Shown here one piece after another: positions 1-64,000 of a DNA stretch of 64,000 bases. Made by a program: the position numbers and the translations under genes. The notes under the pieces are model-generated. The model did no database searches, had not been told where the DNA came from, and saw nothing but the letters and a program-made list of their open reading frames with translations. Positions within the stretch are counted from its first letter, which is position 1, and each line of letters starts with the position of its first letter. The stretch covers positions 60,664 to 124,663 of the forward strand of contig CALXWA010000002.1 of assembly GCA_944392275.1 (NCBI GenBank), given 5' to 3'. This DNA comes from an uncultured Alphaproteobacteria bacterium (GTDB lineage: Bacteria > Pseudomonadota > Alphaproteobacteria > RF32 > CAG-239).

Positions 1-529
1 CCGATCCATGGTTGAAATGCTCGGTGTGTTAGCCATTATCGGGGTGTTATCCGTTGGTGGTATTTCCGGTTATTCTAAAGCGATGGCGAAATATAAGCTG
101 ACAAAAGCTCAAGACCAAATTTCAATGTTGTTGATTAATATTCGTACTGCTTTTGCTTCCTCCCCAAGCTATAGTAATTTAAATAACTCAAATGCTGTTT
201 TATTAAACATTGTTCCGGGGGATATGTTGCCTGGAGGTTTGGGAACAGCTGTTACGGAAAGCGGCGGTGTGGTTAATGCCTTTTCCGGTGCGGTTGTTCT
301 TGGAACAACAAGTAACGGACAGCACTTTACGATTGAGTTTGGCGGGTTAGGTAAAGAAACTTGTGCCAGCTTGGCAGCTTCTGACTGGGGTACGGAAGGT
401 TTGGTTTCTATGTCGATTAACACAAGTAATAAATATGATCAATCCGACTTGCCTATTAATGCAATTACAGCGGCTCAAAAATGCACTCAGGATGATTCTC
501 AAAATAAAATTAAGTGGGAATATTATTAA
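1..529 (+). CDS. Type IV pilin-like protein, copy 1 (5' end outside window)
   Basis: Window starts inside the (G)RSMVEMLGVLAIIGVLSVGG prepilin motif shared with copies 2 and 3; C-terminal region with two Cys (KETCASLA, AQKCTQ) resembles PilS/BfpA-type pilins; TAA at 527-529. Confidence 0.8.
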   Translation, partial: RSMVEMLGVLAIIGVLSVGGISGYSKAMAKYKLTKAQDQISMLLINIRTAFASSPSYSNLNNSNAVLLNIVPGDMLPGGLGTAVTESGGVVNAFSGAVVLGTTSNGQHFTIEFGGLGKETCASLAASDWGTEGLVSMSINTSNKYDQSDLPINAITAAQKCTQDDSQNKIKWEYY

Positions 530-669
530 TCCATACCTTATAATGACATTGTTCTTCAAAGGTTGCCAGATTTTTGGCAACCTTTTTTTGTAAAAAATGT
601 CTTTTTTTATGATTTGTTAATTTATTTCTTTTATACTCTAGTAAAAATGTTGTTTTAGGAGCACAAAGA

Positions 670-1236
670 ATGAAAAAATTAATCCTCCAAGAGCAATCCG
701 GCCGATCCATGGTTGAGATGCTCGGTGTGTTAGCTATTATTGGGGTATTGTCGGTTGGTGGTATTTCCGGTTATTCTAAGGCAATGGCTAAATATAAACT
801 GACAAAAGCGCAAGATCAGATTTCTATGATGTTGATTAATATTCGTACCGCTTTTGCCTCTTCTCCGAGTTATGATCAATTGACCAATACAACGGCAATT
901 TTATTAAATATTATTCCGGGAGATATGTTGCCAGACGGTATTGGCGATACAAACGGAAGTGTTATTAATGCTTTTTCTGGTAGTGTTAAAATTGCTACCG
1001 GTACGGTTGACGGAGGAAGTAATGCTCAGCACTTTACGATTGAGTTTGGCGGGTTAGGTAAAGAAACTTGTGCCAGCTTGGCGGCTTCTGACTGGGGTAC
1101 GGAAGGTTTGGTTTCTATGAAAGTTAACTCAAATGCGAAAAAAGATCAATCCGACTTGCCGATTAATGCCATTGAGGCGGCAACTTTATGTGGCTTGGAT
1201 GATTCAGCCAATAAAATCATTTGGGAATACTACTAA
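670..1236 (+). CDS. Type IV pilin-like protein, copy 2
   Basis: Short leader MKKLILQEQSG|RSMVEML, Glu at +5, hydrophobic helix, two C-terminal Cys; AGGAG RBS upstream. Confidence 0.85.
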   Translation: MKKLILQEQSGRSMVEMLGVLAIIGVLSVGGISGYSKAMAKYKLTKAQDQISMMLINIRTAFASSPSYDQLTNTTAILLNIIPGDMLPDGIGDTNGSVINAFSGSVKIATGTVDGGSNAQHFTIEFGGLGKETCASLAASDWGTEGLVSMKVNSNAKKDQSDLPINAIEAATLCGLDDSANKIIWEYY

Positions 1237-1265
1237 TTTCTATCTTGGAAAGTTTCTCATAAATT

Positions 1266-1294
1266 AAAAAAGGCGGTAAAAATACCGCCTTTTT
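1266..1294 (+). terminator. Intrinsic terminator after pilin copy 2
   Basis: AAAAAAGGCGGT-AAAAAT-ACCGCCTTTTT hairpin with T tract. Confidence 0.85.
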
Positions 1295-1461
1295 AGGTTC
1301 TAGATGTTAATAAATTTTAATATTTAATTGATTTTTTTTTGCTATCTTTTCATAACTAAAGTTATATTTGTGGGTTCTTGAGTATGACTATTGTCAGAAT
1401 TGATTAAATCTTGGATTTTTATTATGATTTAATTATAGAGAACGACATAAGGAGAAAAACA

Positions 1462-2028
1462 ATGAGAAACTTTATGAAAAATGAGCAATCCGGCCGATCC
1501 ATGGTTGAGATGCTCGGTGTGTTAGCCATTATCGGGGTATTGTCGGTTGGTGGTATTTCCGGTTATTCTAAGGCAATGGCTAAATATAAACTGACAAAAG
1601 CGCAAGATCAGATTTCTATGATGTTGATTAATATTCGTACCGCTTTTGCCTCTTCTCCGAGTTATGATCAATTGACCAATACAACGGCAATTTTATTAAA
1701 TATTATTCCGGGAGATATGTTGCCAGACGGTATTGGCGATACAAACGGAAGTGTTATTAATGCTTTTTCTGGTAGTGTTAAAATTGCTACCGGTACGGTT
1801 GACGGAGGAAGTAATGCTCAGCACTTTACGATTGAGTTTGGCGGGTTAGGTAAAGAAACTTGTGCCAGCTTGGCGGCTTCTGACTGGGGTACGGAAGGTT
1901 TGGTTTCTATGAAAGTTAACTCAAATGCGAAAAAAGATCAATCCGACTTGCCGATTAATGCCATTGAGGCGGCAAATTTATGCAACTTAGATGATTCGGC
2001 TAATAAAATCATTTGGGAATACTACTAA
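1462..2028 (+). CDS. Type IV pilin-like protein, copy 3
   Basis: AAGGAG RBS before ATG 1462 (MRNFMKNEQSG|RSMVEML); mature part almost identical to copy 2. Confidence 0.85.
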   Translation: MRNFMKNEQSGRSMVEMLGVLAIIGVLSVGGISGYSKAMAKYKLTKAQDQISMMLINIRTAFASSPSYDQLTNTTAILLNIIPGDMLPDGIGDTNGSVINAFSGSVKIATGTVDGGSNAQHFTIEFGGLGKETCASLAASDWGTEGLVSMKVNSNAKKDQSDLPINAIEAANLCNLDDSANKIIWEYY

Positions 2029-2057
2029 TTTCTATCTTGGAAAGTTTCTCATAAATT

Positions 2058-2088
2058 AAAAAAAGGCGGTAAAAATACCGCCTTTTTT
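2058..2088. terminator. Bidirectional intrinsic terminator between pilin copy 3 and the convergent SH3 gene
   Basis: A tract-GGCGGT-loop-ACCGCC-T tract. Confidence 0.85.
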
Positions 2089-2599
2089 AGTCAATGATTT
2101 CATCTTTATAAACACCAAAAAGATTTTGCCGAGGCATCCATCCCTCGTAACCATTAAATTTTATTTGGCAAAAATCATTATTTGCCGGACATCTGTTAAT
2201 TTCTCCGATAACTTCGTCTTCAACTTTAGCAATTACCTTTGACTTGTAATCATCCTTTGCATAAAGATTATTTTCTCCGGGCGTAATCACTTTTACATAC
2301 CTTTTACCGGAAAGCATAGCTTTATGAATCCAACTTTCGGACCCTTGCCAATCTTTAATCTTCCGCCAAAGTTCAAATTCTGCTACGACCTCAACCGGAG
2401 CCGACTTTTGCATATAAACCCACTCTATCGGATATCTGGCTCCGGGACCGGAACGGGCATTAATATGATTGGAACGCAAAGAGACAAACCGAGGTAAGTT
2501 TCCTGATGCCGTATCTTCTTGCGGGGTTTCTTGTGCTTGTACTCCGTTTGCCAATAATATCAAAGCAGCGATATATCCGAACAGCTTTACCATTTTCAC
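2087..2599 (-). CDS. Secreted bacterial SH3 domain protein (two SH3_4-type domains)
   Basis: Signal peptide; LPRFVSLRSNHINARSGPG..YPIEW and WRKIKDWQGSESWIH match the conserved alphaproteobacterial SH3 family. Confidence 0.8.
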   Translation of the reverse strand: MKMVKLFGYIAALILLANGVQAQETPQEDTASGNLPRFVSLRSNHINARSGPGARYPIEWVYMQKSAPVEVVAEFELWRKIKDWQGSESWIHKAMLSGKRYVKVITPGENNLYAKDDYKSKVIAKVEDEVIGEINRCPANNDFCQIKFNGYEGWMPRQNLFGVYKDEIID

Positions 2600-2687
2600 A
2601 CCTTTTTAAACATTTTGATTCATTATTTTTATTATGACGATATTAAATGAATAAAACGTAAAAATTTATGTTGAATGGGGAAAAATT

Positions 2688-3797
2688 ATGGATGTTATTC
2701 AATTAGCTCAAGAATTAATGAAATTTCGGACCGAAACGGGAAATCAGGCAGAAATCCAAAAATGTATGGAATATATAAAATCTTTGTTCCAAACAACAAA
2801 GGTTAAAATAGATATTTTTCAAAAAGATAATTTGGCTCCGGTTCTTTTTATAAGAAACTGTAATGAGGCTGTTTTTGATGTATTGGTTCTTGGGCATTTG
2901 GATGTTGTTCCGGCTAAAGATGAAATGTTTCACCCCTTTATTCAAGATGGAAAATTGTATGGTCGCGGCTCTTTAGATATGAAATCTTTTGCAGCCGTTG
3001 CCTTAAACTCAATGGAATATGTTTTACAACATTCTTTGCCCATCAAATTCGGAATTATTCTTTCTTCTGATGAAGAAAAAGGCAGTAAAGGAACAGAGGC
3101 TTTTTTGAACGCTAACCCGAATATTTTTGCCAATATTGTTTTGGATAATGATGTGGGAGGAGATATTACCAAAATTGTTACCAAATGCAAAAATCCGGTT
3201 TTTGTAAAAATTATGGCTCATGGCAAAGAAGCCCACGGATCTACCCCTTGGGATGGAATAGATGCCAATGAATTACTTATGAAAACACTGCAAAATATCC
3301 GCAAAGACTATCCCTATTATTCCTTAAACGGAAATATACCCGAGGACAAATGGATTGACACTGTCCATTTTGCAAAAATCTGCGGCGGCGATGTTTCTAA
3401 CATTATTGCAAATTATGCCGAGGCTTTGTGCGATTTTCGGCTTGTTGAAACTTCTTCAACCGCCGATTTAAGAAAAAATCTGGACCGTTGCATGGAAGAC
3501 GGCGTATCTTACCAAATTGTTTCGGAATCGACACCAGTCGTTATGGATGAACAAAATCCGCATATTTTGGCTTATAAAAAATTTGCCGAAGATATTTTGG
3601 GACAATCTTTAGATTTTGAACATATCGGCGGAGCAACCGATTCTCGCGAATTTGCCGTTAAAGGATCTACCGTTATTATGCATTCCGGAAGCGGTGAAGG
3701 AATGCATGCAAACGGCGAATATGTTGAAGTCGATAGTGTTAAAAAAATTGCCGAAATCCAAATCCGTTTTCTGGAAAAAATGGCTCTTGCAAAATAA
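2688..3797 (+). CDS. M20/ArgE/DapE family metallopeptidase
   Basis: GHLDVVP, LYGRGSLDMK, SDEE, AHGS and C-terminal His motifs. Confidence 0.9.
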   Translation: MDVIQLAQELMKFRTETGNQAEIQKCMEYIKSLFQTTKVKIDIFQKDNLAPVLFIRNCNEAVFDVLVLGHLDVVPAKDEMFHPFIQDGKLYGRGSLDMKSFAAVALNSMEYVLQHSLPIKFGIILSSDEEKGSKGTEAFLNANPNIFANIVLDNDVGGDITKIVTKCKNPVFVKIMAHGKEAHGSTPWDGIDANELLMKTLQNIRKDYPYYSLNGNIPEDKWIDTVHFAKICGGDVSNIIANYAEALCDFRLVETSSTADLRKNLDRCMEDGVSYQIVSESTPVVMDEQNPHILAYKKFAEDILGQSLDFEHIGGATDSREFAVKGSTVIMHSGSGEGMHANGEYVEVDSVKKIAEIQIRFLEKMALAK

Positions 3798-3825
3798 TCG
3801 CTTTCAAGCTATAAAAAAGGCCAAC

Positions 3826-3902
3826 GCCGGCGTAGCTCATCAGGATAGAGCAACAGTTTCCTAAACTGTGGGTAGTGGGTTCGAGTCCCGCCGCTGGCGC
3901 CA
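3826..3902 (+). tRNA. tRNA-Arg(CCT)
   Basis: Cloverleaf; anticodon arm ACAGT-TTCCTAA-ACTGT; GGTTCGAGTCC T-arm; CCA end. Confidence 0.95.
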
Positions 3903-3910
3903 TTTTTTTC

Positions 3911-3938
3911 TTGACTCCATACCCACATGGGGTATACT
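3911..3938 (+). promoter_or_regulatory. Sigma70 promoter overlapped by a CsoR/RcnR-type operator
   Basis: TTGACT (3911-3916), 16-nt spacer, TATACT (3933-3938); inverted repeat ATACCC-acatg-GGGTAT (3919-3935) with a G tract, the layout of known CsoR operators. Confidence 0.8.
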
Positions 3939-3965
3939 GATAGTGAAATTATAAAGGAGGAAAAA

Positions 3966-4106
3966 ATGGCTTGTAATAATCCAAAATGTAAAAATCCTAA
4001 TTGCACTTGTGGAGATAACTGCAAATGTGATGAAAATCATCAATGTTCTGAAAATTGCAATTGCGATGGTGATAACAAAAAATGTTCTTGTGAAAAGAGC
4101 AAATAA
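3966..4106 (+). CDS. Metallothionein-like Cys-rich small protein (46 aa, not in the ORF track)
   Basis: AAAGGAGG RBS; translates as MACNNPKCKNPNCTCGDNCKCDENHQCSENCNCDGDNKKCSCEKSK (11 Cys, four CxC, one His, no aromatic residues); lies directly upstream of csoR. Confidence 0.85.
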   Translation: MACNNPKCKNPNCTCGDNCKCDENHQCSENCNCDGDNKKCSCEKSK

Positions 4107-4154
4107 TTTTAAGGAGGGGATTTTCCCCTCTTTGTCTTTGATTAAGGTTTGTAG

Positions 4155-4451
4155 ATGGATAAAAAAAATTGTTGCGTATCATCCGAACATCCGTCTCATG
4201 AGGCGGAGCTTGTACGGGTTAATCGTATTCTCGGCCAAGTGGCGGGGATAAAAAAAATGGTTGAAGAGCATCGTTATTGTATGGATATTATTTCCCAAAT
4301 TCGAGCGGCTCGTTCTGCCCTAAAATCTGTTGAAAGAAATATTCTTAAAACTCATTTGCAAAATTGTGTTGTTCAATCCTTTTGTTCTGAGACGGAACGC
4401 GAAAATAAGATTAAGGAACTGACACAATTATTTGAGCATTTTGATGATTAA
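4155..4451 (+). CDS. csoR: CsoR/RcnR family metal-sensing repressor
   Basis: RVNRILGQVAGI, RYCMDI and KTHLQNC give the Cys/His-x3-Cys ligand set; N-terminal CC..HPSH. Confidence 0.85.
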   Translation: MDKKNCCVSSEHPSHEAELVRVNRILGQVAGIKKMVEEHRYCMDIISQIRAARSALKSVERNILKTHLQNCVVQSFCSETERENKIKELTQLFEHFDD

Positions 4452-4519
4452 ATTTTGCTAAATAAGTTAAAATATTTGTTGCAAAATTTAAATTGTTGCG
4501 GTAGGTTGTGTCTGTCTTT

Positions 4520-4610
4520 GGATAGATGGCCGAGTGGTCGAAGGCGCACGATTGGAAATCGTGTATACCTCCAAAGGGTATCCAGGGTTCGAATCCCTGT
4601 CTATCCGCCA
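4520..4610 (+). tRNA. tRNA-Ser(GGA)
   Basis: Anticodon arm CACGA-TTGGAAA-TCGTG, long variable arm, GGTTCGAATCC, CCA end. Confidence 0.95.
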
Positions 4611-4615
4611 TTTAC

Positions 4616-4650
4616 AAAACCCCTGTTGTGGCAGGGGTTTTTGTTTTTTT
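4616..4650. terminator. Intrinsic terminator after tRNA-Ser
   Basis: AAAACCCCTG-ttgtgg-CAGGGGTTTT followed by a T run. Confidence 0.8.
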
Positions 4651-4993
4651 AATCCCATTTTTTGAAAACAAAAAAGACGGCCAACAACATTAACATAAAG
4701 CCGACAATATAATTCCACTTCAAGTCCTCTTTTAAATAAAGGACGGAAAAAACGCAAAAAACAATAATTGTTATGGCCTCTTGCATAATCTTTAGTTGGG
4801 CAGCCGAAAAATAGTCATGTCCAATTCGGTTTGCTGGAACCTGAAAACAATATTCAAAAAAAGCTATTCCCCAGCTGGCGACAATTACAATCCATAATGG
4901 CGTTGCCTTAAATTTTAAATGTCCGTACCAGGCAAAGGTCATAAAAACATTTGATATTAAAAGAAGAATTAACGGATAAAATTGTCTCATCAT
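4649..4993 (-). CDS. Small DMT family membrane protein
   Basis: SNVFMTFAWYGHLK, SWGIAFFEYCFQVPANRIG, QLKIMQEAIT motifs; four TM helices. Confidence 0.85.
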   Translation of the reverse strand: MMRQFYPLILLLISNVFMTFAWYGHLKFKATPLWIVIVASWGIAFFEYCFQVPANRIGHDYFSAAQLKIMQEAITIIVFCVFSVLYLKEDLKWNYIVGFMLMLLAVFFVFKKWD

Positions 4994-5241
4994 TTTTTCC
5001 TTTGATTGGTTCTCTTATTTTTTTATTTGGTTCCTGATGTTAGTCTTAAATCTTTTTTTCGCAATAAATATTTTGAACATTTACGCTAAAAACGTCGTTT
5101 ATAGATATGTACGGCTTTAATTTATTGTTAAATCTTTTAAAATAAAAATTAAATCAGAACAATTTGATTTTTTATTTTGTAAAAATCTTGACAAGCAGGA
5201 GCTGTTGCAAAAAAAAACAATAAAACGATAGAGATGCAACA

Positions 5242-6432
5242 ATGGAAAAATTTAACGCTTTTATTCTTACTCATAAAAAATATTTGATCTATTTTCTTTT
5301 GGCCTTTGCCGGATGCTGCCTGTTTTTTATTTTTCATAGCAACGAAAATGATATTACTTACATTACGGAACCGGTACAAAAAAGAAATGTGCAAAAAGTT
5401 GTTAATGCAACGGGCGAAGTTCGGGCGATTGAGCTGGTAACGGTTGGTGCTCAGGTATCCGGGAAAATTGAAAAACTTTATGTTTCTATCGGGCAAGATG
5501 TCAAAAAAGGTGATTTGATTGCTGAGATTGATTCTACAACGCAGCAAAATGACGTTGATATCAATAAAGCCAAACTGGAAAGTTATCAGGCTCAGCTCAA
5601 TGCGGCTAAAATCTCTTTGAAAGTTGCTGAAAAACAATATAAACGAATCCAAACCTTAAAAAAACGCAATGCCGCTTCCGATGAGGATTTGGAAAATGCC
5701 GAAGATACTTATGAAACCGCTAAATCTAAGGTGACAGAATTGGAATCTTCCCTTAAAGAAACCCAAATTTCTTTAAGTACGGCTGAGACAAACCTTGGCT
5801 ACACTAAAATTACCGCTCCTTTAGACGGAACGGTTGTTTCGGTTCCGGTTAAGGTCGGGCAAACCATTAATGCGGCTATGGATACGCCGACAATTATTCA
5901 ATTGGCGGATTTAAGCCAAATGGAAATTTTGATTGAAATCTCTGAAGGGGATATCGGGAATATTAAGCCCGGCGTTAAAGTTACTTATTCGATTTTGGCT
6001 GATTTAAATAAAACTTATGAGACAACGCTCCAATCTATTGACCCGGGGCTCACTTTATTGACCAACAACGAATACACCGAAGTGGTTGAATCCAGTGAGG
6101 CAATCTATTATTACGGACGCTTGATTGTGCCAAATGAGGAAAGAAAACTCCGTATCGGAATGACAACACAAAACGTGATTTATGTTGAAAGTGCCGAAAA
6201 CGTTTTGACCGTTCCGGTTACGGCCGTTAAAGGAAATACTGACAATAAATATGTTGAAATCTTGACTAAAGACGGAATCTCACAACGCAAAATCACAACC
6301 GGGGTTTCGGATGGCTTAAATGTTGAAGTAAAAAGCGGTGTTAACGAAGGCGATGATGTGATTATTGCCCATATGTCTTCGGCCGAAATTTCCGATAAAG
6401 CTTCTAATGCCCGCGGAGCAAGGAGATTTTAA
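5242..6432 (+). CDS. macA: MacA-type efflux periplasmic adaptor
   Basis: N-terminal TM anchor, VGAQVSGKI and ITAPLDGTVV lipoyl halves, coiled coil; upstream of macB. Confidence 0.85.
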   Translation: MEKFNAFILTHKKYLIYFLLAFAGCCLFFIFHSNENDITYITEPVQKRNVQKVVNATGEVRAIELVTVGAQVSGKIEKLYVSIGQDVKKGDLIAEIDSTTQQNDVDINKAKLESYQAQLNAAKISLKVAEKQYKRIQTLKKRNAASDEDLENAEDTYETAKSKVTELESSLKETQISLSTAETNLGYTKITAPLDGTVVSVPVKVGQTINAAMDTPTIIQLADLSQMEILIEISEGDIGNIKPGVKVTYSILADLNKTYETTLQSIDPGLTLLTNNEYTEVVESSEAIYYYGRLIVPNEERKLRIGMTTQNVIYVESAENVLTVPVTAVKGNTDNKYVEILTKDGISQRKITTGVSDGLNVEVKSGVNEGDDVIIAHMSSAEISDKASNARGARRF

Positions 6433-6433
6433 C

Positions 6434-8374
6434 ATGAATATTATTGAACTAAAAAATATTCATAAATTCTTTGGGCAGGAAAAAAATCGGGTTCATGTTT
6501 TAAAAGGCATTAACTTAAGTATTGAGAAAGGTGATTTTGTTGCCATTATCGGACAGTCCGGTTCCGGAAAATCGACTTTAATGAATATTATCGGTTGTTT
6601 GGATGTTCCGACCTCCGGTTCTTATAAAATTAACGGAACCGAAGTTGGAAAAATGGAAAAAGATCAGTTGGCCGAACTCCGCTGCAAAACCTTTGGTTTT
6701 ATTTTTCAACGTTATAACCTGCTCAGTAGTCTAAAAGCCACTGAAAATGCAGCTTTGCCGGCGGTTTATCTTGGCCTTGGACCGGAAGAACGGAATCAAC
6801 GCTCGATTGAACTGTTAAAACAACTTGATTTAGGCGGAAAATTAAATAATTACCCCAATGAGCTTTCCGGCGGACAACAGCAACGTGTCAGTATTGCCAG
6901 AGCCTTAATGAACGGCGGAGAAATTATTTTGGCCGATGAACCGACCGGAGCCCTTGATTCCAAAAGTGGGGAAATGGTTATGGAAATTATTAAAAATTTG
7001 CATACCCAAGGACACACCATTATTTTAGTTACGCACGACAGCAAGATTGCCGCTCAAGCCAGTCGTATTATTGAAATTAAAGATGGGGAAATCGTTGCCG
7101 ATGAACGAAAGGCTTCGGACTTTTATGAACTGAAAAATAAGATTAAAGATGTTCAAAGAAGCAAGGTAGATGCCTTTAAGTATAGTTTTGCCGAATCTTT
7201 TCGGATGTCTATTCATGCTATTTTGGCTAATAAAATGCGTTCCCTCCTTACCATGCTCGGTATTATTATCGGTATTGCGTCCGTTGTTTCGGTCGTTGCT
7301 TTGGGAAATGCTTCGCAGGCAAAAATTATGGCCCAGATTAATGCCATGGGGACCAATACGATTGATATTATGCCCGGCACCGGATTTGGAGACATGCGGT
7401 CGGGAAAAGTTAAAACTCTGAAGGTTGGAGATTCGGATTATTTAAGCAAGCAAAGCTTTATTGATAACTCTACCCCAAGTGTTTCGGCAAGCGGAACCTT
7501 GGTTTACGGAAACTATTCTTTAACCGCCTCTTTGAAAGGGGTCGGCTCCTCCTTTTTTGAAGTTAAGGGAAGAAAAATTGCTCAAGGACGAATCTTTACT
7601 CAAGACGAAGTTAACAACATCGCCTCAGTTGTGGTGATTGACGATAACACTCTTAACGAAATGTTTTCAAATAACCCTAACCCCATCGGTGAAATTATTA
7701 TCTTTAACAAAAAGCCGTTAAAAATCATCGGCGTTACCGAAAAAGACAGTAATCCGGGACCAGGCTCTGATTCAATGAACATTTGGACACCTTATACGAC
7801 AGCGATGTATAAAATTAACGGAAGCACCGATATTAATTCCATTACCGTTAAAATCTCCGATACGGTCAATTCTCAGGTTGCTGAAGAGAGTATTGAGAAT
7901 ATTTTAACCTCTCTCCACGGAAAAAAAGATTTTTTTATGATTAACAGCGACAGTATTAAGCAAACGGTTGAAAGTGCTACGAATACCATGAAACTTCTCA
8001 TTGCGAGTATTGCCGTTATTTCTTTGATTGTCGGAGGTATCGGGGTTATGAACATTATGTTGGTTTCTGTTACCGAACGGACAAAAGAAATTGGTATCCG
8101 AATGGCTATCGGGGCAAAGCAAGCCGATATTTTGCAACAGTTTTTGATTGAAGCTATTTTGATTTGTTTGGTCGGCGGCTTTATGGGGGTTGCTTTGTCC
8201 ATGATTATCGGCTTTTGCTTTAATACTTTTTCGGAAGATTTCGGAATGATTTTCTCCACCGCTTCCATTGTTTTGGCTTTGGTCTGCTCTACGGCTATTG
8301 GTATCGTTTTTGGGTACATGCCGGCCAAGAATGCCTCCAACCTCAATCCTATTGATGCTTTAGCGAGTGAATAA
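6434..8374 (+). CDS. macB: MacB-type ABC ATPase/permease
   Basis: GQSGSGKST, LSGGQQQRV, ILADEPTGALD, then FtsX-like permease (RSLLTMLGIIIG, ERTKEIGIRMAIGA); start set at ATG 6434 after AGGAG. Confidence 0.92.
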   Translation: MNIIELKNIHKFFGQEKNRVHVLKGINLSIEKGDFVAIIGQSGSGKSTLMNIIGCLDVPTSGSYKINGTEVGKMEKDQLAELRCKTFGFIFQRYNLLSSLKATENAALPAVYLGLGPEERNQRSIELLKQLDLGGKLNNYPNELSGGQQQRVSIARALMNGGEIILADEPTGALDSKSGEMVMEIIKNLHTQGHTIILVTHDSKIAAQASRIIEIKDGEIVADERKASDFYELKNKIKDVQRSKVDAFKYSFAESFRMSIHAILANKMRSLLTMLGIIIGIASVVSVVALGNASQAKIMAQINAMGTNTIDIMPGTGFGDMRSGKVKTLKVGDSDYLSKQSFIDNSTPSVSASGTLVYGNYSLTASLKGVGSSFFEVKGRKIAQGRIFTQDEVNNIASVVVIDDNTLNEMFSNNPNPIGEIIIFNKKPLKIIGVTEKDSNPGPGSDSMNIWTPYTTAMYKINGSTDINSITVKISDTVNSQVAEESIENILTSLHGKKDFFMINSDSIKQTVESATNTMKLLIASIAVISLIVGGIGVMNIMLVSVTERTKEIGIRMAIGAKQADILQQFLIEAILICLVGGFMGVALSMIIGFCFNTFSEDFGMIFSTASIVLALVCSTAIGIVFGYMPAKNASNLNPIDALASE

Positions 8375-9737
8375 AATGAAAAAAATGACTTTTTATCCTT
8401 TGTTGTTTGGAACTTTTTTACTGACGGTTGGCTGTGCCACAACCGTTACGCCCCCTCTTTCTTTGGAAGAAGAACTTAATTATACCGAATCTGTAAAAAA
8501 ACAATATACCGCCAATGCCAAATGGTGGAAACAATACCAAAATCAAGAGTTGGATAAATTGGTCGACCAGGCCTTAAACAACAATCCGGATTATTTGAAA
8601 GCCGCCCTTAACATCAATAAAGAATTATATAACCTCAATCTTAAAACTTATGATTTATTTCCGACATTGTCCGGTGGCGTCAATATGTCTTCTCAACGAC
8701 AAATTCATACCGGAGATTCTTTTTCCAGTAATTTTTCCGGAGAAAGCGGCTTGAGCTATGAAGCGGATCTTTACGGCAAAATCCGCGATCTCCGTTCGGC
8801 TCAAGAATTTGAATATCAGGCAACCGTTATGGATAAAGAATCCGCCAAGCTGAGTTTAATCAACAGTGTGGTCGATTTGTATTTTAATTTGGAATATCTG
8901 CAAAACTCCATTCTTGTTGCACAAAAAAATATCAAAACCTATGAAGATCTGCAAAACATTGCGGAGGCAAAATACAAAAGCGGAAAGACGGATAACCTTG
9001 AGTTTTTACAAGCAAAACAAAGCCTTATTTCGGAAAAGAATCGGCTTTTGGATTTGGAATCGCAATTCAAAGAAATGGAAACCAGTCTGAAAAATATTTT
9101 AAATATTCACCAAGAAGACTCCTTGCCTCTTTCTTTTAATGATATTCTCCAACAACCCAAGCTTGGTGTTAACCTGAATGTACCGGTCTCTGTTTTAGCC
9201 AACCGTCCGGATTTAATCGCCAGCCAATTTCGTTTGGAAAAGGCTTTTAAAACTCTAAATGCTGAAAATAAAAATTGGTATCCGGAAGTTTCTTTGCAAG
9301 GAATTTTAGGCTCTTCTTCCGACAAAGCCCGCACCACATTTGAGTTTCCGTATCTGTTAGGAAGTGTCGAAGTTGATTTGCCGTTTTTGGACTGGAATCG
9401 TGTTAAAAACAATATAAAAATTTCTGAAACGGATTACCAAATTGCCGTAATCGATTTTAAGGATACGCTAAACCAAGCCGTTAATGAAGTATTTTATTAC
9501 TATTATGCTTATGAAAAAGCTTTGGAAATGTACCAAAATACCGAAAAAAATTATCAAAACGCTTTACAAATTACCAAATATTATCAAGACCGATATAATA
9601 CCGGAAAAAGCGAATTTCGTGATTTTTTAGAGGCTCTGTACAGCGAAAATTCATTGCGCAAAGATTTAATCCAGCAAAAATATCAAATCATTAAATATGA
9701 AAATTATGTTTATAAAGCCATGGCCGGAAAATATTAA
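8367..9737 (+). CDS. TolC/NodT family outer-membrane efflux lipoprotein
   Basis: Lipobox-like LTVGC, WWKQY..ELDKLVDQAL.NNPD, LANRPDL; third gene of the macAB operon. Confidence 0.85.
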   Translation: MNKMKKMTFYPLLFGTFLLTVGCATTVTPPLSLEEELNYTESVKKQYTANAKWWKQYQNQELDKLVDQALNNNPDYLKAALNINKELYNLNLKTYDLFPTLSGGVNMSSQRQIHTGDSFSSNFSGESGLSYEADLYGKIRDLRSAQEFEYQATVMDKESAKLSLINSVVDLYFNLEYLQNSILVAQKNIKTYEDLQNIAEAKYKSGKTDNLEFLQAKQSLISEKNRLLDLESQFKEMETSLKNILNIHQEDSLPLSFNDILQQPKLGVNLNVPVSVLANRPDLIASQFRLEKAFKTLNAENKNWYPEVSLQGILGSSSDKARTTFEFPYLLGSVEVDLPFLDWNRVKNNIKISETDYQIAVIDFKDTLNQAVNEVFYYYYAYEKALEMYQNTEKNYQNALQITKYYQDRYNTGKSEFRDFLEALYSENSLRKDLIQQKYQIIKYENYVYKAMAGKY

Positions 9738-9827
9738 AAATTGTCATTCCAACCGTTTACATTTTGCAAAAAAATCAGTATACCCTTAACAAGAGTGTTT
9801 TTTTGTACGACGGCAGGATAAAAATCC

Positions 9828-12191
9828 ATGGAAAATGATGAGACTTTAACTTTGGCGGATTTGCCTTTGAAAAAAGAGGCAACTATTTTATCAATTGATT
9901 GTGAGGATAAAGCTTTAAGACGGCATATTTTGGATATGGGGCTTACTCCGGGAGTCAAAGTATCTTTGGTAAAAAAAGCTCCGATGGGAGATCCTTTGGA
10001 AATCAATTTAAGAGGTTATGACTTAACGCTGCGGAAAAATGATGCCGCTAAAATTAAAATTCATCAAATCCATAAAAAAAATCCTTTACCCCTCAAAAAT
10101 CCTCCTTCTTTTGAAACAGAACATTCTAAAATCGGAGAAACGCAATCTTACTTGGATCGAAAAGATTTTGTCCTTGCTCCTGATGCTCCTCTACGTTTGG
10201 CTTTGGTCGGAAACCAAAATTGCGGAAAAACAACCTTATTTAACCAACTGACCGGAGCTCATCAACATGTCGGGAATTTTCCGGGAGTCACTATTGACCG
10301 AACCGACGGAACCTTAAAAAAACATCCTTCCGTTACAATAACGGATTTACCTGGAATTTACTCCCTTTCCCCTTACTCTCGTGAGGAGATTGTGACTCGC
10401 AATTTTATTTTACAAGAAAAGCCCGATGCCCTTATCAATATTGTTGATGCCGGAAATATTGAACGAAACCTTTTCTTGACCATGCAGTTAATCGAACTGG
10501 ATGTGCCTATGGTTATTGCCTTAAACATGATGGATGAGGTTAATAAAAACGGCGGGAATATTGATATTAACGGTTTGGAAGAAGCTTTGGGGGTTCCCGT
10601 GGTTCCGATTTCTGCCGTCAAAAATGAAGGGATTGCAGAACTGGTTGAACATGTGTTAAATGTTGCACGCTTTCAAGATCACCCGAAACGGATTGATTTT
10701 TGTGATGCCAAAAGCGATAAAGAAGGTTGTATTCACCGTTGCATTCACTCGATTACCCACTTGATTGAAGATCATGCCCAAAGAGCGAAGTTGCCACCCC
10801 GTTTTGCGGCAACCAAACTTATTGAAAATGATGCCTTGGTATTAAAGTCTCTTTGTTTGCAAAAGGAAGAACTGGATACTTGTTACAAAATTGTTGAAGG
10901 GATGGAAAAAGAGAGAGCTTTGGATAAAGAAGCCGCTTTAGCTGATATGCGTTTCTCTTTTATTGAAAAGTTATGCCTTGAACATGTTTTTAAGCCCCAT
11001 GAGACAACCGGGCATCGGTTGACTATGGCTCTTGACCGTATCTTAACCGGAAAATACACGTCTTTGCCGGCTTTTGTCGCAATCATGGCTTTTATTTTTT
11101 ATTTAACCTTTGGCTCTTTGGGACTCTTTTTGTCTGATTTGATGGAACAGCTCATTTCTTTTATAACCGACAAAACTAACGAAGGTTTGATTGCTTACGG
11201 CCTCAACCCGGTTGTGCGGTCCTTAATTATTGACGGGGTATTTTCCGGAGTGGGAAGTGTTTTAAGCTTTTTACCGGTTATTGTGGTTTTGTTTTTCTTT
11301 TTATCTATTTTAGAAGATACCGGGTATATGGCTCGCGTTGCCTTTGTCATGGATAAGCTTTTGCGTAAAATCGGCCTTTCGGGCAGAAGTTTTGTCCCGA
11401 TGTTGATTGGTTTTGGATGTTCGGTTCCGGCTATTATGGCCGCCAGAACTCTCCCTTCAGAACGGGATCGCAAAATGACGATCTTGCTTGTTCCCTTTAT
11501 GAGTTGTTCGGCAAAACTGCCTATTTATTTTTTATTTACGGCAGCTTTCTTTAACCAAAATCAAGTTCTGGTCATATTAAGTTTGTATTTTATCGGCATT
11601 TTGGTCGGTCTTTGTTTTGCTCTATTTGTAAAAGCTTTCCTGTTTAAGGGACAGCCGGTGCCTTTTGTGATGGAATTACCAAATTATCGGCTCCCGAGTT
11701 TGTTAAACGTTTATCGTTTGATTTATGAAAAATCGAAAAATTTTGTAACAAAAGCTTTTACCATTATTTTTGCCGCCACCATTGTTATTTGGTTTTTACA
11801 ATCTTTTGACAGTCGGTTAAATTTGGTTACAAATTCTTCGGAAAGTTTGTTAGCCGGAATCGGCAATCTTGTGGCCCCGTTGTTTGCTCCTTTAGGAATG
11901 AATGATTGGAGAATTTCGACCGCTTTCTTGACCGGTTTTATGGCTAAAGAAAGTGTTATCAGCACGTTAGGCGTTCTTTTAGGGGGTGATATTGCAAAAT
12001 TACCGTTATTGTTTACACCACTCAGTGCTTTTGCCTTTTTGGTATTCTCTTTGTTGTATACGCCATGTGTTGCTGCAATTGCCACCGTTAAACGAGAACT
12101 AGGAACAAAATATGCCTTTGCCGTTGTGATTGTCCAATGTGTTATTGCATGGAGCGTTGCTTTTCTGGTTTATTCTCTCGGGCGTTTGTAA
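9828..12191 (+). CDS. feoB: FeoA-FeoB fusion ferrous iron transporter
   Basis: N-terminal FeoA (LDMGLTPG, APMGDP); GNQNCGKTT, VGNFPGVT, DLPGIYSL, NMMD GTPase motifs; GFGCSVPA and LYTPCVA membrane motifs. Confidence 0.92.
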   Translation: MENDETLTLADLPLKKEATILSIDCEDKALRRHILDMGLTPGVKVSLVKKAPMGDPLEINLRGYDLTLRKNDAAKIKIHQIHKKNPLPLKNPPSFETEHSKIGETQSYLDRKDFVLAPDAPLRLALVGNQNCGKTTLFNQLTGAHQHVGNFPGVTIDRTDGTLKKHPSVTITDLPGIYSLSPYSREEIVTRNFILQEKPDALINIVDAGNIERNLFLTMQLIELDVPMVIALNMMDEVNKNGGNIDINGLEEALGVPVVPISAVKNEGIAELVEHVLNVARFQDHPKRIDFCDAKSDKEGCIHRCIHSITHLIEDHAQRAKLPPRFAATKLIENDALVLKSLCLQKEELDTCYKIVEGMEKERALDKEAALADMRFSFIEKLCLEHVFKPHETTGHRLTMALDRILTGKYTSLPAFVAIMAFIFYLTFGSLGLFLSDLMEQLISFITDKTNEGLIAYGLNPVVRSLIIDGVFSGVGSVLSFLPVIVVLFFFLSILEDTGYMARVAFVMDKLLRKIGLSGRSFVPMLIGFGCSVPAIMAARTLPSERDRKMTILLVPFMSCSAKLPIYFLFTAAFFNQNQVLVILSLYFIGILVGLCFALFVKAFLFKGQPVPFVMELPNYRLPSLLNVYRLIYEKSKNFVTKAFTIIFAATIVIWFLQSFDSRLNLVTNSSESLLAGIGNLVAPLFAPLGMNDWRISTAFLTGFMAKESVISTLGVLLGGDIAKLPLLFTPLSAFAFLVFSLLYTPCVAAIATVKRELGTKYAFAVVIVQCVIAWSVAFLVYSLGRL

Positions 12192-12193
12192 CG

Positions 12194-13060
12194 TTATTTT
12201 TGCTTATTTTCAACCTTTGCCATCAATTTGGAATTTGCAAAATTAAATGTCTTGGGAGGATTAGGGTAAAATTCGGCTACTTTTTTGCCATAACCAAACC
12301 ACGAAAGTTTGGCAACCTTTTCGGCATCCGGAGTAGCGGTGCAAACTTCTTTAACATAATCCAATGTTGCTTTATCAAATTTAGGTCGGCGGTTGATGGT
12401 TAATTTGCTGGCCTTTACGGCACCATAAGAACAGACATAAAGGTTTGAAACATCCATTAAACCCTTATATACGGCCAATTCCATATATCGACGAACGGCC
12501 AATTCGTTACGGTACTTTTTCCCGGCAAAGCAATATTTTAAAAAATTGCGGGAGATGGCTTCTGTGTCATTGCTATTGATGGCTCGGGCTAAAGCCGTCG
12601 GCCGCCCGTTAACCTCTAAAACCTTTGGCCCGCAGTTATATATCAAACTGGTAAGTGCCGCTCTTTCTGCCGTTTTTAAGGACCTTTTGATTTGACGATT
12701 GATGACGGGATTGGTTTCTTGTTTGAGGTGTTCTTGAACATACTGGCTTATTTTTTCTGGTGTGTCGGCTTTATCTTTCGATGTTACTTTACGACCATCC
12801 GGACGCTTGGTATTTCCTATTCCAACGGTCCAAACCCCGACACAATCTTGATATGCTTCTTTTGAGCATCCTTCAAAAAAAACAAGTAATTGTATTGTTT
12901 TAGCATCAAGCTCCGATAGGGTTTCTTTGGGAGTATTTTTGATTTCGGTTTTATTTTTGGAATTGCCTTCTTCAAGAGAGGAATCTTGATTTTTAGCACT
13001 TCCGGTTACTCCGTGTGCTGCCAACAAACCACTTAACACCAACAATTTTGCGTTTACCAT
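12194..13060 (-). CDS. GH24 (phage-type) lysozyme with N-terminal signal peptide
   Basis: FEGCSKEAYQDCVGVWTVGIGNT gives the E-x8-D-x5-T triad; ALTSLIYNCG and LAVRRYME also fit GH24. Confidence 0.85.
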   Translation of the reverse strand: MVNAKLLVLSGLLAAHGVTGSAKNQDSSLEEGNSKNKTEIKNTPKETLSELDAKTIQLLVFFEGCSKEAYQDCVGVWTVGIGNTKRPDGRKVTSKDKADTPEKISQYVQEHLKQETNPVINRQIKRSLKTAERAALTSLIYNCGPKVLEVNGRPTALARAINSNDTEAISRNFLKYCFAGKKYRNELAVRRYMELAVYKGLMDVSNLYVCSYGAVKASKLTINRRPKFDKATLDYVKEVCTATPDAEKVAKLSWFGYGKKVAEFYPNPPKTFNFANSKLMAKVENKQK

Positions 13061-13165
13061 TTTTGTTCCCCTTTTTGTTTTTTATTGTAACATCGAATCC
13101 GTTTCTTGTAAAATGAAAAAGAGCTCGCCTCTTGTGAGACAAGCTCTTTTATCCTCTCTTGAACC

Positions 13166-13780
13166 TTAATTGTTTGGCCACCCGAGTGCTTGGCTGACAA
13201 GAACCTCCTCTTCTTTAAGATTTAGGGCTTTTGCCACGCCTTTTTTGTCAAAATAACCTCGAACTACATTGTTTAAGCCCCGAGAGGCGGCATATAATCC
13301 GACATTTTGATAGGCCGATCCGGCATGCATCGGAGAATTTTTAGCATCTGTTCCGACATAGAGCAAATTTAACGGAACATTTTTCATATAATCTTGTTGG
13401 TTAAAGAAGGGACGAAGATCTTCTTTGCTTACTTGTGTTAGGGTATTTTCTTTTCCATCATACAACCAAGCACCATCCGCCTTAATCACATAAACTTCTA
13501 AATTCTGTTTGTTCATTGAGGTTGGAATGGTTCTCTTTCCATCATGAGAAACACCCCAGGCACAATAGAGAATCTCACTCAAAACTTGATTATCTATTTC
13601 TTTAAGGCCAAAGCTCCGTTCCGTATGACGATTGTCAATCGCTTCCATTAACGGCATTCCTCCCGTCATATTTGGTTGAGGGAGTTTTATTACCGAATCG
13701 TTTGCCAACGCGTTTAGGTTTATACCAAACATTGCCAAACTGACCATCCATAACAGTTTTTTCATGATTTCTCCTTTCAT
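13166..13780 (-). CDS. Nitroreductase family (SagB/ThcOx-like) protein with signal peptide
   Basis: LPQP..GGMPLMEAIDNRHTERSF, RTIPTSMN, QNVGLYAASRGL. Confidence 0.8.
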   Translation of the reverse strand: MKGEIMKKLLWMVSLAMFGINLNALANDSVIKLPQPNMTGGMPLMEAIDNRHTERSFGLKEIDNQVLSEILYCAWGVSHDGKRTIPTSMNKQNLEVYVIKADGAWLYDGKENTLTQVSKEDLRPFFNQQDYMKNVPLNLLYVGTDAKNSPMHAGSAYQNVGLYAASRGLNNVVRGYFDKKGVAKALNLKEEEVLVSQALGWPNN

Positions 13781-13898
13781 TTTGCATTTTAGTTCTTATC
13801 TATTTAGATATAAAACCCATTAACATCTTATTAATTTTATTATGCTATATTGATTATGATTAGGGGATTTTGTTCTCTCTTGATTTTTTTATTATTTT

Positions 13899-14300
13899 AT
13901 GGTAGATGTGTTTTTGATTTGGAGCTATGGATTTCAGATAATGATAATTGATAGTAATAATAAAAAACAAAAAACGATATTAACCAATAAGTGTTTTTAT
14001 CAGACAACCGCACAGATAATGCGTGATTTTGAAGAAAAAGGGTACGCAAATTCTGCTGACGAAACCGCTAAAGTTATTGCGGCCTATCATGATATTGTCA
14101 AAAAGAAAACCAAAAATAACTTCAATGCCGATTATAATGCCGCTTTTCAAAAAATTGACTTAGCTATTCAAGGTTTGGCGAATAAAGTCTTTTATGATTG
14201 TGATAAGAAAAGTTTGGATTACGCTTATCACTCCTTTGAAGAATTTGACCATATCGGTGCGATTGTTACACGCCAACGCACGAAAAAAGGTACGCTTTAG
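13899..14300 (+). CDS. Hypothetical protein
   Basis: 133-aa ORF filling an intergenic gap; no recognisable motif; start uncertain. Confidence 0.5.
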   Translation: MVDVFLIWSYGFQIMIIDSNNKKQKTILTNKCFYQTTAQIMRDFEEKGYANSADETAKVIAAYHDIVKKKTKNNFNADYNAAFQKIDLAIQGLANKVFYDCDKKSLDYAYHSFEEFDHIGAIVTRQRTKKGTL

Positions 14301-14403
14301 TTTTTAATTTTTCCTTTGTGAGTCTTGTTGCAATATCTGTTGCAAGGATGCTTTTTTTATAATACAAATAGGTTATTCTAAGTAACTTTTGTAGGGTTGT
14401 ATT

Positions 14404-15381
14404 ATGAAAAAAATGTCTTTAATTGGCTGCGGCCGTTGGGGTACCTTCCTTGGTTGGTATGCTGCAAATTATTGCGGGTTTGATGTTGATATGTATGATA
14501 TTCCGACATCTCCAAACTTTATTGAACTTCGGGATACTCGTAAAAATCCTTATCTTTCCATTACAGACAACATGCATTTGCATGATAATTTAGCTAAGGT
14601 TTTAGAAAATGACACAATTATCGTTTCAATCGGTTGTCAATATTTTCGCGGCCTGTGCAAAGAGTTAAGTGCCTATGATTTGACCGGAAAGACTTTTCTT
14701 TTGGCCATGAAAGGTTTGGAAGAACCCAGCGCTAAAATTATGTTTGACGTGATGCGGGAAGAAATTAAGCAAAATATTCATATTGCGGTTTTGGCCGGAC
14801 CGGGGCATGTTCAAGATTATATGAAAAAAGTCCCTTCTTGTGCCGTTATTGATTCGGATGAAGATGCTGTTAAAGACCGGCTTATCAAAACGCTGCAAAG
14901 CGATTTAATCCGTTTTTATTATGGGTCCGATTTAATCGGTAACCAAATTGGGGCCGCTTTGAAAAATGTTATTGGGCTTGCGGCTGGCATTTTGGACGGC
15001 CTCGAGTGGTATGGATTGAAAGGAGCTTTAATGGCTAGAGCTCCGATTGAAGTCGGTCGCTTTATTAAACATTTTGGCGGAAATCCCCATACGGCATATG
15101 GTTTGGCTCATTTAGGCGATTATGAGGCAACTCTTTTTTCAAAACATAGCCATAACCGTACCTTTGGTGAAAAATTTGCTCGCGGGGAGGATTTTGGAAA
15201 ATTGGCAGAAGGTGTTCCTACCTTAAAAGCCGTTAAAATCATTGCGGACCGAGAAGGAATTGATATGCCGATTTGTCAGGCTCTTTATAAAGTTATTTAT
15301 GAAAAAGCCGACATCAAAAAAACAATCCGAGAGATTTTTGACCGTGATTTGAAGCGGGAATTTGAGTTGTTACCGGAATAA
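14404..15381 (+). CDS. gpsA: NAD(P)H-dependent glycerol-3-phosphate dehydrogenase
   Basis: GCGRWG Rossmann motif, KGLE, GAALKNVIG, GLAHLGD, SHNR, AEGV. Confidence 0.9.
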   Translation: MKKMSLIGCGRWGTFLGWYAANYCGFDVDMYDIPTSPNFIELRDTRKNPYLSITDNMHLHDNLAKVLENDTIIVSIGCQYFRGLCKELSAYDLTGKTFLLAMKGLEEPSAKIMFDVMREEIKQNIHIAVLAGPGHVQDYMKKVPSCAVIDSDEDAVKDRLIKTLQSDLIRFYYGSDLIGNQIGAALKNVIGLAAGILDGLEWYGLKGALMARAPIEVGRFIKHFGGNPHTAYGLAHLGDYEATLFSKHSHNRTFGEKFARGEDFGKLAEGVPTLKAVKIIADREGIDMPICQALYKVIYEKADIKKTIREIFDRDLKREFELLPE

Positions 15382-15407
15382 AGTTAAGCCCTCAATCGAG
15401 GGCTTTT

Positions 15408-15980
15408 TTATTCTTTCAGAAACCACTTCCCATCGGCAAAACAAATATGGAACAGGGCCGTGTTTTGCATTTGATGGGGAGGATAACCAAATTTGTAGAG
15501 CAAATAGCGGATAGAACTACCATGTGATGATATGCCTATTGTTTGATATGGAGCGAGCAAAAGTTTTTCTAAAACCGAAAACATACGTTGTTGCATCTCA
15601 AGCTTGCTTTCTCCTCCGGGAAAACGAAGGTTCATGTCATCTTGCGGAGCATACCATTGAGAAAAAATATCGGCATATTGTTGAGCAATATCCTTTTTAA
15701 GCATTCCTTCTGCTTTACCAAAACAGCCTTCGCGTAAATCCGGAATAACATCAACCCCGATTTTTAGTCGGTCGGCAACAATTTGAGCCGTTTGCAGAGC
15801 TCTTTTTAAATTACTGGAATAAATATGTTCAATGCCTTTTCCTTCCAAGTGTTTTGCCAGTTCTTGAGCTTGAAGAATCCCGGTTTGGTTCAGCGGAATG
15901 TCTATTCCACAGCCTTGCCATCTTTTTTCTTTATTATAATCGGTTTCCCCATGGCGGAAAATATAAAAATCTTTATGCAT
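15408..15980 (-). CDS. Histidine phosphatase (PGAM family)
   Basis: RHGETDYN, SSNLKRA.QTA, LRE, SHG. Confidence 0.9.
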   Translation of the reverse strand: MHKDFYIFRHGETDYNKEKRWQGCGIDIPLNQTGILQAQELAKHLEGKGIEHIYSSNLKRALQTAQIVADRLKIGVDVIPDLREGCFGKAEGMLKKDIAQQYADIFSQWYAPQDDMNLRFPGGESKLEMQQRMFSVLEKLLLAPYQTIGISSHGSSIRYLLYKFGYPPHQMQNTALFHICFADGKWFLKE

Positions 15981-16491
15981 TTAGATCAATCCAATAAAAA
16001 CATTCCTTATGACCGTTTAGCGGAACAATTTTTTCCAGTTTCCCGCCATTATATTCGCAGACTTTGCGTGAACGAATATTATAATCACGAATCGTCAGCA
16101 AAGCCTTTGCTACTCCTTGTTGGCGGGCATAAGTCAAGACTTCTGCCAAAATCTGATTACCAAATTTTTGGCCTCGTGCCGAAGGTCTTATTCCATAACC
16201 AATATGTCCTCCATATTGACGTAGAAAATCATTTAAATAGTGGCGGAACTTTGCAACACCAACCGGCTGATTATCGGCAAATAACACATAATAAGTTGAT
16301 GGGACATAACCTTCCGGTAAGTCTTTTCCCTGACTATGAGCTACCACCCTCTGGCAAAATGTAGCAAATTCTTCTTTAGAAAGACCGTGAGCCGGGTTTT
16401 CGAATCCATCTTCTCCAGCCGGAATTTCTTGAAACATTTGATAGATTTCATCATCTTCTTTTGTGTTAAGAGGCCGTAATGTAATTTGCAT
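15973..16491 (-). CDS. GNAT family acetyltransferase
   Basis: GGHIGYGIRPSARGQKFG, N.RSRKVCEYNGG. Confidence 0.85.
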   Translation of the reverse strand: MQITLRPLNTKEDDEIYQMFQEIPAGEDGFENPAHGLSKEEFATFCQRVVAHSQGKDLPEGYVPSTYYVLFADNQPVGVAKFRHYLNDFLRQYGGHIGYGIRPSARGQKFGNQILAEVLTYARQQGVAKALLTIRDYNIRSRKVCEYNGGKLEKIVPLNGHKECFYWIDLNA

Positions 16492-16496
16492 ATTAG

Positions 16497-17282
16497 CTAC
16501 TCCTTTTTTGTTATGTTAATTCCCGGAAATAAACTTTCTGCAACCTGGCGGTAATGTTCATTTAGCTCACTAACCTCAAATTGGTATTGTGCGTTTCGGC
16601 TTAAGGTTATATCAATTTCAACATGACGTGTTAAATAGTCTTGAAGTTTTTCGCCCATAAATTCATCTTGTGATATAACCCGGACCGATGGCGGTAAGAT
16701 TTGTCGAAAATATGTTTTTAACAACGGATAATGCGTACACCCCAAAATTAAACTGTCAATTTCCTTAAACTGTTTTACATATTCGGAAGCCAAATTTTGA
16801 GCTTTGGTGAAATTATTATCCTCTAAGGCCGGAACAAGCTCCGGAGCTGCAAGCTCTTGGACCTCAAGTTTGGGATTTAGTTTATGTAATTCTGTTGTAT
16901 AGATTTGGGAACGGACCGTCGCCATCGTGGCGATGACCCCAATTTTTTGAGCATTAAACAACGTTGCTTCTTCTACGGTTGGAATGACGACACCCAAGAC
17001 TTTAACATCCGGAGCATATTGCGGAATAAAACGTTGTTGCAAGTAGCGAAGCGTTATTGAAGTTGCCGTGTTACAAGCAATAATGATTAAAGCACATTTT
17101 TGCGAGATAAGATATTTTACCGCATCTAACGTGTAGGCCAAAATTTGTCCGGATGTTTTATCTCCGTAAGGAAGATTTTTGGTATCGCCATAATAAATAT
17201 AATCGTATTCCGGAAGTTGACGAATAAAGGCTCTGGTAATTACCAATCCCCCTAGACCGGAATCAAATATCCCTATTTTCAT
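16497..17282 (-). CDS. murI: Glutamate racemase
   Basis: IGIFDSGLGG, PYGDK, IACNTAT, LGCTHYP. Confidence 0.95.
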   Translation of the reverse strand: MKIGIFDSGLGGLVITRAFIRQLPEYDYIYYGDTKNLPYGDKTSGQILAYTLDAVKYLISQKCALIIIACNTATSITLRYLQQRFIPQYAPDVKVLGVVIPTVEEATLFNAQKIGVIATMATVRSQIYTTELHKLNPKLEVQELAAPELVPALEDNNFTKAQNLASEYVKQFKEIDSLILGCTHYPLLKTYFRQILPPSVRVISQDEFMGEKLQDYLTRHVEIDITLSRNAQYQFEVSELNEHYRQVAESLFPGINITKKE

Positions 17283-17378
17283 GTTCTTTTACTCTTATTA
17301 TCTTTTGGAAAGGATAATAAGATTTTCCTTTTTCTTTGGCAACTCTATTTCTGAGTTCATCCGCAAAAATTCACCCAT

Positions 17379-17408
17379 AAAAAAAGCCCTCATTAAGAGA
17401 GCTTTTTT
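17379..17408 (-). terminator. Terminator next to the displaced tRNA-Val 3' end (probably the original host terminator)
   Basis: AAAAAAGC-CCTC-attaa-GAGA-GCTTTTTT hairpin just downstream (minus strand) of the duplicated CCA end. Confidence 0.7.
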
Positions 17409-17409
17409 A

Positions 17410-17569
17410 TGGTGGGTGTGGCTGGGAGGGATATTCCCAAACTCTCGTTTGGGCCCCTTTCGTCTCGTAAGCCTCTGCTTCCGGAAAAATCTAAGCTTTC
17501 GCTAAAGATTTTTCCAGAGCATTCGCCAACTATCGACTCCGAACCAGCGACCCCTACGATGTCAACGTA
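17410..17569 (-). repeat. att site: duplicated 3' half of tRNA-Val(GAC), split by a 112-nt insertion
   Basis: 17410-17427 equals 25420-25437 (18 nt) and 17540-17569 equals 25439-25468 (30 nt); 17428-17539 has no counterpart in the intact tRNA. Confidence 0.92.
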
Positions 17570-17696
17570 AATCTCATGAATTTCCTATTATTTTCTTGAT
17601 TGCTCTTATATATTATAATTACTTATTTTTCAATAACTTTATATTGACTTATGTTTTCTTAATAATTATCTTAAATGAATAAATTTACTAAAATTA

Positions 17697-17716
17697 GTTA
17701 CCTATATGTTACCTAA
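17697..17716. promoter_or_regulatory. Putative integrase arm-type site, left
   Basis: GTTACCTAtatGTTACCTAA tandem repeat; 19 of 20 nt identical to 25354-25373. Confidence 0.75.
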
Positions 17717-17725
17717 GAGAGAAAT

Positions 17726-18988
17726 ATGCCTAAATTATCTAAAAGTTTCATAAATCAAATTAAAGACCTTACCTATAAAGATAAAACCTTTACTGATGAC
17801 GAAATTAAAAAATTAGCTATTCGCATCCAAGGAAATAAAAAATCTTGGATATTGACCTACAGAATGAACGGGAAACAAGAAAAAATAACTTTAGGCTCAA
17901 TATTTGAACGAACTCCTGATGATATAAGGGCTGAAGCTATTGAATTACTCGATATGATAAATAAAGGCATTAACCCTAAAGACCAGTGCAATAAAGCCCT
18001 CAATATTTTAACTGTATCCGAATTATGCGACCTATATATGGCTGAGGGTGTAGCTCACAAGAAAGCTTCCACACTAGCAATAGATAACGGCAGAATAACG
18101 CATCATATAAAACCCATTATCGGAAATATTCGCCTTTCTGAGCTCAATACTGGGGATATAGAAAGAATGATGATAAAAATCATGAATGGGGACGTTAAAT
18201 CAGCACAAGAACAGTGTAAGAAAAGAGGAAGAAGTCGTGTTACTGGCGGACACGAAGCTGCCAATAGAACAGTTCAGTTACTTAGTGCTATTTTGAATTT
18301 TGCAAGGAATAGAGAGCTCCTAGACAAGAATCCGGCTAAATTTGTAAAAAGACCTAAAACGCAAGCAAAAGAAACTTTCTTAACTCCTCAAGATATAAAA
18401 CTATTAGGAGCTACTCTTAAACACCCCTTTTATTGTGATAAAAAAGAAGCCATTAATGCAATCAAGCTTTTATTGTTAACTGGATGCAGAAAAAATGAAA
18501 TTTTGTCTTTGCGCTGGGATTTTATTGATTTTGACAATCAATGTTTTCGTTTTCCAGACACCAAGACCGGAAAACAAAATAGAGTATTTGGAACAGCAGC
18601 ACTAAAACTCTTAAAAGAACTTCAATCTAAAAACCCGTCACCATGGGTATTTCCGGCAACAAAAGGCTCTGGACATTATATTGGGCTTCCCAAAATCTTT
18701 AATAGAATCTGCTCTTCCAAACTGGAGGATGATTTTGCTGATAACGCAACTACTTTTTATAAACCAGATATAACCCTTCATTCTTTAAGACATACATTTG
18801 CCAGCATATCAAATTTACTTGGTTACAACGACTTTACCATAGCTGGAATGCTTGGGCACCACATCAGAAGCACTACTGCTCGCTATAGTCACAATGTTGA
18901 CAGTGCTCTTATCTCAGCAGCAAATCAAGTATCTGAATATATTAATAACCTCTTGGAAGGATATGACAATGAACTCATCTCAAAATAA
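17726..18988 (+). CDS. int: Tyrosine recombinase/integrase with N-terminal arm-binding domain
   Basis: LLTGCRKNE (R), DTKTG (K), LHSLRHTFAS (HxxR), MLGH, TARYSH (Y); N-terminal KSWILTYR..GKQEKITLG. Confidence 0.95.
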   Translation: MPKLSKSFINQIKDLTYKDKTFTDDEIKKLAIRIQGNKKSWILTYRMNGKQEKITLGSIFERTPDDIRAEAIELLDMINKGINPKDQCNKALNILTVSELCDLYMAEGVAHKKASTLAIDNGRITHHIKPIIGNIRLSELNTGDIERMMIKIMNGDVKSAQEQCKKRGRSRVTGGHEAANRTVQLLSAILNFARNRELLDKNPAKFVKRPKTQAKETFLTPQDIKLLGATLKHPFYCDKKEAINAIKLLLLTGCRKNEILSLRWDFIDFDNQCFRFPDTKTGKQNRVFGTAALKLLKELQSKNPSPWVFPATKGSGHYIGLPKIFNRICSSKLEDDFADNATTFYKPDITLHSLRHTFASISNLLGYNDFTIAGMLGHHIRSTTARYSHNVDSALISAANQVSEYINNLLEGYDNELISK

Positions 18989-19505
18989 AAAGTGCTATGT
19001 TAGAAAAAGAGAAAACAGTTTTGAGGATGTAACGCGCCACAAAATTTCAAGGCCCGGCTTTATAAAAACGCCAGAAGAAAATATGCAAAAATATCTTTCA
19101 GAAGTAGCTGCTGCTGAAAAAGCTCTATATAACCACTACAATCTTGAATATAATAAACTGCTGAATGGACACAAATTAGCCATATGCTTAGCAAAAGAAT
19201 TTATTCCCAGTTTTTTAGCTGAAGACTATACTCTTGGTAGGCCCAAAGAAATAGATGAGTTAGACCAGTTAGCATTATGTATATGTGTTCGTATTGTTCA
19301 ACTGGAGCATGATGGAGAAAAAATATCTATAGAAAATATTTTAACTGAAGTAAAAAAACGCTGGAATTACTCATCTTCTGTATCGTCTCTTCGCTCTCGA
19401 TATTATGAATACATGAAAAGCAAAACTTGCACTATACTGTTTGATAGAATCAAAGATCACAAGCAAATTATGCTTGATATATTAGAAGATATTTTGAATA
19501 GGTAA
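18963..19505 (+). CDS. Hypothetical element protein overlapping the integrase 3' end
   Basis: GGAAGG RBS before ATG 18963/18969; GRPKE plus a C-terminal SLRSRYYEY helix hints at DNA binding. Confidence 0.55.
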   Translation: MTMNSSQNKKCYVRKRENSFEDVTRHKISRPGFIKTPEENMQKYLSEVAAAEKALYNHYNLEYNKLLNGHKLAICLAKEFIPSFLAEDYTLGRPKEIDELDQLALCICVRIVQLEHDGEKISIENILTEVKKRWNYSSSVSSLRSRYYEYMKSKTCTILFDRIKDHKQIMLDILEDILNR

Positions 19506-19597
19506 TTTTGTACAAAAAAGATTATTCTTTTAATGTACAAAATTAGGACATCTAATCTCCTTAAAACAAATTAAAGTAAAAAATTAAGGAGAAAATC

Positions 19598-19822
19598 ATG
19601 GATACCAAATATTTTACACGCAAAGAAGCTGCGGAATACTTATCAAACACTTTAGGCTTACCTACTAGTCCTAAAACTTTGGCAAAATTAGCAACCATTG
19701 GCGGCGGCCCAGAATACCAGCGCTTTGGGAATAGACGTGTTGTCTATAAACTAACATCTATCACAAAATGGGCTCAAGCAAAACTCTCCAAGCCTATTTT
19801 TAACACCTCTCAAGAACTTTAA
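19598..19822 (+). CDS. Excisionase/AlpA-like winged-HTH protein
   Basis: YFTRKEAAEYL...SPKTLAKLATIGGGPEYQRFGNRRVVY; AAGGAG RBS. Confidence 0.85.
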   Translation: MDTKYFTRKEAAEYLSNTLGLPTSPKTLAKLATIGGGPEYQRFGNRRVVYKLTSITKWAQAKLSKPIFNTSQEL

Positions 19823-19902
19823 TCCAATCACCAACAAAATTGATTTCTCGCTCTTCTATCTTTTGATTGAGGATATGGTTGACATACTTTTTAGGTAACG
19901 AT

Positions 19903-20541
19903 ATGGCAAAAAAGAAAAAAAATTATACTGATTGGAGAGAGCTTGAAGACCAAGCAGACAAAGTGGTTGCAAGTATTCTTAGCCGAACAAAAATAGCATC
20001 ATCTTCAGTTGAGTTAAAAAATTATATTTATTATAAATTACCTCGTTGGAGAGATTTAGCTCAATGGCTAAAACTTTCTATACTGTTCCGTTGCGTTTTG
20101 AACACTCAAGAGTATTCAGCTTTCACTTTAAGGTTTTCCCGAGCTAAGATAGAAAAAGCTTTAAAAACCTCTAAAAACACTCTTTCAGACTATCTGAGAA
20201 GACGAATCTCGCAATCTATGAAAAACAAGCTTGGATTTGTTCCTGAATATCTGTTTGGAATACATCTTGACAGCTCTACAAGTTTTCATATTCACGGAAT
20301 TATCAAGATTGAACATAATGAAAAAGCTATAAGAGAAGCTCTGAAATTAGCTGCCTTTGGAGTTAATTACCAAAAACAGAAGATACACCGCAGTATTTTA
20401 TGTTTCAGAGAGTTATTTTCATCAGTAGGCTGGCTTCGATACATATTTAAGTATAAAAACTTTGATGAGGCCATTTATCAAAGCAGGACCTTATCTCAAC
20501 GAACTCAACGTTTTTATGAGAGTATTCGCAATAAATTATAA
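19903..20541 (+). CDS. Putative HUH endonuclease (rolling-circle Rep-like)
   Basis: Motifs in RCR order: AFTL (I), FHIHGII (II, HUH), WLRYIFKY (III, YxxK); start at MAKKKK inferred. Confidence 0.65.
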   Translation: MAKKKKNYTDWRELEDQADKVVASILSRTKIASSSVELKNYIYYKLPRWRDLAQWLKLSILFRCVLNTQEYSAFTLRFSRAKIEKALKTSKNTLSDYLRRRISQSMKNKLGFVPEYLFGIHLDSSTSFHIHGIIKIEHNEKAIREALKLAAFGVNYQKQKIHRSILCFRELFSSVGWLRYIFKYKNFDEAIYQSRTLSQRTQRFYESIRNKL

Positions 20542-20544
20542 AAA

Positions 20545-20585
20545 CAAAAGAGCTTGGACCGCCAAGAGTCAAAAGCTCTTTTGTT
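20545..20585. terminator. Bidirectional terminator-like hairpin between convergent element genes
   Basis: ACAAAAGAGCTT ... AAGCTCTTTTGT inverted repeat. Confidence 0.65.
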
Positions 20586-20597
20586 AAATATTATTTA

Positions 20598-20894
20598 TCA
20601 TTTTTCACATTTATAAGCTGTTGCTGAGACAATATTCATTACAAATGTATCTTTATTTATTTTTAGAAAATCAGCTTTAAGATTTTTTGCATTTTCTTGC
20701 AGGTACATAACTTTTTCATAAACAGTTCCCCCGGCAGGAATAATAAAGGCTATTTCTTTAGCTTTACATTGTGGCATTTGGTCATAATACATTGGAACAC
20801 TCCATTCATCTGAAATTTTTGTTCCTAAGGGCACGACTATTGCTGATGCGCAAGCACTTAATAAAAATGGAATCAAACAAAAAAGTTTTTTCAT
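20598..20894 (-). CDS. Small lipoprotein
   Basis: MKKLFCLIPFLLSAC lipobox; GAGGTGAGTATG start context. Confidence 0.7.
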   Translation of the reverse strand: MKKLFCLIPFLLSACASAIVVPLGTKISDEWSVPMYYDQMPQCKAKEIAFIIPAGGTVYEKVMYLQENAKNLKADFLKINKDTFVMNIVSATAYKCEK

Positions 20895-20906
20895 ACTCAC
20901 CTCACA

Positions 20907-21263
20907 TTAATTTATACAATCAATATCTTCGATATAAGCCCAACGATTGACTTTTTCACTATTAACTTGAGAGAATCTTGATACGAGCACATCTCCATTT
21001 TTCATACAAAATAAAGCCATTCTTTGTTCATCTGAAGACCAGCATTTATTATTATTCCAAATAGAACGTCCATATTGGAATTTACATGACGCTTTTTTAT
21101 AATTTTTTACCTGCTCAGCCATTTTATCTATTCGTAATTGGTTATATGCTCCCCAAATAAAAGTAACAATAAATAATGCTTGATATGGAGAAAGCCATCT
21201 TAAATGAACAAACAGTAATGAAACAATTATAATGGCAAGAAAACTATACCTCTTTACAGACAT
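20907..21263 (-). CDS. Hypothetical protein with two N-terminal TM helices
   Basis: GGGGAGGTGAGTATG RBS and start; hydrophobic N-terminus. Confidence 0.6.
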   Translation of the reverse strand: MSVKRYSFLAIIIVSLLFVHLRWLSPYQALFIVTFIWGAYNQLRIDKMAEQVKNYKKASCKFQYGRSIWNNNKCWSSDEQRMALFCMKNGDVLVSRFSQVNSEKVNRWAYIEDIDCIN

Positions 21264-21806
21264 ACTCACCTCCCCTTTGTTATACACAAAAAAAGCCGCC
21301 CTGATGAAGTGGCGACTGGAAGTTGGTAACTACAATAAGATAGTGCGACATATTAACTGGATACAGCTTATTTTGCCGCCTTCCAGTCATAAGACTTTCA
21401 GGCATGCAAAATTTCGTCTTTACACAGACGCTTATTGAGAGGTTACCACACCCCAAAACAATCATCATTTGTTTCGTTATAAGAGTAACTATAACTATAT
21501 TATTATGCAAGCTATTTTTAGATAAAATGAAAAGATAAGTCGAGCTATAAAAAGAGGGGATACTTTGATATTATTTTTGACTCTTTGGTTTACTTTTCAT
21601 ATTATTTGTTTAATTTTATTAATCAATATCAACAATGAGTTGTGGCTAGTTAATAAAGATGAAGAAAATATATTCTTTGTGCCTAAAAAGGTTAGTTGGA
21701 GTAGAATTACAGCTATTACCTCATACCGAAAATCGGAATAAAGACATGCTTGAGAAATCCAGCCTCCTGCAAACAGAAATCAAAGAAAAACTTAAAGAGA
21801 TATAAT

Positions 21807-22937
21807 ATGTTAGACGATGATTTTTACAGTATTAGAAACCTATATGAAAAAATAAATATTCTTCTTCCTTATTGTTCTGAAGATACTATTAAAAGGGTAT
21901 TGGATTTTAAATTTTATTTACAGACAGAAGCTAAAAACAGAGACAATGCATTTGCTCGAGAAATAGATAAATATAACGACATAGAGCATAGCATATTATA
22001 TACTCTAACAACAAAAGAAAGAACTACTGTATTGAGAAAGCTTAAAAATATAGATAGAAGAAATGAGCTTAAAAATATTTCAACAGAAGGACCAAATTTA
22101 GAGGTATTGGCTAATAAAGTAAATAATTTAGAAAGAACAATACTTCCCCTTATAGAGCGTCCTAAGTTATACGAAGCTAGAGCCGAAGAAAAGATAAAAG
22201 TAGCAGAGTCCAAAATTGAACAAATGAGTAGAGAAATAGACAAATTACTTGGTGTTGTAGGGAAGAATTATGGAGTTGCAGAACAAATTCAAATAATTAA
22301 TAAAAATAGCGAAGATATTGAAAAAATTAAGCAACAAGCCCAGGCTGCACTAAATAAAATAATTACAGTTTCAATAGCTGAACACTACCAAGAAGCCAAA
22401 GCTGAGTATACTTTAAATTTATCTAAGGTAAAATACAGTAATAATAAAAATAAATTTATTAAATATTCTTATAATGCAACTGTTTGGTTATTAAATATAT
22501 TTAAAAGAATTTTTCAAAAAGATGTTTTATTATACGCAGGCTTTATTATTTCATTATTTTTACTTGCTATATCATACCTTATATTAATAGCTTTAGAATC
22601 TACATCTTACAGAGATATAGCATTAACAATACCTTTAATTTGGTTAACTTGGTTTTTCCAACGAAAAATTAATACAAGGGAAAAGCTATATGAAATTTAT
22701 AATCACAAACAAAAAGTCATGGAAACATATATTGCATTTATGAATAGCGAATACAGTATCAAGTCCAATAATGATTTTGAAGAAGTGATTTTAAATACAA
22801 TAAAAAAAGACCCTAGTGATTGTATTGGCAAAGACAATACGACCATTATCGAAGCTGTTTTAGATAAATTGAGGGGCTTATTCATTACGGCAAAAGCAAA
22901 GAGAATAATTAAAGATGAAATTGATTTAGATAAATAA
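21807..22937 (+). CDS. Hypothetical coiled-coil membrane protein (element cargo)
   Basis: Long AT-rich ORF with heptad-rich middle and 2-3 TM helices near the C-terminus; start uncertain (21750 or 21807). Confidence 0.65.
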   Translation: MLDDDFYSIRNLYEKINILLPYCSEDTIKRVLDFKFYLQTEAKNRDNAFAREIDKYNDIEHSILYTLTTKERTTVLRKLKNIDRRNELKNISTEGPNLEVLANKVNNLERTILPLIERPKLYEARAEEKIKVAESKIEQMSREIDKLLGVVGKNYGVAEQIQIINKNSEDIEKIKQQAQAALNKIITVSIAEHYQEAKAEYTLNLSKVKYSNNKNKFIKYSYNATVWLLNIFKRIFQKDVLLYAGFIISLFLLAISYLILIALESTSYRDIALTIPLIWLTWFFQRKINTREKLYEIYNHKQKVMETYIAFMNSEYSIKSNNDFEEVILNTIKKDPSDCIGKDNTTIIEAVLDKLRGLFITAKAKRIIKDEIDLDK

Positions 22938-23018
22938 GGAAGGAAATAGCCTCTTATGTTTAAATAAAAAAAATAAGTCGAACCACAAAAAACAAAAAAT
23001 GAATTAATTTCATTTTTG

Positions 23019-23624
23019 TTAACATTTATCACGAATTTTTTGAATTATTTGTACTAATTTATCTTTTTCCTTTACTACGCTATCATGTAGCATTTGAGCG
23101 GATTTCTTGAAATTTTCTTGATTCTGCGAAGTTTGTTTTATGTTTTGAAGTAGATGTGAAAATTTAGGATATATGTTCTCTTCAATATCTTCATTAAATG
23201 TTTTTTTATGTGAACTTTTAAAGTGTTGGTCCACATTTCCTAATTTACTAGCTATCATACTAAATACGGAGGTTGCAATTTCTTGAATATGTTCTACCTT
23301 TTGAGTTATTTTATCCAATCCTTCATTAATTGTCATTTTTTGAAGAATATCTATATTAACAATAACTTCATCCATTTTCTCTAATTGGTTTACTAGAGAG
23401 CTTACATAAATCATATAGCCAAAATCTTTATTCCGTTTTTGATATTTTTCATAAAATCCATACAAACTTAATAAAGCGGCATACCAAGCAATCCAATCTA
23501 TATTGTTTATACAATTAATATAAGCTTCCGGTAAAGATAAAAGGCTTGCCAGGACAGGAACACATGCGGCTAATACTAAAAGCAAGAACAGAAAAAACAA
23601 CTTTATCATCTTGCGCATTTCCAA
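23019..23624 (-). CDS. Hypothetical membrane protein (two N-terminal TM helices plus helical domain)
   Basis: Overlaps the STAS-like gene, consistent with translational coupling. Confidence 0.65.
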   Translation of the reverse strand: MEMRKMIKLFFLFLLLVLAACVPVLASLLSLPEAYINCINNIDWIAWYAALLSLYGFYEKYQKRNKDFGYMIYVSSLVNQLEKMDEVIVNIDILQKMTINEGLDKITQKVEHIQEIATSVFSMIASKLGNVDQHFKSSHKKTFNEDIEENIYPKFSHLLQNIKQTSQNQENFKKSAQMLHDSVVKEKDKLVQIIQKIRDKC

Positions 23625-23914
23625 TCTTCTACACCAGATAAAATTTGTTTTTGTATAATTTCTCTTGTACTTTTAAAATGGTACTTGCGAAAAAAACCAT
23701 CCTCACCTAGCGTATCTAAACTTTTAGAAAACAACCCCAAAAAAAATGATGGTGTAAATGTTACTATATAATCAGGAATAATGACATCTATACTGTCTGA
23801 GTTTTTATCAAGTTCATCCAACTTAAATTTTTCCCTAGCATCAGCTCCCTTAACCTTACTTCCGAGAACTGTGGTCCTTTCCTGTGTTAATATCTCTAAA
23901 TTAATTACAGTCAT
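23606..23914 (-). CDS. STAS-like (DUF4325-type) protein
   Basis: VLGSKVKGADARE...IDVIIPDYIVTFTPSFFLGLF...LGEDGF pattern; directly follows a GHKL gene. Confidence 0.7.
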   Translation of the reverse strand: MTVINLEILTQERTTVLGSKVKGADAREKFKLDELDKNSDSIDVIIPDYIVTFTPSFFLGLFSKSLDTLGEDGFFRKYHFKSTREIIQKQILSGVEDWKCAR

Positions 23915-25292
23915 TGTTTTTTACCTTTTTTTGTAAAGATTCTGCATCTAGCATGAATCTTGTTGTTATTATAGTTCCTGGAAATGCTTTATGCAATAAG
24001 TAAGCGTATTTTTTGTCTGGTTCAATTGTTCTATCTTGTTTTAAATTAAACCATTGATAGTTTTTATTATTGCTTAATTTTACTGCATTTCCATATTTAT
24101 CAGAAAACTTAATACAAACATTTCCTGAAATTATAGCTATCTGAGGTTTATCTTCCGAGATGCTGGTATCTCCTATTTCATTAATAAATTTTACCATCCT
24201 TAACATACCTATTCCACCTCTGCTATCTTTGTAGTTCTCTCTAGTAGAACCATCTTGCAAAGCATAAACCGTAGCCAATATGTTTGATGATATATTCTTG
24301 TGCATTTTAATATATGCGTCTAATTCTTGTTTTACAGAATCATTGGTTGTCGATAAAATAGATTCATAAATTGGCATACCTGTATTTATAAAGGAAAGGC
24401 TACAAAAGTATTTTCCATCCCTATATTCCATAAATGAAGTCATATACCAATTTCCTTCTTCTCCTTTTACACTATGTCTTTGAGCATTTTCTAAAATTTC
24501 AATAGTAAAGGATGTGACGTTCACACACCCTTCATCACTTAGCGCCATTGGAGGGTCTAGCTGTATAAGCCATTCATTTATCTTTTCTACTAATCGTGTT
24601 GCACTTACGTCTAACGTTGTTACATTTTGATTTTCAACTAATGTTCTTCTAGGTTTCATAATTGGAGGCAAGGCTATCACATTCCTATCATCCGCATTAG
24701 GTAGCCTCATATCCATGAATTTATCTAAATCTAAACCTTTTATAACATTAGAAACTCTATTGCTAATTTTCCCTCCTCGAATATACGGATACATATCTTT
24801 CTTTACAATTCCCCATAATAAATATGGAGCAATATCATATATTCTATCATCAACAAAATCAGCAAAGGCTTCTAATATTTTAGGTTCATATTCTGCAAAT
24901 TTATAGAACATATCTAGTGTTTCATTAGGATAATCAATAAAAGAAAAGTGCTGTATCGTGATACGATTTTGCAGTTTTTTCCTTTTATATCCTTTTTTCC
25001 ATTCCTTTCCCCTTTGTGAATTAAAGAAATCTAGAATTTCAGATGGTTTAGCCTCATCATACAATCTAGCCATCTGAGACCTCAACAAAGGAATATGCTC
25101 TATTCTTTTATTTGGATATTTTTTTAGTATTAATTTTCTATCAACAGAATGAATTTTATTTTTATGGAGATGTCTTCTATTTCTTTTTTTTATGTTCTCT
25201 CTTATATTTGCAAATTCTTCACTACTTAATTGTGCTAATTGTGTGTGTGATAATTTAGATAATTTAGGAGGAAAAGATATTATATCAGTCAT
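23901..25292 (-). CDS. GHKL/HATPase-fold ATP-binding protein
   Basis: N box EILENAQRHS, G1-like INTGMPI, G2 STRE..SRGGIGM, C-terminal FPGTII; no obvious HisKA or sensor domain. Confidence 0.72.
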   Translation of the reverse strand: MTDIISFPPKLSKLSHTQLAQLSSEEFANIRENIKKRNRRHLHKNKIHSVDRKLILKKYPNKRIEHIPLLRSQMARLYDEAKPSEILDFFNSQRGKEWKKGYKRKKLQNRITIQHFSFIDYPNETLDMFYKFAEYEPKILEAFADFVDDRIYDIAPYLLWGIVKKDMYPYIRGGKISNRVSNVIKGLDLDKFMDMRLPNADDRNVIALPPIMKPRRTLVENQNVTTLDVSATRLVEKINEWLIQLDPPMALSDEGCVNVTSFTIEILENAQRHSVKGEEGNWYMTSFMEYRDGKYFCSLSFINTGMPIYESILSTTNDSVKQELDAYIKMHKNISSNILATVYALQDGSTRENYKDSRGGIGMLRMVKFINEIGDTSISEDKPQIAIISGNVCIKFSDKYGNAVKLSNNKNYQWFNLKQDRTIEPDKKYAYLLHKAFPGTIITTRFMLDAESLQKKVKNNDCN

Positions 25293-25353
25293 AGCATTCT
25301 CAGTTTTTATTATACTATACGATAAAAATTTATTTATTCAATAAGTAAATTCT

Positions 25354-25373
25354 GTTACCTATGTGTTACCTAA
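25354..25373. promoter_or_regulatory. Putative integrase arm-type site, right
   Basis: GTTACCTAtgtGTTACCTAA, matching 17697-17716. Confidence 0.75.
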
Positions 25374-25377
25374 AACA

Positions 25378-25412
25378 AAAGGCTTTCTGGGTATAAAACC
25401 CTGAAAGCCTTG
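25378..25412 (-). terminator. Element-supplied terminator after the reconstituted tRNA-Val
   Basis: AAGGCTTTC-tGGGT..ACCCt-GAAAGCCTT hairpin with an A run on the left (U tail on the minus strand). Confidence 0.7.
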
Positions 25413-25419
25413 ATTTTAT

Positions 25420-25495
25420 TGGTGGGTGTGGCTGGGATCGAACCAGCGACCCCTACGATGTCAACGTAGTGCTCATACCACTGAGCTACACACCC
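25420..25495 (-). tRNA. tRNA-Val(GAC), integration target
   Basis: Reverse complement GGGTGTGTAGCTCAGTGGTATGAGCACTACGTTGACATCGTAGGGGTCGCTGGTTCGATCCCAGCCACACCCACCA folds as a cloverleaf with GAC anticodon. Confidence 0.95.
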
Positions 25496-25621
25496 GCGAT
25501 GGTGTTTTTAATACACTAAAAGATTTTAGAAATCAAGTGCTTTGTTTTTCATTTTTGGAAAAATTAGCGAATATTTAAGTTTTATCCTTTATCCTTAAAG
25601 CTCTAACAGAAAGAGGATACC

Positions 25622-26509
25622 GTGACGGATAAACATATTGATTTTAAAGTCGACTATCAAAAGCTAAAAATCTTTGAGGAATTTAACACTCAGGAAATGC
25701 TTTATCCGATTGTTTTATCTTCCCCTCATAGCGGGAATGTGTTTCCGGATGAATTTTTAGCCAATACCTCTCTTGATGTTAATGAACTTCGCTCTTCCGA
25801 AGATTGCTTTGTCACAGATTTAATCAAAAAAGCTTCTGATGCCGGAATCCCTTTACTGAGCATGAATATTGCCCGTACTTTTGTTGACGTTAATCGTGAC
25901 AAAATAGAGATTGATGAATCGATGTACTTTAACGCTCCCGAGAATCCTAACAATTCCGGATCCAGAAGATGTCGGGTTGGCCTTGGCGTTATTCATCGCA
26001 TTGTATCGCAAAACAAAAACATTTATGATGGAAAAATTTCTTATAAAGAAGCTATGGAACGAATCAAAAACGTTTATGACCCCTACCATAAACGTTTAAA
26101 GCAATTAGTGGATAAATGTTACCGGAAATTTGGTTTTTGTCTGCTGTTGGATTGTCACTCCATGCCATCTGTTATTTGCAAAATCATGAATGAAGAAAAA
26201 CCTCTTGATTTTTGTTTATGCACCCTTTTTGATGAAAGTTGTCCGACACAAATGTCTGAATACCTTAGCGATGAGCTGAAAGAACGAGGATATCGTGTCG
26301 AATTTAATCGTCCGTATGCCGGAGCTTATATTACCTTTAATTATTGCCAACCGCGAAAAAACATTCATACGTTGCAATTAGAGATTAACAGAAGCCTGTA
26401 TATGGATGAGAATGTATATAAGAAAAATGATAATTTTCAATCTATTAGTACAGATATTTCTGAATCAATTCAAGGACTTGGAAAATTTTTACTGGATTTA
26501 AAAAAATAA
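25622..26509 (+). CDS. N-formylglutamate amidohydrolase family protein
   Basis: SSPHSG, RSSED, R.FVDVNR, PYH, LDCHSMPS, NRPYAG, LQLEINR.LY. Confidence 0.9.
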   Translation: MTDKHIDFKVDYQKLKIFEEFNTQEMLYPIVLSSPHSGNVFPDEFLANTSLDVNELRSSEDCFVTDLIKKASDAGIPLLSMNIARTFVDVNRDKIEIDESMYFNAPENPNNSGSRRCRVGLGVIHRIVSQNKNIYDGKISYKEAMERIKNVYDPYHKRLKQLVDKCYRKFGFCLLLDCHSMPSVICKIMNEEKPLDFCLCTLFDESCPTQMSEYLSDELKERGYRVEFNRPYAGAYITFNYCQPRKNIHTLQLEINRSLYMDENVYKKNDNFQSISTDISESIQGLGKFLLDLKK

Positions 26510-26735
26510 TTGTGTTATAACCCCTCTTGTTTTTGCGGCTGAAGCTCATATTTTATTTTGCGGAGGCCTGTTATTTTTAAGATTATAAGTAGGGGACGGC
26601 TAACTGTTTAGTTAGTTCTTTTTTTGTTAACCAACCTCAAAATTAATTTGTTTTTTTATTTAGCCTTTAAGCAAGTTGAAATTGGCACAAATGTTGCATG
26701 AGGGATTCTTGTGGCTGTTTTGAGGGAATAGAGGG

Positions 26736-27485
26736 ATGCGGTTTTTCGTATCGAATATTTTAATGTTTTTGTTAATACTGCTGATGTTAATTCAGCCAGT
26801 ACAAGCTCAGGCTTACTCGGAATATCCCGATGTTTCCTTGGTTTGTATGGAAAATACACAAAAATTTGAGAAGAAATATCAAATTAAAGAACACTTATTA
26901 ACCACCATTTCCAGTGTTGAAACCGGGAGATGGAACGCCAAAGAAAAAAGAAACGTTGCTTGGCCTTGGACGGTTAACGCTCAAGGAAAAGGCATGTTTT
27001 TCCAAACAAAGGCTGAGGCAGTCCGTGAAGTGAAAAGACTCCAAAAAGCCGGCGTAAAAAGCATTGATGTCGGTTGTATGCAAATTAATTTGGCATATCA
27101 CCCAGATGCTTTTGAAAGTGTTGAAGATGCTTTAGACCCACAAAAAAATGTTGAATACGGGGCAAAGTTTTTGAAAAACCTTTATAAGGCAAAAGATAAT
27201 GACTGGTTAAAGGCCGCCATGGCTTATCACTCCAGCCAGCCTCAGAAGGCTTTAAAATACAAAAAACGTCTGACATCGGCTTATGAGATGGTTAAGCAAG
27301 CTCATAATATTGATGCCGACAAAAAATTATTTGGAAATATTGAACAACCTCAGCATAAAAAACTTGAAACAAAAGTTGCTTATGCTAAAAAAAATAACAG
27401 CTTAAAAAAACAAGCCAGTGCCGCTAAAGCTAATGCTTGGAGAGAGGCAAAATTGGCTGAGTACAGAAAAAGTAAATTAAAATAA
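26736..27485 (+). CDS. Lytic transglycosylase (SLT domain), secreted
   Basis: ISSVETG, WPWTVN, SIDVGCMQIN, DPQKNVEYGAKFL, AYHS. Confidence 0.88.
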   Translation: MRFFVSNILMFLLILLMLIQPVQAQAYSEYPDVSLVCMENTQKFEKKYQIKEHLLTTISSVETGRWNAKEKRNVAWPWTVNAQGKGMFFQTKAEAVREVKRLQKAGVKSIDVGCMQINLAYHPDAFESVEDALDPQKNVEYGAKFLKNLYKAKDNDWLKAAMAYHSSQPQKALKYKKRLTSAYEMVKQAHNIDADKKLFGNIEQPQHKKLETKVAYAKKNNSLKKQASAAKANAWREAKLAEYRKSKLK

Positions 27486-27496
27486 ATTAAGGTGTT

Positions 27497-29011
27497 ATGA
27501 CGGGAAATATCATGGAAAACGGCTTCTATTGGAAGCCCGTTGGCGGAAACAATATCGATCAAGTCAGCGGACATTGCTATGAATATACCTGTGTTACTCC
27601 AAATAATAAAAAACTTGTTCGAACGACAATTCTTGTCGATTTGGGTAAGTTTGACAACCATCAAGCCTTAGGCGTTAAAAACTCGGCGGCAGCCGTTCCT
27701 GATGTTCGAGAGCTGCTTAATCATTCCGAGCTTATGCCTAAGGCTCTTTTAATTACCCATTCTCATCCAGATCATTTAAATGGAATCGTGCATTATATAA
27801 AAGCCGGATATACCTTCCCTAAGCTTTATGGCGGAAAATATACGGAAATGATTTTGAATCAGCTTTATGAAGAATTTGAGGTTCCGACAAAGTTTCAGCC
27901 CAAATTTATTTGCATTAAAGAAGGGGATATCCTTAAGTTTGATAATATGGAGGTTGAGGTTATTGCTTCTTCCCATACTTGTTTTGGCAGCTTTGGCTTT
28001 ATCATTAAAACACCTTATGGTACCGTCTACCACACCGGAGATATGAAAATTGACGGTAGCACCTATTTTCGCAAGCCAACCAATTTACATCGTCTTAAAG
28101 AGTTGGCAACACAAATTGATTGTGTGGTTGCCGATTTTTACGGGTGTACGGATGATGGCTTTGCCATTAAAGAAGTCACAACTTTTCAAAAATTGGTGCA
28201 AAAAATTAAACGACACCCGAAAAGAAAAATTTTAATTCCGGTTTATCCGACTCATCCCGAAATGTATATCATTGCTTTTTTGGCGGCCTTAAAAACAAAA
28301 AAGAATGTTGTGTTTTATGGCAGCAAAGATTTTTACATCTATTTAAAATTGATTGTTGATTATGGAATATCTTTTGAAAAGATTGCTAAAAATCGCATTC
28401 AGATTTTATATAAGCCTGACGATGATATTAAAAAATTTGGTAATAATTATGTGGTTATCGGTACTTTTAATAATCTGCATCCGCTTTTTGAGGCAACCGA
28501 AAAAGATACTTACGGCATTTTGACGGCCAAAAGCTTTTTTAACCCTCTTAAGGGACAGCTTAACCTTCACAATATTCCTTTTGTGAGTGTTGATGAAATG
28601 CCTGAGCTACAGGGTTTTGGTCATGGTTTTTGGGGCGACTATGAATATTTGCATACCCTTTTACCTGACAGCACCTTTATTCCAACCCACTGTCCGGTCT
28701 TTGTGATTGATAATATTCGCGAACTGGCCGCCTATTGCGGAATGAATTTGGTAAAAGAAACGCCACATAATAACGAAATATTTAGAATTAATGGTAAAGA
28801 ATGTGAAAAGATAAAAAGCTCCCCTGCGGTGTGGCTGGTGGTTAATTATAACGGGGATTATGCTTATTTTACCGAAGTTTGGCAAAAGCCTACCTCCGGA
28901 GAGGGCTTTTTGAAAAGGACTATCAGCAATCGTCGTTGCAAAAATAAGTTTAAAATGTTTTTACTCGCAAGAAAGCAAAAGGAAGCAAAAAAGAAAAATG
29001 AGCTTAACTAA
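27497..29011 (+). CDS. Metallo-beta-lactamase/beta-CASP hydrolase, divergent RNase J-like
   Basis: ITHSHPDHLNG, SHT, YHTGDMKID, GHG...FIPTH. Confidence 0.7.
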   Translation: MTGNIMENGFYWKPVGGNNIDQVSGHCYEYTCVTPNNKKLVRTTILVDLGKFDNHQALGVKNSAAAVPDVRELLNHSELMPKALLITHSHPDHLNGIVHYIKAGYTFPKLYGGKYTEMILNQLYEEFEVPTKFQPKFICIKEGDILKFDNMEVEVIASSHTCFGSFGFIIKTPYGTVYHTGDMKIDGSTYFRKPTNLHRLKELATQIDCVVADFYGCTDDGFAIKEVTTFQKLVQKIKRHPKRKILIPVYPTHPEMYIIAFLAALKTKKNVVFYGSKDFYIYLKLIVDYGISFEKIAKNRIQILYKPDDDIKKFGNNYVVIGTFNNLHPLFEATEKDTYGILTAKSFFNPLKGQLNLHNIPFVSVDEMPELQGFGHGFWGDYEYLHTLLPDSTFIPTHCPVFVIDNIRELAAYCGMNLVKETPHNNEIFRINGKECEKIKSSPAVWLVVNYNGDYAYFTEVWQKPTSGEGFLKRTISNRRCKNKFKMFLLARKQKEAKKKNELN

Positions 29012-29744
29012 ATATACCAGAGATTATTTGGTTCGCAGTTATGAAACCGATGGAAACAACAATCTGCGGATTGTGACTTTGTTAAATATTTTTCAGGATA
29101 TGGCGGATAAAAGTGCCTATGAAATGGGACTGGGTCTGGACTACGTTTATGCCAAGGGATTGGGCTGGGTTGGCTCTAATTATGAAATGATGATTGATCG
29201 CTTGCCCAAAATGCATGAAAAAGTACGCATTGCCTCATGGCCGGCTGCTGAAAAAAAAGTGGCTGCCATAAGAGAATTTGAGGTCTTTGGCGAAGACGGC
29301 AAAAGTATTATTCGAGCCTCGAGCAAATGGGTTCTTCTGGATGTACAGAAAATGCGTCCCGTCAGCCTTAAAGATAATTTGCCCGAATATCAAATTATTC
29401 CCGAACGTGTGATTGACACCGAATTCCCTAAAATCGGGGAGCCGGAACGCGTCGACTTGGAAACAAAATTTCGCGTTCGGTTTGATGATATTGACCTTAA
29501 TCGACACGTTAACAATGCTGTCTATGTTTTGTGGGCTTGTGAAGCCGTTGAGCCTGAATTTCGCTTGTCTCATAACCCAAAACATATTGAAATGTCTTTT
29601 AAAAAAGAAGGACATTTAGGTGAGAAGATTCTGGTTAAAACGCAGTGTGACGGAAAGTTTACGCTTTGCAGTATTCAAACCTATGGCGGCGAAGACAACC
29701 GCGAACTTGCTCGTGCAAAGATTGAGTGGCAACCCTTAAAATAA
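28998..29744 (+). CDS. Acyl-ACP thioesterase
   Basis: VRSYETD, DIDLNRHVNNAVY; double hot-dog size. Confidence 0.88.
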   Translation: MSLTKYTRDYLVRSYETDGNNNLRIVTLLNIFQDMADKSAYEMGLGLDYVYAKGLGWVGSNYEMMIDRLPKMHEKVRIASWPAAEKKVAAIREFEVFGEDGKSIIRASSKWVLLDVQKMRPVSLKDNLPEYQIIPERVIDTEFPKIGEPERVDLETKFRVRFDDIDLNRHVNNAVYVLWACEAVEPEFRLSHNPKHIEMSFKKEGHLGEKILVKTQCDGKFTLCSIQTYGGEDNRELARAKIEWQPLK

Positions 29745-29769
29745 AAGGCTTCAACAGAAGCCTTTTATT

Positions 29770-30330
29770 TTAACCAATATGTTCGTAGAGAACTTTGCAA
29801 CCAAGCGCTATCAAAATTACTCCCGAAGAAATCTCAAGAATCCGCTTGGGAAAATTTTTAAATAAACGGCAAAAATTAAACCCAAGACAAGAATTAATAA
29901 ATGTTACGGCCCCGATGATTAACGCAGAACTCCAAACCGGTTGTTTCATGAAATAGAGCATGGAGCCGCTGACAAAGGCATCAATTGAGGTCGCAACCCC
30001 TATTAACAATAAAATTTTCAGGGACAGGACTTTTGCTATTTTTTCTTCACAATCCCCTTTGCGTAGAGAATCGGAAATCACTTTTAGACCAAGCATCAGA
30101 AAAACAAAAAAAGCAATCCAATGGTCAACCTGTTCAATTTGATGATAAATACTTCTGGCTCCAAACCATCCGAGTATCGGCATGATAAATTGCCCCAAAC
30201 CAGTCGCCGTTGCCAATTTGAGAGCTGATTTGCCTTTTTTCTTTTTAATTACCAAACCGTAAGAAAAAGAGACGATAAAAGCATCTACCGAAAGAGCCAA
30301 TGCCAATAAAAAAACTTCAATAAAATTCAT
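29770..30330 (-). CDS. mntP: Manganese efflux pump
   Basis: ALALSVDAF, GQFIMP, DHWIAF, ATSIDAF. Confidence 0.85.
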   Translation of the reverse strand: MNFIEVFLLALALSVDAFIVSFSYGLVIKKKKGKSALKLATATGLGQFIMPILGWFGARSIYHQIEQVDHWIAFFVFLMLGLKVISDSLRKGDCEEKIAKVLSLKILLLIGVATSIDAFVSGSMLYFMKQPVWSSALIIGAVTFINSCLGFNFCRLFKNFPKRILEISSGVILIALGCKVLYEHIG

Positions 30331-30390
30331 AATTTTCCTTTGTTCTTTTTTGTTTTTTAGGTAAACTCCTTACAAACAAGGAGTTTATGC

Positions 30391-31119
30391 ATGGCAGATT
30401 ATAGCGAAGATTATTTATTAGACAAGAGAGTAAAAATTTTTCAACCTCTTAACGGGTACCGTGCTTCTACCGATGCGGTTTTGTTGGCAGCTTTTGTTTG
30501 CCATGTGAAAAAGGGGGATAATATTCTTGATGTTGGTTCCGGAACAGGGGCTATTTCTTTGTGTTTGTCCGAACGTTTAAAAAACAAAGAAATTTCCATC
30601 AGAGGATTGGAAATTCAACCCGAGCTGGCTCGACTTGCCAATCTGAGCGCTCAGGTTAACCATTTTCATTTTCTTGAATTTATTCATACCAATATTTTTG
30701 ACTATAAAACCGATTTTTGTTCGTTTGCTCATGTCGTCAGTAATCCGCCGTATTCGGAAAACGATATGCCCTCCCCAAACCTCAGCAAAGCGACCGCTCA
30801 TAATTTTGTAAAGGCGGATTTGGAAAAGTGGATTGCTTTTTGTATCAAAATGATTAAACCTCAAGGCTTTTTTTATACCGTTAACCGAGCCGAGGCTCTT
30901 GAAGATTTGCTTTGCCTTTTACATGGCAAATTGGGAGGGATTGAAGTTTTTCCGCTTTATTCAAAATCCGGACAAGATGCAAAACGTATTCTTCTTCGGG
31001 CGAGAAAAGACAGTAAAGCCCCTTTAATTTTACGGTCTCCGATTGTTTTGCACCAAGAGGATGGAACCTATACCGCAGAAGCTCAACGGATTTTGCGTGG
31101 GGGCGAAGGATGGGATTAA
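30391..31119 (+). CDS. SAM methyltransferase, tRNA1(Val) A37 N6-methylase-like
   Basis: QPLNGYRASTDAVLLA, LDVGSGTG, SNPPY. Confidence 0.8.
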   Translation: MADYSEDYLLDKRVKIFQPLNGYRASTDAVLLAAFVCHVKKGDNILDVGSGTGAISLCLSERLKNKEISIRGLEIQPELARLANLSAQVNHFHFLEFIHTNIFDYKTDFCSFAHVVSNPPYSENDMPSPNLSKATAHNFVKADLEKWIAFCIKMIKPQGFFYTVNRAEALEDLLCLLHGKLGGIEVFPLYSKSGQDAKRILLRARKDSKAPLILRSPIVLHQEDGTYTAEAQRILRGGEGWD

Positions 31120-31264
31120 CCCTTTCTTTTTCCTGATAAATAAAGAAAAAACGTAATTTTTTCTATTGACAGAAAACAGAATTCTCTTTATAAGTCAGAT
31201 GTCCGAGAATGTTCTAAGATGTTGAACATTTTAAATAATTAACTAATAAAACCGGAGAAAAAAT

Positions 31265-31399
31265 ATGAAACGTACCTATCAACCAAGTAAATTGGTAAGA
31301 GCCCGTCGCCATGGTTTTCGTACTCGTATGGCAACAGCCGGCGGTCGCAAAGTTTTGTCTGCTCGCCGTGCTAAGGGACGCAAGAAAATCTCTGCATAA
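31265..31399 (+). CDS. rpmH: 50S ribosomal protein L34 (below the ORF-track size cut-off)
   Basis: Translates as [44 protein letters not shown]; GGAG RBS; precedes rnpA. Confidence 0.97.
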
Positions 31400-31408
31400 G
31401 TCGCAGCA

Positions 31409-31804
31409 ATGGCAAAACTTCTTATCTTAAAAAAAAGAAAAGATTTTGTTCGAGCCGCCAAAGGATTAAAAGTTGTTACACCAAGTTTAATCTTACAGGC
31501 GGCTCAAAGTTTATGTGTCCCTGACGATTGCTGTCGCTTTGGTTTTACGGCAACTAAAAAACTCGGGAAAGCCCATATTCGGAATCGGACCAAAAGGCGT
31601 ATGCGGGCTGCCGTCCGTGACGTTTTTTACGACAATGCTCTTAGCGGAACAGATTATGTTTTAATTGGAAGGTATAAAACCGCTACGGTTGATTTTATGG
31701 CACTTAAAAGCGATTTGCTTTATGCTCTTAGCAAAATCAACAAAATGATTACTGAAAAAAAGGAGCCGCATTCTGATGAAGCAGATTTGCATCCTACTGA
31801 TTAA
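31409..31804 (+). CDS. rnpA: Ribonuclease P protein component
   Basis: [29 protein letters not shown]; synteny. Confidence 0.92.
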
Positions 31805-32018
31805 ATTTTATCAAAAATTTTTATCTCCGTTGTGTCCGGGAGTTTGCCGCTACCGTCCCACCTGTTCCGAATATTTTATTCAGGCCTTGAAAATCCATGG
31901 CCTTGTTAAAGGCTGTTACTTGGGTTTTAGACGAATCCTACGCTGCCACCCGTGGGGAGGATCCGGCTATGATCCTGTCCCGCCAAAAACAATCAAAGAA
32001 TCTGATAAAACACGATAA
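31776..32018 (+). CDS. yidD: Membrane protein insertion efficiency factor
   Basis: [27 protein letters not shown]. Confidence 0.93.
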
Positions 32019-32083
32019 ATACTTGCCTTCGGGCTGAAACTATACTAAATATAAGCAAAATACAAAATTTTGGGAGTTTATTT

Positions 32084-33754
32084 ATGAAAGAAGAGATGAA
32101 GGGCCTTTATGCCGCCATCGTTTTATCAATTGTTGTTATTTTTGTCAGCAATTACCTTTTTCCGAAACCGCAGCCGTCAACAATCCGTGAGGAAAAAGTA
32201 GAAGTTGCCACAACAAAACCGGAAAAAACAGAATCCGCCCCTGAAAATACAATTAAGACCATATCGGTCTCAGAGGCTTTGGCTCAGGATCGTCGTGTTA
32301 AAATATCCAATGCTTCTCTTTTAGGATCTCTTCGTATTAAAGGGAGCCGTTTTGATGAATTGTATTTGAGCAAATATAAAACCGATTTGAATCCCGAAAG
32401 TCCAAATGTTGAACTGTTAACACCGACAAAAACAGCAACGCCTTATTATGCCGAGTTTGGTTGGCTTAGTACGGACAAGAGCTTGAAACTCCCTGACAGT
32501 GATACTCTTTGGAATGTCAAAAGCAAAGAGCTTTCTCCCGAAACACCCCTTGTTTTAGAATGGAATAACGGGCAAGGGATTAAGTTTGTCCGGAAGATTT
32601 CTTTAGATAATCATTATATGTTCCATATTGAAGAAGTTGTTGAGAACAACAGCGGCAAAAACATTACGCTCTACCCGTACGGATTAATCAATCGCAAATA
32701 TGAAGAGGCAAAAACAGCGGCCTCCGTTGTTCATGAGGGGATGTCTGCCATTATCAATTCTTCCCTTAAAGAGATTAAAATTTCTGATTTGGAAGACGGA
32801 GAAAAGAAAGAATTTTCGACAAACGGCGGATGGGCCGGATTTAGCGATCGTTATTGGTTTAGTGCCTTTATTTTACAAAACGGAGCTGAAAGCAATGTTA
32901 AATTTGCTAATAACGGAGAAAACCAATATCAAATCGATTTTGTCGGTAAACCTCTTTTGATAAATGCAAATACCGTTGGAACTTATAGTTCTCGCTTTTT
33001 CTCCGGAGCTAAAGAAATTAAGCTTTTGGATAAATACACCAAAGATTTGGGAATCGATAAGTTTGATTTGGCTATTGATTTCGGATGGTATTATTTCTTG
33101 ACCAAACCGTTCTTTTATATTCTGGACTTTTTATTCAAGATTATCGGCAACATGGGATGGGCGATTTTGCTTTTTGCGGCCTTGTTACGATTGGCAATGT
33201 TCCCAATTGCAAACAAGTCTTATGAAAGCATGTCTAAAATGAAAAAAGTCCAACCCAAGCTTCAAGCCTTGCAAGAAAAATACAAAGACGATAAACAAAA
33301 GCTCCAAACAGAAATGTTTGAATTGTATCGCAAAGAAAAAATCAATCCGGCTTCGGGATGTTTGCCTTTGTTAATCCAAATTCCGGTATTTTTCTCCCTG
33401 TACAAGGTTCTTAATATTGCTATTGAAATTCGTCATGCACCGTTTGTGGGCTGGATTAAAGATTTATCGGCTCCCGATCCCTTAACAATTTCTGTTTTGA
33501 CACATTTGCCGGTTCCTTCTTTTTTGGATATTGGGGTATGGCCGATTGTGATGGGGATTACTATGTATATTCAACAGAAATTGAACCCCAAACCGACCAA
33601 CAAAGACCAAGCCAGAATGTTTGCTCTTATGCCTTTAATCTTTATGTTTATGTTAGGGCATTTTGCATCCGGTTTGGTTATTTACTGGACGCTTAGCAAT
33701 ATTCTTTCCATTATCCAACAGAAAGTTATTATGAAAAAAGTCGGAGTGGATTAA
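32084..33754 (+). CDS. yidC: Membrane protein insertase
   Basis: IDFGWYYFLTKP, GNMGWAI, NPASGCLP, WIKDLSAPDP, GLVIYW. Confidence 0.95.
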   Translation: MKEEMKGLYAAIVLSIVVIFVSNYLFPKPQPSTIREEKVEVATTKPEKTESAPENTIKTISVSEALAQDRRVKISNASLLGSLRIKGSRFDELYLSKYKTDLNPESPNVELLTPTKTATPYYAEFGWLSTDKSLKLPDSDTLWNVKSKELSPETPLVLEWNNGQGIKFVRKISLDNHYMFHIEEVVENNSGKNITLYPYGLINRKYEEAKTAASVVHEGMSAIINSSLKEIKISDLEDGEKKEFSTNGGWAGFSDRYWFSAFILQNGAESNVKFANNGENQYQIDFVGKPLLINANTVGTYSSRFFSGAKEIKLLDKYTKDLGIDKFDLAIDFGWYYFLTKPFFYILDFLFKIIGNMGWAILLFAALLRLAMFPIANKSYESMSKMKKVQPKLQALQEKYKDDKQKLQTEMFELYRKEKINPASGCLPLLIQIPVFFSLYKVLNIAIEIRHAPFVGWIKDLSAPDPLTISVLTHLPVPSFLDIGVWPIVMGITMYIQQKLNPKPTNKDQARMFALMPLIFMFMLGHFASGLVIYWTLSNILSIIQQKVIMKKVGVD

Positions 33755-34396
33755 GTGGATTTTAAGCCGGAAGAATATCGTGTAGCTGAGGTTGAGCAGG
33801 CAAACACATTGTTCCTGAAAGGGACGAGTTTTATGCTTAGCGTTGCTTCGCTCTCTCAGTTGCCGCCGGATAATTTGCCGGAAGTGGCTTTTGCCGGCCG
33901 CTCCAATGTTGGAAAATCTTCGCTGATAAATGCACTGACCAAGCAAAAGAATTTGGCTAAGGCTTCTAACACCCCCGGGAGAACGCAACAGCTTAATTAT
34001 TTTAACTTAGCCGGTAAGCTTTATTTGGTTGATATGCCGGGCTATGGTTATGCCCAAGCACCGGACGGCTTGGTAAAAAAATGGCAACAAATGATTTTGA
34101 CCTATTTGCAAGGCCGAGCCAATTTAAAGCGGGTGTTTTTATTAATTGATTCCCGGCATGGTCTCAAAAAAAATGATCTTGAGATTATGGATTTGCTGGA
34201 CAAAGCGGCGGTAACTTATCAGATTGTATTAACCAAAACCGATAAAATCAGTACGACTGCCCTGGATAAGGTTTTTAACGAAACGGCTCTTGTTTTGAAA
34301 AAACACGCCGCCGCACATGTTCGTATTCTTCCAACCAGCTCCGAAAAAGGTATTGGATTGGATGCGTTGCGTGTAGAAATTTCCTCTTTAATTTAA
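33755..34396 (+). CDS. engB: Ribosome biogenesis GTPase YihA/EngB
   Basis: GRSNVGKSS, TPGRT, DMPGYG, TKTDK. Confidence 0.95.
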   Translation: MDFKPEEYRVAEVEQANTLFLKGTSFMLSVASLSQLPPDNLPEVAFAGRSNVGKSSLINALTKQKNLAKASNTPGRTQQLNYFNLAGKLYLVDMPGYGYAQAPDGLVKKWQQMILTYLQGRANLKRVFLLIDSRHGLKKNDLEIMDLLDKAAVTYQIVLTKTDKISTTALDKVFNETALVLKKHAAAHVRILPTSSEKGIGLDALRVEISSLI

Positions 34397-34463
34397 GACT
34401 TGCATTCTTGTGAAAAAATTTTATCCTTGTGGTTATCAGAAGTACTATTTAAATATTATCGTC

Positions 34464-34628
34464 ATGAAAAAACTTTACACAATTTGCTGTTTGCTTTACT
34501 TAGCAGCCGCTTTGGTTTTGTTGGCATTGTTTCCAATCCAATTTATTTTGTTTGCAATTATTGTAAATGTTTGTTGTTATCTTCACTGTGCTTATGGGAA
34601 AAAGATAAAAAAACAGCATAGCTTTTAG
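34464..34628 (+). CDS. Possible small membrane protein
   Basis: 54-aa ORF MKKLYTICCLLYLAAALV... with two hydrophobic segments; weak RBS. Confidence 0.35.
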   Translation: MKKLYTICCLLYLAAALVLLALFPIQFILFAIIVNVCCYLHCAYGKKIKKQHSF

Positions 34629-34665
34629 ATAAAGTCCGGTTTTCTGCTCTGGCAGATTCCGGATT

Positions 34666-35232
34666 TTATTTTATCCGGACATCTTCTAAGACAGCTGAGG
34701 CCGGAACATTTTGCGGAGAACAAGCATAGGCTCCGATTTTTACCGTACTCATGGCCAATTGGTTGAGATTAAACAACCGAATCTGATGGTATTTAATATC
34801 ATCTTCCGAAAAATAGAGCAGGAAATCATCCCCGTGACGCACCAGCCGATACCAAATTTCTTGCGGAGCTTTGGGTAGATAGGTTATTGACCAATCGGAA
34901 TTGCCGTTATTGGTAATGACACAACCGATTTGCGGACTTTGAAGGGTAGGCATCATTAAACTGATTTTAGCCCAGTTCATTTCATCTAATCTTAGCATTA
35001 GACCAAACTGTGCGTATGGAACAAATTCTATATGTTTCCACTTGATGTTGAGAGTAAAATCCCCTTCATACTCACTATAAAAGAAGCATCCGTCATCTTT
35101 ACGAATATTATGGTTATTATTTTGCCAAAAATCCGTACGTGACGGTGCTTCAACAATCATTCCTCTCTCAGAAAAGCGAACATTTTCCGGCTCATTCAAC
35201 CATGTAAAATATCTAAGAGAGTCCAAAAACAT
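34666..35232 (-). CDS. DUF1349 (regulation of enolase 1-like) protein
   Basis: WLNEP, TDFWQ, QFGLM..DEMNWAK, SDWS, GAYACSP. Confidence 0.8.
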   Translation of the reverse strand: MFLDSLRYFTWLNEPENVRFSERGMIVEAPSRTDFWQNNNHNIRKDDGCFFYSEYEGDFTLNIKWKHIEFVPYAQFGLMLRLDEMNWAKISLMMPTLQSPQIGCVITNNGNSDWSITYLPKAPQEIWYRLVRHGDDFLLYFSEDDIKYHQIRLFNLNQLAMSTVKIGAYACSPQNVPASAVLEDVRIK

Positions 35233-36143
35233 TAGAAGTTCCTTACATTCTCATCCGGAAGAGATTGTAGGCATTTTTCCAATTCCGGATTAGATTTTTT
35301 AGGAGCAACAATTTTTAAGGTAATAATCTCATCCCCGGATAAAATCCCTTTCCCTTTCAAACGCAGTTTTTCCCCGCTGGATGCATATGGCGGGATATTT
35401 ACCGCAACCTTTCCGCTAATGGTCGGAACCGTTACTTTTGCCCCAAGGATTGCCTCTTTTATTGTAATCGGAAGTTCTATATGAATATTATTTCCTTCGG
35501 CCGAAAAATACGGGTGTTTGTCAACGTTAATGGTTATCAAGACATCGCCGGCACTCCCGCCGTTTGGACTTTGTCCGCCTAAACCTTTTAGACGTAACGT
35601 TTGTCCGTCGGTTGTTCCGGCCGGAATTTTGACGTTAATGTTTTTGCCATTTAAGTTGACGGTCTTCTCATCGCCTCTGGCAGCGGAAAGAAAATCAATC
35701 CGCATGTTATAGTAGATATCCTGCCCTTTTCGCGGACGACGAGCTGCCCCTCCAAAACCTTGGAAACCAGCTCCGCCACCGCTGAATTGAGAAAAAATAT
35801 CGTCACCAAAAATTGATGAAAAATCAAAACTTGCTCCCTGCCCACCGGCAAACGGATTACCGCTGTAAGAACTGTAACCTCCGGTGCCACCAAAGCCTCC
35901 AGCTCCAAAACCTGTCGGTTTTCCTTCGCTATCGATTTCATTATTATCGTATTTTTTACGTTTTTCCTTATCACCCAAAATATCATAAGCACATGATATT
36001 TCCTTGAACTTATCTGCGGCGGAAGGATTGTCTTTGTTCAAATCCGGATGATATTTACGGGCAAGTTTGCGATAGGCTGACTTGATTTCTGCGTCACTGG
36101 CATCTTTGCTTACACCCAATACATGATATAAATTTTTATCCAT
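35232..36143 (-). CDS. cbpA: Class II J-domain protein (CbpA-like)
   Basis: J domain with HPD, G/F-rich region and C-terminal domain; no Zn finger. Confidence 0.82.
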
Positions 36144-36187
36144 TTTCTGCTCTTTGTGTCTCTTTTTTTGAATCTTTATCTATATCC

Positions 36188-36217
36188 TATATAGGAAGAA
36201 TTAAGCTTTATTGCAAG
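36188..36217 (-). promoter_or_regulatory. RpoH (sigma32)-type promoter of the cbpA-like gene
   Basis: Minus strand CTTGcaataaagcttaattcttCCTATATA; same motif and spacing as upstream of dnaK. Confidence 0.7.
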
Positions 36218-36233
36218 TTTTGCTCTTTTTTCT

Positions 36234-36527
36234 TTAGGGGCGATCTTCACAAACAAATGTTACCCGACGGGAATTGTTGTTGTGTAACGTTATGCCATAG
36301 AGAGCCGCGTCTTTTCCGCCTTGATCTCGGCAATAGAGTGCCGCAACGGCGGCCAATTCATCCACACGGATATTTTTGTATTCATACGTAACATAATTGC
36401 TGCTGTGGCTGACAACCGTCGTATTTTTGGCCAAGCGATTGTAATCCGGATCAAAGGTTACCCCCCCTCCGTAAGAGCACCCCGAAAGGCCAACGAGTAT
36501 TCCCATGGCGATCCAAAATCTGGTCAT
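36234..36527 (-). CDS. Small lipoprotein
   Basis: Lipobox LSGC; two further Cys. Confidence 0.6.
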   Translation of the reverse strand: MTRFWIAMGILVGLSGCSYGGGVTFDPDYNRLAKNTTVVSHSSNYVTYEYKNIRVDELAAVAALYCRDQGGKDAALYGITLHNNNSRRVTFVCEDRP

Positions 36528-36736
36528 TAATTTAACTCCCTGTTTTTATCTTTTGCTTTTGTAAAAGGGATTTCATTATCGGGAAGCTCTTCTTCCTTTG
36601 CATATTCCGGAAACAGGATATTGCTCTCTGCCGATAACTTTTTTATTTCAATTACGCGGCGATGCATCTCTCTTATGCGAGCCCGATACTCTTCCATTTC
36701 CAAGGATTTAAGTTCTGAATTTTCCATTCCCGTCAT
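36527..36736 (-). CDS. Hypothetical protein
   Basis: AAGG before ATG; stop/start overlap with the downstream lipoprotein gene. Confidence 0.5.
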   Translation of the reverse strand: MTGMENSELKSLEMEEYRARIREMHRRVIEIKKLSAESNILFPEYAKEEELPDNEIPFTKAKDKNRELN

Positions 36737-36785
36737 CCTTTTGTTAAAACTGTTTTAATTTTAGCATCTTTTTATTAACCAAACC

Positions 36786-37088
36786 TTAATCCAATTCTTT
36801 GTAAATCTCTTCACCGGCTTTCAGCAAAATATCATAAATACGTTGATTTCTGGAATCTTTGGTTCGGGTATTTTGCAATTTTTCCAGCATTTTTGACAAA
36901 CGACGATTAAACCGAGCATCTTCACGCAGTTTTTGTACATTTTTAAGGTTTTCCGCATCATTAATTTTATAATCCGTAACCGCTTTTAAGGTGGCAATAT
37001 ATTGGGCCTCTTTTTGAGCCGTGTATTGAGCAAAGGCCGGAGAGGCTAAAAGACAAGACAATATCAATAGTAACAAAAACTTTTTCAT
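36786..37088 (-). CDS. Hypothetical secreted protein
   Basis: Signal peptide ending AFA-Q; AAGGA RBS. Confidence 0.65.
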   Translation of the reverse strand: MKKFLLLLILSCLLASPAFAQYTAQKEAQYIATLKAVTDYKINDAENLKNVQKLREDARFNRRLSKMLEKLQNTRTKDSRNQRIYDILLKAGEEIYKELD

Positions 37089-37191
37089 ATTCTGTCCTTT
37101 TTACAAAAATAAATCGTTGTTTTCATGTTTATAAATTATATACTACAAAAGTTAGAATCGCTTGACTATGGATTTTTGAAAGTTATTAAAC

Positions 37192-38175
37192 ATGAAAAAA
37201 ACGATTTGGGCTTTATTGGATGACCGCATGGGAAGCGTCGGTCAGGCCCGTGGTGTTTTGGAAGCCCTTGGGGAAGATTACGCCACAACCGAAAAAAAAG
37301 TTGTATACAATAAATTAGCAAATCTTCCGAATTTTTTGCTTGGCGCTTCTTTTTTAGGGGTCAACAGGAAAGAAAGTTCTTCTTTTGAAGGACCTTATCC
37401 GGATCTTATTTTATCTATCAGCCGTCGTACAACGCCAATTGCCCGAAAAATAAAAAAACTTTCTAACGGAAAAAGCAAAATCGTACAATTGATGTACCCG
37501 GGTAAATGCGGACTGGATGATTTAGACTTAGTTGTTGTGCCAAAGCATGACCGCCTTCATAAAATAAAAAATGCACTTTATATTACCGGATGCCCGCATA
37601 AAGCATCGCTCAAAGCTTTAGCCGAAGCTCGTGAAAAGTGGGAGCCCGTTTTTGCCAACCTTCCCCGACCTTTGACAGCGGTTATTGTCGGCGGGGCCAT
37701 TAAAGGAAAACCCTTTTCGCTTGAAAATGCCGTTGCTTTTGCCAATTGTGTGCGAGAAATTAAGCAAAAAATCGGAGGGGCTATTTTAATTACGACATCC
37801 CGAAGAACCGGGGATGAAGCCCAAAAAGCAATTATGAAGATTTTAGATAAAATCCCGGCCTATACTTTTTTGTGGGGCGAAAAAAAAGAAAATCCTTATA
37901 TGGGGTTTCTGGCTTGTGCCGATAACATTATTGTTACCGGAGATACGGTTTCTATGTGCAGTGACAGCTGCGGGACAAAGCTTCCGGTTTGGGTCTTTAG
38001 CGGCAAGGATTGGCTAACCCCTAAGCACCATCGCTTTGTGCAATCTTTATTTGACGGAGGATACGCAATCAATATTGACAATCCTCAGGCTTTAGAGTTT
38101 GTCCCCAAACAAAGGCTTGACCCTTCTGCAGAAATTGCCGATAAAATCAACGCTTTATTTGCGTGCGTAAAATGA
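37192..38175 (+). CDS. ELM1/GtrOC1 family putative glycosyltransferase
   Basis: DLVVVPKHD, VIVGG, ITTSRRT, NPYMGFLA.AD.IIVTGDTVSM. Confidence 0.85.
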   Translation: MKKTIWALLDDRMGSVGQARGVLEALGEDYATTEKKVVYNKLANLPNFLLGASFLGVNRKESSSFEGPYPDLILSISRRTTPIARKIKKLSNGKSKIVQLMYPGKCGLDDLDLVVVPKHDRLHKIKNALYITGCPHKASLKALAEAREKWEPVFANLPRPLTAVIVGGAIKGKPFSLENAVAFANCVREIKQKIGGAILITTSRRTGDEAQKAIMKILDKIPAYTFLWGEKKENPYMGFLACADNIIVTGDTVSMCSDSCGTKLPVWVFSGKDWLTPKHHRFVQSLFDGGYAINIDNPQALEFVPKQRLDPSAEIADKINALFACVK

Positions 38176-38922
38176 TTGTAAAAAGTCTTCTTTGACTTTG
38201 GGCTCCGCCTCTACGATATTTAAGTTTAACGGATTAATCTTTCGGGTGGCAACTACCTTTTGGTACATTCCGCCAAAGAAAAGGCTTTTACGCCACGAGA
38301 AAAGGGTTTTATCTTTTGCAAAGGTGTCAATTTGGCGGTCCCATAATTTTTCCGCAAACGGATGGTAAAGACGATTATACATCCTTACCAGATAACGCAA
38401 CGGATGCCATTTGACCGGATTGTGATAATCAACAAAAACCACTTTTCCTCCCGGGCGGACCAAATTGAGGGCGTTATTTATGGTTTTGGTTTTGGTTACG
38501 ATTGGCATTTCTTTTAACAAAAACCAAACAATCACAACATCGTACTTTGCCGAATCTTTAAATGTTGCCGCATTTGCCCGAATAAAACGGATAAATGGGC
38601 AGACCGCTCCAAGTTTTTTACGACACATTTTCAGCTGTAACTCATTGACATCAATAATGTCGTACCCGCTCATTCCGCCGGCTTTGTAAGCAACTTCTTC
38701 AATCTCCGGACCAAAGCTAACACCCATTTGCAAAATCCTTTGATTGACCGAAATTTCTCGCAGCAAACTTTGCAGCATTTTTTCATCTTGAAAAAATGTT
38801 CTTAAGTGAACGGAAAGTGGCTTATCCCTTGATGCCGTTTTAGATGGGCTGTTATAAATATCTCCGTAAAAAAACTCACTGTATGCCGGTATTCGTTTGG
38901 ATGATGCTGTTTCTGAGGACAT
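38155..38922 (-). CDS. rquA: RquA-like rhodoquinone biosynthesis protein (divergent)
   Basis: N-terminal IPAY..FY..IY.SP, Gly-poor SAM motif LQMGVSFG, FLLKEMP, GGKVVFVDYH.P..WHPLR, PFAEKLW, FGGMYQKVVA recall RquA. Confidence 0.65.
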   Translation of the reverse strand: MSSETASSKRIPAYSEFFYGDIYNSPSKTASRDKPLSVHLRTFFQDEKMLQSLLREISVNQRILQMGVSFGPEIEEVAYKAGGMSGYDIIDVNELQLKMCRKKLGAVCPFIRFIRANAATFKDSAKYDVVIVWFLLKEMPIVTKTKTINNALNLVRPGGKVVFVDYHNPVKWHPLRYLVRMYNRLYHPFAEKLWDRQIDTFAKDKTLFSWRKSLFFGGMYQKVVATRKINPLNLNIVEAEPKVKEDFLQSFYARK

Positions 38923-38960
38923 TTAATTTCTCCGTTTTTTTCTTTTAGGTCCATTAGCGT

Positions 38961-39629
38961 TTATTTTTTTATTAAACCCAGCTTGGCCGCCTCTACGACG
39001 GCACCGGTCCGATTATAAACATTTAATATTTTGAGAATTGCCGTAACATATAATTTTATTGTGCCTTCGGTCAAGCCAAGTTCATATGCAATTTGTTTAT
39101 TTGACTTTCCGTCCGCAATTAGCTTCAAGACATCAATCTGGCGGGGAGAAAGAATTTTTACTTTTTCTTGGACGTCTTTTTCTTGTTCAATGTTTTCTAC
39201 TTGTTTTAAGAGGTCAAACTCATTTTTATTGGTTCCGTTCAACAATTCAACCGGAATATAAACGCCACCGGAAAGAACAAGATTAATCGCACTTAAAATA
39301 ACGGCATTTGACGATGTCTTGGGAATATATCCTGCTGCTCCAAGCTCAATGGTCTTTTGAACAATTTCTTTATCAAATACGGCTGAAAGGATGATAATCG
39401 GCGTTTCCGGTGCGGCTTCATGAATCTTTTGAATCGCTTCAAGCCATTTAGAACCGGGCATGGCTAAATCCGTCAAAATCAGATTTAAGTCCTGATGTTG
39501 TGCAATTATTTGAAACTCTTCTTGATAATCCTTTGCAAAAAACATTTCTGCTTCCGGATAGGTGTCATGAATAATAAGTTCCAGCCCTTTTAAGAACAAT
39601 TCATGATCATCGGCAACTAATATTTTCAA
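38961..39629 (-). CDS. NarL/LuxR family response regulator
   Basis: ADDHE, TDLAMP receiver; LSPRQIDVL..IADGKSNKQIAYELGL HTH. Confidence 0.92.
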   Translation of the reverse strand: MKILVADDHELFLKGLELIIHDTYPEAEMFFAKDYQEEFQIIAQHQDLNLILTDLAMPGSKWLEAIQKIHEAAPETPIIILSAVFDKEIVQKTIELGAAGYIPKTSSNAVILSAINLVLSGGVYIPVELLNGTNKNEFDLLKQVENIEQEKDVQEKVKILSPRQIDVLKLIADGKSNKQIAYELGLTEGTIKLYVTAILKILNVYNRTGAVVEAAKLGLIKK

Positions 39630-40369
39630 TCTTTTTCTCCTTGTTCATTCCAATCTCCGACCGTGGCCTGCCAAACCGAGAGTGCTGCCGCAACCGCGGT
39701 TTCTGCTCGCAAGATTCTAGGCCCTAAAGTTACGGAAACAGCCTGTTCTTTTTGACGTATTTTTTCCATCTCCTCTTTGGCAAAACCACCCTCCGGACCA
39801 ACCAAAACCGCAGCGGGTTTTCCTTGATGGGCTAAGAAAGCCTCCTTTGCCGAAATGCCCTCTCCGCTTTCATCCATAAAAAACAAAGCTCTTTCCTTTG
39901 GCCATGCGGTTAAATATTTTTCTAACGAAACGGCATCTTCGATTTGCGGGACATCCAATCGCCGACATTGTTCTGCAGCTTCTTTGGCTTGGGCACAAAA
40001 TCTTTCCTTTTTGACTTTATCTGAGATTGTTCTTTGGGTAATGACCGGAATAATCTTATTTACACCGAGTTCTGTTGCTTTTTCTATAATAAAATCGGTT
40101 TTATCTTTTTTTACCGGTGCAAACAAAAGCCATATATCCGGTGAAGACCGAAAAGGTTGGGTTTGGGAAAGGACCTCGCCTTCACAAGTTTTTTTGTTAA
40201 CTTGTGTCAGAACAATCCTGAATTCGCCCTCTTTACCATTAAAGCATAAAATTTCCTCTCCATCTTTTAGACGCATTACATTACATAGGTAGTGCGAATC
40301 CTCTTCCGAGAAAAGAATTTGTTCCCCTATGTGCAATGCTTGATTTATGTAGAGACGAATATTGCTCAT
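39626..40369 (-). CDS. rsmE: 16S rRNA m3U1498 methyltransferase
   Basis: HYLCNVMR, EKATELG, EAAEQC, VGPEGG, LGPRILRAETA. Confidence 0.95.
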   Translation of the reverse strand: MSNIRLYINQALHIGEQILFSEEDSHYLCNVMRLKDGEEILCFNGKEGEFRIVLTQVNKKTCEGEVLSQTQPFRSSPDIWLLFAPVKKDKTDFIIEKATELGVNKIIPVITQRTISDKVKKERFCAQAKEAAEQCRRLDVPQIEDAVSLEKYLTAWPKERALFFMDESGEGISAKEAFLAHQGKPAAVLVGPEGGFAKEEMEKIRQKEQAVSVTLGPRILRAETAVAAALSVWQATVGDWNEQGEKD

Positions 40370-40926
40370 GGCGTTACCTTCAATCGGATAATACGGCTGG
40401 CAATCGGTTGCGGCGGATTTTTAGAAATATCAAAACTATCCAGATAGACAACATCCGAACCGGATTTTATTGTTTTAAAATCTATTAAGCGAAAATTTTT
40501 TTGTCTTTGTGAGGAGATTTGTTCCCACTTGTCACACTGGTCTCCGATTTGCCATGACATATGCTCTTTTTCCGGAAGAATAACTCTGACGATATACCCG
40601 ACGGGAATCGTAGCTTTAATTGTTGTCTTGGTTGATAAATCCAGGTTAACAGATGACATTTCCGGTTGTGTGTTCTCTTTTTTAGGAAAATAGACTTCCA
40701 AAATGCCCTGTTTGTCGACGACATCATCAAATTTTAGCGGGGCTTTTTCAATATCGTTTTGTGTATCGCTCGGAGATGAGGAAGATGTTTTTCCTCCGCC
40801 CCCATCGCGTCCCATCATATCCATTCCCAAAGCCTTTCCCGGATCCATAATCACAAAGGAGTGAACAACTTTAATGTTCAAGACAATTAGTAATGAAAAT
40901 ATCAGTAATTTTAGCAATCTAAGCAT
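40366..40926 (-). CDS. Hypothetical exported protein
   Basis: Hydrophobic N-terminus; GGAG RBS; overlaps the rsmE start. Confidence 0.55.
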   Translation of the reverse strand: MLRLLKLLIFSLLIVLNIKVVHSFVIMDPGKALGMDMMGRDGGGGKTSSSSPSDTQNDIEKAPLKFDDVVDKQGILEVYFPKKENTQPEMSSVNLDLSTKTTIKATIPVGYIVRVILPEKEHMSWQIGDQCDKWEQISSQRQKNFRLIDFKTIKSGSDVVYLDSFDISKNPPQPIASRIIRLKVTP

Positions 40927-41038
40927 TTTTTCTCCGCTTTGATAAAATAAAACTCTGTATAAATAAGAAAGGCTATTCCCTTATACCCTTATATTCGTTA
41001 TTTTAATGCTGATATAGTAAAATTAATCTTAAATTCGG

Positions 41039-41719
41039 ATGAATAAAATGATTATTACCATTGATGGGCCCGCTGCCGCCGGAAAAGGAACTTTAGCAAG
41101 AGCTTTAGCTGCAAAATACGGATTAGCCTATTTTGACACCGGAATGGTTTATCGGGCAGTCGGGTTACAAATGTTGCTTAACCAAAATAATGCCGATGAT
41201 GAAAAAGCGGCAGAAACTTATGCTAAAAATTTGACCTTCCCTTTAATGATACAACTTTCGGAGCATCCGGATTTTCGCTCTGCAAAAGGCGGAAAAGCCG
41301 CCTCTATTGTTTCTGCTTATCCTTCCGTTCGGAAAGCTTTGTTAAAGATGCAGCAAGATTTTGCTCTAAATCCCGTTTTTAAGGATGGGACACCTGCCCA
41401 TGGGGTTATTTATGACGGACGCGACACCGGAACGGTTGTGTGCCCACAAGCTGATGTTAAATTTTTTATTACGGCAAGTTCTGAGGTCAGAGCTTTAAGA
41501 CGGTATAAAGAATTTCAGGAAAAAGGAATCGAAATTTCTTATGATGAGGTCTTAAAAGATGTTAAAGCTCGCGATGAAAGAGATGCCACAAGAGCCTCTT
41601 CCCCTATGAAGCCGGCTGAAGATGCTGTTATTTTTGACACATCTGAGCTTAATATTGAAGAAGTTTTGCAAAAAGCTTGTCATCTTATCGATTCTTGGCA
41701 AAAAAAACTTGAAAAATAA
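41039..41719 (+). CDS. cmk: Cytidylate kinase
   Basis: IDGPAAAGKGT, DTGMVYR, DGRDTGTVVCP.A, RDERD; upstream of rpsA. Confidence 0.95.
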   Translation: MNKMIITIDGPAAAGKGTLARALAAKYGLAYFDTGMVYRAVGLQMLLNQNNADDEKAAETYAKNLTFPLMIQLSEHPDFRSAKGGKAASIVSAYPSVRKALLKMQQDFALNPVFKDGTPAHGVIYDGRDTGTVVCPQADVKFFITASSEVRALRRYKEFQEKGIEISYDEVLKDVKARDERDATRASSPMKPAEDAVIFDTSELNIEEVLQKACHLIDSWQKKLEK

Positions 41720-41848
41720 TATTTTAAGTGTATAAATTGAAACACTCTGAGCTTTAGGGTGCGCTATGGCTCTTGGTAGAGTTGTAACCTCGCACAAGTC
41801 CCCTCCGCTGTTTTTGTCTTGGAGGTTGGCATTTTTTGAAAATAATAA

Positions 41849-43534
41849 ATGATTAATACAGAAATTAAAATTCCTGAAATTAAAGAAAATTTTGAAGCTT
41901 TGTTGAACGAACAATTCGGCGACAATGGCATTATCGGTTCTGTCGTTAAAGGAACTATTATTCGTTTAACATCTGATTTTGCAATGGTTGATGTCGGATT
42001 AAAATCTGAAGGTCGTATCCCGTTGCGTGAATTTGGGCAAAACGCTGAATTAAAAGTCGGAGATCAGGTTGAAGTTTATGTTGACCGTTATGAAGACAAA
42101 GACGGAAACATTGTTTTGTCTCGTGAAAAAGCTCGTCGTGAAGAAGCTTGGATTGACTTAGAAAAAGCTATGAATGCCGGCGAACGTGTTAACGGTGTTA
42201 TTTTTGGTAGAGTTAAAGGCGGCTTTACCGTTGATTTGAACGGAGCCATTGCTTTCTTGCCTGGTTCTCAAATTGATATTCGTCCGATCCGCGATATTAC
42301 TCCGTTAATGGGTATTACACAACCCTTCCAAATCTTGAAAATGGATAAGGTTAGAGGGAATATTGTTGTTTCTCGTCGTGTTGTTTTGGAAGAAACTCGT
42401 GCCGAAGCCCGTGCTGAATTGATTGACACCCTTAAAGAAGGTTCTATCTTGGATGGTGTTGTTAAGAACATTACCGATTATGGTGCTTTCATTGACCTTG
42501 GTGGTGTTGATGGTTTGTTACACGTTACCGATATCTCTTGGAAACGCATTAACCACCCGGCTGAAGTTCTTTCTGTCGGACAGACCGTTAAAGTTCAAGT
42601 TATCAAGTTCAATGAAGACAACCAACGTATTTCTTTAGGAATGAAACAACTGGAAGCTGATCCTTGGCAAAATGTTGCCGATAAATACAAAGTCGGCGAA
42701 ATTTACAAAGGTAAAGTTACGAATATTACCGATTATGGTGCTTTTGTTGAGCTTGAAGATGGTATTGAAGGCTTAGTCCATGTTTCTGAAATGAGCTGGA
42801 CACGCAAAAATGCTCATCCGGGTAAGATTGTTTCTACCTCTCAAGAAGTTGATGTTAAAGTTCTTGAAGTTGATGCTGATAAACGTCGTATCAGCCTTGG
42901 TATTAAACAATGCACGCCGAATCCTTGGTTGGCTTATATTGAAGAGAATCCGGTTGGATCCGTTATTGAAGGCAAAATCAAAAACATTACCGAATTTGGT
43001 TTGTTCGTTGGTTTGACCGATGAAATTGACGGTATGATTCATTTATCCGATATCTCTTGGGATAAACCGGGTGAAGAAGCTGTTAAAGATTATGCTAAAG
43101 GCCAAGATATTCAAGCTAAAATCATTGACGTTGATGTTGAAAAAGAACGTATTAGCCTCGGTATTAAACAATTAACCGAAAATACGGCTGCGAATGTTCT
43201 TGATTCTCTCAAAAAAGGTGACGTTATCAAAGTAACCGTTACCGGAATTGATGAGAAAGCCGTTAATGTCGAATACAATGGCGTTAATGCTTCTATTAAG
43301 AAAGCTGACTTGTCTAAAGATAAAGCCGCTCAAAATCCTGAAAATTATAAGGAAGGCGACGTTATTGAAGCCAAAGTTACTTCTGTTGACAAGAAAAACA
43401 ACAAGTTTGGCTTGTCTGTTAAAGCTTTAGAAATTGAAGAAGAAAAGAAAGCTTTAGAAGAATATTCTAACAGCAATTCTGCCTCTTCTTCTTTAGGCGA
43501 TGCTTTATCTGAAGCAATGAAGAAAAACGCTTAA
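41849..43534 (+). CDS. rpsA: 30S ribosomal protein S1
   Basis: Six S1 repeats (DVGLKSEG, AFLPGSQ, GVVKNITDYGAF, DGLLHVTDISW). Confidence 0.97.
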   Translation: MINTEIKIPEIKENFEALLNEQFGDNGIIGSVVKGTIIRLTSDFAMVDVGLKSEGRIPLREFGQNAELKVGDQVEVYVDRYEDKDGNIVLSREKARREEAWIDLEKAMNAGERVNGVIFGRVKGGFTVDLNGAIAFLPGSQIDIRPIRDITPLMGITQPFQILKMDKVRGNIVVSRRVVLEETRAEARAELIDTLKEGSILDGVVKNITDYGAFIDLGGVDGLLHVTDISWKRINHPAEVLSVGQTVKVQVIKFNEDNQRISLGMKQLEADPWQNVADKYKVGEIYKGKVTNITDYGAFVELEDGIEGLVHVSEMSWTRKNAHPGKIVSTSQEVDVKVLEVDADKRRISLGIKQCTPNPWLAYIEENPVGSVIEGKIKNITEFGLFVGLTDEIDGMIHLSDISWDKPGEEAVKDYAKGQDIQAKIIDVDVEKERISLGIKQLTENTAANVLDSLKKGDVIKVTVTGIDEKAVNVEYNGVNASIKKADLSKDKAAQNPENYKEGDVIEAKVTSVDKKNNKFGLSVKALEIEEEKKALEEYSNSNSASSSLGDALSEAMKKNA

Positions 43535-43556
43535 TTGACGGATTAATCGTCTTTAT

Positions 43557-43592
43557 AAAAAAACCTTTCTGATCTTCAGGAAGGTTTTTTTT
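43557..43592 (+). terminator. Terminator after rpsA
   Basis: AAAAAAACCTTTCTGA-tct-TCAGGAAGGTTTTTTT. Confidence 0.85.
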
Positions 43593-43658
43593 ATTGTCTT
43601 TAAACGAAAAAACTGTTATTTTAATGATATTCAAAAATTATTTATCAATATTATTACT

Positions 43659-44102
43659 ATGAAAAAGAAATTTAAAAATTTTGAAGAGGCCTGTTGCTAC
43701 TTTCGTGAATTTGATATTACCAAAATAAAATCCGTCGAGGATTTTTGGGTTATCACTTCCTTTTTGAAAGACTTAAAACAACATGCTGCCGATTTCTCTG
43801 TTGAGGAATATACCTTTTGGAGAAGTTATGAAAAAGATGTCAAAGCTCTTATGGAAGCAAAGGGGATTATTATTTTGGTCGGTAAAGATATCGACGATCT
43901 TGTTGACCAAATTATGCATAAACTTTCACCTGATGCTTTGGCACTTTTTTTGATAAAAGGGGATTTTGATGTTTCTGAGGCAACGGATTATGAGTTAGAA
44001 ACCCTCATGTCACGATTGCACAACGGTAAAGGGAAAAATGCGCAAAAACTTTTAGAGCAAGTACGTAAAGAAATTTGCTTGCGTAATCCCAATCTGAATT
44101 AA
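43659..44102 (+). CDS. Hypothetical protein
   Basis: 147-aa ORF ending at a convergent terminator hairpin. Confidence 0.55.
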   Translation: MKKKFKNFEEACCYFREFDITKIKSVEDFWVITSFLKDLKQHAADFSVEEYTFWRSYEKDVKALMEAKGIIILVGKDIDDLVDQIMHKLSPDALALFLIKGDFDVSEATDYELETLMSRLHNGKGKNAQKLLEQVRKEICLRNPNLN

Positions 44103-44147
44103 GAAAAAAAACGGATATTTAAGCGTTAAGCCTAAATATCCGTTTTT

Positions 44148-44462
44148 TTATTTGGTTATAAACAATATCGGATTCCATTTTTCATCTGAAATCCAGTTTA
44201 TTAAGGAACAAGTACCTATAATAAAGAGCCATGCAATAAACAAACTCGTCAGCGGATTAAGCCATTCCAGAATCCCGCCAAACAAGTGAACGTAGTTAAT
44301 TCCGGAAAAAAGAACAATATATCCTCCAACAAGGCTCATTAGGCGGAATAAAACATTCTTCCATGTTTTAACACTGCCAATATAAGCACAAATCCAAATA
44401 AACATTATTCCTGTCGTAAGCCAAAATTTCGGCTCATGAAAAATTTTAATAATAGCATCCAT
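44148..44462 (-). CDS. Hypothetical membrane protein
   Basis: Three hydrophobic segments. Confidence 0.55.
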   Translation of the reverse strand: MDAIIKIFHEPKFWLTTGIMFIWICAYIGSVKTWKNVLFRLMSLVGGYIVLFSGINYVHLFGGILEWLNPLTSLFIAWLFIIGTCSLINWISDEKWNPILFITK

Positions 44463-44562
44463 AATTCTTATTTTTTACATTATTTATGTTAGCATAAATT
44501 GCCACTTTCAACAAGACAAAAAAAGAGCCTCTTTTGAGGCTCTTTTTTAAGTGTTGTTTTTT

Positions 44563-45696
44563 TTATTTTACAAAAATTTGTACTTCCGAAGAGGTTACAT
44601 TTCCGCTACGAGCCGATAGGCTAATCCGATCAGCTCCAACCCCCATATCAATCATATCTTGAAAGACAAGAGTTGCGTTATTCTTTGCAGCGGCTGTTGA
44701 AAGCTGACTTCCACCTGCCGGACTGATGGCTACAATATTAAACATTGCATTTGCCTTTTTGGCTTTCGCTGAAGAAACTGCTTTTTGCAAAGCATCTTTG
44801 TAGTCTACTTTGGATTTGTTAAATTTAATGCTCATCAACGGCTTTCCTGAAACGGCAGAACCTCCTGCAGGTTGGCTGTAATTGTTGTATGTCCCGAGAG
44901 CAACATTGTTCAATGGAACATTGCTTACACCATAGCTTCCTGTTTTAATAGCGGAACCTAAAGCTGAAATATTATTTTTAGCGGTTTCAATATACTGTTG
45001 TTGGCGAGCTACATCATTATTGATTTCAGAAAGCAAGCTATTGATAATCAAAGCCGTTTGGTTTGTTTCTCCTTCCAGAATACGGAGCTGACGATGATCT
45101 TCATCAACGGCACCGGAAATATTATAAGCCGCACGAATTGAATCTGCTAAATAAGTGGTATTGGCCGTATCTGATGACACTTTTTGGGCTAATTGGCTTA
45201 ATGCCATGGTATTGGTATTCATGACCTGAACGTTATTTTGAGCGGCTTGCAACATTTGATACATCATCGGGTTGCCCGGGGTTGTTCCAACCTGTAACTT
45301 TGCCTCAATATTGCCAACAACTTTATGGTATTGCAACGCATTGTTAATTACAGAAGCCCGAATCTGTTGCAATTGTTCATTATTTGCACGAATAGAGGCT
45401 TGAACCTGAGCCAATTCATTACGGAACGTAACGACCTTTTGACCAACAAATGTTCCGGTATTATTCCCTTCCGATACAGAAACCGGCTCAAAATTGCCAG
45501 AGCCTAATCCGGGAATAACATCGTCGGAAGAACTTTGAACACTCATTTCTTCTTGAGTATCGCCTGTGAAAAGTGATGGAAATAACTCATCAGATGAATA
45601 AGAACAACCACTGATGATCATTATTGATGCCATCGACAATGATAATTTGACTGCTAAATTGGTCATTGATAATACCCTTAAAAAAAATACATACAA
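44563..45696 (-). CDS. Hypothetical coiled-coil lipoprotein
   Basis: Lipobox ISGC, TFVGQKV, LQVGTTPGNP, SGAVDEDH; the C-terminal domain loosely resembles OmpA-like folds; true start probably MTNLAV. Confidence 0.65.
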   Translation of the reverse strand: MYVFFLRVLSMTNLAVKLSLSMASIMIISGCSYSSDELFPSLFTGDTQEEMSVQSSSDDVIPGLGSGNFEPVSVSEGNNTGTFVGQKVVTFRNELAQVQASIRANNEQLQQIRASVINNALQYHKVVGNIEAKLQVGTTPGNPMMYQMLQAAQNNVQVMNTNTMALSQLAQKVSSDTANTTYLADSIRAAYNISGAVDEDHRQLRILEGETNQTALIINSLLSEINNDVARQQQYIETAKNNISALGSAIKTGSYGVSNVPLNNVALGTYNNYSQPAGGSAVSGKPLMSIKFNKSKVDYKDALQKAVSSAKAKKANAMFNIVAISPAGGSQLSTAAAKNNATLVFQDMIDMGVGADRISLSARSGNVTSSEVQIFVK

Positions 45697-45890
45697 TTTG
45701 TTTTTACACTATTGATTTTCTTTGTAAAGAGATTTTTGCACAAAACAATGTAAAAATATGCCTCAAAGGGGTTAAACCCATATTTCTTTTACCTTAAATC
45801 CGAATAGTTAAAAATTCTTTTATTTTATTTTTATTTTTTGCTTGCATTTAAATTTTAAAAGCTGTATTAAAGTTTCTGCACAGTGATGAT

Positions 45891-45967
45891 GCGCTCGTAG
45901 CTCAATTGGATAGAGCATCTGACTACGGATCAGAAGGTTGTGAGTTCGAATCCCGCCGAGCGCGCCA
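45891..45967 (+). tRNA. tRNA-Arg(ACG)
   Basis: Anticodon arm TCTGA-CTACGGA-TCAGA; GTTCGAATC; CCA end. Confidence 0.93.
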
Positions 45968-46091
45968 GTTTTTTTTAGATAGTCTCCTTTTGTGGAGGCT
46001 TTTTTTTATTTCTCGGCGGTTTTCGAACCAAGGTTCTTTCTGGCTGTGCTATTACCCATAAAAAAAACTCCACATTGTGGAGTTTTTTTCT

Positions 46092-46394
46092 TTAGCTTTC
46101 TTGCATAACGCATCCCGGATAAGGGTGACCGTTAATTTCAAGATAATTTTTCTGTCCTTTGTTCCAAAAGACCATTGTCCCTTCGTTATTCATATAACGC
46201 GATCCGGAAGCCGCATAAACAGATTTTAGCTTGTGTTCCTTGCCATTAATTTGCAATTTTGCCATGCTTGGCGATAGGTAAGAAACCGTAACCGTTTTGC
46301 TCCCACAGCGATACTGACCATGATGATGATCACCAAAATAACTACATGAGGCTATTAATAAGCATAATACCATTAACCCTATTTTTTTCATCAA
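46092..46394 (-). CDS. mliC: MliC/PliC family lysozyme inhibitor lipoprotein
   Basis: Lipobox IASC, Y.C, ASGSRY, FWNKG, C-terminal Cys. Confidence 0.8.
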   Translation of the reverse strand: MMKKIGLMVLCLLIASCSYFGDHHHGQYRCGSKTVTVSYLSPSMAKLQINGKEHKLKSVYAASGSRYMNNEGTMVFWNKGQKNYLEINGHPYPGCVMQES

Positions 46395-46435
46395 TTTCCC
46401 TTTCTTTTTTATCCTTCGTATTAAATAATCTTTTC

Positions 46436-47587
46436 TTATGCAACAAACAAGTCTTTAATTTTATCAAAAAAACCTTTTGCTTCCGGTTGGCACGAATTTT
46501 CTTTACTGATTGATCGAAATTCTTCCAAAAGCTCTTTTTGCCGTGATGACAGATTAACCGGAGTTTCCACATGAAGTTTGACAAACAAATCGCCCCTTCT
46601 GGTTGAACGCATCATTGTCATCCCTTGTCCTTTAATTTTTATGACATTCTCATTTTGGGCTCCGGCCTCAATATTGAGCTCTATTTTGCTGCCATCTATC
46701 GCCGGGAGCTCCATTTTTCCGCCCAGAGCGGCACAACACATTGATACCGGAATCCGAGCATAGAGATTTGCCCCTTCTCGTTGGTATAATTTGTGCTCTT
46801 TTATAGAAATGAAGACATATAAATCGCCATTTTCTCCACCCCGAGATCCGGCTTCTCCGGCACCACTGACACGCATACGTGTATCATCTTCGACACCGGC
46901 CGGAATTTTTATTTTTACGTTTTTTTCTTTATTAATAACTCCGGCACCTTTACAATCCGGGCAAGCCTCCGTTACAATGCGTCCGCTGCCATGGCATTTC
47001 GGACATTCTTGCTCTACAATAAAAAAGCCTCCCCTTTGGATATGAACTTTTCCGCTACCTTTACAATTGGGGCAAATCGGAGCTTCTTTGCCATCTTTGG
47101 TCCCGTGACCATGACAGGTCGCACAGGTTTCACTGGATGGAATGGTTATTTCTTTTTCTATCCCTGTAAAAGCTTCTTCAAGAGTGATTTCTAAATTATA
47201 GCGGACATCGGCTCCGCGACGGGCATAATTTTGTTGTTGGCGACGTCCTCCGCCCATAAATTCTGAAAAAACATCGGCAAAGATATCTGAGAATCCACCT
47301 GATCCAAAATTAAACTCAAAGCCCCCGAACGGGTTTCCGCCTTGTCCGCCCATGCCTCCGGCAAATGCTTGTTTTCCATACCGATCGTAGGCTGCTCTTT
47401 TTTGTTCGTCCTTTAAGACTTCATAAGCTTCATTAATTTCTTTAAACTTTTGTTCGGCAACTTTATCTCCGGGGTTGCGATCCGGATGGTATTTCATTGC
47501 CAAGCGACGAAAAGATTTTTTTATTTCTTCTCCGCTGGCATTTTTATCAACTTCCAAAAGTTCGTAATAATCGGTTTCTTCACTCAT
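46436..47587 (-). CDS. dnaJ: Chaperone DnaJ
   Basis: HPD J domain, G/F region, four CxxCxGxG repeats. Confidence 0.97.
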   Translation of the reverse strand: MSEETDYYELLEVDKNASGEEIKKSFRRLAMKYHPDRNPGDKVAEQKFKEINEAYEVLKDEQKRAAYDRYGKQAFAGGMGGQGGNPFGGFEFNFGSGGFSDIFADVFSEFMGGGRRQQQNYARRGADVRYNLEITLEEAFTGIEKEITIPSSETCATCHGHGTKDGKEAPICPNCKGSGKVHIQRGGFFIVEQECPKCHGSGRIVTEACPDCKGAGVINKEKNVKIKIPAGVEDDTRMRVSGAGEAGSRGGENGDLYVFISIKEHKLYQREGANLYARIPVSMCCAALGGKMELPAIDGSKIELNIEAGAQNENVIKIKGQGMTMMRSTRRGDLFVKLHVETPVNLSSRQKELLEEFRSISKENSCQPEAKGFFDKIKDLFVA

Positions 47588-47718
47588 TTTTTTGCTCTGA
47601 TTCTTTATATTGATTAAAAAGCTATTCTGTATTTAGGTTTTTTTAGCAGAAAATGCAAGCAATTAATTGAAATTTTTGAAAAATCTCTTGTACGTTTTCT
47701 TTAATTTTTTTGCAAACG

Positions 47719-47748
47719 AAAAGCTCCTACATCTCTGTAGGAGCTTTT
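47719..47748 (-). terminator. Terminator hairpin between dnaK and dnaJ
   Basis: AAAAGCTCCTAC-atctct-GTAGGAGCTTTT. Confidence 0.75.
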
Positions 47749-47766
47749 GTTATTTGTTGCTGTTTG

Positions 47767-49683
47767 TTATTTAACTTCTTCAAAATCAGCATCAACGACT
47801 TTCTCATCGTTACCCGTTGAGCCAGACGTTCCCGTATCTGCTCCTTGGGTTTGGGCACCATTTGCAGCAGAAGCATCGGCTTGTGCTTTATACATGGCCT
47901 CGCCTAATTTCAAAGAGGCTTGCATTAAGCTTTCAGTCTTTTCTTTGATCACAGACAAGTCATCGGCTTCCAGAGCGGTCTTGAGGGCTTTAATTTCATC
48001 TTCAATCTTGCTCTTTTCTGCTGCAGAAATTTTATCCCCGTGCTCTTTCAACGTTTTTTCCGTACTGTGAACTAAAGCTTCGGCTTGGTTCTTAGCTTCT
48101 ACGGTTTCTTTCTTTTTCTTATCGGCTTCCGCATTGGCTTCCGCATCTTTTACCATTTTTTCAATATCGGCATCTGACAAACCACCGCTGGCTTGAATAC
48201 GAATAGCCTGCTCTTTATTGGTAGCCTTATCTTTTGCAGAAACATTGACAATACCGTTGGCATCAATATCAAATGTAACTTCAATTTGCGGCATACCACG
48301 CGGTGCTGGCGGAATACCTACCAAGTCAAACTGGCCTAACAATTTGTTGTCGGCGGCCATCTCACGTTCTCCTTGGAAGACTCTGATGGTCACTGCGGTT
48401 TGTCCGTCTTCTGCTGTTGAGAAGACTTGTGATTTACGTGTCGGAATCGTTGTGTTACGATCAATCAAACGTGTAAAGACACCACCCAATGTTTCAATAC
48501 CTAAAGACAACGGCGTTACATCCAAAAGCAAAACGTCTTTAACATCGCCCATCAAAACGCCGCCTTGAATAGCCGCACCAACGGCAACAACTTCATCCGG
48601 GTTTACACCTTTATGCGGCTCTTTGCCGAAGATTTCTTTAACTTTTTCTTGTACTTTCGGCATACGGGTCATACCACCGACCAGAATAACTTCACTGATG
48701 TCAGACGGTTTAACGCCGGCATCGGCCATGGCTTTTTTACAAGGTTCAACCGTTTTTTCAATCAAGTCATCAACCAAGGATTCTAATTTGGCTCTTGTTA
48801 ATTTAATATTGAGGTGTTTCGGTCCTGTAGCATCGGCTGTAATAAACGGCAAATTAATTTCTGTTTGAGCGGTTGAAGACAACTCAATCTTAGCTTTTTC
48901 AGCGGCTTCTTTCAAGCGTTGCAATGCCAGACGGTCATTTTTCAGATCAATACCCGTTTCTTTCTTAAATTCATCCGTTAAATAGGTTACCAAGCGTTGG
49001 TCAAAGTCCTCGCCACCAAGGAATGTATCCCCGTTGGTCGATTTTACTTCAAAAACGCCATCCCCGATTTCCAAAATAGAAATATCAAACGTACCACCAC
49101 CAAGGTCATAGACGGCGATTGTTCCGTTGGCTTTTTTATCCAACCCGTAAGCTAAGGCTGCCGCTGTCGGTTCATTGATTATACGCAAAACTTCCAAACC
49201 GGCAATCTTACCGGCATCTTTTGTTGCCTGACGTTGTGAATCGTTAAAATATGCCGGAACCGTAATAACGGCCTTTTCAACCTTTTCACCTAAATAGCTT
49301 TCGGCATATTCTTTAATCTTTTGCAATACAATTGCCGAAATCTGAGACGGAGCATATTTTTGGCCTTTAACCTCTACCCAGGCATCGCCATTGTCCCCTT
49401 CAATAATCTTGAACGGAACCAAAGCTTTATCTTTTGCAACTTCCGGAGAATCAAAACGACGACCGATTAAACGTTTAATTGCAAAAAGGGTGTTTTCCGG
49501 ATTGGTAACGGCTTGGCGTTTTGCCGGAAAACCGACTAATCTTTCCGTATCCGTAAACGCAACCATTGACGGAGTAGTTCTTGCACCTTCCGAATTTTCT
49601 AGGACTTTGGCCTCTCCGCCTTCCATAACGGCAAAGCAGGAGTTTGTTGTACCAAGGTCAATACCAATTACTTTATTGCTCAT
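47767..49683 (-). CDS. dnaK: Chaperone DnaK
   Basis: [33 protein letters not shown]. Confidence 0.98.
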
Positions 49684-49735
49684 GATTTTCTTTCCTTATC
49701 TAAAAAACGATACGTTTATTTGTTTTCTAGTTCTT

Positions 49736-49765
49736 TATATAGGGAGAGCTTTTTCATGATGCAAG
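49736..49765 (-). promoter_or_regulatory. RpoH (sigma32)-type promoter of dnaK
   Basis: Minus strand CTTGcatcatgaaaaagctctcCCTATATA, the alphaproteobacterial CTTG-N17/18-CCTATAT pattern. Confidence 0.75.
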
Positions 49766-49801
49766 TCTTTATAAAAATTTTTCTAATTTTTTTATTTCTT
49801 T

Positions 49802-51298
49802 TTAATAGCTTGATTTATTTGTAATTTCATATCCCATATTGCCATCAACGGCAGAATTGGCAAAAGCAAAATCTTCTGAGTTTGCAGAATAGATGCGATA
49901 CAGCGTTTCCCCTTGTTCTACATAGTCTCCGACTTTTTTGAACAAATCCAATCCCGCACCATGGTATTGTGTTGCTCCGGCCAATACGCCGATTTTGTTA
50001 ATCCGCTGATTATTTATACTTTCAACAATTCCGGAAATCGGGGATATTATATCTCTGGTCAGGCTCCCTAATTGAGGCTGAGAAGATTTTCCTTGGGCAT
50101 AAATGATTTTGTTCATGGTTTCTAAAGCACGACCGGAAACTAGAAGCTCTTTTGCAACATGATACCCCTGTCCGCCTCTTAATTTAGGATCAAATTCAAG
50201 TATTCTTCCGGCTAAGAATAATGATTTTTCCAATAAATCTTGCGGAGCATCTTCTTTATTACGTAAAACTTTCATAACGTCTCTGGCCTCAAGCACCGCT
50301 CCGACCCCATTACCAATCGGCTCGCTGCCATCGGTTATTACCGCGTCAATTTCCATCGAAAGCATGTCTCCGACGTATTCCGCTAATTTACGAATCCGCA
50401 TTGCTTCCGTGGTTGATTTTACTCGTGAATTTGGGCCAACCGGAATATCTAAAACCAAATGTGTTACTCCGGCCGCTAATTTAATGGCTAAGATTGAGGA
50501 TACCAACTGCTGGTGATCGGTCAAACCTAAATACCGTTCAACGGATGATATGATTTTATTTGCCTCGGCTATCGGTAACGTATCATAATTGGCAATAACC
50601 CCCCGACACTCGTTTAAAACCGAGCGAAACTTACTTTCATCCAAGTCAACATTTGCCAAAACTGAAAAAGTATCGGCAACCCCCGCACAAGACGTCAAAG
50701 ACCTTGATGATGTTTTGGGGATGGGCAAACCATAAGCCGCAACAATTGCCGTAATGATGATGTCGGTTTTATTGCCTGGAACGCCGCCAAGGCAATGATG
50801 ATCCACAACAATATTTTCTTTGTCCCATGAAAAGGTATAGTTTCCGATTAAGGCTTCCGTCAGTGACAAAACCTCCGGAGCCGTCATAAAAGACCCTGAT
50901 GAAACCAAAAACGAAGCGATATCCATGTTGGAATAGCGACGGGAGGCAATATCATTGATAATGGCATTATATTCTCCTCCATTCAAAATATTACCGGCAA
51001 TCTTGCGACGAACCGAAGACAAACTTGCCGGTGGCGGAGATATTGCCAGAGAGACATTTGCTCCCTGAGGAAGGTCTATTTGCTCAAAAGCTTCATTATT
51101 TAAGGCCAATTCATTCGGTTTAACCAGACTGCTATCATCCGTTATTTGTAAAAAAGCATAAATTGGCTTAACGCCGCCGTGAATTTCTACCTTGGTCAGC
51201 ATTTTAATTTCATCAACATTATAGGCCGTGCATTTGCGATGAATATAAGCCAAATTTTCGTTAAAGGAATTAATCGCTAAATGTTTTAAACTGAGCAT
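49802..51298 (-). CDS. Thymidine phosphorylase family protein, AMP-phosphorylase-like long form
   Basis: N-terminal extension, DHHCLGGVPGNKT, PKTSSRSLTS.AG.AD, TDGSEPIG.GVG..LEARD. Confidence 0.85.
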   Translation of the reverse strand: MLSLKHLAINSFNENLAYIHRKCTAYNVDEIKMLTKVEIHGGVKPIYAFLQITDDSSLVKPNELALNNEAFEQIDLPQGANVSLAISPPPASLSSVRRKIAGNILNGGEYNAIINDIASRRYSNMDIASFLVSSGSFMTAPEVLSLTEALIGNYTFSWDKENIVVDHHCLGGVPGNKTDIIITAIVAAYGLPIPKTSSRSLTSCAGVADTFSVLANVDLDESKFRSVLNECRGVIANYDTLPIAEANKIISSVERYLGLTDHQQLVSSILAIKLAAGVTHLVLDIPVGPNSRVKSTTEAMRIRKLAEYVGDMLSMEIDAVITDGSEPIGNGVGAVLEARDVMKVLRNKEDAPQDLLEKSLFLAGRILEFDPKLRGGQGYHVAKELLVSGRALETMNKIIYAQGKSSQPQLGSLTRDIISPISGIVESINNQRINKIGVLAGATQYHGAGLDLFKKVGDYVEQGETLYRIYSANSEDFAFANSAVDGNMGYEITNKSSY

Positions 51299-51387
51299 GG
51301 AGCCTACCTTTCCGTTCTTTTGTTTTATTATGGCACTCCATAAGTTTAATATTCGTTAAAAAAAGCCCTCATGTGAGGGCTTTGATT

Positions 51388-52269
51388 TTATCTGTTTTCT
51401 AACAACTGTGTGTTCAACTGCGGTTTTTTATGTGTTAAGATACTGATTACTTTTATCAGTTCATTTTTCATTTCCGGTCGACGAACAACAATATCGACCA
51501 TTCCGTGTTCTTTAAGATATTCGGCACGTTGGAAACCTTCCGGAAGTTTTTCACGGATGGTTTGCTCTATCACACGGGCCCCTGCAAAACCAATCACACA
51601 TCCCTTTTCGGCAATATGGATATCCCCCAACATGGCAAAAGATGCGGAAACACCGCCTGTGGTCGGATCCGTTAAAATTGAAATGAACGGCAATCCTTTT
51701 TCTTTTACCATATTAACGGCAGCAGTTGTTCTTGCCATTTGCATTAACGATAAAATACCTTCTTGCATTCTTGCTCCGCCGGAAGCCGCAATCGTAATAA
51801 AAGGATATCCGCCTCTTATGGCGATTTCTGCTCCCTTTACAATCCCTTCTCCGACGGCTGTTCCCATAGAACCACCCATAAATGAGAAATCTATTGCGGC
51901 AATCACACAGGTTATTCCTCCGATTTCTCCTTGAGCTACGCGAATCGCATCATCGTTTCCGGTTGCTTTGCGATAAGCACGCAAGCGATCCGTATATTTT
52001 TTAGAATCGCGAAAGTTTAGCGGATCTTCCTTTAATTTTGGCAACGTTACCAAATGGTAATTTCCATTGTCAAACAGCATTTCAAAACGTTTTAACACCG
52101 GTAAACGCAAATGGTGATCACAATGGGTGCAGATATAATTGTTCTTTTCCAACTCTTTGGTAAAGAGCATTTGACCACATTCCGGACACTTGGTCCATAG
52201 ATTGTCTGCAATCTCTTTTGTTGTAATCTTTTTTATTTTCGGACGAACAAAGTCGGATAACCAATTCAT
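51388..52269 (-). CDS. accD: Acetyl-CoA carboxylase carboxyltransferase beta subunit
   Basis: LWTKCPEC Zn finger, FMGGSMG, SGGARMQEG, PTTGGVSAS. Confidence 0.96.
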   Translation of the reverse strand: MNWLSDFVRPKIKKITTKEIADNLWTKCPECGQMLFTKELEKNNYICTHCDHHLRLPVLKRFEMLFDNGNYHLVTLPKLKEDPLNFRDSKKYTDRLRAYRKATGNDDAIRVAQGEIGGITCVIAAIDFSFMGGSMGTAVGEGIVKGAEIAIRGGYPFITIAASGGARMQEGILSLMQMARTTAAVNMVKEKGLPFISILTDPTTGGVSASFAMLGDIHIAEKGCVIGFAGARVIEQTIREKLPEGFQRAEYLKEHGMVDIVVRRPEMKNELIKVISILTHKKPQLNTQLLENR

Positions 52270-52285
52270 TATTTTTTACCTTATT

Positions 52286-52702
52286 TTATAGAGAAAAATT
52301 TTCTTCTTGATTGCTTTCTTCTTTCTTACGTTTAAAGAGATTTTTTAAGCGACTTCCCATACTCGGCTTAATCGGTTTAGGCTCATATTCTTTAAGAACC
52401 TTGATGTTTTCTTGTAAACTTCCAACCTCTTTAACCAGCTTTTCTTGTTCTTTGGAAAGTTTTTTCACTTCTTTTTTCTGGTTTCTCAAGGCTTTGCGTA
52501 ACGGCATATAAGACAGCCAGGAAAAAAAGCTCCCCAAAAAGAATCCTACCAACAAGAAGAAAACGATTGCTACGCTGAGCGACACGGTAATCTCAATATA
52601 AAAAGGCCAAAGGTTAAATGTTGCCAAGTCGTTATTTACAAAAGCAAAAACTAAAATAACGATTAACAACGGCAAACCGATCAGCATTTTTATGAAACCC
52701 AT
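52286..52702 (-). CDS. lapA: LapA family membrane protein
   Basis: Two TM helices with FAFVN, then coiled coil; follows ihfB. Confidence 0.7.
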   Translation of the reverse strand: MGFIKMLIGLPLLIVILVFAFVNNDLATFNLWPFYIEITVSLSVAIVFFLLVGFFLGSFFSWLSYMPLRKALRNQKKEVKKLSKEQEKLVKEVGSLQENIKVLKEYEPKPIKPSMGSRLKNLFKRKKEESNQEENFSL

Positions 52703-52721
52703 GTGTTTGCTCCTTTATTGC

Positions 52722-53003
52722 TTATTTTTTATTTAACAACTCAAACAGTTGTTTCCCGGTTTTGAAATGGGGAATGTTGCGTTCATTTACTTTTACTTGT
52801 TCCCCCGTACGAGGATTTTTGGCAACACGGGGTGTCCGTGTCCGTACGGAAAAAGTTCCAAAGCCTCTAAACTCAACTCTGTCTCCTTGGGCTAAGGAAG
52901 ATGTTATTTTATCCAAAATTACGGAGACTATTCTCTCAACATCTTTAACCATTAGATGCGGGTTCTTCCCGGCTATTTTTTCTATTAATTCTGATTTAGT
53001 CAC
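52722..53003 (-). CDS. ihfB: Integration host factor beta subunit
   Basis: GTG start (MTKSELI) after GAGG; RVEFRGFGTF, NPRTGE, PHFKTGK. Confidence 0.92.
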   Translation of the reverse strand: MTKSELIEKIAGKNPHLMVKDVERIVSVILDKITSSLAQGDRVEFRGFGTFSVRTRTPRVAKNPRTGEQVKVNERNIPHFKTGKQLFELLNKK

Positions 53004-53111
53004 TTTGCTACCTCTTTTCTTATTTTCTATTAAATTATAATTTATTATCTTATTTATCAATACTGCAATTCAAAAAAAAGCTAAAATTTATTCTTTACTT
53101 ATCCCAAAAAT

Positions 53112-54257
53112 TTAACCATCGTTTGCCAAGCGTGCAACCTCAACTTGCGGAATGCTTTCGCCCAATTCAATTTCCTCTATTTTTTGAATCCGGCGCCCAA
53201 TCTTTGTAGAAGATATTTTGATATTGTCAATATCTTCGTTAGCTTGTTTAAAATGTTTGCTCAAACTTTCTATGCGGCCGTCCAAACGAGAAATATCTTC
53301 AATCAATACTCCGACTTCTTTTTGGATTACTCCGGCTTGTTCTCTCATCTTGGCATCTTTTAACACTGCACGGACCGTATTTAAGGTTGCCATAAGCGTT
53401 GTAGGAGAGACAATCCACACCTTGGAACGATACGAGACTTCAACAACATCGGTAAAGTTTGCATGAAGTTCCGCATAAATTGCCTCACTTGGCAAAAACA
53501 TCAGGGCTGATTCTGCCGTTTCTCCCGGAATGATGTATTTTTCCGCAATGTCTTTAATATGTTTTAAAACCGAGGCCCTGAAAAACCGTTCCGCCTCTTT
53601 TTTTTCATAATCCGTTGATGCTTGCCGCAAGGCCTGATAACTTTCTAACGGAAACTTGGCATCAATAACGATTGTACCCGGAGGATTAGGCAGATTGAGA
53701 ACGCAATCGGCTCTTTTGGTATTGGAAAGAACCACCTGAAAAGAATAAGCATTGGGTGGTAGAATCGATGTAACCAAATCGTTTAACTGTATTTCCCCGA
53801 AAGCTCCTCGTGCTTGTTTATTGGTCAAGACCTCTTGCAAAGAAACGACTTGCTCCGATAAAGAAGATATTTTTTGTTGTGCCACGTCAATTTTGGCCAG
53901 ACGTTCTCTTAAATCGGTTAATGTTTCTGCCGTTTTTACGGTATTTTGCTGCAGACCTTCTCCCACACTTTTGGTTACGGCCAGCAACTTTTCATCCATA
54001 ATTTTTAGCAAGGCTAATTTTTGCTCGCTAATTGCCTGCGAGATTTTTCCTTGCTCTAACGACTGTTGTTCACCAAGTTGTTTCAAACGTCCGGATAATT
54101 CTGCCTGCGATTGCAAAAAAGCCGTGCCGATTAGATTGAAATCTTTGTTATTGCGACGAAAGAAAAGGACATACACATTCACAATGACCAGTATTGTAAT
54201 TAATACGGTCAGAATTAGCATGACACTTTCGACATTAACATTATTTAGAATCTGCAA
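53112..54257 (-). CDS. rmuC: DNA recombination protein RmuC
   Basis: RGAFGEIQL, RADC, IDAKFP, HIKDIAEKY, MFLPSE, VSPTTL. Confidence 0.92.
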   Translation of the reverse strand: MQILNNVNVESVMLILTVLITILVIVNVYVLFFRRNNKDFNLIGTAFLQSQAELSGRLKQLGEQQSLEQGKISQAISEQKLALLKIMDEKLLAVTKSVGEGLQQNTVKTAETLTDLRERLAKIDVAQQKISSLSEQVVSLQEVLTNKQARGAFGEIQLNDLVTSILPPNAYSFQVVLSNTKRADCVLNLPNPPGTIVIDAKFPLESYQALRQASTDYEKKEAERFFRASVLKHIKDIAEKYIIPGETAESALMFLPSEAIYAELHANFTDVVEVSYRSKVWIVSPTTLMATLNTVRAVLKDAKMREQAGVIQKEVGVLIEDISRLDGRIESLSKHFKQANEDIDNIKISSTKIGRRIQKIEEIELGESIPQVEVARLANDG

Positions 54258-55218
54258 AATGACGCCCCATTTTTAAGAATTTTTCGGTACGCCGTTTTTT
54301 TAACTCCTCACCGCTTAAAGGTAAAAGTTCTTTCAGATGCTTGAAAATACTATCCCCTACACGCTCTATAACCGCTTGCGGATTGCGATGTGCTCCCCCT
54401 AAGGGTTCGGCAATAATTTCATCAATCACGCCAAACTTACGCAAATCTTGTGCGGTTAAATGCAGGGCTTCCGTTGCTTCTTTTACCTTATCGGCCGAAC
54501 GCCACAAAATGGAAGCACAGCCCTCCGGAGAAATAACGGAATAGATGGCGTGCTCTAACATCAAAACACGGTTCGCCGTTGCAATGGCTATTGCCCCGCC
54601 GGATCCGCCTTCACCAATCACGACGGACACCATCGGGACTTTAATTTGCAAACACTCTTGAATGGTTGACGCAATTGCTTCTGCTTGGCCGCGGGCCTCT
54701 GCTTCAACACCGGGGAATGCTCCCGAGGTGTCCACAAACGCAATTACCGGCATATTAAATTTATCCGCCAAACGCATTAAACGTTGTGCTTTTCTATAGC
54801 CTTCCGGCTTGGCCATTCCGAAATTGTATTTAACACGAGACTCAATATCATGTCCCTTTTCTTGTCCTAAAACGACAACCGACATATTTTTAAAACGACC
54901 AATACCGCCAATCATGGCTTCATCATCGGCAAAAACCCGATCCCCGCATAATGGCGTGAAATCTTCAATCAACGCATGTACATAGTCTAAGCAATGCGGG
55001 CGTTGCGGGTGTCTGGCTACTTGTGTTTTTTGCCACGGAGTTAAATTGGCATAAGACAATCGGACTTGTTTTTCCAATTTTTGTTGAAGACGCGTGATTT
55101 CTTGGTTAATGTCAACATCTTCACTTTGTGCTAAATATTTTAAGCTTTCGATCCTTGATTCAATTTCAAAAATATTTTTTTCAAAATCCAATACAAAAGT
55201 ATTCGTACTCGTGTTCAT
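54241..55218 (-). CDS. accA: Acetyl-CoA carboxylase carboxyltransferase alpha subunit
   Basis: LDFE, ARHPQRP, FGMAKPEGYRKA, GEGGSGGA, SVISPEGCA. Confidence 0.96.
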   Translation of the reverse strand: MNTSTNTFVLDFEKNIFEIESRIESLKYLAQSEDVDINQEITRLQQKLEKQVRLSYANLTPWQKTQVARHPQRPHCLDYVHALIEDFTPLCGDRVFADDEAMIGGIGRFKNMSVVVLGQEKGHDIESRVKYNFGMAKPEGYRKAQRLMRLADKFNMPVIAFVDTSGAFPGVEAEARGQAEAIASTIQECLQIKVPMVSVVIGEGGSGGAIAIATANRVLMLEHAIYSVISPEGCASILWRSADKVKEATEALHLTAQDLRKFGVIDEIIAEPLGGAHRNPQAVIERVGDSIFKHLKELLPLSGEELKKRRTEKFLKMGRHFADSK

Positions 55219-55388
55219 AGATTTTTCTCTTTCCTTATATTTGCTAATTTTTGCCTACTCATAACATATTTTTTTTCAAATTTCGACTCTTATTTTACGC
55301 TTTTGTGCAATAAGTGGCATTTTTTGATTGGAAAAATCTTTAATATCTAATAGTATGAGAAAGTAATTTAAACACTAAGGAGGGCAAC

Positions 55389-56720
55389 TTGCTGGCTTTT
55401 TGTTTTTTTTCTTTAGTCTTTTCTTCTTTGCTCTGGCTGATTTTTTCCGTCCGATATGTTTTTGAGTCTTTGCACGGTCTGCCTTTTTTTGATGCCGGCG
55501 TCGTTAGTATTATCTCTTATGTTGTTATTGTTTGTTTGCCTATCTTTTTAATCTGGTTGATTTTTAGCTTTATCAGTCAATATCTTAACGGGAAAGCCGT
55601 TAACCTGCGTTTGCAAAAACTTTTTGAGCAAGTAAAACGCAATCAAGAATATTCGGATTTGCTGTCGCGGGTGTTGATTGAAGCCGAACAACAAATCAAA
55701 GACGGCTTTATGCTGAATAAATTTGATTTGCTGCTTGCCGACATGAATGAGCTTTTGGCTGAAATTATTCGTTGTTGTAATATTGCCTCTGCCGAACAGA
55801 TCGAACACTTATGGAATAAGGTCCAAAATGGCGGGAAGTGGTCTTTTGGGAAAGTTATCGTCGAAGTTAACGGGGCTCAACCCAATTTCCAAAAAAGGGT
55901 TTATGACAAAGCGTGTAAAGACCTTATGTTGGCCGGAACTTTAATGGAGTTTTGTGCACGCTACCAAGCCACGGTCAGCATGCTTGAAAAACATGATAAA
56001 GAAAAAGTTTTCCTTAATATTATTGAAGCCGGAATTATGGGTAAAGTTTTTTCTATTTTTGCTCCGGTTGCCGATGGGCTTCGAAGGAATCGAGAGGCTT
56101 CTGAAATCCTTCGCGAAAATACCCCTTCTTTCCAAGAAGAGGCTCCGTCTTTTGCTCCAAATCCTTCTTCTAAAAATTATACGAATCAGCGTCTTAGAGC
56201 AACGGCTCGCCGTGATACAAAAGCGGAAGAAGATAATGAGCCTTTGCTTAGTAAACTCAACTTGTTTAAAAAGAAAAAAGAAACTCCGGCCATGCGGGAA
56301 CGGGATCCTTTTTCAATTGCCTTAGAAAAGAGTTTTGGCTCTTCAACCCAGGAAGAGGTCGATGACAATGAAAGAGAATCTTTTTTCCGGGAAGAAAATT
56401 TTCAGGAATTGAGAGCTCCGTCTGAATTTGACGAGACAATTGAGCCCGACAAAACGCCTCATTTTGACAATGACTTTCAAGAACATGATGAGGATGTTCC
56501 TCAAGCTCCCAAAATTGAGGCTCCAAAACTGGAAACCGTTTCCATTACGCAAAAGAAATTAGACAGCTTGCGTAAAGAGTGGGAAGAGTTAAGAGCAACG
56601 GATCCGCAAATGTCTTCTTTGCCTGAGGATAAAGAATCCAAAAAAACAGATGAAACTGAGGAAGAACTCAACGTTGCTTATCCTTTTGGTAGTTGGGTTG
56701 ATGAAAACAATTATAAATAA
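55389..56720 (+). CDS. Hypothetical inner-membrane protein with acidic low-complexity tail
   Basis: Two N-terminal TM helices, helical core, Glu/Pro-rich C-terminus; AGGAGG before TTG. Confidence 0.7.
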   Translation: MLAFCFFSLVFSSLLWLIFSVRYVFESLHGLPFFDAGVVSIISYVVIVCLPIFLIWLIFSFISQYLNGKAVNLRLQKLFEQVKRNQEYSDLLSRVLIEAEQQIKDGFMLNKFDLLLADMNELLAEIIRCCNIASAEQIEHLWNKVQNGGKWSFGKVIVEVNGAQPNFQKRVYDKACKDLMLAGTLMEFCARYQATVSMLEKHDKEKVFLNIIEAGIMGKVFSIFAPVADGLRRNREASEILRENTPSFQEEAPSFAPNPSSKNYTNQRLRATARRDTKAEEDNEPLLSKLNLFKKKKETPAMRERDPFSIALEKSFGSSTQEEVDDNERESFFREENFQELRAPSEFDETIEPDKTPHFDNDFQEHDEDVPQAPKIEAPKLETVSITQKKLDSLRKEWEELRATDPQMSSLPEDKESKKTDETEEELNVAYPFGSWVDENNYK

Positions 56721-56731
56721 ACGGAAGACAC

Positions 56732-58525
56732 GTGAAAGTCATTGCTTTTTTTATCTGTTGTTTTTTTTGCTTTCCGGTTTTGGGAGCCAATCTTGTCGTC
56801 TCTGACCATATTGCTCTGTACGGAGAGGCCAAGTACGATACAACCTTTTCTCATTTTGATTATGTTAATCCACAAGCTCCTAAAGGAGGAAAAGTTGTTT
56901 TTCCCGAATATGGAGGCTTTGATAGTTTTAACCCTTATATTTTTAAGGGAATAGCGGCCGGAGAGGTTGCTAATTTGATGTTAGACAGCCTTGGAATTGT
57001 CCCCGTGGATGATCCGTCTACCGTTTATCCGCTACTTGCCAAAAAATTTGAGACCGATGCTCAAAACACAATGGTTGGTTTTATTCTTGATGAAAAAGCT
57101 AAATTTAGCGACGGAACACCTGTTTTGGCCGATGATGTTCTTTTTACCTTTAAGGCTTTGACCGAAAAAGGAGCCCCTATTTATAAGGTCTATTACGGAG
57201 ATGTTGAAAAAGTTGAAAAAATAAACGACCGCCATGTTCGCTTTTATTTTAAAAAGGATAGCCATAACAAAGAACTTCCTTTGATTTTGGCACAAATGAA
57301 AATCTATGCCGCAAAAGATTTTAAAGACTATGATTTTGCCGAACCTTCATTAAGGCCTCCACTTGGCAGCGGCCCTTATATGATGGAAAAATTTGCTCCC
57401 GGAAAATATATTTCCTTCCGACTAAATCCAAATTATTGGGCAAAAGATTTACCAACACGCAAAGGCTTTTTTAATTTTGATCAAGTTCGTTATGATTATT
57501 ATCAGGATACAACCGTTACCTTGCAAGCCTTGTTTTCCGGAAATATTGATGTTCGTGAGGAATATATTGCTAAAATATGGGTTACGGGATACGACAACAA
57601 CAAAGTTAAAAGCGGCGAAATTATTAAAGCGGATTTGCCCCATAGTCAGCCGGCGGTCTTACAATATTTTGGCTTTAATACTCGTCTGGATAAATTTAAG
57701 GATCGGCGGGTCCGCAAAGCCATCGGATTGGCTTTTAATTTTGATTGGGCTAATGAAAAATTATTTTACAACCAATACCGTCGTCTAAACAGCTATTTTA
57801 CCAATACCGGAATGGAGGCTCAAGGTTTGCCGAGCGGTAAAGAACTTGCTCTTTTACAAAAATATAGAAATAACCTTTCTCCTGAAGTGTTTACAAAAGC
57901 ACCGGAGCTCCCCTCTCATAAGACACCACAAGAAACAAGAAACAATCTGAAGGAAGCCGTTAAACTTCTGCAAGAAGCCGGGTATGACTTTGTTAACGGG
58001 AAAATGACGAGGATAAAGGACGGAGAAGTTTTAGAGATTGAAATTTTAAGCAATTCTGCCAATGGATCCTCTTTCACACGGGTTATGCTGCCCTTTATTG
58101 AAAATTTAAGAAAAATTGGGATTAAAGCAACTTTTCGTAATATTGAAACAAATATTTTTAAAAATCGCTTAGATCATTTTGATTTTGAAATTGCCATTTT
58201 AGCGATGGGGGTTAGCTCTTTGCCCGGAAATGAGCAAAAAGAATTATGGAGTTCGGCCTCTGCGGATGTCCGTGGAAGTTATAACTTTATGGGGATTAAA
58301 AATCCTGTTGTTGATGCTTTAATTAGCGGGCTGATTTCTGCCAAAAAGAAAGATGATTTTGCCGCTTATGTCACCGCTTTGGATCGGGTTTTGCTCAGCG
58401 AATATTACATTATTCCTCAGTGGTATGCCCCTTCGAAACGTGTGGCTTTCAATAAACGTCTGGATTATCCTAAAACATCAATAAAAGCCGGTTTTGAGCC
58501 GTTTACTTGGTGGGTGAAGCCATGA
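56732..58525 (+). CDS. yejA: YejA-like peptide ABC transporter substrate-binding protein
   Basis: [42 protein letters not shown]. Confidence 0.88.
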
Positions 58526-59589
58526 AAAATTATATTATAAAACGTTTGTTCCTTATTCCGTTTACCCTTCTGGGAATCTTGATTTTGAACTTTGCCATTA
58601 TTCAGTTTGCACCCGGGGGGCCGGTAGAACATACCTTGGCAAAATATCAGGGCTTTAACGTTAACGCCACCGGACAATTAACCGGCGGAAGCGAATTAAA
58701 AAAAAGTTCTTCCACCTATCAGGGGGCTAACGGCGTTCCCGAGGATTTGGTTAAAGCTTTGGAAAAACAGTTTGGATTTGACAAACCCTGGTATTATCGC
58801 CTTGGTAAAATGATTGCGGATTATGCTTGTTTTGATTTTGGAAAAAGTTTTTATCAAAATAAATCGGTCGGACAATTGATTGTTGAAAGAATGCCGGTTT
58901 CGATTTCTCTCGGGTTATGGTCAACTTTGATTATTTATTTAATCGCTATCCCCTTGGGAATAAAAAAAGCGGTTCAAGATGGTTCAAAATTTGATGTTTG
59001 GACATCGGTGGCGGTGGTTGTCGGCTCAGCTATTCCGGTTTTTCTTTTTGCTGTTTTTTTAATTGTCTTTTTTGCCGGAGGAAATTATTTACAATGGTTT
59101 CCGTTGCATGGGCTTACGTCCGATAATTTTGAGGAGCTTTCTTTTTTTGGAAAAATAAAAGATTATTTTTGGCATATTACGCTTCCGGTGTTAACGATTG
59201 TTATCGGCGGATTTGCCAGCCTGACTATGCTTACGAAAAACTCTTTTCTTGATGAAATTAATAAGCCCTATGTTTTAACCGCTCGGGCAAAAGGCTTAAG
59301 TGAAAATCAGGTATTGTACGGACATGTTTTTCGCAACGCGATGTTGATTGTTATTGCCGGTTTTCCCGCCTTGCTTATAAAGATGCTTTTTACCGGTTCT
59401 TTGTTAATAGAGGTGATTTTTTCGCTTAACGGAATCGGCCTACTTGGATATGAAGCCATTATGACCCGGGATTATCCGGTGATTTTTGGGACTCTTTATA
59501 TTTTCGCTCTTATAGGCTTAATCTTAAAATTAATATCCGATATTACTTATTCTTTGATTGATCCGAGAATTAATTTTGATCATATCTAA
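58522..59589 (+). CDS. yejB: YejB-like ABC permease
   Basis: [35 protein letters not shown]; ATG 58522 overlaps the yejA stop. Confidence 0.9.
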
Positions 59590-59628
59590 AAAAAAGCACC
59601 GGTTTTCCGGTGCTCTTTTTTATCTTTC

Positions 59629-61014
59629 TTATTGTCCGTTTTTGATGCGGTCAATTAATTCTTTTACGGATGGTATCCCGTTGCGGTACAAAGGATCCGT
59701 TGCAAAACGGTAAACCTGATGTCCGGCAAAGAGCAAATTATCTTTTATACTCCCATTATGGCTGACATCATACAATGTCTTATGAATACAATAAGAACGC
59801 GGATCCGGCATGCGTCCGGTAGATCCATTGGCCTGAGACCAAGAAGAAAACTGACACTGGGAAAGACACCCAACACAATTTTTACGATCCTCTTTCATTT
59901 GGGCCCATTCTTGTGGAGTTAAAAAGACGACGGTAGAATCCGGCGTTTCTCTAATCTCTGTATAACCAGCCGCAATTTGATTTTGTGCTTTGGTCATGTC
60001 TTCTGCTTTAATGTAAACGGTTTTGGTTGCCATTTTCAACGGTGTATTAAAGTCATCCGTCTGTTCTGCAGAAAAGCTAATTTCTCCTTGTTTACGTTCA
60101 ATCAACCGTTCCAAAAACGTATTTTTGATTGCCGATGAGAAAAAGCCTGTCGGACTAAATTTTTGCAAAATGACGTCCCCTTTTTTCAGGTGCAACATCA
60201 GCTTTTTCCACGCGTCGCTGATTGGGCTTTCTTTAGTAATCATCGGACGGGTTCCAAATTGGAAAGCTATTTTTCCAATCTCGGGATTATTGATATAATC
60301 CTTCCAATCATCCAAAGCCCAAACGCCTCCCGCCAAAATAATCGGGCGATCTTCCAAACCGAGGCTATTCATGACCTTACGTAGTTCAACCAAACGCATA
60401 TACGGCTTTTGCGGAGAATTCGGATCCTCGGCATTTGATAATCCATTGTGACCACCGGCCAACCACGGATCTTCATAAACAACACCACCAAGGTATTCGC
60501 AAAAACGGTTGTAAGCTCTTTTCCATAAAATTTGAAAAGCTCTGGCGGATGAAACAATCGGGTAATAATAGACCTCAAAACGAGCGGCAATTTCACCCAG
60601 TCTGTACGGCAAGCCTGCGCCACAAGTTACCCCGTGAATCAAGCCCTTTGCTTTTTCCAAAACCCCATTTAAAATTTCTTCAGAACCGCCTAATTCCCAT
60701 AACATATTCATATGAATACGGCCGTTTCCTCCGGAAACTTCATGGGCAATTTGGGCTTGAGCGACCCCACCTTTGATTGATTGTTCAATCATTTCGGCAT
60801 GGCGTTCTTTACGATCTTTTTTCAGGTATTTTTCGATAATTACATGACCTTCACTGTCATAATAGTCCGGGCTGACTCCGGAAAAGGTTCCAACACAGTT
60901 TTCGTGGGCCCAAGCTCCGGAGCTGCGTCCATCACTGCCATTAATCCCCTTACCACCTTCAACCAGCGGGAGGACTTCTTTGCCAGAGATGACTATCGGT
61001 TTTAAGTCTATCAT
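59629..61014 (-). CDS. Nitronate monooxygenase/FabK-like flavin oxidoreductase
   Basis: PLVEGGKG, CGAGLP, EDPWLAGGHNG, AGGVW, QFGTR, CVGCLSQC. Confidence 0.8.
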   Translation of the reverse strand: MIDLKPIVISGKEVLPLVEGGKGINGSDGRSSGAWAHENCVGTFSGVSPDYYDSEGHVIIEKYLKKDRKERHAEMIEQSIKGGVAQAQIAHEVSGGNGRIHMNMLWELGGSEEILNGVLEKAKGLIHGVTCGAGLPYRLGEIAARFEVYYYPIVSSARAFQILWKRAYNRFCEYLGGVVYEDPWLAGGHNGLSNAEDPNSPQKPYMRLVELRKVMNSLGLEDRPIILAGGVWALDDWKDYINNPEIGKIAFQFGTRPMITKESPISDAWKKLMLHLKKGDVILQKFSPTGFFSSAIKNTFLERLIERKQGEISFSAEQTDDFNTPLKMATKTVYIKAEDMTKAQNQIAAGYTEIRETPDSTVVFLTPQEWAQMKEDRKNCVGCLSQCQFSSWSQANGSTGRMPDPRSYCIHKTLYDVSHNGSIKDNLLFAGHQVYRFATDPLYRNGIPSVKELIDRIKNGQ

Positions 61015-61059
61015 TTATTTCCTTCTTTTTGTTAGTTAACTATTGCGTTTTATATCATA

Positions 61060-62517
61060 TTATGGTGCTAAATCAAGCAAATTCTTAGGGATATCATTAA
61101 CTGAAACAAGGGCTATTATAATACAAATCAAGGCATAAACCTGTAACATATCCGTGATACTTTTGTTCTTAAATATTGGGAAAATGTTACTGTATTTATG
61201 AAAGCTCCGGTTAATCAGTATCATAATACATGTAGTTACTATTCCTTGAATTCCTAGGCTTATATTAGAAAAAAATGATGAACCCATTTTGAGCATTGGG
61301 GACAGAAATGTAAAAAACAACATATAGAGGCCTATAATAGCCCAAGAAATCTTTTGCATCTTTGTGTTTAATGCGGCTTTTTCTTTTTTATCTTTTTGCA
61401 TATTTTCAAAGGAAAGCTTGCTCACCTCTATTCCGCGGATTTTTTCGGGAGTGTGGAGTTGACGGCGAATATCGCTCATATCATGCGTAAACTTTTCTTC
61501 CATCATGCACAAACCACAGCCTTTTGATGTAAAGTAAACGTGATTATGGTCTTTTTTACATTGCTTTAAATGATGCATCAATTTCCATAAATGCTCTTGC
61601 CATTCGTAAGCTGTTGGTCGATCCCCGTCTCGGGTAAAAGCTCTTTCAAACAAATTGAGCGTATCTTTATCAAAGTACTCATGAATGCTGTAGGGATGCG
61701 GAGCCTGATAACTGTCTGGCCAGAGGCCGTATGCATAGTGGTATTCCTCAATACGATTTTGGATGGTTAACATTTTTTCGTTGTTTTTTCGCGGAACACC
61801 GGAAAACGGGTGTATTCCGTTATTTAACAACTTAAAAATAATAACGGCCAGAGCAAATTTATCTTGTTCTTCCCCCATCTCGGCACAGGATAAATTCATC
61901 CCTTCCGGATAGATGTATTCTTCACTGACAAATTCTGCCGGATAACGATTTTTTTCTCCAAGAATTGAAAAGCCATCGCAATCGATCATCGCAACCAGCA
62001 TGTTGTCTTTATAAACAAAGACATTTGAAGGCTTCAGATCAACAATATAATGGCCGCATTTGTGAAGAGAGGTAACCATTGAGGCTAAATTGTACGCTGC
62101 AAAGACACGGTATGCGTATTTTTCGGTTAAATTCAGCTTACGGCGGATGGCTTTTTGCATTAGATGATCCAAAGAAACTGCCGCCTCCATATTAATCATC
62201 GGCATCAAATAACCAACGCAAAATCCTTTATCGTCTTCTAAAATTGCCTCCGGCCAAGCAATTTGCGGATAAGATACACCATCTATTTCTACCGGATCAA
62301 ACTTGGGACGATTGAGCAGCATTCCTTCTAATTTTTTGCGATTAGTGCTGCTTTTTCCGGTGTTGTGAAATATTTTGGCAACCAAGGTCGGATTGTCTTT
62401 AATACGATAAATTTTACCCGAAGCTCCGCCTTTATTCAGGACATCCGACAAAACGATCTTTTTAAATGTTCCGTCCGCATATATTGCATTGAATGTTTTG
62501 TTTTGTGCTTCTTCCAT
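61060..62517 (-). CDS. YegI-like Ser/Thr protein kinase with C-terminal TM helices (TerY-P triad)
   Basis: GGASG, VAKIF, IAWPE..L, GYLMP, DLKPSN, IDCDGF, GIHPF; Cys/His cluster then three TM helices. Confidence 0.85.
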   Translation of the reverse strand: MEEAQNKTFNAIYADGTFKKIVLSDVLNKGGASGKIYRIKDNPTLVAKIFHNTGKSSTNRKKLEGMLLNRPKFDPVEIDGVSYPQIAWPEAILEDDKGFCVGYLMPMINMEAAVSLDHLMQKAIRRKLNLTEKYAYRVFAAYNLASMVTSLHKCGHYIVDLKPSNVFVYKDNMLVAMIDCDGFSILGEKNRYPAEFVSEEYIYPEGMNLSCAEMGEEQDKFALAVIIFKLLNNGIHPFSGVPRKNNEKMLTIQNRIEEYHYAYGLWPDSYQAPHPYSIHEYFDKDTLNLFERAFTRDGDRPTAYEWQEHLWKLMHHLKQCKKDHNHVYFTSKGCGLCMMEEKFTHDMSDIRRQLHTPEKIRGIEVSKLSFENMQKDKKEKAALNTKMQKISWAIIGLYMLFFTFLSPMLKMGSSFFSNISLGIQGIVTTCIMILINRSFHKYSNIFPIFKNKSITDMLQVYALICIIIALVSVNDIPKNLLDLAP

Positions 62518-63261
62518 TTACTTTACCTTTATCCAAACTAAGGTTTTGTCATCTGTATTCAGACGCTTGGCTTGTGGATTGTTTAATGTGTTTGTTAGGG
62601 CTTTAACCGCTTTTGTATGGACTTTTTCCGCCGTCAAAAAACGATCTATCGGAACGATAAATCCTTTTTCAATATCCTTAAAATCTTTTCCAAAAGAAAA
62701 ATTGGTTAAGCCGTCACTCATTAAAAAAATTTTTTGAAAATTCTCAATGGTTTTAAAACGAAGATTTTCTTTCCACGAATCTTGCGTATAGAAAAAAGTT
62801 TCACAAGAAAAGTTTCCGTTCTCGGGCAAAGAGGCACTAAAATTTTCATACCCCTCGTCATGAAGAGCAATGGCAGCCCCGTCCCCAATATGAAAAATAA
62901 TTCCTTTTCCGCAATTGTACACAATACCAATAAGCGTTGCCGCAAAATGGTTAATGTTTTTTTCTTTTTTATGTTTATTTAAGCGATGAAATAAAAGCTT
63001 TCGCCGTGACACATCTATAGCCCGAACAATCTCCTCGCGAATCATGGAAAAATTGCTGTTTTTTAGGATATCGCACAGCGTTTCACAAGCAATGCGAGCT
63101 CCGATTTTTCCATATTTGGCAGAACCGGCTCCATCAGAAACCACCGCAACAAAATTTTTCCCGCAACTATGTTTATAATAATCTTGGCATGGTAAACCTT
63201 TGTGCAGGTGCTGCGGCCCGATGACACTCGCGGCAATGACTTTTATATCAGAAGGTTTCAT
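62518..63261 (-). CDS. YegK-like PP2C phosphatase (TerY-P triad)
   Basis: ASVIG..H...LPCQD, SDGAGSA, HIGDG, MSDG, DDKTL. Confidence 0.88.
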   Translation of the reverse strand: MKPSDIKVIAASVIGPQHLHKGLPCQDYYKHSCGKNFVAVVSDGAGSAKYGKIGARIACETLCDILKNSNFSMIREEIVRAIDVSRRKLLFHRLNKHKKEKNINHFAATLIGIVYNCGKGIIFHIGDGAAIALHDEGYENFSASLPENGNFSCETFFYTQDSWKENLRFKTIENFQKIFLMSDGLTNFSFGKDFKDIEKGFIVPIDRFLTAEKVHTKAVKALTNTLNNPQAKRLNTDDKTLVWIKVK

Positions 63262-63937
63262 CTTCATTCCATTCGCCGGTATCATCCAAAAAATCTTGTG
63301 CATTCGGGCTTGCTTTGGATATGCACGAAACACTTCGGCTCAGCCACAGGAAAAATTCGGTAAACTTAAGACCCGTTAATCTCTTAGGTGAAATGGTCGA
63401 AAATTTTGCCAGTTTTTCCAAATTGGCACCTTGTGTCCCTACGGCATGAATCACAACTTTTTTATTGTCTTGTGCTTTGCGGCATTTGGCGGCAATTTGC
63501 TCCCAATCATAATCGGTCGGCTCACCATCGCTAATCAAAAAAATCCATGGACGCTTTGAGGTAATTCCGCAGCTATCATAAAGACATTTTTGTTCTTCAA
63601 TTTTTTGTAAAGCTAATTCCATTGCTTTTCCCAAAGGCGTTAAGCCTCCGGCTTCCATCACGGGAGCTTCAAAGTTCATCGCATCAACCCAATCCGATGA
63701 AATGACCGCCTCATCTTTTCCATAAGCTTTTATGATTAAGAGTTGGACTCTGGAACTGGCATCAATATCTTCTTTTAACTCGCGTTCCAAAGCTTTCAAT
63801 CCGGCATTGAGTTGTTTTATCGGTTCTCCTCTCATGGAGCCGGAACAATCCAAAACCAAGACACAAGGTGTTCTTTCGTTAGCATTGTCTGCAAATTCCA
63901 CATAGGGAATCATTTCATTATCGAAATTCTCGGACAT
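63248..63937 (-). CDS. TerY/YegL-like vWA domain protein (TerY-P triad)
   Basis: PCVLVLDCSGSM.GEPI, GLTPLG.A, RPWIFLISDGEPTD, FFLWLS.S. Confidence 0.9.
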   Translation of the reverse strand: MSENFDNEMIPYVEFADNANERTPCVLVLDCSGSMRGEPIKQLNAGLKALERELKEDIDASSRVQLLIIKAYGKDEAVISSDWVDAMNFEAPVMEAGGLTPLGKAMELALQKIEEQKCLYDSCGITSKRPWIFLISDGEPTDYDWEQIAAKCRKAQDNKKVVIHAVGTQGANLEKLAKFSTISPKRLTGLKFTEFFLWLSRSVSCISKASPNAQDFLDDTGEWNEDETF

Positions 63938-63950
63938 CTTTTATCTCCTA

Positions 63951-64000
63951 TTATCGGGACGGATATGTATGAGGATACCCGCTTCCGACAACCGGCTCCG
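63951..64000 (-). CDS. Possible 3' end of an upstream gene that runs off the window
   Basis: Minus-strand frame ...EPVVGSGYPHTYPSR* stops just before the vWA gene RBS. Confidence 0.3.
   Translation of the reverse strand, partial: EPVVGSGYPHTYPSR

Follow-up and report, generated by a model that had tools for sequence, protein, structure and literature searches.

A candidate CsoR-regulated metallothionein family in uncultured gut bacteria

Two families of bacterial metallothioneins, SmtA/BmtA and MymT, are named in the accessible text of two reviews, where the means of cytosolic Cu(I) sequestration are limited to MymT, CutC, CopZ and Csp (PMC7558416, PMC11672702) and Csp is listed beside MymT among the known bacterial options (PMC11672702). 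MymT is described there as a 4.9-kDa peptide that is encoded by a non-annotated ORF and binds up to six Cu(I) ions (PMC7558416), and the available part of a further paper states that this metallothionein is controlled by RicR, whose site is printed as TACCCCGCTGGGTA (PMC3944814). For CsoR repressors in general, the accessible part of PMC3902906 gives a type-2 operator consensus, ATATACCCCTNAGGGGTATAT, together with a TAC-X9-GTA rule and an RLXR motif on helix alpha-1. Our literature search returned no paper on the peptide family described below or on a CsoR-regulated metallothionein outside mycobacteria; subscription journals were outside this search and may list more families (Blindauer 2011; Ziller & Fraissinet-Tachet 2018).

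The window analysed in this study is a stretch of 64,000 nucleotides from the genome of an uncultured alphaproteobacterium (assembly GCA_944392275.1, contig CALXWA010000002.1). A preliminary description of this DNA had proposed a minimal module between two tRNAs, consisting of an uncalled 46-aa ORF and a repressor gene of the CsoR/RcnR type. Translation confirms the ORF, which reads from ATG to TAA into MACNNPKCKNPNCTCGDNCKCDENHQCSENCNCDGDNKKCSCEKSK, a peptide with 11 Cys (24%), four CxC motifs (CTC, CKC, CNC, CSC), one His and no Phe, Tyr or Trp, and the tRNAs and the repressor gene are likewise found where they had been placed. The computational checks suggested in that description all came out on its side. 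The features of the module are as follows.

3826-3902, forward strand: tRNA-Arg (CCT), from ARAGORN; the upstream boundary of the module, which precedes the peptide gene in the relative L021 too.
3911-3938, forward strand: sigma-70-type promoter, with -35 TTGACT (3911-3916), a 16-nt spacer and -10 TATACT (3933-3938); 10 of 12 consensus positions match.
3919-3935, no strand: putative CsoR operator ATACCCACATGGGGTAT, of the form ATACCC-N5-GGGTAT, with TAC-X9-GTA and C/G tracts.
3953-3960, forward strand: Shine-Dalgarno sequence AAAGGAGG, 5 nt ahead of the ATG.
3966-4106, forward strand: metallothionein-like peptide gene, coordinates including the stop codon, identified by family conservation and the codon-position test.
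4110-4134, forward strand: terminator-like hairpin of 11 pairs (-15.6 kcal/mol) with a weak T tail, in the gap between the peptide gene and csoR.
4155-4451, forward strand: csoR, 98 aa (PF02583, E 6.9e-25), with Y41-C42-H67-C71 and R21-x-x-R24.
4520-4610, forward strand: tRNA-Ser (GGA), from ARAGORN; the downstream boundary of the module.
4616-4641, forward strand: terminator-like hairpin with a T tail, 3' of tRNA-Ser.

Besides the tRNAs, the neighbours of the module in the window are an M20 peptidase and a DMT_6 protein. The hairpin at 4110-4134 is weak and no better than shuffled sequences (z -1.3), and is possibly a partial terminator; from there to csoR, the scan detected no promoter-like site. 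GGAG-type sites precede the ATG in relatives of the peptide gene as well. A longer reading from the ATG at 3927 (59 aa) was rejected, as this ATG is part of the operator, precedes the -10 element, has no Shine-Dalgarno sequence, and does not correspond to the MAC/MSKC position at which the homologues begin. The variable arm of the window tRNA-Ser resembles the operator with one mismatch.

An ORF of 46 codons carries little significance by itself, and the significance of the module derives from position and conservation rather than from a single operator match or from ORF length. One objection is that there is no gene at all, i.e., that a chance ORF lies in a tRNA spacer and CsoR regulates only itself. 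The ORF is indeed short, and its exact 46-aa sequence is absent from a collection of 15 billion proteins, which means that no pipeline called the gene in this genome. RNA data lend the objection some further room: among 14 runs listed, none contained half of the sampled words, and in the four that were examined as contigs the cover lies mostly on the two tRNAs and comes from other organisms. RNA run X1 has two short contigs over csoR (4163-4313 and 4358-4531), for which DNA carry-over is possible, no contig covers the peptide ORF in three RNA runs, and one contig of X11, a run of unspecified kind, spans 4038-4274. These contig data neither show nor exclude transcription of the peptide gene. 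Against the objection stands the conservation of a 19-codon core in 92 fetched loci, where most of the variation falls on third codon positions: over 71 distinct DNA versions of the core, the summed entropies at codon positions 1, 2 and 3 are 6.26, 6.08 and 23.66. Columns with an invariant Cys, Asn, Pro or Gly are encoded by several synonymous codons, and both TGT and TGC occur in all invariant Cys columns. Moreover, the Shine-Dalgarno sequence is strong, the position of the ORF between operator and csoR is maintained in relatives from two phyla, and the family profile matches 60 predicted proteins. Judged by this codon pattern the peptide is the product of a real, selected gene, and we find a chance ORF hardly credible.

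The peptide belongs to a family whose members are 33-64 aa long and share the core C-x-N-P-x-C-x-(NP/CE)-x-C-x-C-G-D/E-N-C-x-C. Nine positions are invariant among 38 diverse members (C3, N5, P6, C8, C13, C15, G16, C19 and C21). Relatives retain the reading frame and the pattern of Cys; their C-terminal halves differ greatly in length and in the number of Cys (7 to 17 Cys). Where members have been called as proteins, every database name that we saw was either missing or 'hypothetical protein'. The preliminary description had suggested a possibly undescribed family in an alphaproteobacterium; we find no significant match to the peptide in Pfam, NCBIfam or PDB, which agrees with the first part, but the family also extends beyond the gut Alphaproteobacteria to Gastranaerophilales, Tsukamurella and one Bacteroidetes MAG. 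The peptide has the generic characteristics of a metallothionein, namely small size, abundant Cys in CxC/CxxC arrangements and few or no aromatic residues. By itself it matches no Pfam model at E<=10, eukaryotic metallothionein models included. Across the 38 members, PF02067 matches 16 (best E 0.0086, below significance), PF05522 matches three, and PF12809, PF00131 and PF01439 match one each, all weakly; these sub-threshold matches are to metallothionein families only, all of them eukaryotic, in line with the earlier remark that the core looks like eukaryotic metallothioneins. PF02069, the BmtA/SmtA model, matches none of the 38 members at E<=10, the family profile finds no PDB chain at E<=10, the SmtA structure included, and the NCBIfam search of the 38 members gives no metallothionein match, only chance-level matches to hexapeptide-repeat acyltransferases and two other models. 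Among language-model neighbours of the peptide, the third is a PF02067 cluster (Atlas 0.85), which we treat as a lead only. AlphaFold2 with a 19-row alignment predicts no secondary structure (pLDDT 61.8, pTM 0.33), and such an outcome, with no confident fold, would be expected if the peptide needs metal to fold.

The operator lies in the promoter spacer and runs into the -10 element by three bases. The segment TAC-CCACATGGG-GTA (3920-3934) fits both the type-2 consensus and the TAC-X9-GTA rule as given in the accessible part of PMC3902906, and ATACCC-N5-GGGTAT is, on this comparison, a typical CsoR site. The exact TACCC-N5-GGGTA occurs once in the 1.56-Mb genome, compared with 0.72 expected from composition; the count alone is therefore not significant, a point on the side of the chance-ORF reading. 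The position of the site is far more telling. In 80 public-genome loci (446,151 nt), 67 sites have no more than one mismatch, and 66 of these are within the 150 nt upstream of a peptide gene, the single exception being the tRNA-Ser variable arm of L021. The exact operator is found upstream in 29 of 59 alphaproteobacterial or proteobacterial loci and 10 of 12 Gastranaerophilales loci, and these numbers rise to 37/59 and 12/12 if one mismatch is permitted. The seven csoR-linked loci without such a site have a more degenerate one in the same promoter place, which in six of them is TACAT-N5-GGGTA, with two mismatches. The layout of TTGACA, operator and TATA recurs in relatives.

The product of the adjoining gene matches PF02583 with 87.7 bits (cut-off 22.8). 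Its presumed ligand set is Y41-C42-H67-C71, i.e., a Cys, a His 25 residues further on, a Cys another 4 further, and a Tyr before the first Cys, with the roles of these residues assumed from the literature on M. tuberculosis CsoR. R21-V-N-R24 is an RLXR-type motif. The best NCBIfam model is RicR (NF052430), whose 68.1 bits fall well below its cut-off of 175, so that the window CsoR, as far as its score indicates, is not a RicR orthologue.

A gene for CsoR was found just downstream of the peptide gene in 53 of the 80 loci, including all 12 from Gastranaerophilales and 41 of the 59 from alphaproteobacterial or proteobacterial MAGs (35 within 120 nt, six at 800-1700 nt). The pairing thus occurs in uncultured gut bacteria of two phyla, the gut Alphaproteobacteria and the Gastranaerophilales. 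The linkage to csoR and operator, which the preliminary description proposed as a check, is conserved, but not throughout: csoR was not found in the locus DNA of 18 of the 59 loci, 15 of which also have no operator, nor in that of the eight Tsukamurella loci or the Bacteroidetes locus. The loci without csoR include one (L058) where the sequence ends 18 nt past the gene, and also the syntenic relative L021, where the peptide gene lies between the same two tRNAs with neither csoR nor operator. The peptide family is not tied to CsoR.

The same architecture could also serve another signal: CsoR may respond to reactive sulfur species or to a different thiophilic or divalent metal (Ni, Co, Zn or Cd), in which case Zn/Cd or thiol stress would be what the peptide buffers. 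InrS has CsoR-like metal sites and is nevertheless a nickel sensor, so that, on the available text of PMC3320959, a C-H-C ligand set is no proof of copper. The linked CsoRs share a conserved His about 27 residues ahead of the ligand Cys, which could be a fourth ligand. In L067, the one such locus that was scanned, a CDF transporter lies between the peptide gene and csoR, and L085, L086 and L088 have the same gap of ~900 nt; CDF proteins usually move divalent cations. On the other side, the Y-C-H-C fingerprint, with Tyr beside Cys as in Cu(I) CsoRs, is present in 54 of 54 peptide-linked CsoRs, and the persulfide sensor CstR is not known to have the His. The operator is a two-tract type-2 CsoR site, and the RicR model scores ahead of RcnR (46 bits) and FrmR (38 bits). 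The genome also has a second CsoR-family gene, which encodes an x-C-H-H protein, adjoins a CDF gene and has a different promoter site; it probably governs a separate regulon, and a Ni/Co role would already be filled by it. On these observations a signal other than copper is unlikely in our judgement, and Cu(I) is the inducer that we favour.

The host genome is 100% complete, and it has no recognisable means of copper export. It contains no P-type ATPase (no PF00122 match, while the control recovered 14/14), no HMA domain over cut-off, and hence neither CopA nor CopZ in these searches; searches for CutC, DUF326/Csp, COX1 (heme-copper oxidase) and Cu-oxidase_3 (multicopper oxidase) were likewise negative. 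The preliminary description had noted the lack of an efflux ATPase in the locus, which understates the case: no Cu-type ATPase scores over cut-off in any of 56 genomes of the genus or in 10 further genomes with the pairing. Several P1B ATPases of relatives score 363-390 bits, just below the Cu-type cut-off of 397; we assign these to the Zn/Cd type by their higher TIGR01512 score and by motifs. At least 23 genomes of the genus have a P1B-2 ATPase of the Zn/Cd type. In five ATPases of ~610-620 aa that were inspected, CPC, N-x7-K and D-x-G-x7-N are present and MxxSS and YN are absent, which we take to be a Zn/Cd-type signature. The ATPases of the relatives thus appear not to be Cu-type, and no CsoR-type site was found within 6-6.5 kb around six of their genes. 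That the host genome is without the Zn/Cd ATPase of its relatives is a point in favour of a Zn/Cd role for the peptide. Within the genus there is no simple anti-correlation between peptide gene and P-type ATPase; for example, G005, G008, G010 and G021 have the peptide without the ATPase, whereas G006, G020 and G024 have both.

The missing CopZ, a normal member of CsoR operons, also raises the question whether a real and CsoR-regulated peptide might do something other than store copper, acting as a Cu(I) chaperone for an unknown exporter, as a redox or thiol buffer, or as the precursor of a modified peptide. The host genome may hold an unrecognised copper exporter, the operon of some relatives includes a CDF, and the variability of the C-terminal half would suit such roles. 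However, 11 Cys among 46 residues, with CxC occurring repeatedly, are far above what a chaperone needs, neither an exporter nor a modifying enzyme is present in the window locus, and the weak profile matches of the family are to metallothioneins only. We regard a function other than storage as quite improbable, and the peptide is probably a copper sponge from an unnamed family.

We consider it likely that the two genes form a copper-buffering operon, in which a metallothionein is derepressed by Cu(I) under the control of CsoR. In the proposed mechanism, apo-CsoR, a tetramer in this family of proteins, would sit on ATACCC-N5-GGGTAT when copper is absent, and RNA polymerase would be blocked by an occupied operator that fills the spacer between -35 and -10 and overlaps the latter. 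Binding of Cu(I) to Cys42, His67 and Cys71 would lower the affinity of CsoR for DNA, the promoter would then fire, and the 46-aa peptide would be made from its strong ribosome-binding site; it is from the operator that we infer this inducibility. The 11 thiolates may enclose several Cu(I) ions in a thiolate cluster of the metallothionein kind, and some transcripts would pass the weak hairpin into csoR, so that the repressor would be co-transcribed and regulate itself. Given that neither a P-type ATPase nor any other recognisable copper protein is present, sequestration by the peptide is apparently the one regulated response to copper, and the sensor seems to have no output besides the peptide. 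The broadest form of the proposal, that the family is a third, unnamed family of bacterial metallothioneins and, in small-genome gut bacteria from which CopA, CopZ and all recognisable cuproenzymes have been lost or were always missing, the only target of the Cu(I) sensor CsoR, where tolerance is achieved by sequestration alone, we put forward more tentatively, rating its prospects slightly below even.

If true, tolerance by sequestration alone would run against the textbook view of regulated efflux by P1B-1 ATPases as the universal core of bacterial copper defence. A family that is invisible to Pfam and NCBIfam comes, in two phyla, with a built-in hint at function in the form of a conserved CsoR operator and csoR, and a host lineage without CopA offers a natural test of copper handling by sensor and sponge only. 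This is relevant to the way in which commensals of the gut deal with copper that comes from the diet or is imposed by the host. Practical gains would include a profile for annotation of such small genes and a compact Cu-responsive cassette of promoter, repressor and binder.

Among the known systems, RicR-MymT of M. tuberculosis follows the same logic, in that the promoter for a small Cys-rich peptide contains a TACCC...GGGTA palindrome through which a CsoR-family repressor acts, and RicR is also the best NCBIfam model for the window CsoR. By this analogy the peptide may work as MymT does while representing a new sequence family. The regulon of RicR spans five loci, in an organism that has Cu ATPases as well; in the window, in contrast, peptide gene and repressor would form one operon. 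The motif C-x-N-P-x-C...C-x-C-G-D-N-C-x-C is presumably unlike MymT, and to our knowledge none of 15 matches among 1.84 billion representatives resembles MymT. In the SmtB-SmtA/BmtA systems, too, a repressor that senses metal controls a small metal-binding peptide rich in Cys, and the N-terminal CxCxxCxC spacing of one peptide subtype (KCKCENCQC) recalls SmtA, as we judge by eye. However, the window peptide has neither aromatic residues nor a zinc-finger core, its regulator is of the CsoR rather than the ArsR/SmtB family, and SmtA is a Zn/Cd protein, unlike the Cu(I) role proposed here. Eukaryotic metallothioneins such as PF02067 (family 5, Diptera) are similar in size, Cys density, CxC/CxCGxxCxC runs and lack of aromatics; all of the matches are below significance, probably reflect composition and do not point to common descent. 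The Csp1/Csp3 (DUF326) proteins share the cytosolic sequestration of Cu(I) by many Cys thiolates that is proposed here, but they exceed 100 aa and are pre-folded as four-helix bundles, whereas the window peptide has 46 aa, no predicted helices and no Pfam match, in a genome without DUF326. The CsoR-copZA operons of B. subtilis, S. lividans, Listeria and other bacteria have the same repressor family, the same C-H-C ligands and, in the accessible text of PMC3902906, a type-2 operator with TAC-X9-GTA that overlaps the promoter; the difference lies in the target, for where these operons encode the CopZ chaperone and the CopA pump, the window has a metallothionein-like peptide.

The arrangement proposed in the preliminary description (a small ORF with its promoter and palindrome, csoR, and two tRNAs) was found in the window as follows.

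3826-3902, tRNA-Arg (CCT)
3911-3916, -35 element TTGACT
3917-3932, promoter spacer, 16 nt
3919-3935, palindrome ATACCC-ACATG-GGGTAT
3933-3938, -10 element TATACT
3953-3960, AAAGGAGG
3966-4106 (+), 46-codon ORF, the peptide gene
4110-4134, hairpin, 11 pairs
4155-4451, CsoR-family gene, 98 codons
4520-4610, tRNA-Ser (GGA)
4616-4641, terminator-like hairpin

The palindrome takes up the promoter spacer and also overlaps the -10 element. None of the neighbouring genes has a metal link: upstream lies an M20 peptidase, downstream a DMT_6 membrane protein and MacAB-like pump. Just past the DMT_6 gene (window 5242-8374), overlapping ORFs encode a MacA-like membrane-fusion protein together with an ABC transporter of the MacB type, with no evident link to the peptide-csoR module.

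The small ORF is a gene. Its product has 46 residues, including 11 Cys (four CxC) and one His, and no aromatic residues. Searching 41 related genomes in six frames gave 12 loci, all 12 with a Cys-rich ORF sharing the N-terminal core. Relatives were also found in a 5.8-billion-cluster protein collection (10 by single sequence, 60 by family profile), among 1.84 billion representatives searched with HMMER (15 matches at E<=0.001), and in a one-genome-per-species scan (99 found, 80 retained). Residues C3, N5, P6, C8, C13, C15, G16, C19 and C21 are invariant in 38 diverse members, and the frame and Cys pattern, whose conservation had been singled out for checking, are preserved in relatives. The 19-codon core occurs in 71 distinct DNA versions over 92 loci, all fetched via the core motif or a protein match, so that its presence there is by construction. 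Across the 71 versions its summed entropy is 6.26 at the first codon position, 6.08 at the second and 23.66 at the third, and both TGT and TGC are used in every invariant Cys column, which indicates that selection acts on the peptide at the protein level. The C-terminal half is plastic, relatives having 33-64 residues and 7-17 Cys overall.

The gene downstream belongs to the CsoR family (PF02583, E 6.9e-25). Among NCBIfam models its product scores highest against the copper sensor RicR (68 bits, far under the orthologue cut-off of 175), followed by RcnR (46) and FrmR (38). The protein carries an R-x-x-R motif on helix 1 and the residues Tyr41-Cys42, His67 and Cys71, which have the spacing of the CsoR Cu(I) site; Y-C-H-C is common to all 54 peptide-linked CsoRs (53 loci and the window). 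One further family member, with x-C-H-H, lies upstream of a CDF transporter in the same genome (G000; locus L094 covers this region).

G000:C4:157757-158002 (minus strand, L094 1492-1770) and L094 828-1481: second CsoR-family gene with adjoining CDF

The paralogue's promoter element differs, being TATA-G3-TATA-G4-TATA (TATA-GGG-TATA-GGGG-TATA) between the -35 element and the start. Paralogue and CDF look like a Ni/Co-type pair (RcnR/DmeR-DmeF), of the kind labelled DmeRF with a "type 1" site.

The window operator agrees with the TAC-X9-GTA rule and with the CsoR type-2 consensus ATATACCCCTNAGGGGTATAT, both set out in PMC3902906, and resembles the RicR site printed in PMC3944814. The 1.56-Mb genome contains a single exact TACCC-N5-GGGTA where 0.72 are expected, and the operator is therefore not significant by genome count alone; the comparative data give it significance. 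The 80 public loci, 446,151 nt in all, contain 67 sites at <=1 mismatch. Of these, 66 fall in the 150-nt stretch ahead of the peptide gene, and the remaining one is in the tRNA-Ser variable arm of locus L021.

Table. csoR and operator sites at peptide loci, by group (numbers of loci)
Alpha/proteobacterial MAGs, 59 loci: csoR 41 (35 within 120 nt, 6 at 800-1700 nt); exact site 29; <=1 mismatch 37; two tandem sites 15
Gastranaerophilales, 12 loci: csoR 12 (12 within 120 nt, 0 at 800-1700 nt); exact site 10; <=1 mismatch 12; two tandem sites 2
Tsukamurella, 8 loci: csoR 0; exact site 0; <=1 mismatch 0; two tandem sites 0
Bacteroidetes, 1 locus: csoR 0; exact site 0; <=1 mismatch 0; two tandem sites 0

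The linkage to csoR that was named for checking holds in 41/59 alpha/proteobacterial and 12/12 Gastranaerophilales loci, and was not seen within the retrieved Tsukamurella (0/8) and Bacteroidetes (0/1) loci. Seven csoR-linked loci without a site at <=1 mismatch have a more degenerate one at the same place in the promoter, in six of them TACAT-N5-GGGTA with two mismatches. In the genus sample csoR is present at 6/12 loci. Neither csoR nor operator is found at 15 alpha/proteobacterial loci, one of which, L058, ends 18 nt past the gene.

The variable arm of the window's tRNA-Ser(GGA), 110 nt downstream of csoR, reads ATACCTCCAAAGGGTAT (4565-4581), one mismatch from the CsoR operator, and that of L021 is an exact TACCC-N5-GGGTA; the likeness is probably coincidence. 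L021 has exactly the window's synteny (M20 peptidase, tRNA-Arg, peptide gene, tRNA-Ser, DMT_6) with neither csoR nor the promoter-operator block between the same tRNAs, so the regulatory pair was gained or lost at a fixed site. In L021 (2884-3565) the tRNA-Ser 3' end and terminator are also present a second time, at about 3503-3565.

In locus L067, the only such locus scanned, a CDF transporter (PF01545 + ZT_dimer) stands between peptide gene and csoR.

L067 3023-4024: peptide-CDF-csoR operon variant (CDF confirmed by Pfam in L067 only)

The same gap of ~900 nt is present in L085, L086 and L088, which are grouped with this variant, as are the genus loci L008, L010 and L011. The CsoR of this variant remains Y-C-H-C; it is unusual for a copper-type sensor to control a CDF. 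Protein P0071 (109 aa; one ENA contig of 2147 nt) joins the peptide's N-terminal half, in the same frame, with an entire CsoR body (PF02583), and is either a natural fusion tying both functions or a deletion or assembly artefact. At L083 (3254-3537) the csoR beside the peptide gene matches in two segments that lie in different frames, with 45% and 58% identity, and may be a frameshift or pseudogene.

Eight Tsukamurella species (L052, L055, L060, L061, L073, L076, L084, L092) encode a 33-34-aa peptide with core GCSNPNCTCENCSCGD[NS]CTCG, with no csoR and no CsoR site at these loci. At L052, the only one scanned, the gene directly follows a pyridine-nucleotide-disulphide oxidoreductase gene. In most, a -10-like hexamer, TACAGT or TAGAGT, precedes the ATG by 7 nt, and this points to a leaderless mRNA. 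Among other matched proteins, P0013 (645 aa) and P0016 (232 aa), which look eukaryotic, contain 11 and 3 matched stretches of the Cys motif, each repeat being ~50 aa long (...NPCGNPSCKCPTCECGTGCTCG...), and end in a ThiF/MoeB-like stretch (VVGAGGLG), which makes them apparent fusions of metallothionein repeats with an E1-like part. P0020 (180 aa) has an N-terminal CSNPxCxNPxCRCGxxCRC followed by a DUF1259 domain (domain name from JGI); P0022 (111 aa) has the same N-terminal motif and a different tail.

The host assembly, rated 100% complete, lacks a recognisable copper pump: PF00122 gave 0 matches for P-type ATPases (control positive in 14/14 genomes), and no HMA domain exceeded its cut-off. 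Searches for CutC, DUF326/Csp, heme-copper oxidase and multicopper-oxidase domains were likewise negative. Within the genus, 32/56 genomes have a P-type ATPase and 0/56 reach the Cu-type cut-off (TIGR01511). Six genus ATPases were inspected, of which one is Ca-type. Scores of the remaining five are 510-528 bits with the Cd/Zn model versus 367-390 with the Cu model (cut-off 397), and these five have CPC, N-x7-K and D-x-G-x7-N without MxxSS and YN, the Zn/Cd signature. Ten more genomes that have the pairing, five of Gastranaerophilales and five alphaproteobacterial MAGs, also contain no Cu-ATPase above the cut-off; six have a near-cut-off ATPase (374-390 bits) and a seventh only a weak match (86 bits).

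We propose that apo-CsoR would block the promoter, that Cu(I) would release it, and that the peptide would bind several Cu(I) ions as a thiolate cluster. No promoter-like site was found between peptide gene and csoR, and csoR may be co-transcribed by read-through of the weak intergenic hairpin (4110-4134, z -1.3). The assignment to copper is qualified by the CDF in some operons and by the example of InrS (PMC3320959), since ligand sets do not fix metal specificity.

The suggested comparison with Pfam metallothionein HMMs gave no significant match. The window peptide has no Pfam or NCBIfam match at E<=10. The 38 members give sub-threshold Pfam signals to eukaryotic metallothionein families only (PF02067 for 16 members, best E 0.0086; PF05522 for 3; three others for 1 each), no match to bacterial metallothionein PF02069, and chance-level NCBIfam matches only; the family profile has no match in PDB. 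In a language-model atlas, taken as a lead only, the two nearest clusters are unnamed and the third, at 0.85, is a PF02067 cluster. The AlphaFold model shows no confident fold. Of 60 relatives, two are named in their sources, both "hypothetical protein". Judged by sequence, the peptide is a metallothionein in the operational sense and belongs to no family described in Pfam, NCBIfam or PDB. The literature searched holds no description of the family, and literature beyond that may contain one. The logic of peptide and CsoR is the same as that of RicR-MymT and is therefore not of a new kind. What is new is the peptide family itself, its union with csoR in an operon in two phyla of gut bacteria and its occurrence in genomes that lack CopA, where it is apparently the sole output to respond to copper.

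Follow-up and report, generated by a model that had tools for sequence, protein, structure and literature searches.

A structured element interrupting a displaced tRNA-Val half recurs in modules behind tRNA genes of an alphaproteobacterial genus

In the 64,000-nucleotide stretch of alphaproteobacterial DNA analyzed here (the window), a genomic island lies at a tRNA-Val(GAC) gene, and the displaced 3′ half of this tRNA is split within its T-loop by a sequence rich in predicted hairpins. Tails of tRNA genes are the main landing sites of genomic islands, and a displaced tRNA 3′ half acting as the att repeat of such an island is textbook knowledge. The interruption raises the question of whether a tRNA gene once carried an intron-like element that the island has repaired, or whether the split repeat has another origin. 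We conclude that the interrupting 112 nucleotides are one copy of an element, termed E, which is the core of a module and was fused to the leftover tRNA half by a deletion of about 90 nucleotides; it is not a tRNA intron. Considered together, it is on balance probable that E is the core of a miniature, non-autonomous module of about 200 bp found behind intact tRNA genes and that the window form combines an island with a deletion derivative of this module.

The interrupted tRNA-Val repeat

The locus contained the following features, listed against the forward strand of the window.

25420..25495, minus strand: intact tRNA-Val(GAC) (ARAGORN; Rfam tRNA model, 68.3 bits)
17570..25419, no strand assigned: integrated island, with the tRNA repeat at both flanks
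17726-18988, plus strand: tyrosine integrase ORF (Pfam Phage_integrase, Arm-DNA-bind_3, and Phage_int_SAM_3)
17541..17569, minus strand: displaced tRNA-Val segment from the anticodon loop to C56 (29 nt), identical to the intact tRNA; att repeat adjoining the integrase
17429..17540, minus strand: element E, structured core of 112 nt, the first G doubling as G57 (covariance model, 93.2 bits, E-value 2.7e-23)
17410..17428, minus strand: copy of tRNA-Val positions 58-76 (19 nt), the module's own tail copy (sequence match, with C for A at position 58)
17375..17409, minus strand: terminator-like hairpin with T-run, then the first few bases of an inverted copy (sequence; the repeat was seen as a joint in other strains)
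16497..17282, minus strand: murI (glutamate racemase), a conserved neighbor of tRNA-Val (Pfam Asp_Glu_race)

The tRNA-Val at 25420-25495 on the minus strand is the sole Val(GAC) gene of the 1.56-Mb genome, and its 3′ part is supplied by the att copy of the island. The two separated segments, 17541-17569 and 17410-17428, match 25420-25467 at the far end of the integrase-bearing island, as expected of an island att repeat. Apart from the integrase, the ORFs within 17570..25419 had no match in Pfam. Read along the minus strand, the end of the island is followed by 17541-17569, G57 at position 17540, the insertion of about 112 nt, 17410-17428, the terminator at about 17375-17409, and murI. The interruption of the T-loop described in the original prediction was thus borne out, as were the stem and T-run of a terminator behind the displaced copy and the absence of A58, where C stands instead. 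The length given for the insert was likewise correct, and its bounds, placed at 17428..17539, shifted to 17429-17540 in the covariance model, the boundary being ambiguous by one G.

The arrangement shares with the att repeats of P4-type islands the 29 nt at 17541-17569, the tRNA tail, and an adjoining integrase with an Arm-DNA-binding domain; it differs in being interrupted by E, which derives from a pre-existing neighboring module rather than from the island. Homologues of the integrase with 90% identity occur in two relatives (G070 and G075), whose islands likewise lie at tRNA-Val. In both, the displaced half is uninterrupted; it is followed in G075 by the terminator and then murI, and in G070 by the terminator and what is left of an inverted copy. 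Because the same island leaves an uninterrupted displaced half in these genomes, E is not part of the island. Moreover, no integrase of the window type was found near other copies of E.

Element E and the module around it

The tRNA-sense strand of E had a minimum free energy (MFE) of -47.3 kcal/mol (z -6.34), which none of 200 shuffles equalled; the opposite strand had one of -34.2 kcal/mol (z -4.30). The hairpin capped by GAAA, the hairpin capped by GAGA, and the short enclosing helix that had been proposed for the insert were all present in the MFE fold.

17477..17520, minus strand: P2, the long hairpin with the GAAA loop (MFE fold; helices 3 and 4 paired in 100% and 96.9%; 10 of 10 pairs compensatory)
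17436..17453, minus strand: P3, the second hairpin, with the GAGA loop (MFE fold; helix 5 paired in 98.5%; 2 of 5 pairs compensatory)
17462..17537, minus strand: P1, the 3-bp helix around P2, formed by 17535-17537 with 17462-17464 (helix 1 paired in 100%; 2 of 3 pairs compensatory)

In the RNAalifold structure, P1 enclosed a short helix and the long, variable P2, and P3 came after. Among copies, P2 varied in both sequence and length, and the pairs of P1 appeared as GUC/GAC, GUG/CAC, and GCG/CGC. A MAFFT alignment of 16 copies, independent of the covariance model, contained compensatory changes in 13 of 22 pairs (RNAalifold). Among 44 copies aligned to the covariance model (40 distinct), 98.8% of cells were paired and both sides had changed in 15 of 22 pairs (107 cells); this alignment leans towards structure because it was fitted to the model. 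None of 500 shuffles reached the observed values, and slid controls were 27-50% paired. Compensatory base changes therefore support a common fold of E, and the helices suggested from the single window copy were confirmed by its homologues. The alignment of 44 copies contained about 32 G-U cells on the tRNA-sense strand, with about 10 unpaired cells at most, so that the fold of E is read from this strand, in line with the earlier argument from G-U pairs. As judged from the sequences, E is predicted to fold from this strand, as RNA or as single-stranded DNA alike. The earlier view of selection at the RNA level accordingly holds as far as a structured unit on the tRNA-sense strand is concerned, and single-stranded DNA fits this unit as well as RNA does.

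The search of the window against Rfam returned no family for E at the gathering threshold, nor at E-values up to 10 for 17300-17700. For three further cores described below (E2, E3, and E4), Rfam gave only tRNA matches and one weak match on the opposite strand that overlapped the tRNA. A reading of E by eye as a hammerhead-like ribozyme was rejected for lack of the CUGANGA box.

The covariance model built from the 16 copies identified 115 matches, spread over 45 of the 56 genomes of the genus at one to eight per genome and about 76-142 nt long, so that the insert does have homologues; in the genome of the window it is single-copy. Full-length homologues were confined to the genus in a BLAST search of 60 relatives, and a class-level search yielded one match in 150 other genomes, in a carrier (G111) with 6% contamination. 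Scanning a species-representative collection with 18-mers gave 121 matching stretches; among the 80 examined, the model recognized 30 true E loci and the others were chance 18-mers. All 30 loci are titled as metagenome-assembled genomes of gut Alphaproteobacteria or a gut proteobacterium, or as Candidatus Scatocola. Viral contigs contained nine pattern matches and no real E (best score 17.2 bits).

Among 73 copies examined with their flanks, 42 followed an intact tRNA of the same orientation at a distance of 66-86 nt, the tRNA being Val-GAC, Thr-GGU, Leu-UAA, Glu-UUC, Ser-GCU, Gln-CUG, Gln-UUG, Asn-GUU, or Arg-UCU; Glu-CUC was added as a host by one metagenome contig. Nine copies were later units of arrays or lay behind cargo further downstream of a tRNA. 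The remaining 22, without a tRNA in the flank examined, included the window copy as well as copies at contig ends, behind cargo, or at non-tRNA sites. Among 21 matches in metagenomes, 16 were located in the loops of unrelated REP-like palindromes, with a stem closing E there as well; in all contexts observed, this was either the T-stem or another stem.

Six genomes (G030, G021, G022, G001, G020, and G007) carried E behind an intact tRNA-Val, after a terminator, about 35 nt of further sequence, and a GGTTYG stub; E was followed by the last 19 or so nucleotides of the tRNA and a second terminator. The stretch of about 35 nt ahead of the stub corresponds, in degenerate form, to the reverse complement of the 3′ part of the same tRNA. 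On the tRNA-sense strand, the complete module thus begins behind the intact tRNA with a symmetric terminator (32-36 nt), an inverted, degenerate copy of positions ~47-76 (about 30-35 nt), and a tight turn (0-3 nt, sometimes ~10 nt). A direct copy of positions 49-57 (the 5′ strand of the T-stem and TTCG), E, a copy of positions 58-76, and a terminator follow, giving a size of about 200 bp. For 41 of the 42 tRNA-adjacent modules, the tRNA-derived parts were matched to the neighboring tRNA.

Copy of positions 58-76: median match 18/19, with 19/19 in 22 units
Stub (positions 49-56): median match 7/8
Inverted 47-57 part: median match 9/11
Inverted 58-76 part: median match 14/19 (local alignment)

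Because these parts match each neighboring tRNA, the flanks are locus-specific and E is what the modules share. Owing to the order of the module, E is placed in the T-loop of the partial copy; at tRNA loci it was always found there and never in a working tRNA. The proposed T-loop siting accordingly applies to the family in that E occupies hairpin loops, usually T-loops, and does not apply to the T-loop of a working tRNA. Complete pairing of the inverted copy with the tail copy into a long closing duplex was considered and rejected, given the degenerate inverted 58-76 part. One E2 unit (G011) and one E unit (G030) had nearly the same inverted copy.

Origin of the window arrangement

We surveyed 25 tRNA-Val loci of the genus. 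Eleven consisted of a plain tRNA and terminator, six of these running directly into murI; seven contained the E module; and five contained the same frame with the core E2 (one cut by a contig end). One further locus was a remnant, and one was the island-occupied locus of the window genome. This distribution indicates that the inverted copy is part of the inserted unit and not of the ancestral locus. No empty scaffold, that is, an inverted copy with an uninterrupted partial tRNA, was found among the 25 loci.

DNA contigs of conspecific strains, taken from four runs of four studies (X5, X6, X8, and X10), were compared with the window over 16400-25800. None of the runs listed as containing the region was an RNA run. 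Contigs of X5, X6, and X8 contained a joint that leads from 17545 through 30-35 other letters to 17375/17379 (it "goes back 171"), and X10 contained the same 30-35 letters as a loose end. On the tRNA-sense strand, the order across the joint in X5, X6, and X8 is terminator, inverted copy, GGTTCG, E. The end of the intact tRNA (25420) borders on the end of that terminator, rather than on island DNA, in X6, X8, and X10. The canonical order from the tRNA to murI in these strains is assembled from two junction types in short contigs; since no single contig spans all parts, it is a pieced-together order.

These loci bear directly on the idea that the original tRNA-Val carried a miniature intron or ribozyme in its T-loop, which island integration repairs and excision would restore. 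The structured nature of E and its position exactly in a T-loop context speak for such an element. Bacterial group I introns occur in the anticodon loops of tRNA genes, and archaeal bulge-helix-bulge introns include some in T-loops; with these E shares the character of a structured insertion within tRNA-like sequence. It differs from them in never occupying a complete tRNA (0 of 73 copies behind a complete tRNA 5′ part), in matching no intron or ribozyme model in Rfam at E-values up to 10, and in having, at 73-142 nt, no recognizable catalytic core; the lack of P7 and domain V motifs was already stated in the original prediction. Further against it, the tRNA-Val of island-free relatives and of conspecific strains is intact, and E stands apart from it in a partial copy downstream; the same island elsewhere is accompanied by an uninterrupted displaced half. 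With 11 of the 25 loci plain and seven having an intact tRNA-Val plus the module, a pre-integration tRNA in need of repair is contradicted. In the conspecific contigs, the intact tRNA is directly followed by the terminator, and E stands behind the inverted copy and a terminator. We regard the intron reading as extremely improbable. The original prediction had set against itself a plain tRNA-Val in island-free relatives and an insert devoid of homologues or covariation; the intact tRNA-Val was found, and both homologues and covariation exist.

The second proposal, in which a T-loop-targeting element hit the att copy after integration, was likewise not supported in the form given, because E was already present about 90 nt downstream of the tRNA and a deletion explains the window form. 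Compared with a displaced half followed by a canonical module, the window lacks about 90 nt, corresponding to positions 58-76, the terminator, the inverted copy, and one GGTTCG. The missing segment is a near-palindrome between short direct repeats, a configuration prone to slippage deletion. As identity with the contigs of other strains begins at 17545, the join lies within the 6-nt GGTTCG repeat.

Very probably, therefore, the window form results from a module behind tRNA-Val, integration of a P4-type island, and a deletion of ~90 nt between GGTTCG repeats. In the course of events that we infer, the species would first have had the module behind tRNA-Val. A P4-type island would then have entered tRNA-Val, leaving the old 3′ half joined to the module, and the ~90 nt would finally have disappeared between two GGTTCG copies, one in the displaced T-loop and the other in the stub ahead of E, presumably by slippage. 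The loss would be harmless because the displaced copy was already redundant; the same deletion before a working tRNA would destroy the gene, which accounts for its being seen only in the displaced copy. The apparent T-loop intron of the window would accordingly be a deletion derivative and not a split tRNA.

The same picture could arise if the assembly went wrong at a short palindromic repeat and the real genome had a canonical module following the displaced half. The region does contain direct and inverted repeats, and short-read contigs of other strains break there. The join, however, lies at a 6-nt repeat, too short for k-mer collapse, and the source genome is assembled in nine contigs with 100% completeness. 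In addition, all 189 of 189 sampled words (31-mers) of 16600-18400 were present in three runs (X1-X3); their word content suggests that the window junction at 17540-17570 is real. We therefore consider an artefact improbable.

Nature of the module

Modules appear to be gained, lost, and swapped at orthologous loci, the tRNA-Val locus being polymorphic. They also occur as tandem arrays with a period of ~170-210 nt (L017, L057, L082, L019, L227, and G000 C1). Five pairs of E bracket cargo of 1-6 kb without an integrase domain.

G005: cluster of aaRS-like, S66-peptidase, and methyltransferase genes
G071: two unknown ORFs
G007: DUF4379 protein and two unknown ORFs
G008: N6 methyltransferase
G066: one unknown ORF

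In another genome (G028), a large-serine-recombinase island and a one-gene segment were inserted at the end of tRNA-Gln or at the tail copy of the module, with a 7-nt repeat; tail copies thus serve as extra attachment sites. The same slot of the module holds other cores, E2-E5, which are apparently distinct from E.

E2: at tRNA-Val
E3: in 22 of 56 genomes (BLAST), behind Thr-CGU, Thr-UGU, Gln, Met, Val-GAC, Val-UAC, Glu-CUC, and Leu-CAG
E4: behind Lys-CUU
E5: behind Glu

At the tRNA-Val locus, E3 was present in G015 and probably also in G072.

Quite possibly, at a level of confidence a little short of even, the module is a miniature non-autonomous insertion module that uses the tails of tRNA genes, with E as its cis-acting core. 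E, folded from the tRNA-sense strand as RNA or single-stranded DNA, would be recognized by a putative trans factor. Since the module duplicates the tRNA tail that islands use as an attachment site, it would come to bracket integrase-less cargo. The turns between sense and antisense at the terminator loop and at position ~48 might, speculatively, be fold-back template switches. Both the mobility of the module and the existence of a trans factor are putative; circular or excised forms of the module were not seen in the sequences searched.

Candidate enzymes were sought in genomes rich in E. With the Pfam model PF00589 alone, two such genomes (G008 and G035) contained only two Xer-like tyrosine recombinases of ~300-340 aa. 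Reverse transcriptase (PF00078) was found in two of five E-rich genomes and in none of G008, G005, and G035, a distribution that does not fit a tRNA-primed retroelement. Serine recombinases were present in all five, only one of them within 4 kb of E and in a separate island. The IS110 transposase (PF01548) was found in none of the five and TnpB (PF07282) in one. IS110 bridge RNAs and TnpB omega RNAs resemble the module in having a structured scaffold with flanks that match both strands of the target site; with the cognate enzymes largely absent from the five E-rich genomes and the antisense part of the E module degenerate, an identity of E with either RNA was rejected.

We also weighed the view that E is a MITE-like derivative of a transposon targeting hairpin loops (an IS200/IS605-type PATE, an IS110-type element, or similar) that inserts after T-Y-G. 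By eye, E followed TTC, TTT, TCC, or CTT and then G, and was followed by A, in T-loops and in the loops of other palindromes, always in the same orientation. Such a derivative would explain this occurrence in two unrelated kinds of hairpin with similar junctions and without target duplication at the loop; the two hairpins of E resemble transposon ends, and both Y1 transposases and end-only derivatives exist in the genus. The scaffold of terminator and inverted copy would then have an origin of its own, such as a fold-back template switch at the palindrome of the terminator, and copies would survive only in redundant tRNA copies and palindromes because insertions into working tRNAs are lethal. 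Y1 transposases (Y1_Tnp), however, occurred in 11 of 56 genomes in a pattern that does not track E, and the ends of six resident IS200 loci, searched with the E model with filters off, gave a best score of 11.7 bits (E-value 0.07). An IS200/IS605-derived PATE or MITE with a resident cognate was rejected on this basis, the IS ends being unrelated to E. The lack of empty scaffolds among the tRNA-Val loci is likewise unfavorable, and the different cores have no evident common end motifs in the same position, which points to the site or the module rather than to a transposase belonging to the core. A MITE-like origin is accordingly unlikely in our judgement. MITEs, PATEs, and REP/BIME sequences are similarly small, non-coding, multi-copy, hairpin-rich, and patchy, and E can itself be located inside REP-like palindromes; the module differs from them in that no cognate IS with E-like ends was found and in having locus-specific flanks that copy the neighboring tRNA in two orientations.

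The main rival to an insertion module holds that the cores are small RNAs released from tRNA read-through or trailer transcripts, with tRNA-like ends for host processing or stabilization and mobility as a secondary matter. The whole could be likened to a natural "tRNA scaffold", in which the T-stem closes E and the acceptor 3′ strand, CCA, and inverted copy complete the tRNA-like part. The compensatory changes and sense-strand G-U pairs speak for such RNAs. The G+C content of the cores is 44-66%, against 38.7% for the genome, a terminator lies on either side, a stem closes E in each context, and the fold is kept in genomes without a candidate transposase. In the lineage of G001, moreover, the hairpin formed by the inverted 47-57 part and the stub has changed together with the T-stem of the tRNA. 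Unlike a housekeeping RNA, however, the cores are patchy, with E, E2, E3, or nothing at one and the same tRNA-Val locus. An acceptor-like stem would have to be formed by a degenerate part of the inverted copy, no consistent promoter was seen by eye, and E also occurs in non-tRNA palindromes. Small RNAs as the primary nature of the cores are therefore rather unlikely, without being a negligible prospect.

It is also conceivable, and again unlikely, that the modules are a new kind of protein-less mobile unit on tRNA tails, with a structured RNA or single-stranded DNA core (E, E2, E3, or another) set in the T-loop of a self-made copy of the tRNA 3′ part, between sense and antisense copies of the target. 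Such a unit would direct its own insertion behind the tRNA with host or transient enzymes alone. If so, the modules would create extra attachment sites at which defence islands accumulate.

Integron attC sites offer a further comparison, in that the fold is kept over the sequence, folding involves one strand, and cassettes without an integrase form arrays anchored at a single site. Here, however, only Xer-like recombinases were found in G008 and G035, E carries long invariant sequence blocks, and the anchor is a tRNA gene. The growth of tycheposon-type islands (Hackl et al., bioRxiv 10.1101/2020.12.28.424599), as far as the accessible part of that preprint describes it, is alike in its successive tRNA-side integrations, scattered partial tRNAs, tandem junctions, and cargo without recombinases. 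The partial tRNAs of tycheposons are, in the same part of the preprint, plain att remnants; the present modules differ from what is described there in being a fixed unit of ~200 bp with an inverted tRNA copy and a structured T-loop core, and in also occurring alone.

In a narrow literature search that covered sources other than subscription journals and supplements, no unit combining an inverted tRNA copy with a structured T-loop core was found. The module family is unclassified, and its cores are structured elements with good covariation and no Rfam match. A whole genus carries a fixed small module at its tRNA tails, in which sense and antisense copies of the tail surround a conserved folded core, of which there are several kinds. 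Should movement or processing take place as proposed, the modules would represent a new way of multiplying attachment sites that leaves the tRNA unharmed. The bracketing of defence cargo without integrases at these hot spots, restriction-modification genes for instance, would then be easier to understand. The cores deserve testing as RNAs. The fold of E has long been maintained in genomes without a resident enzyme, an observation that an RNA used by the host fits at least as well as a selfish element does.

Other cores in the slot of E

The module in which the folded core E follows a tRNA gene (terminator, inverted copy of the tRNA tail, T-stem stub, core, tail copy and second terminator) also carried other, apparently distinct cores in genomes of the genus.

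Modules with other cores (G, genome; C, contig; L, locus fetched with its flanks)
G000:C1:66285-66800 (L373): E3 behind tRNA-Thr(CGU), two full tandem units, module frame as for E
G000:C5:72750-73155 (L375): E3 behind tRNA-Leu(CAG), module frame as for E
G000:C1:266300-266770 (L374): E4 core, ~190 nt, behind tRNA-Lys(CUU), between T-stem stub and tail copy
L027, L028, L031, L032: E2 core, ~85 nt, G+C-rich, at the tRNA-Val loci of G073, G024, G032 and G011

E3 is a conserved core that differs from E, with certain short motifs resembling those of E; BLAST detected it in 22 of the 56 genus genomes, and at least eight tRNA species precede it. The frame of E4, with its terminator and inverted copy, was that of the other modules. 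The core itself is larger and unrelated, and an Rfam search of E4 returned no match. E2 takes the place of E within the tRNA-Val module in all four genomes listed, and in G073 and G024 nothing except this module lies between tRNA-Val and murI, its conserved neighbor.

In modules behind tRNA-Val and tRNA-Thr, the heptamer GCGAAGC, a DNA mini-hairpin of unusual stability, recurred in the junction hairpin, at the turn between inverted copy and stub; it was also present within other cores (E2 and E5).

E in palindromes unrelated to tRNA

In metagenome loci including L248, L256, L262, L269, and L296, an 84-nt form of E was located inside the loops of REP-like palindromes, and ahead of it the left half of the palindrome was repeated directly two to three times, with T-rich spacers. 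A related 132-nt form was present in four copies in G029.

Islands, cargo, and other repeats near the modules

Islands and other elements
L390 and L391 (G028:C30:152500-184000): ~15-kb island beginning directly after tRNA-Gln(UUG)
C1:320831-322087, within G000:C1:320602-334125: second P4-type integrase, 46% identical to that of the window
L085 (G005:C4:14000-29000): 6-kb cluster flanked by two E units
L011:~830-1000 (G015): transposase-less, end-only copy of the IS200-type element of the genus, directly after the tRNA-Leu module
L015:~1200-1300 and ~1650-1750; L225 and L226 (upstream of tRNA-Val); G000:C5:~72750-72800: purine-rich repeat

The G028 island encodes a large serine recombinase, an AAA_13 protein, and DNA methylases. 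Its far boundary is a 7-nt repeat of the tRNA end, beyond which lie three E modules and an insert of a single gene. The second G000 integrase gene adjoins a tail repeat of tRNA-Val(UAC), 13.4 kb away from that tRNA, and the interval is probably a second island.

The E-bracketed cluster of G005 encodes a MetRS-like protein, an LD-carboxypeptidase (S66, MccF-like), two methyltransferases, and a class II aaRS-like protein, and may represent a peptide-nucleotide antibiotic or immunity cluster; genes for Thoeris ThsB and ThsA lie immediately upstream.

Both ends of the G015 end-only copy matched full IS copies of G032 and G070 (L369 and L370). The short purine-rich repeats form a further family, with copies close to tRNA genes in several of the genomes.
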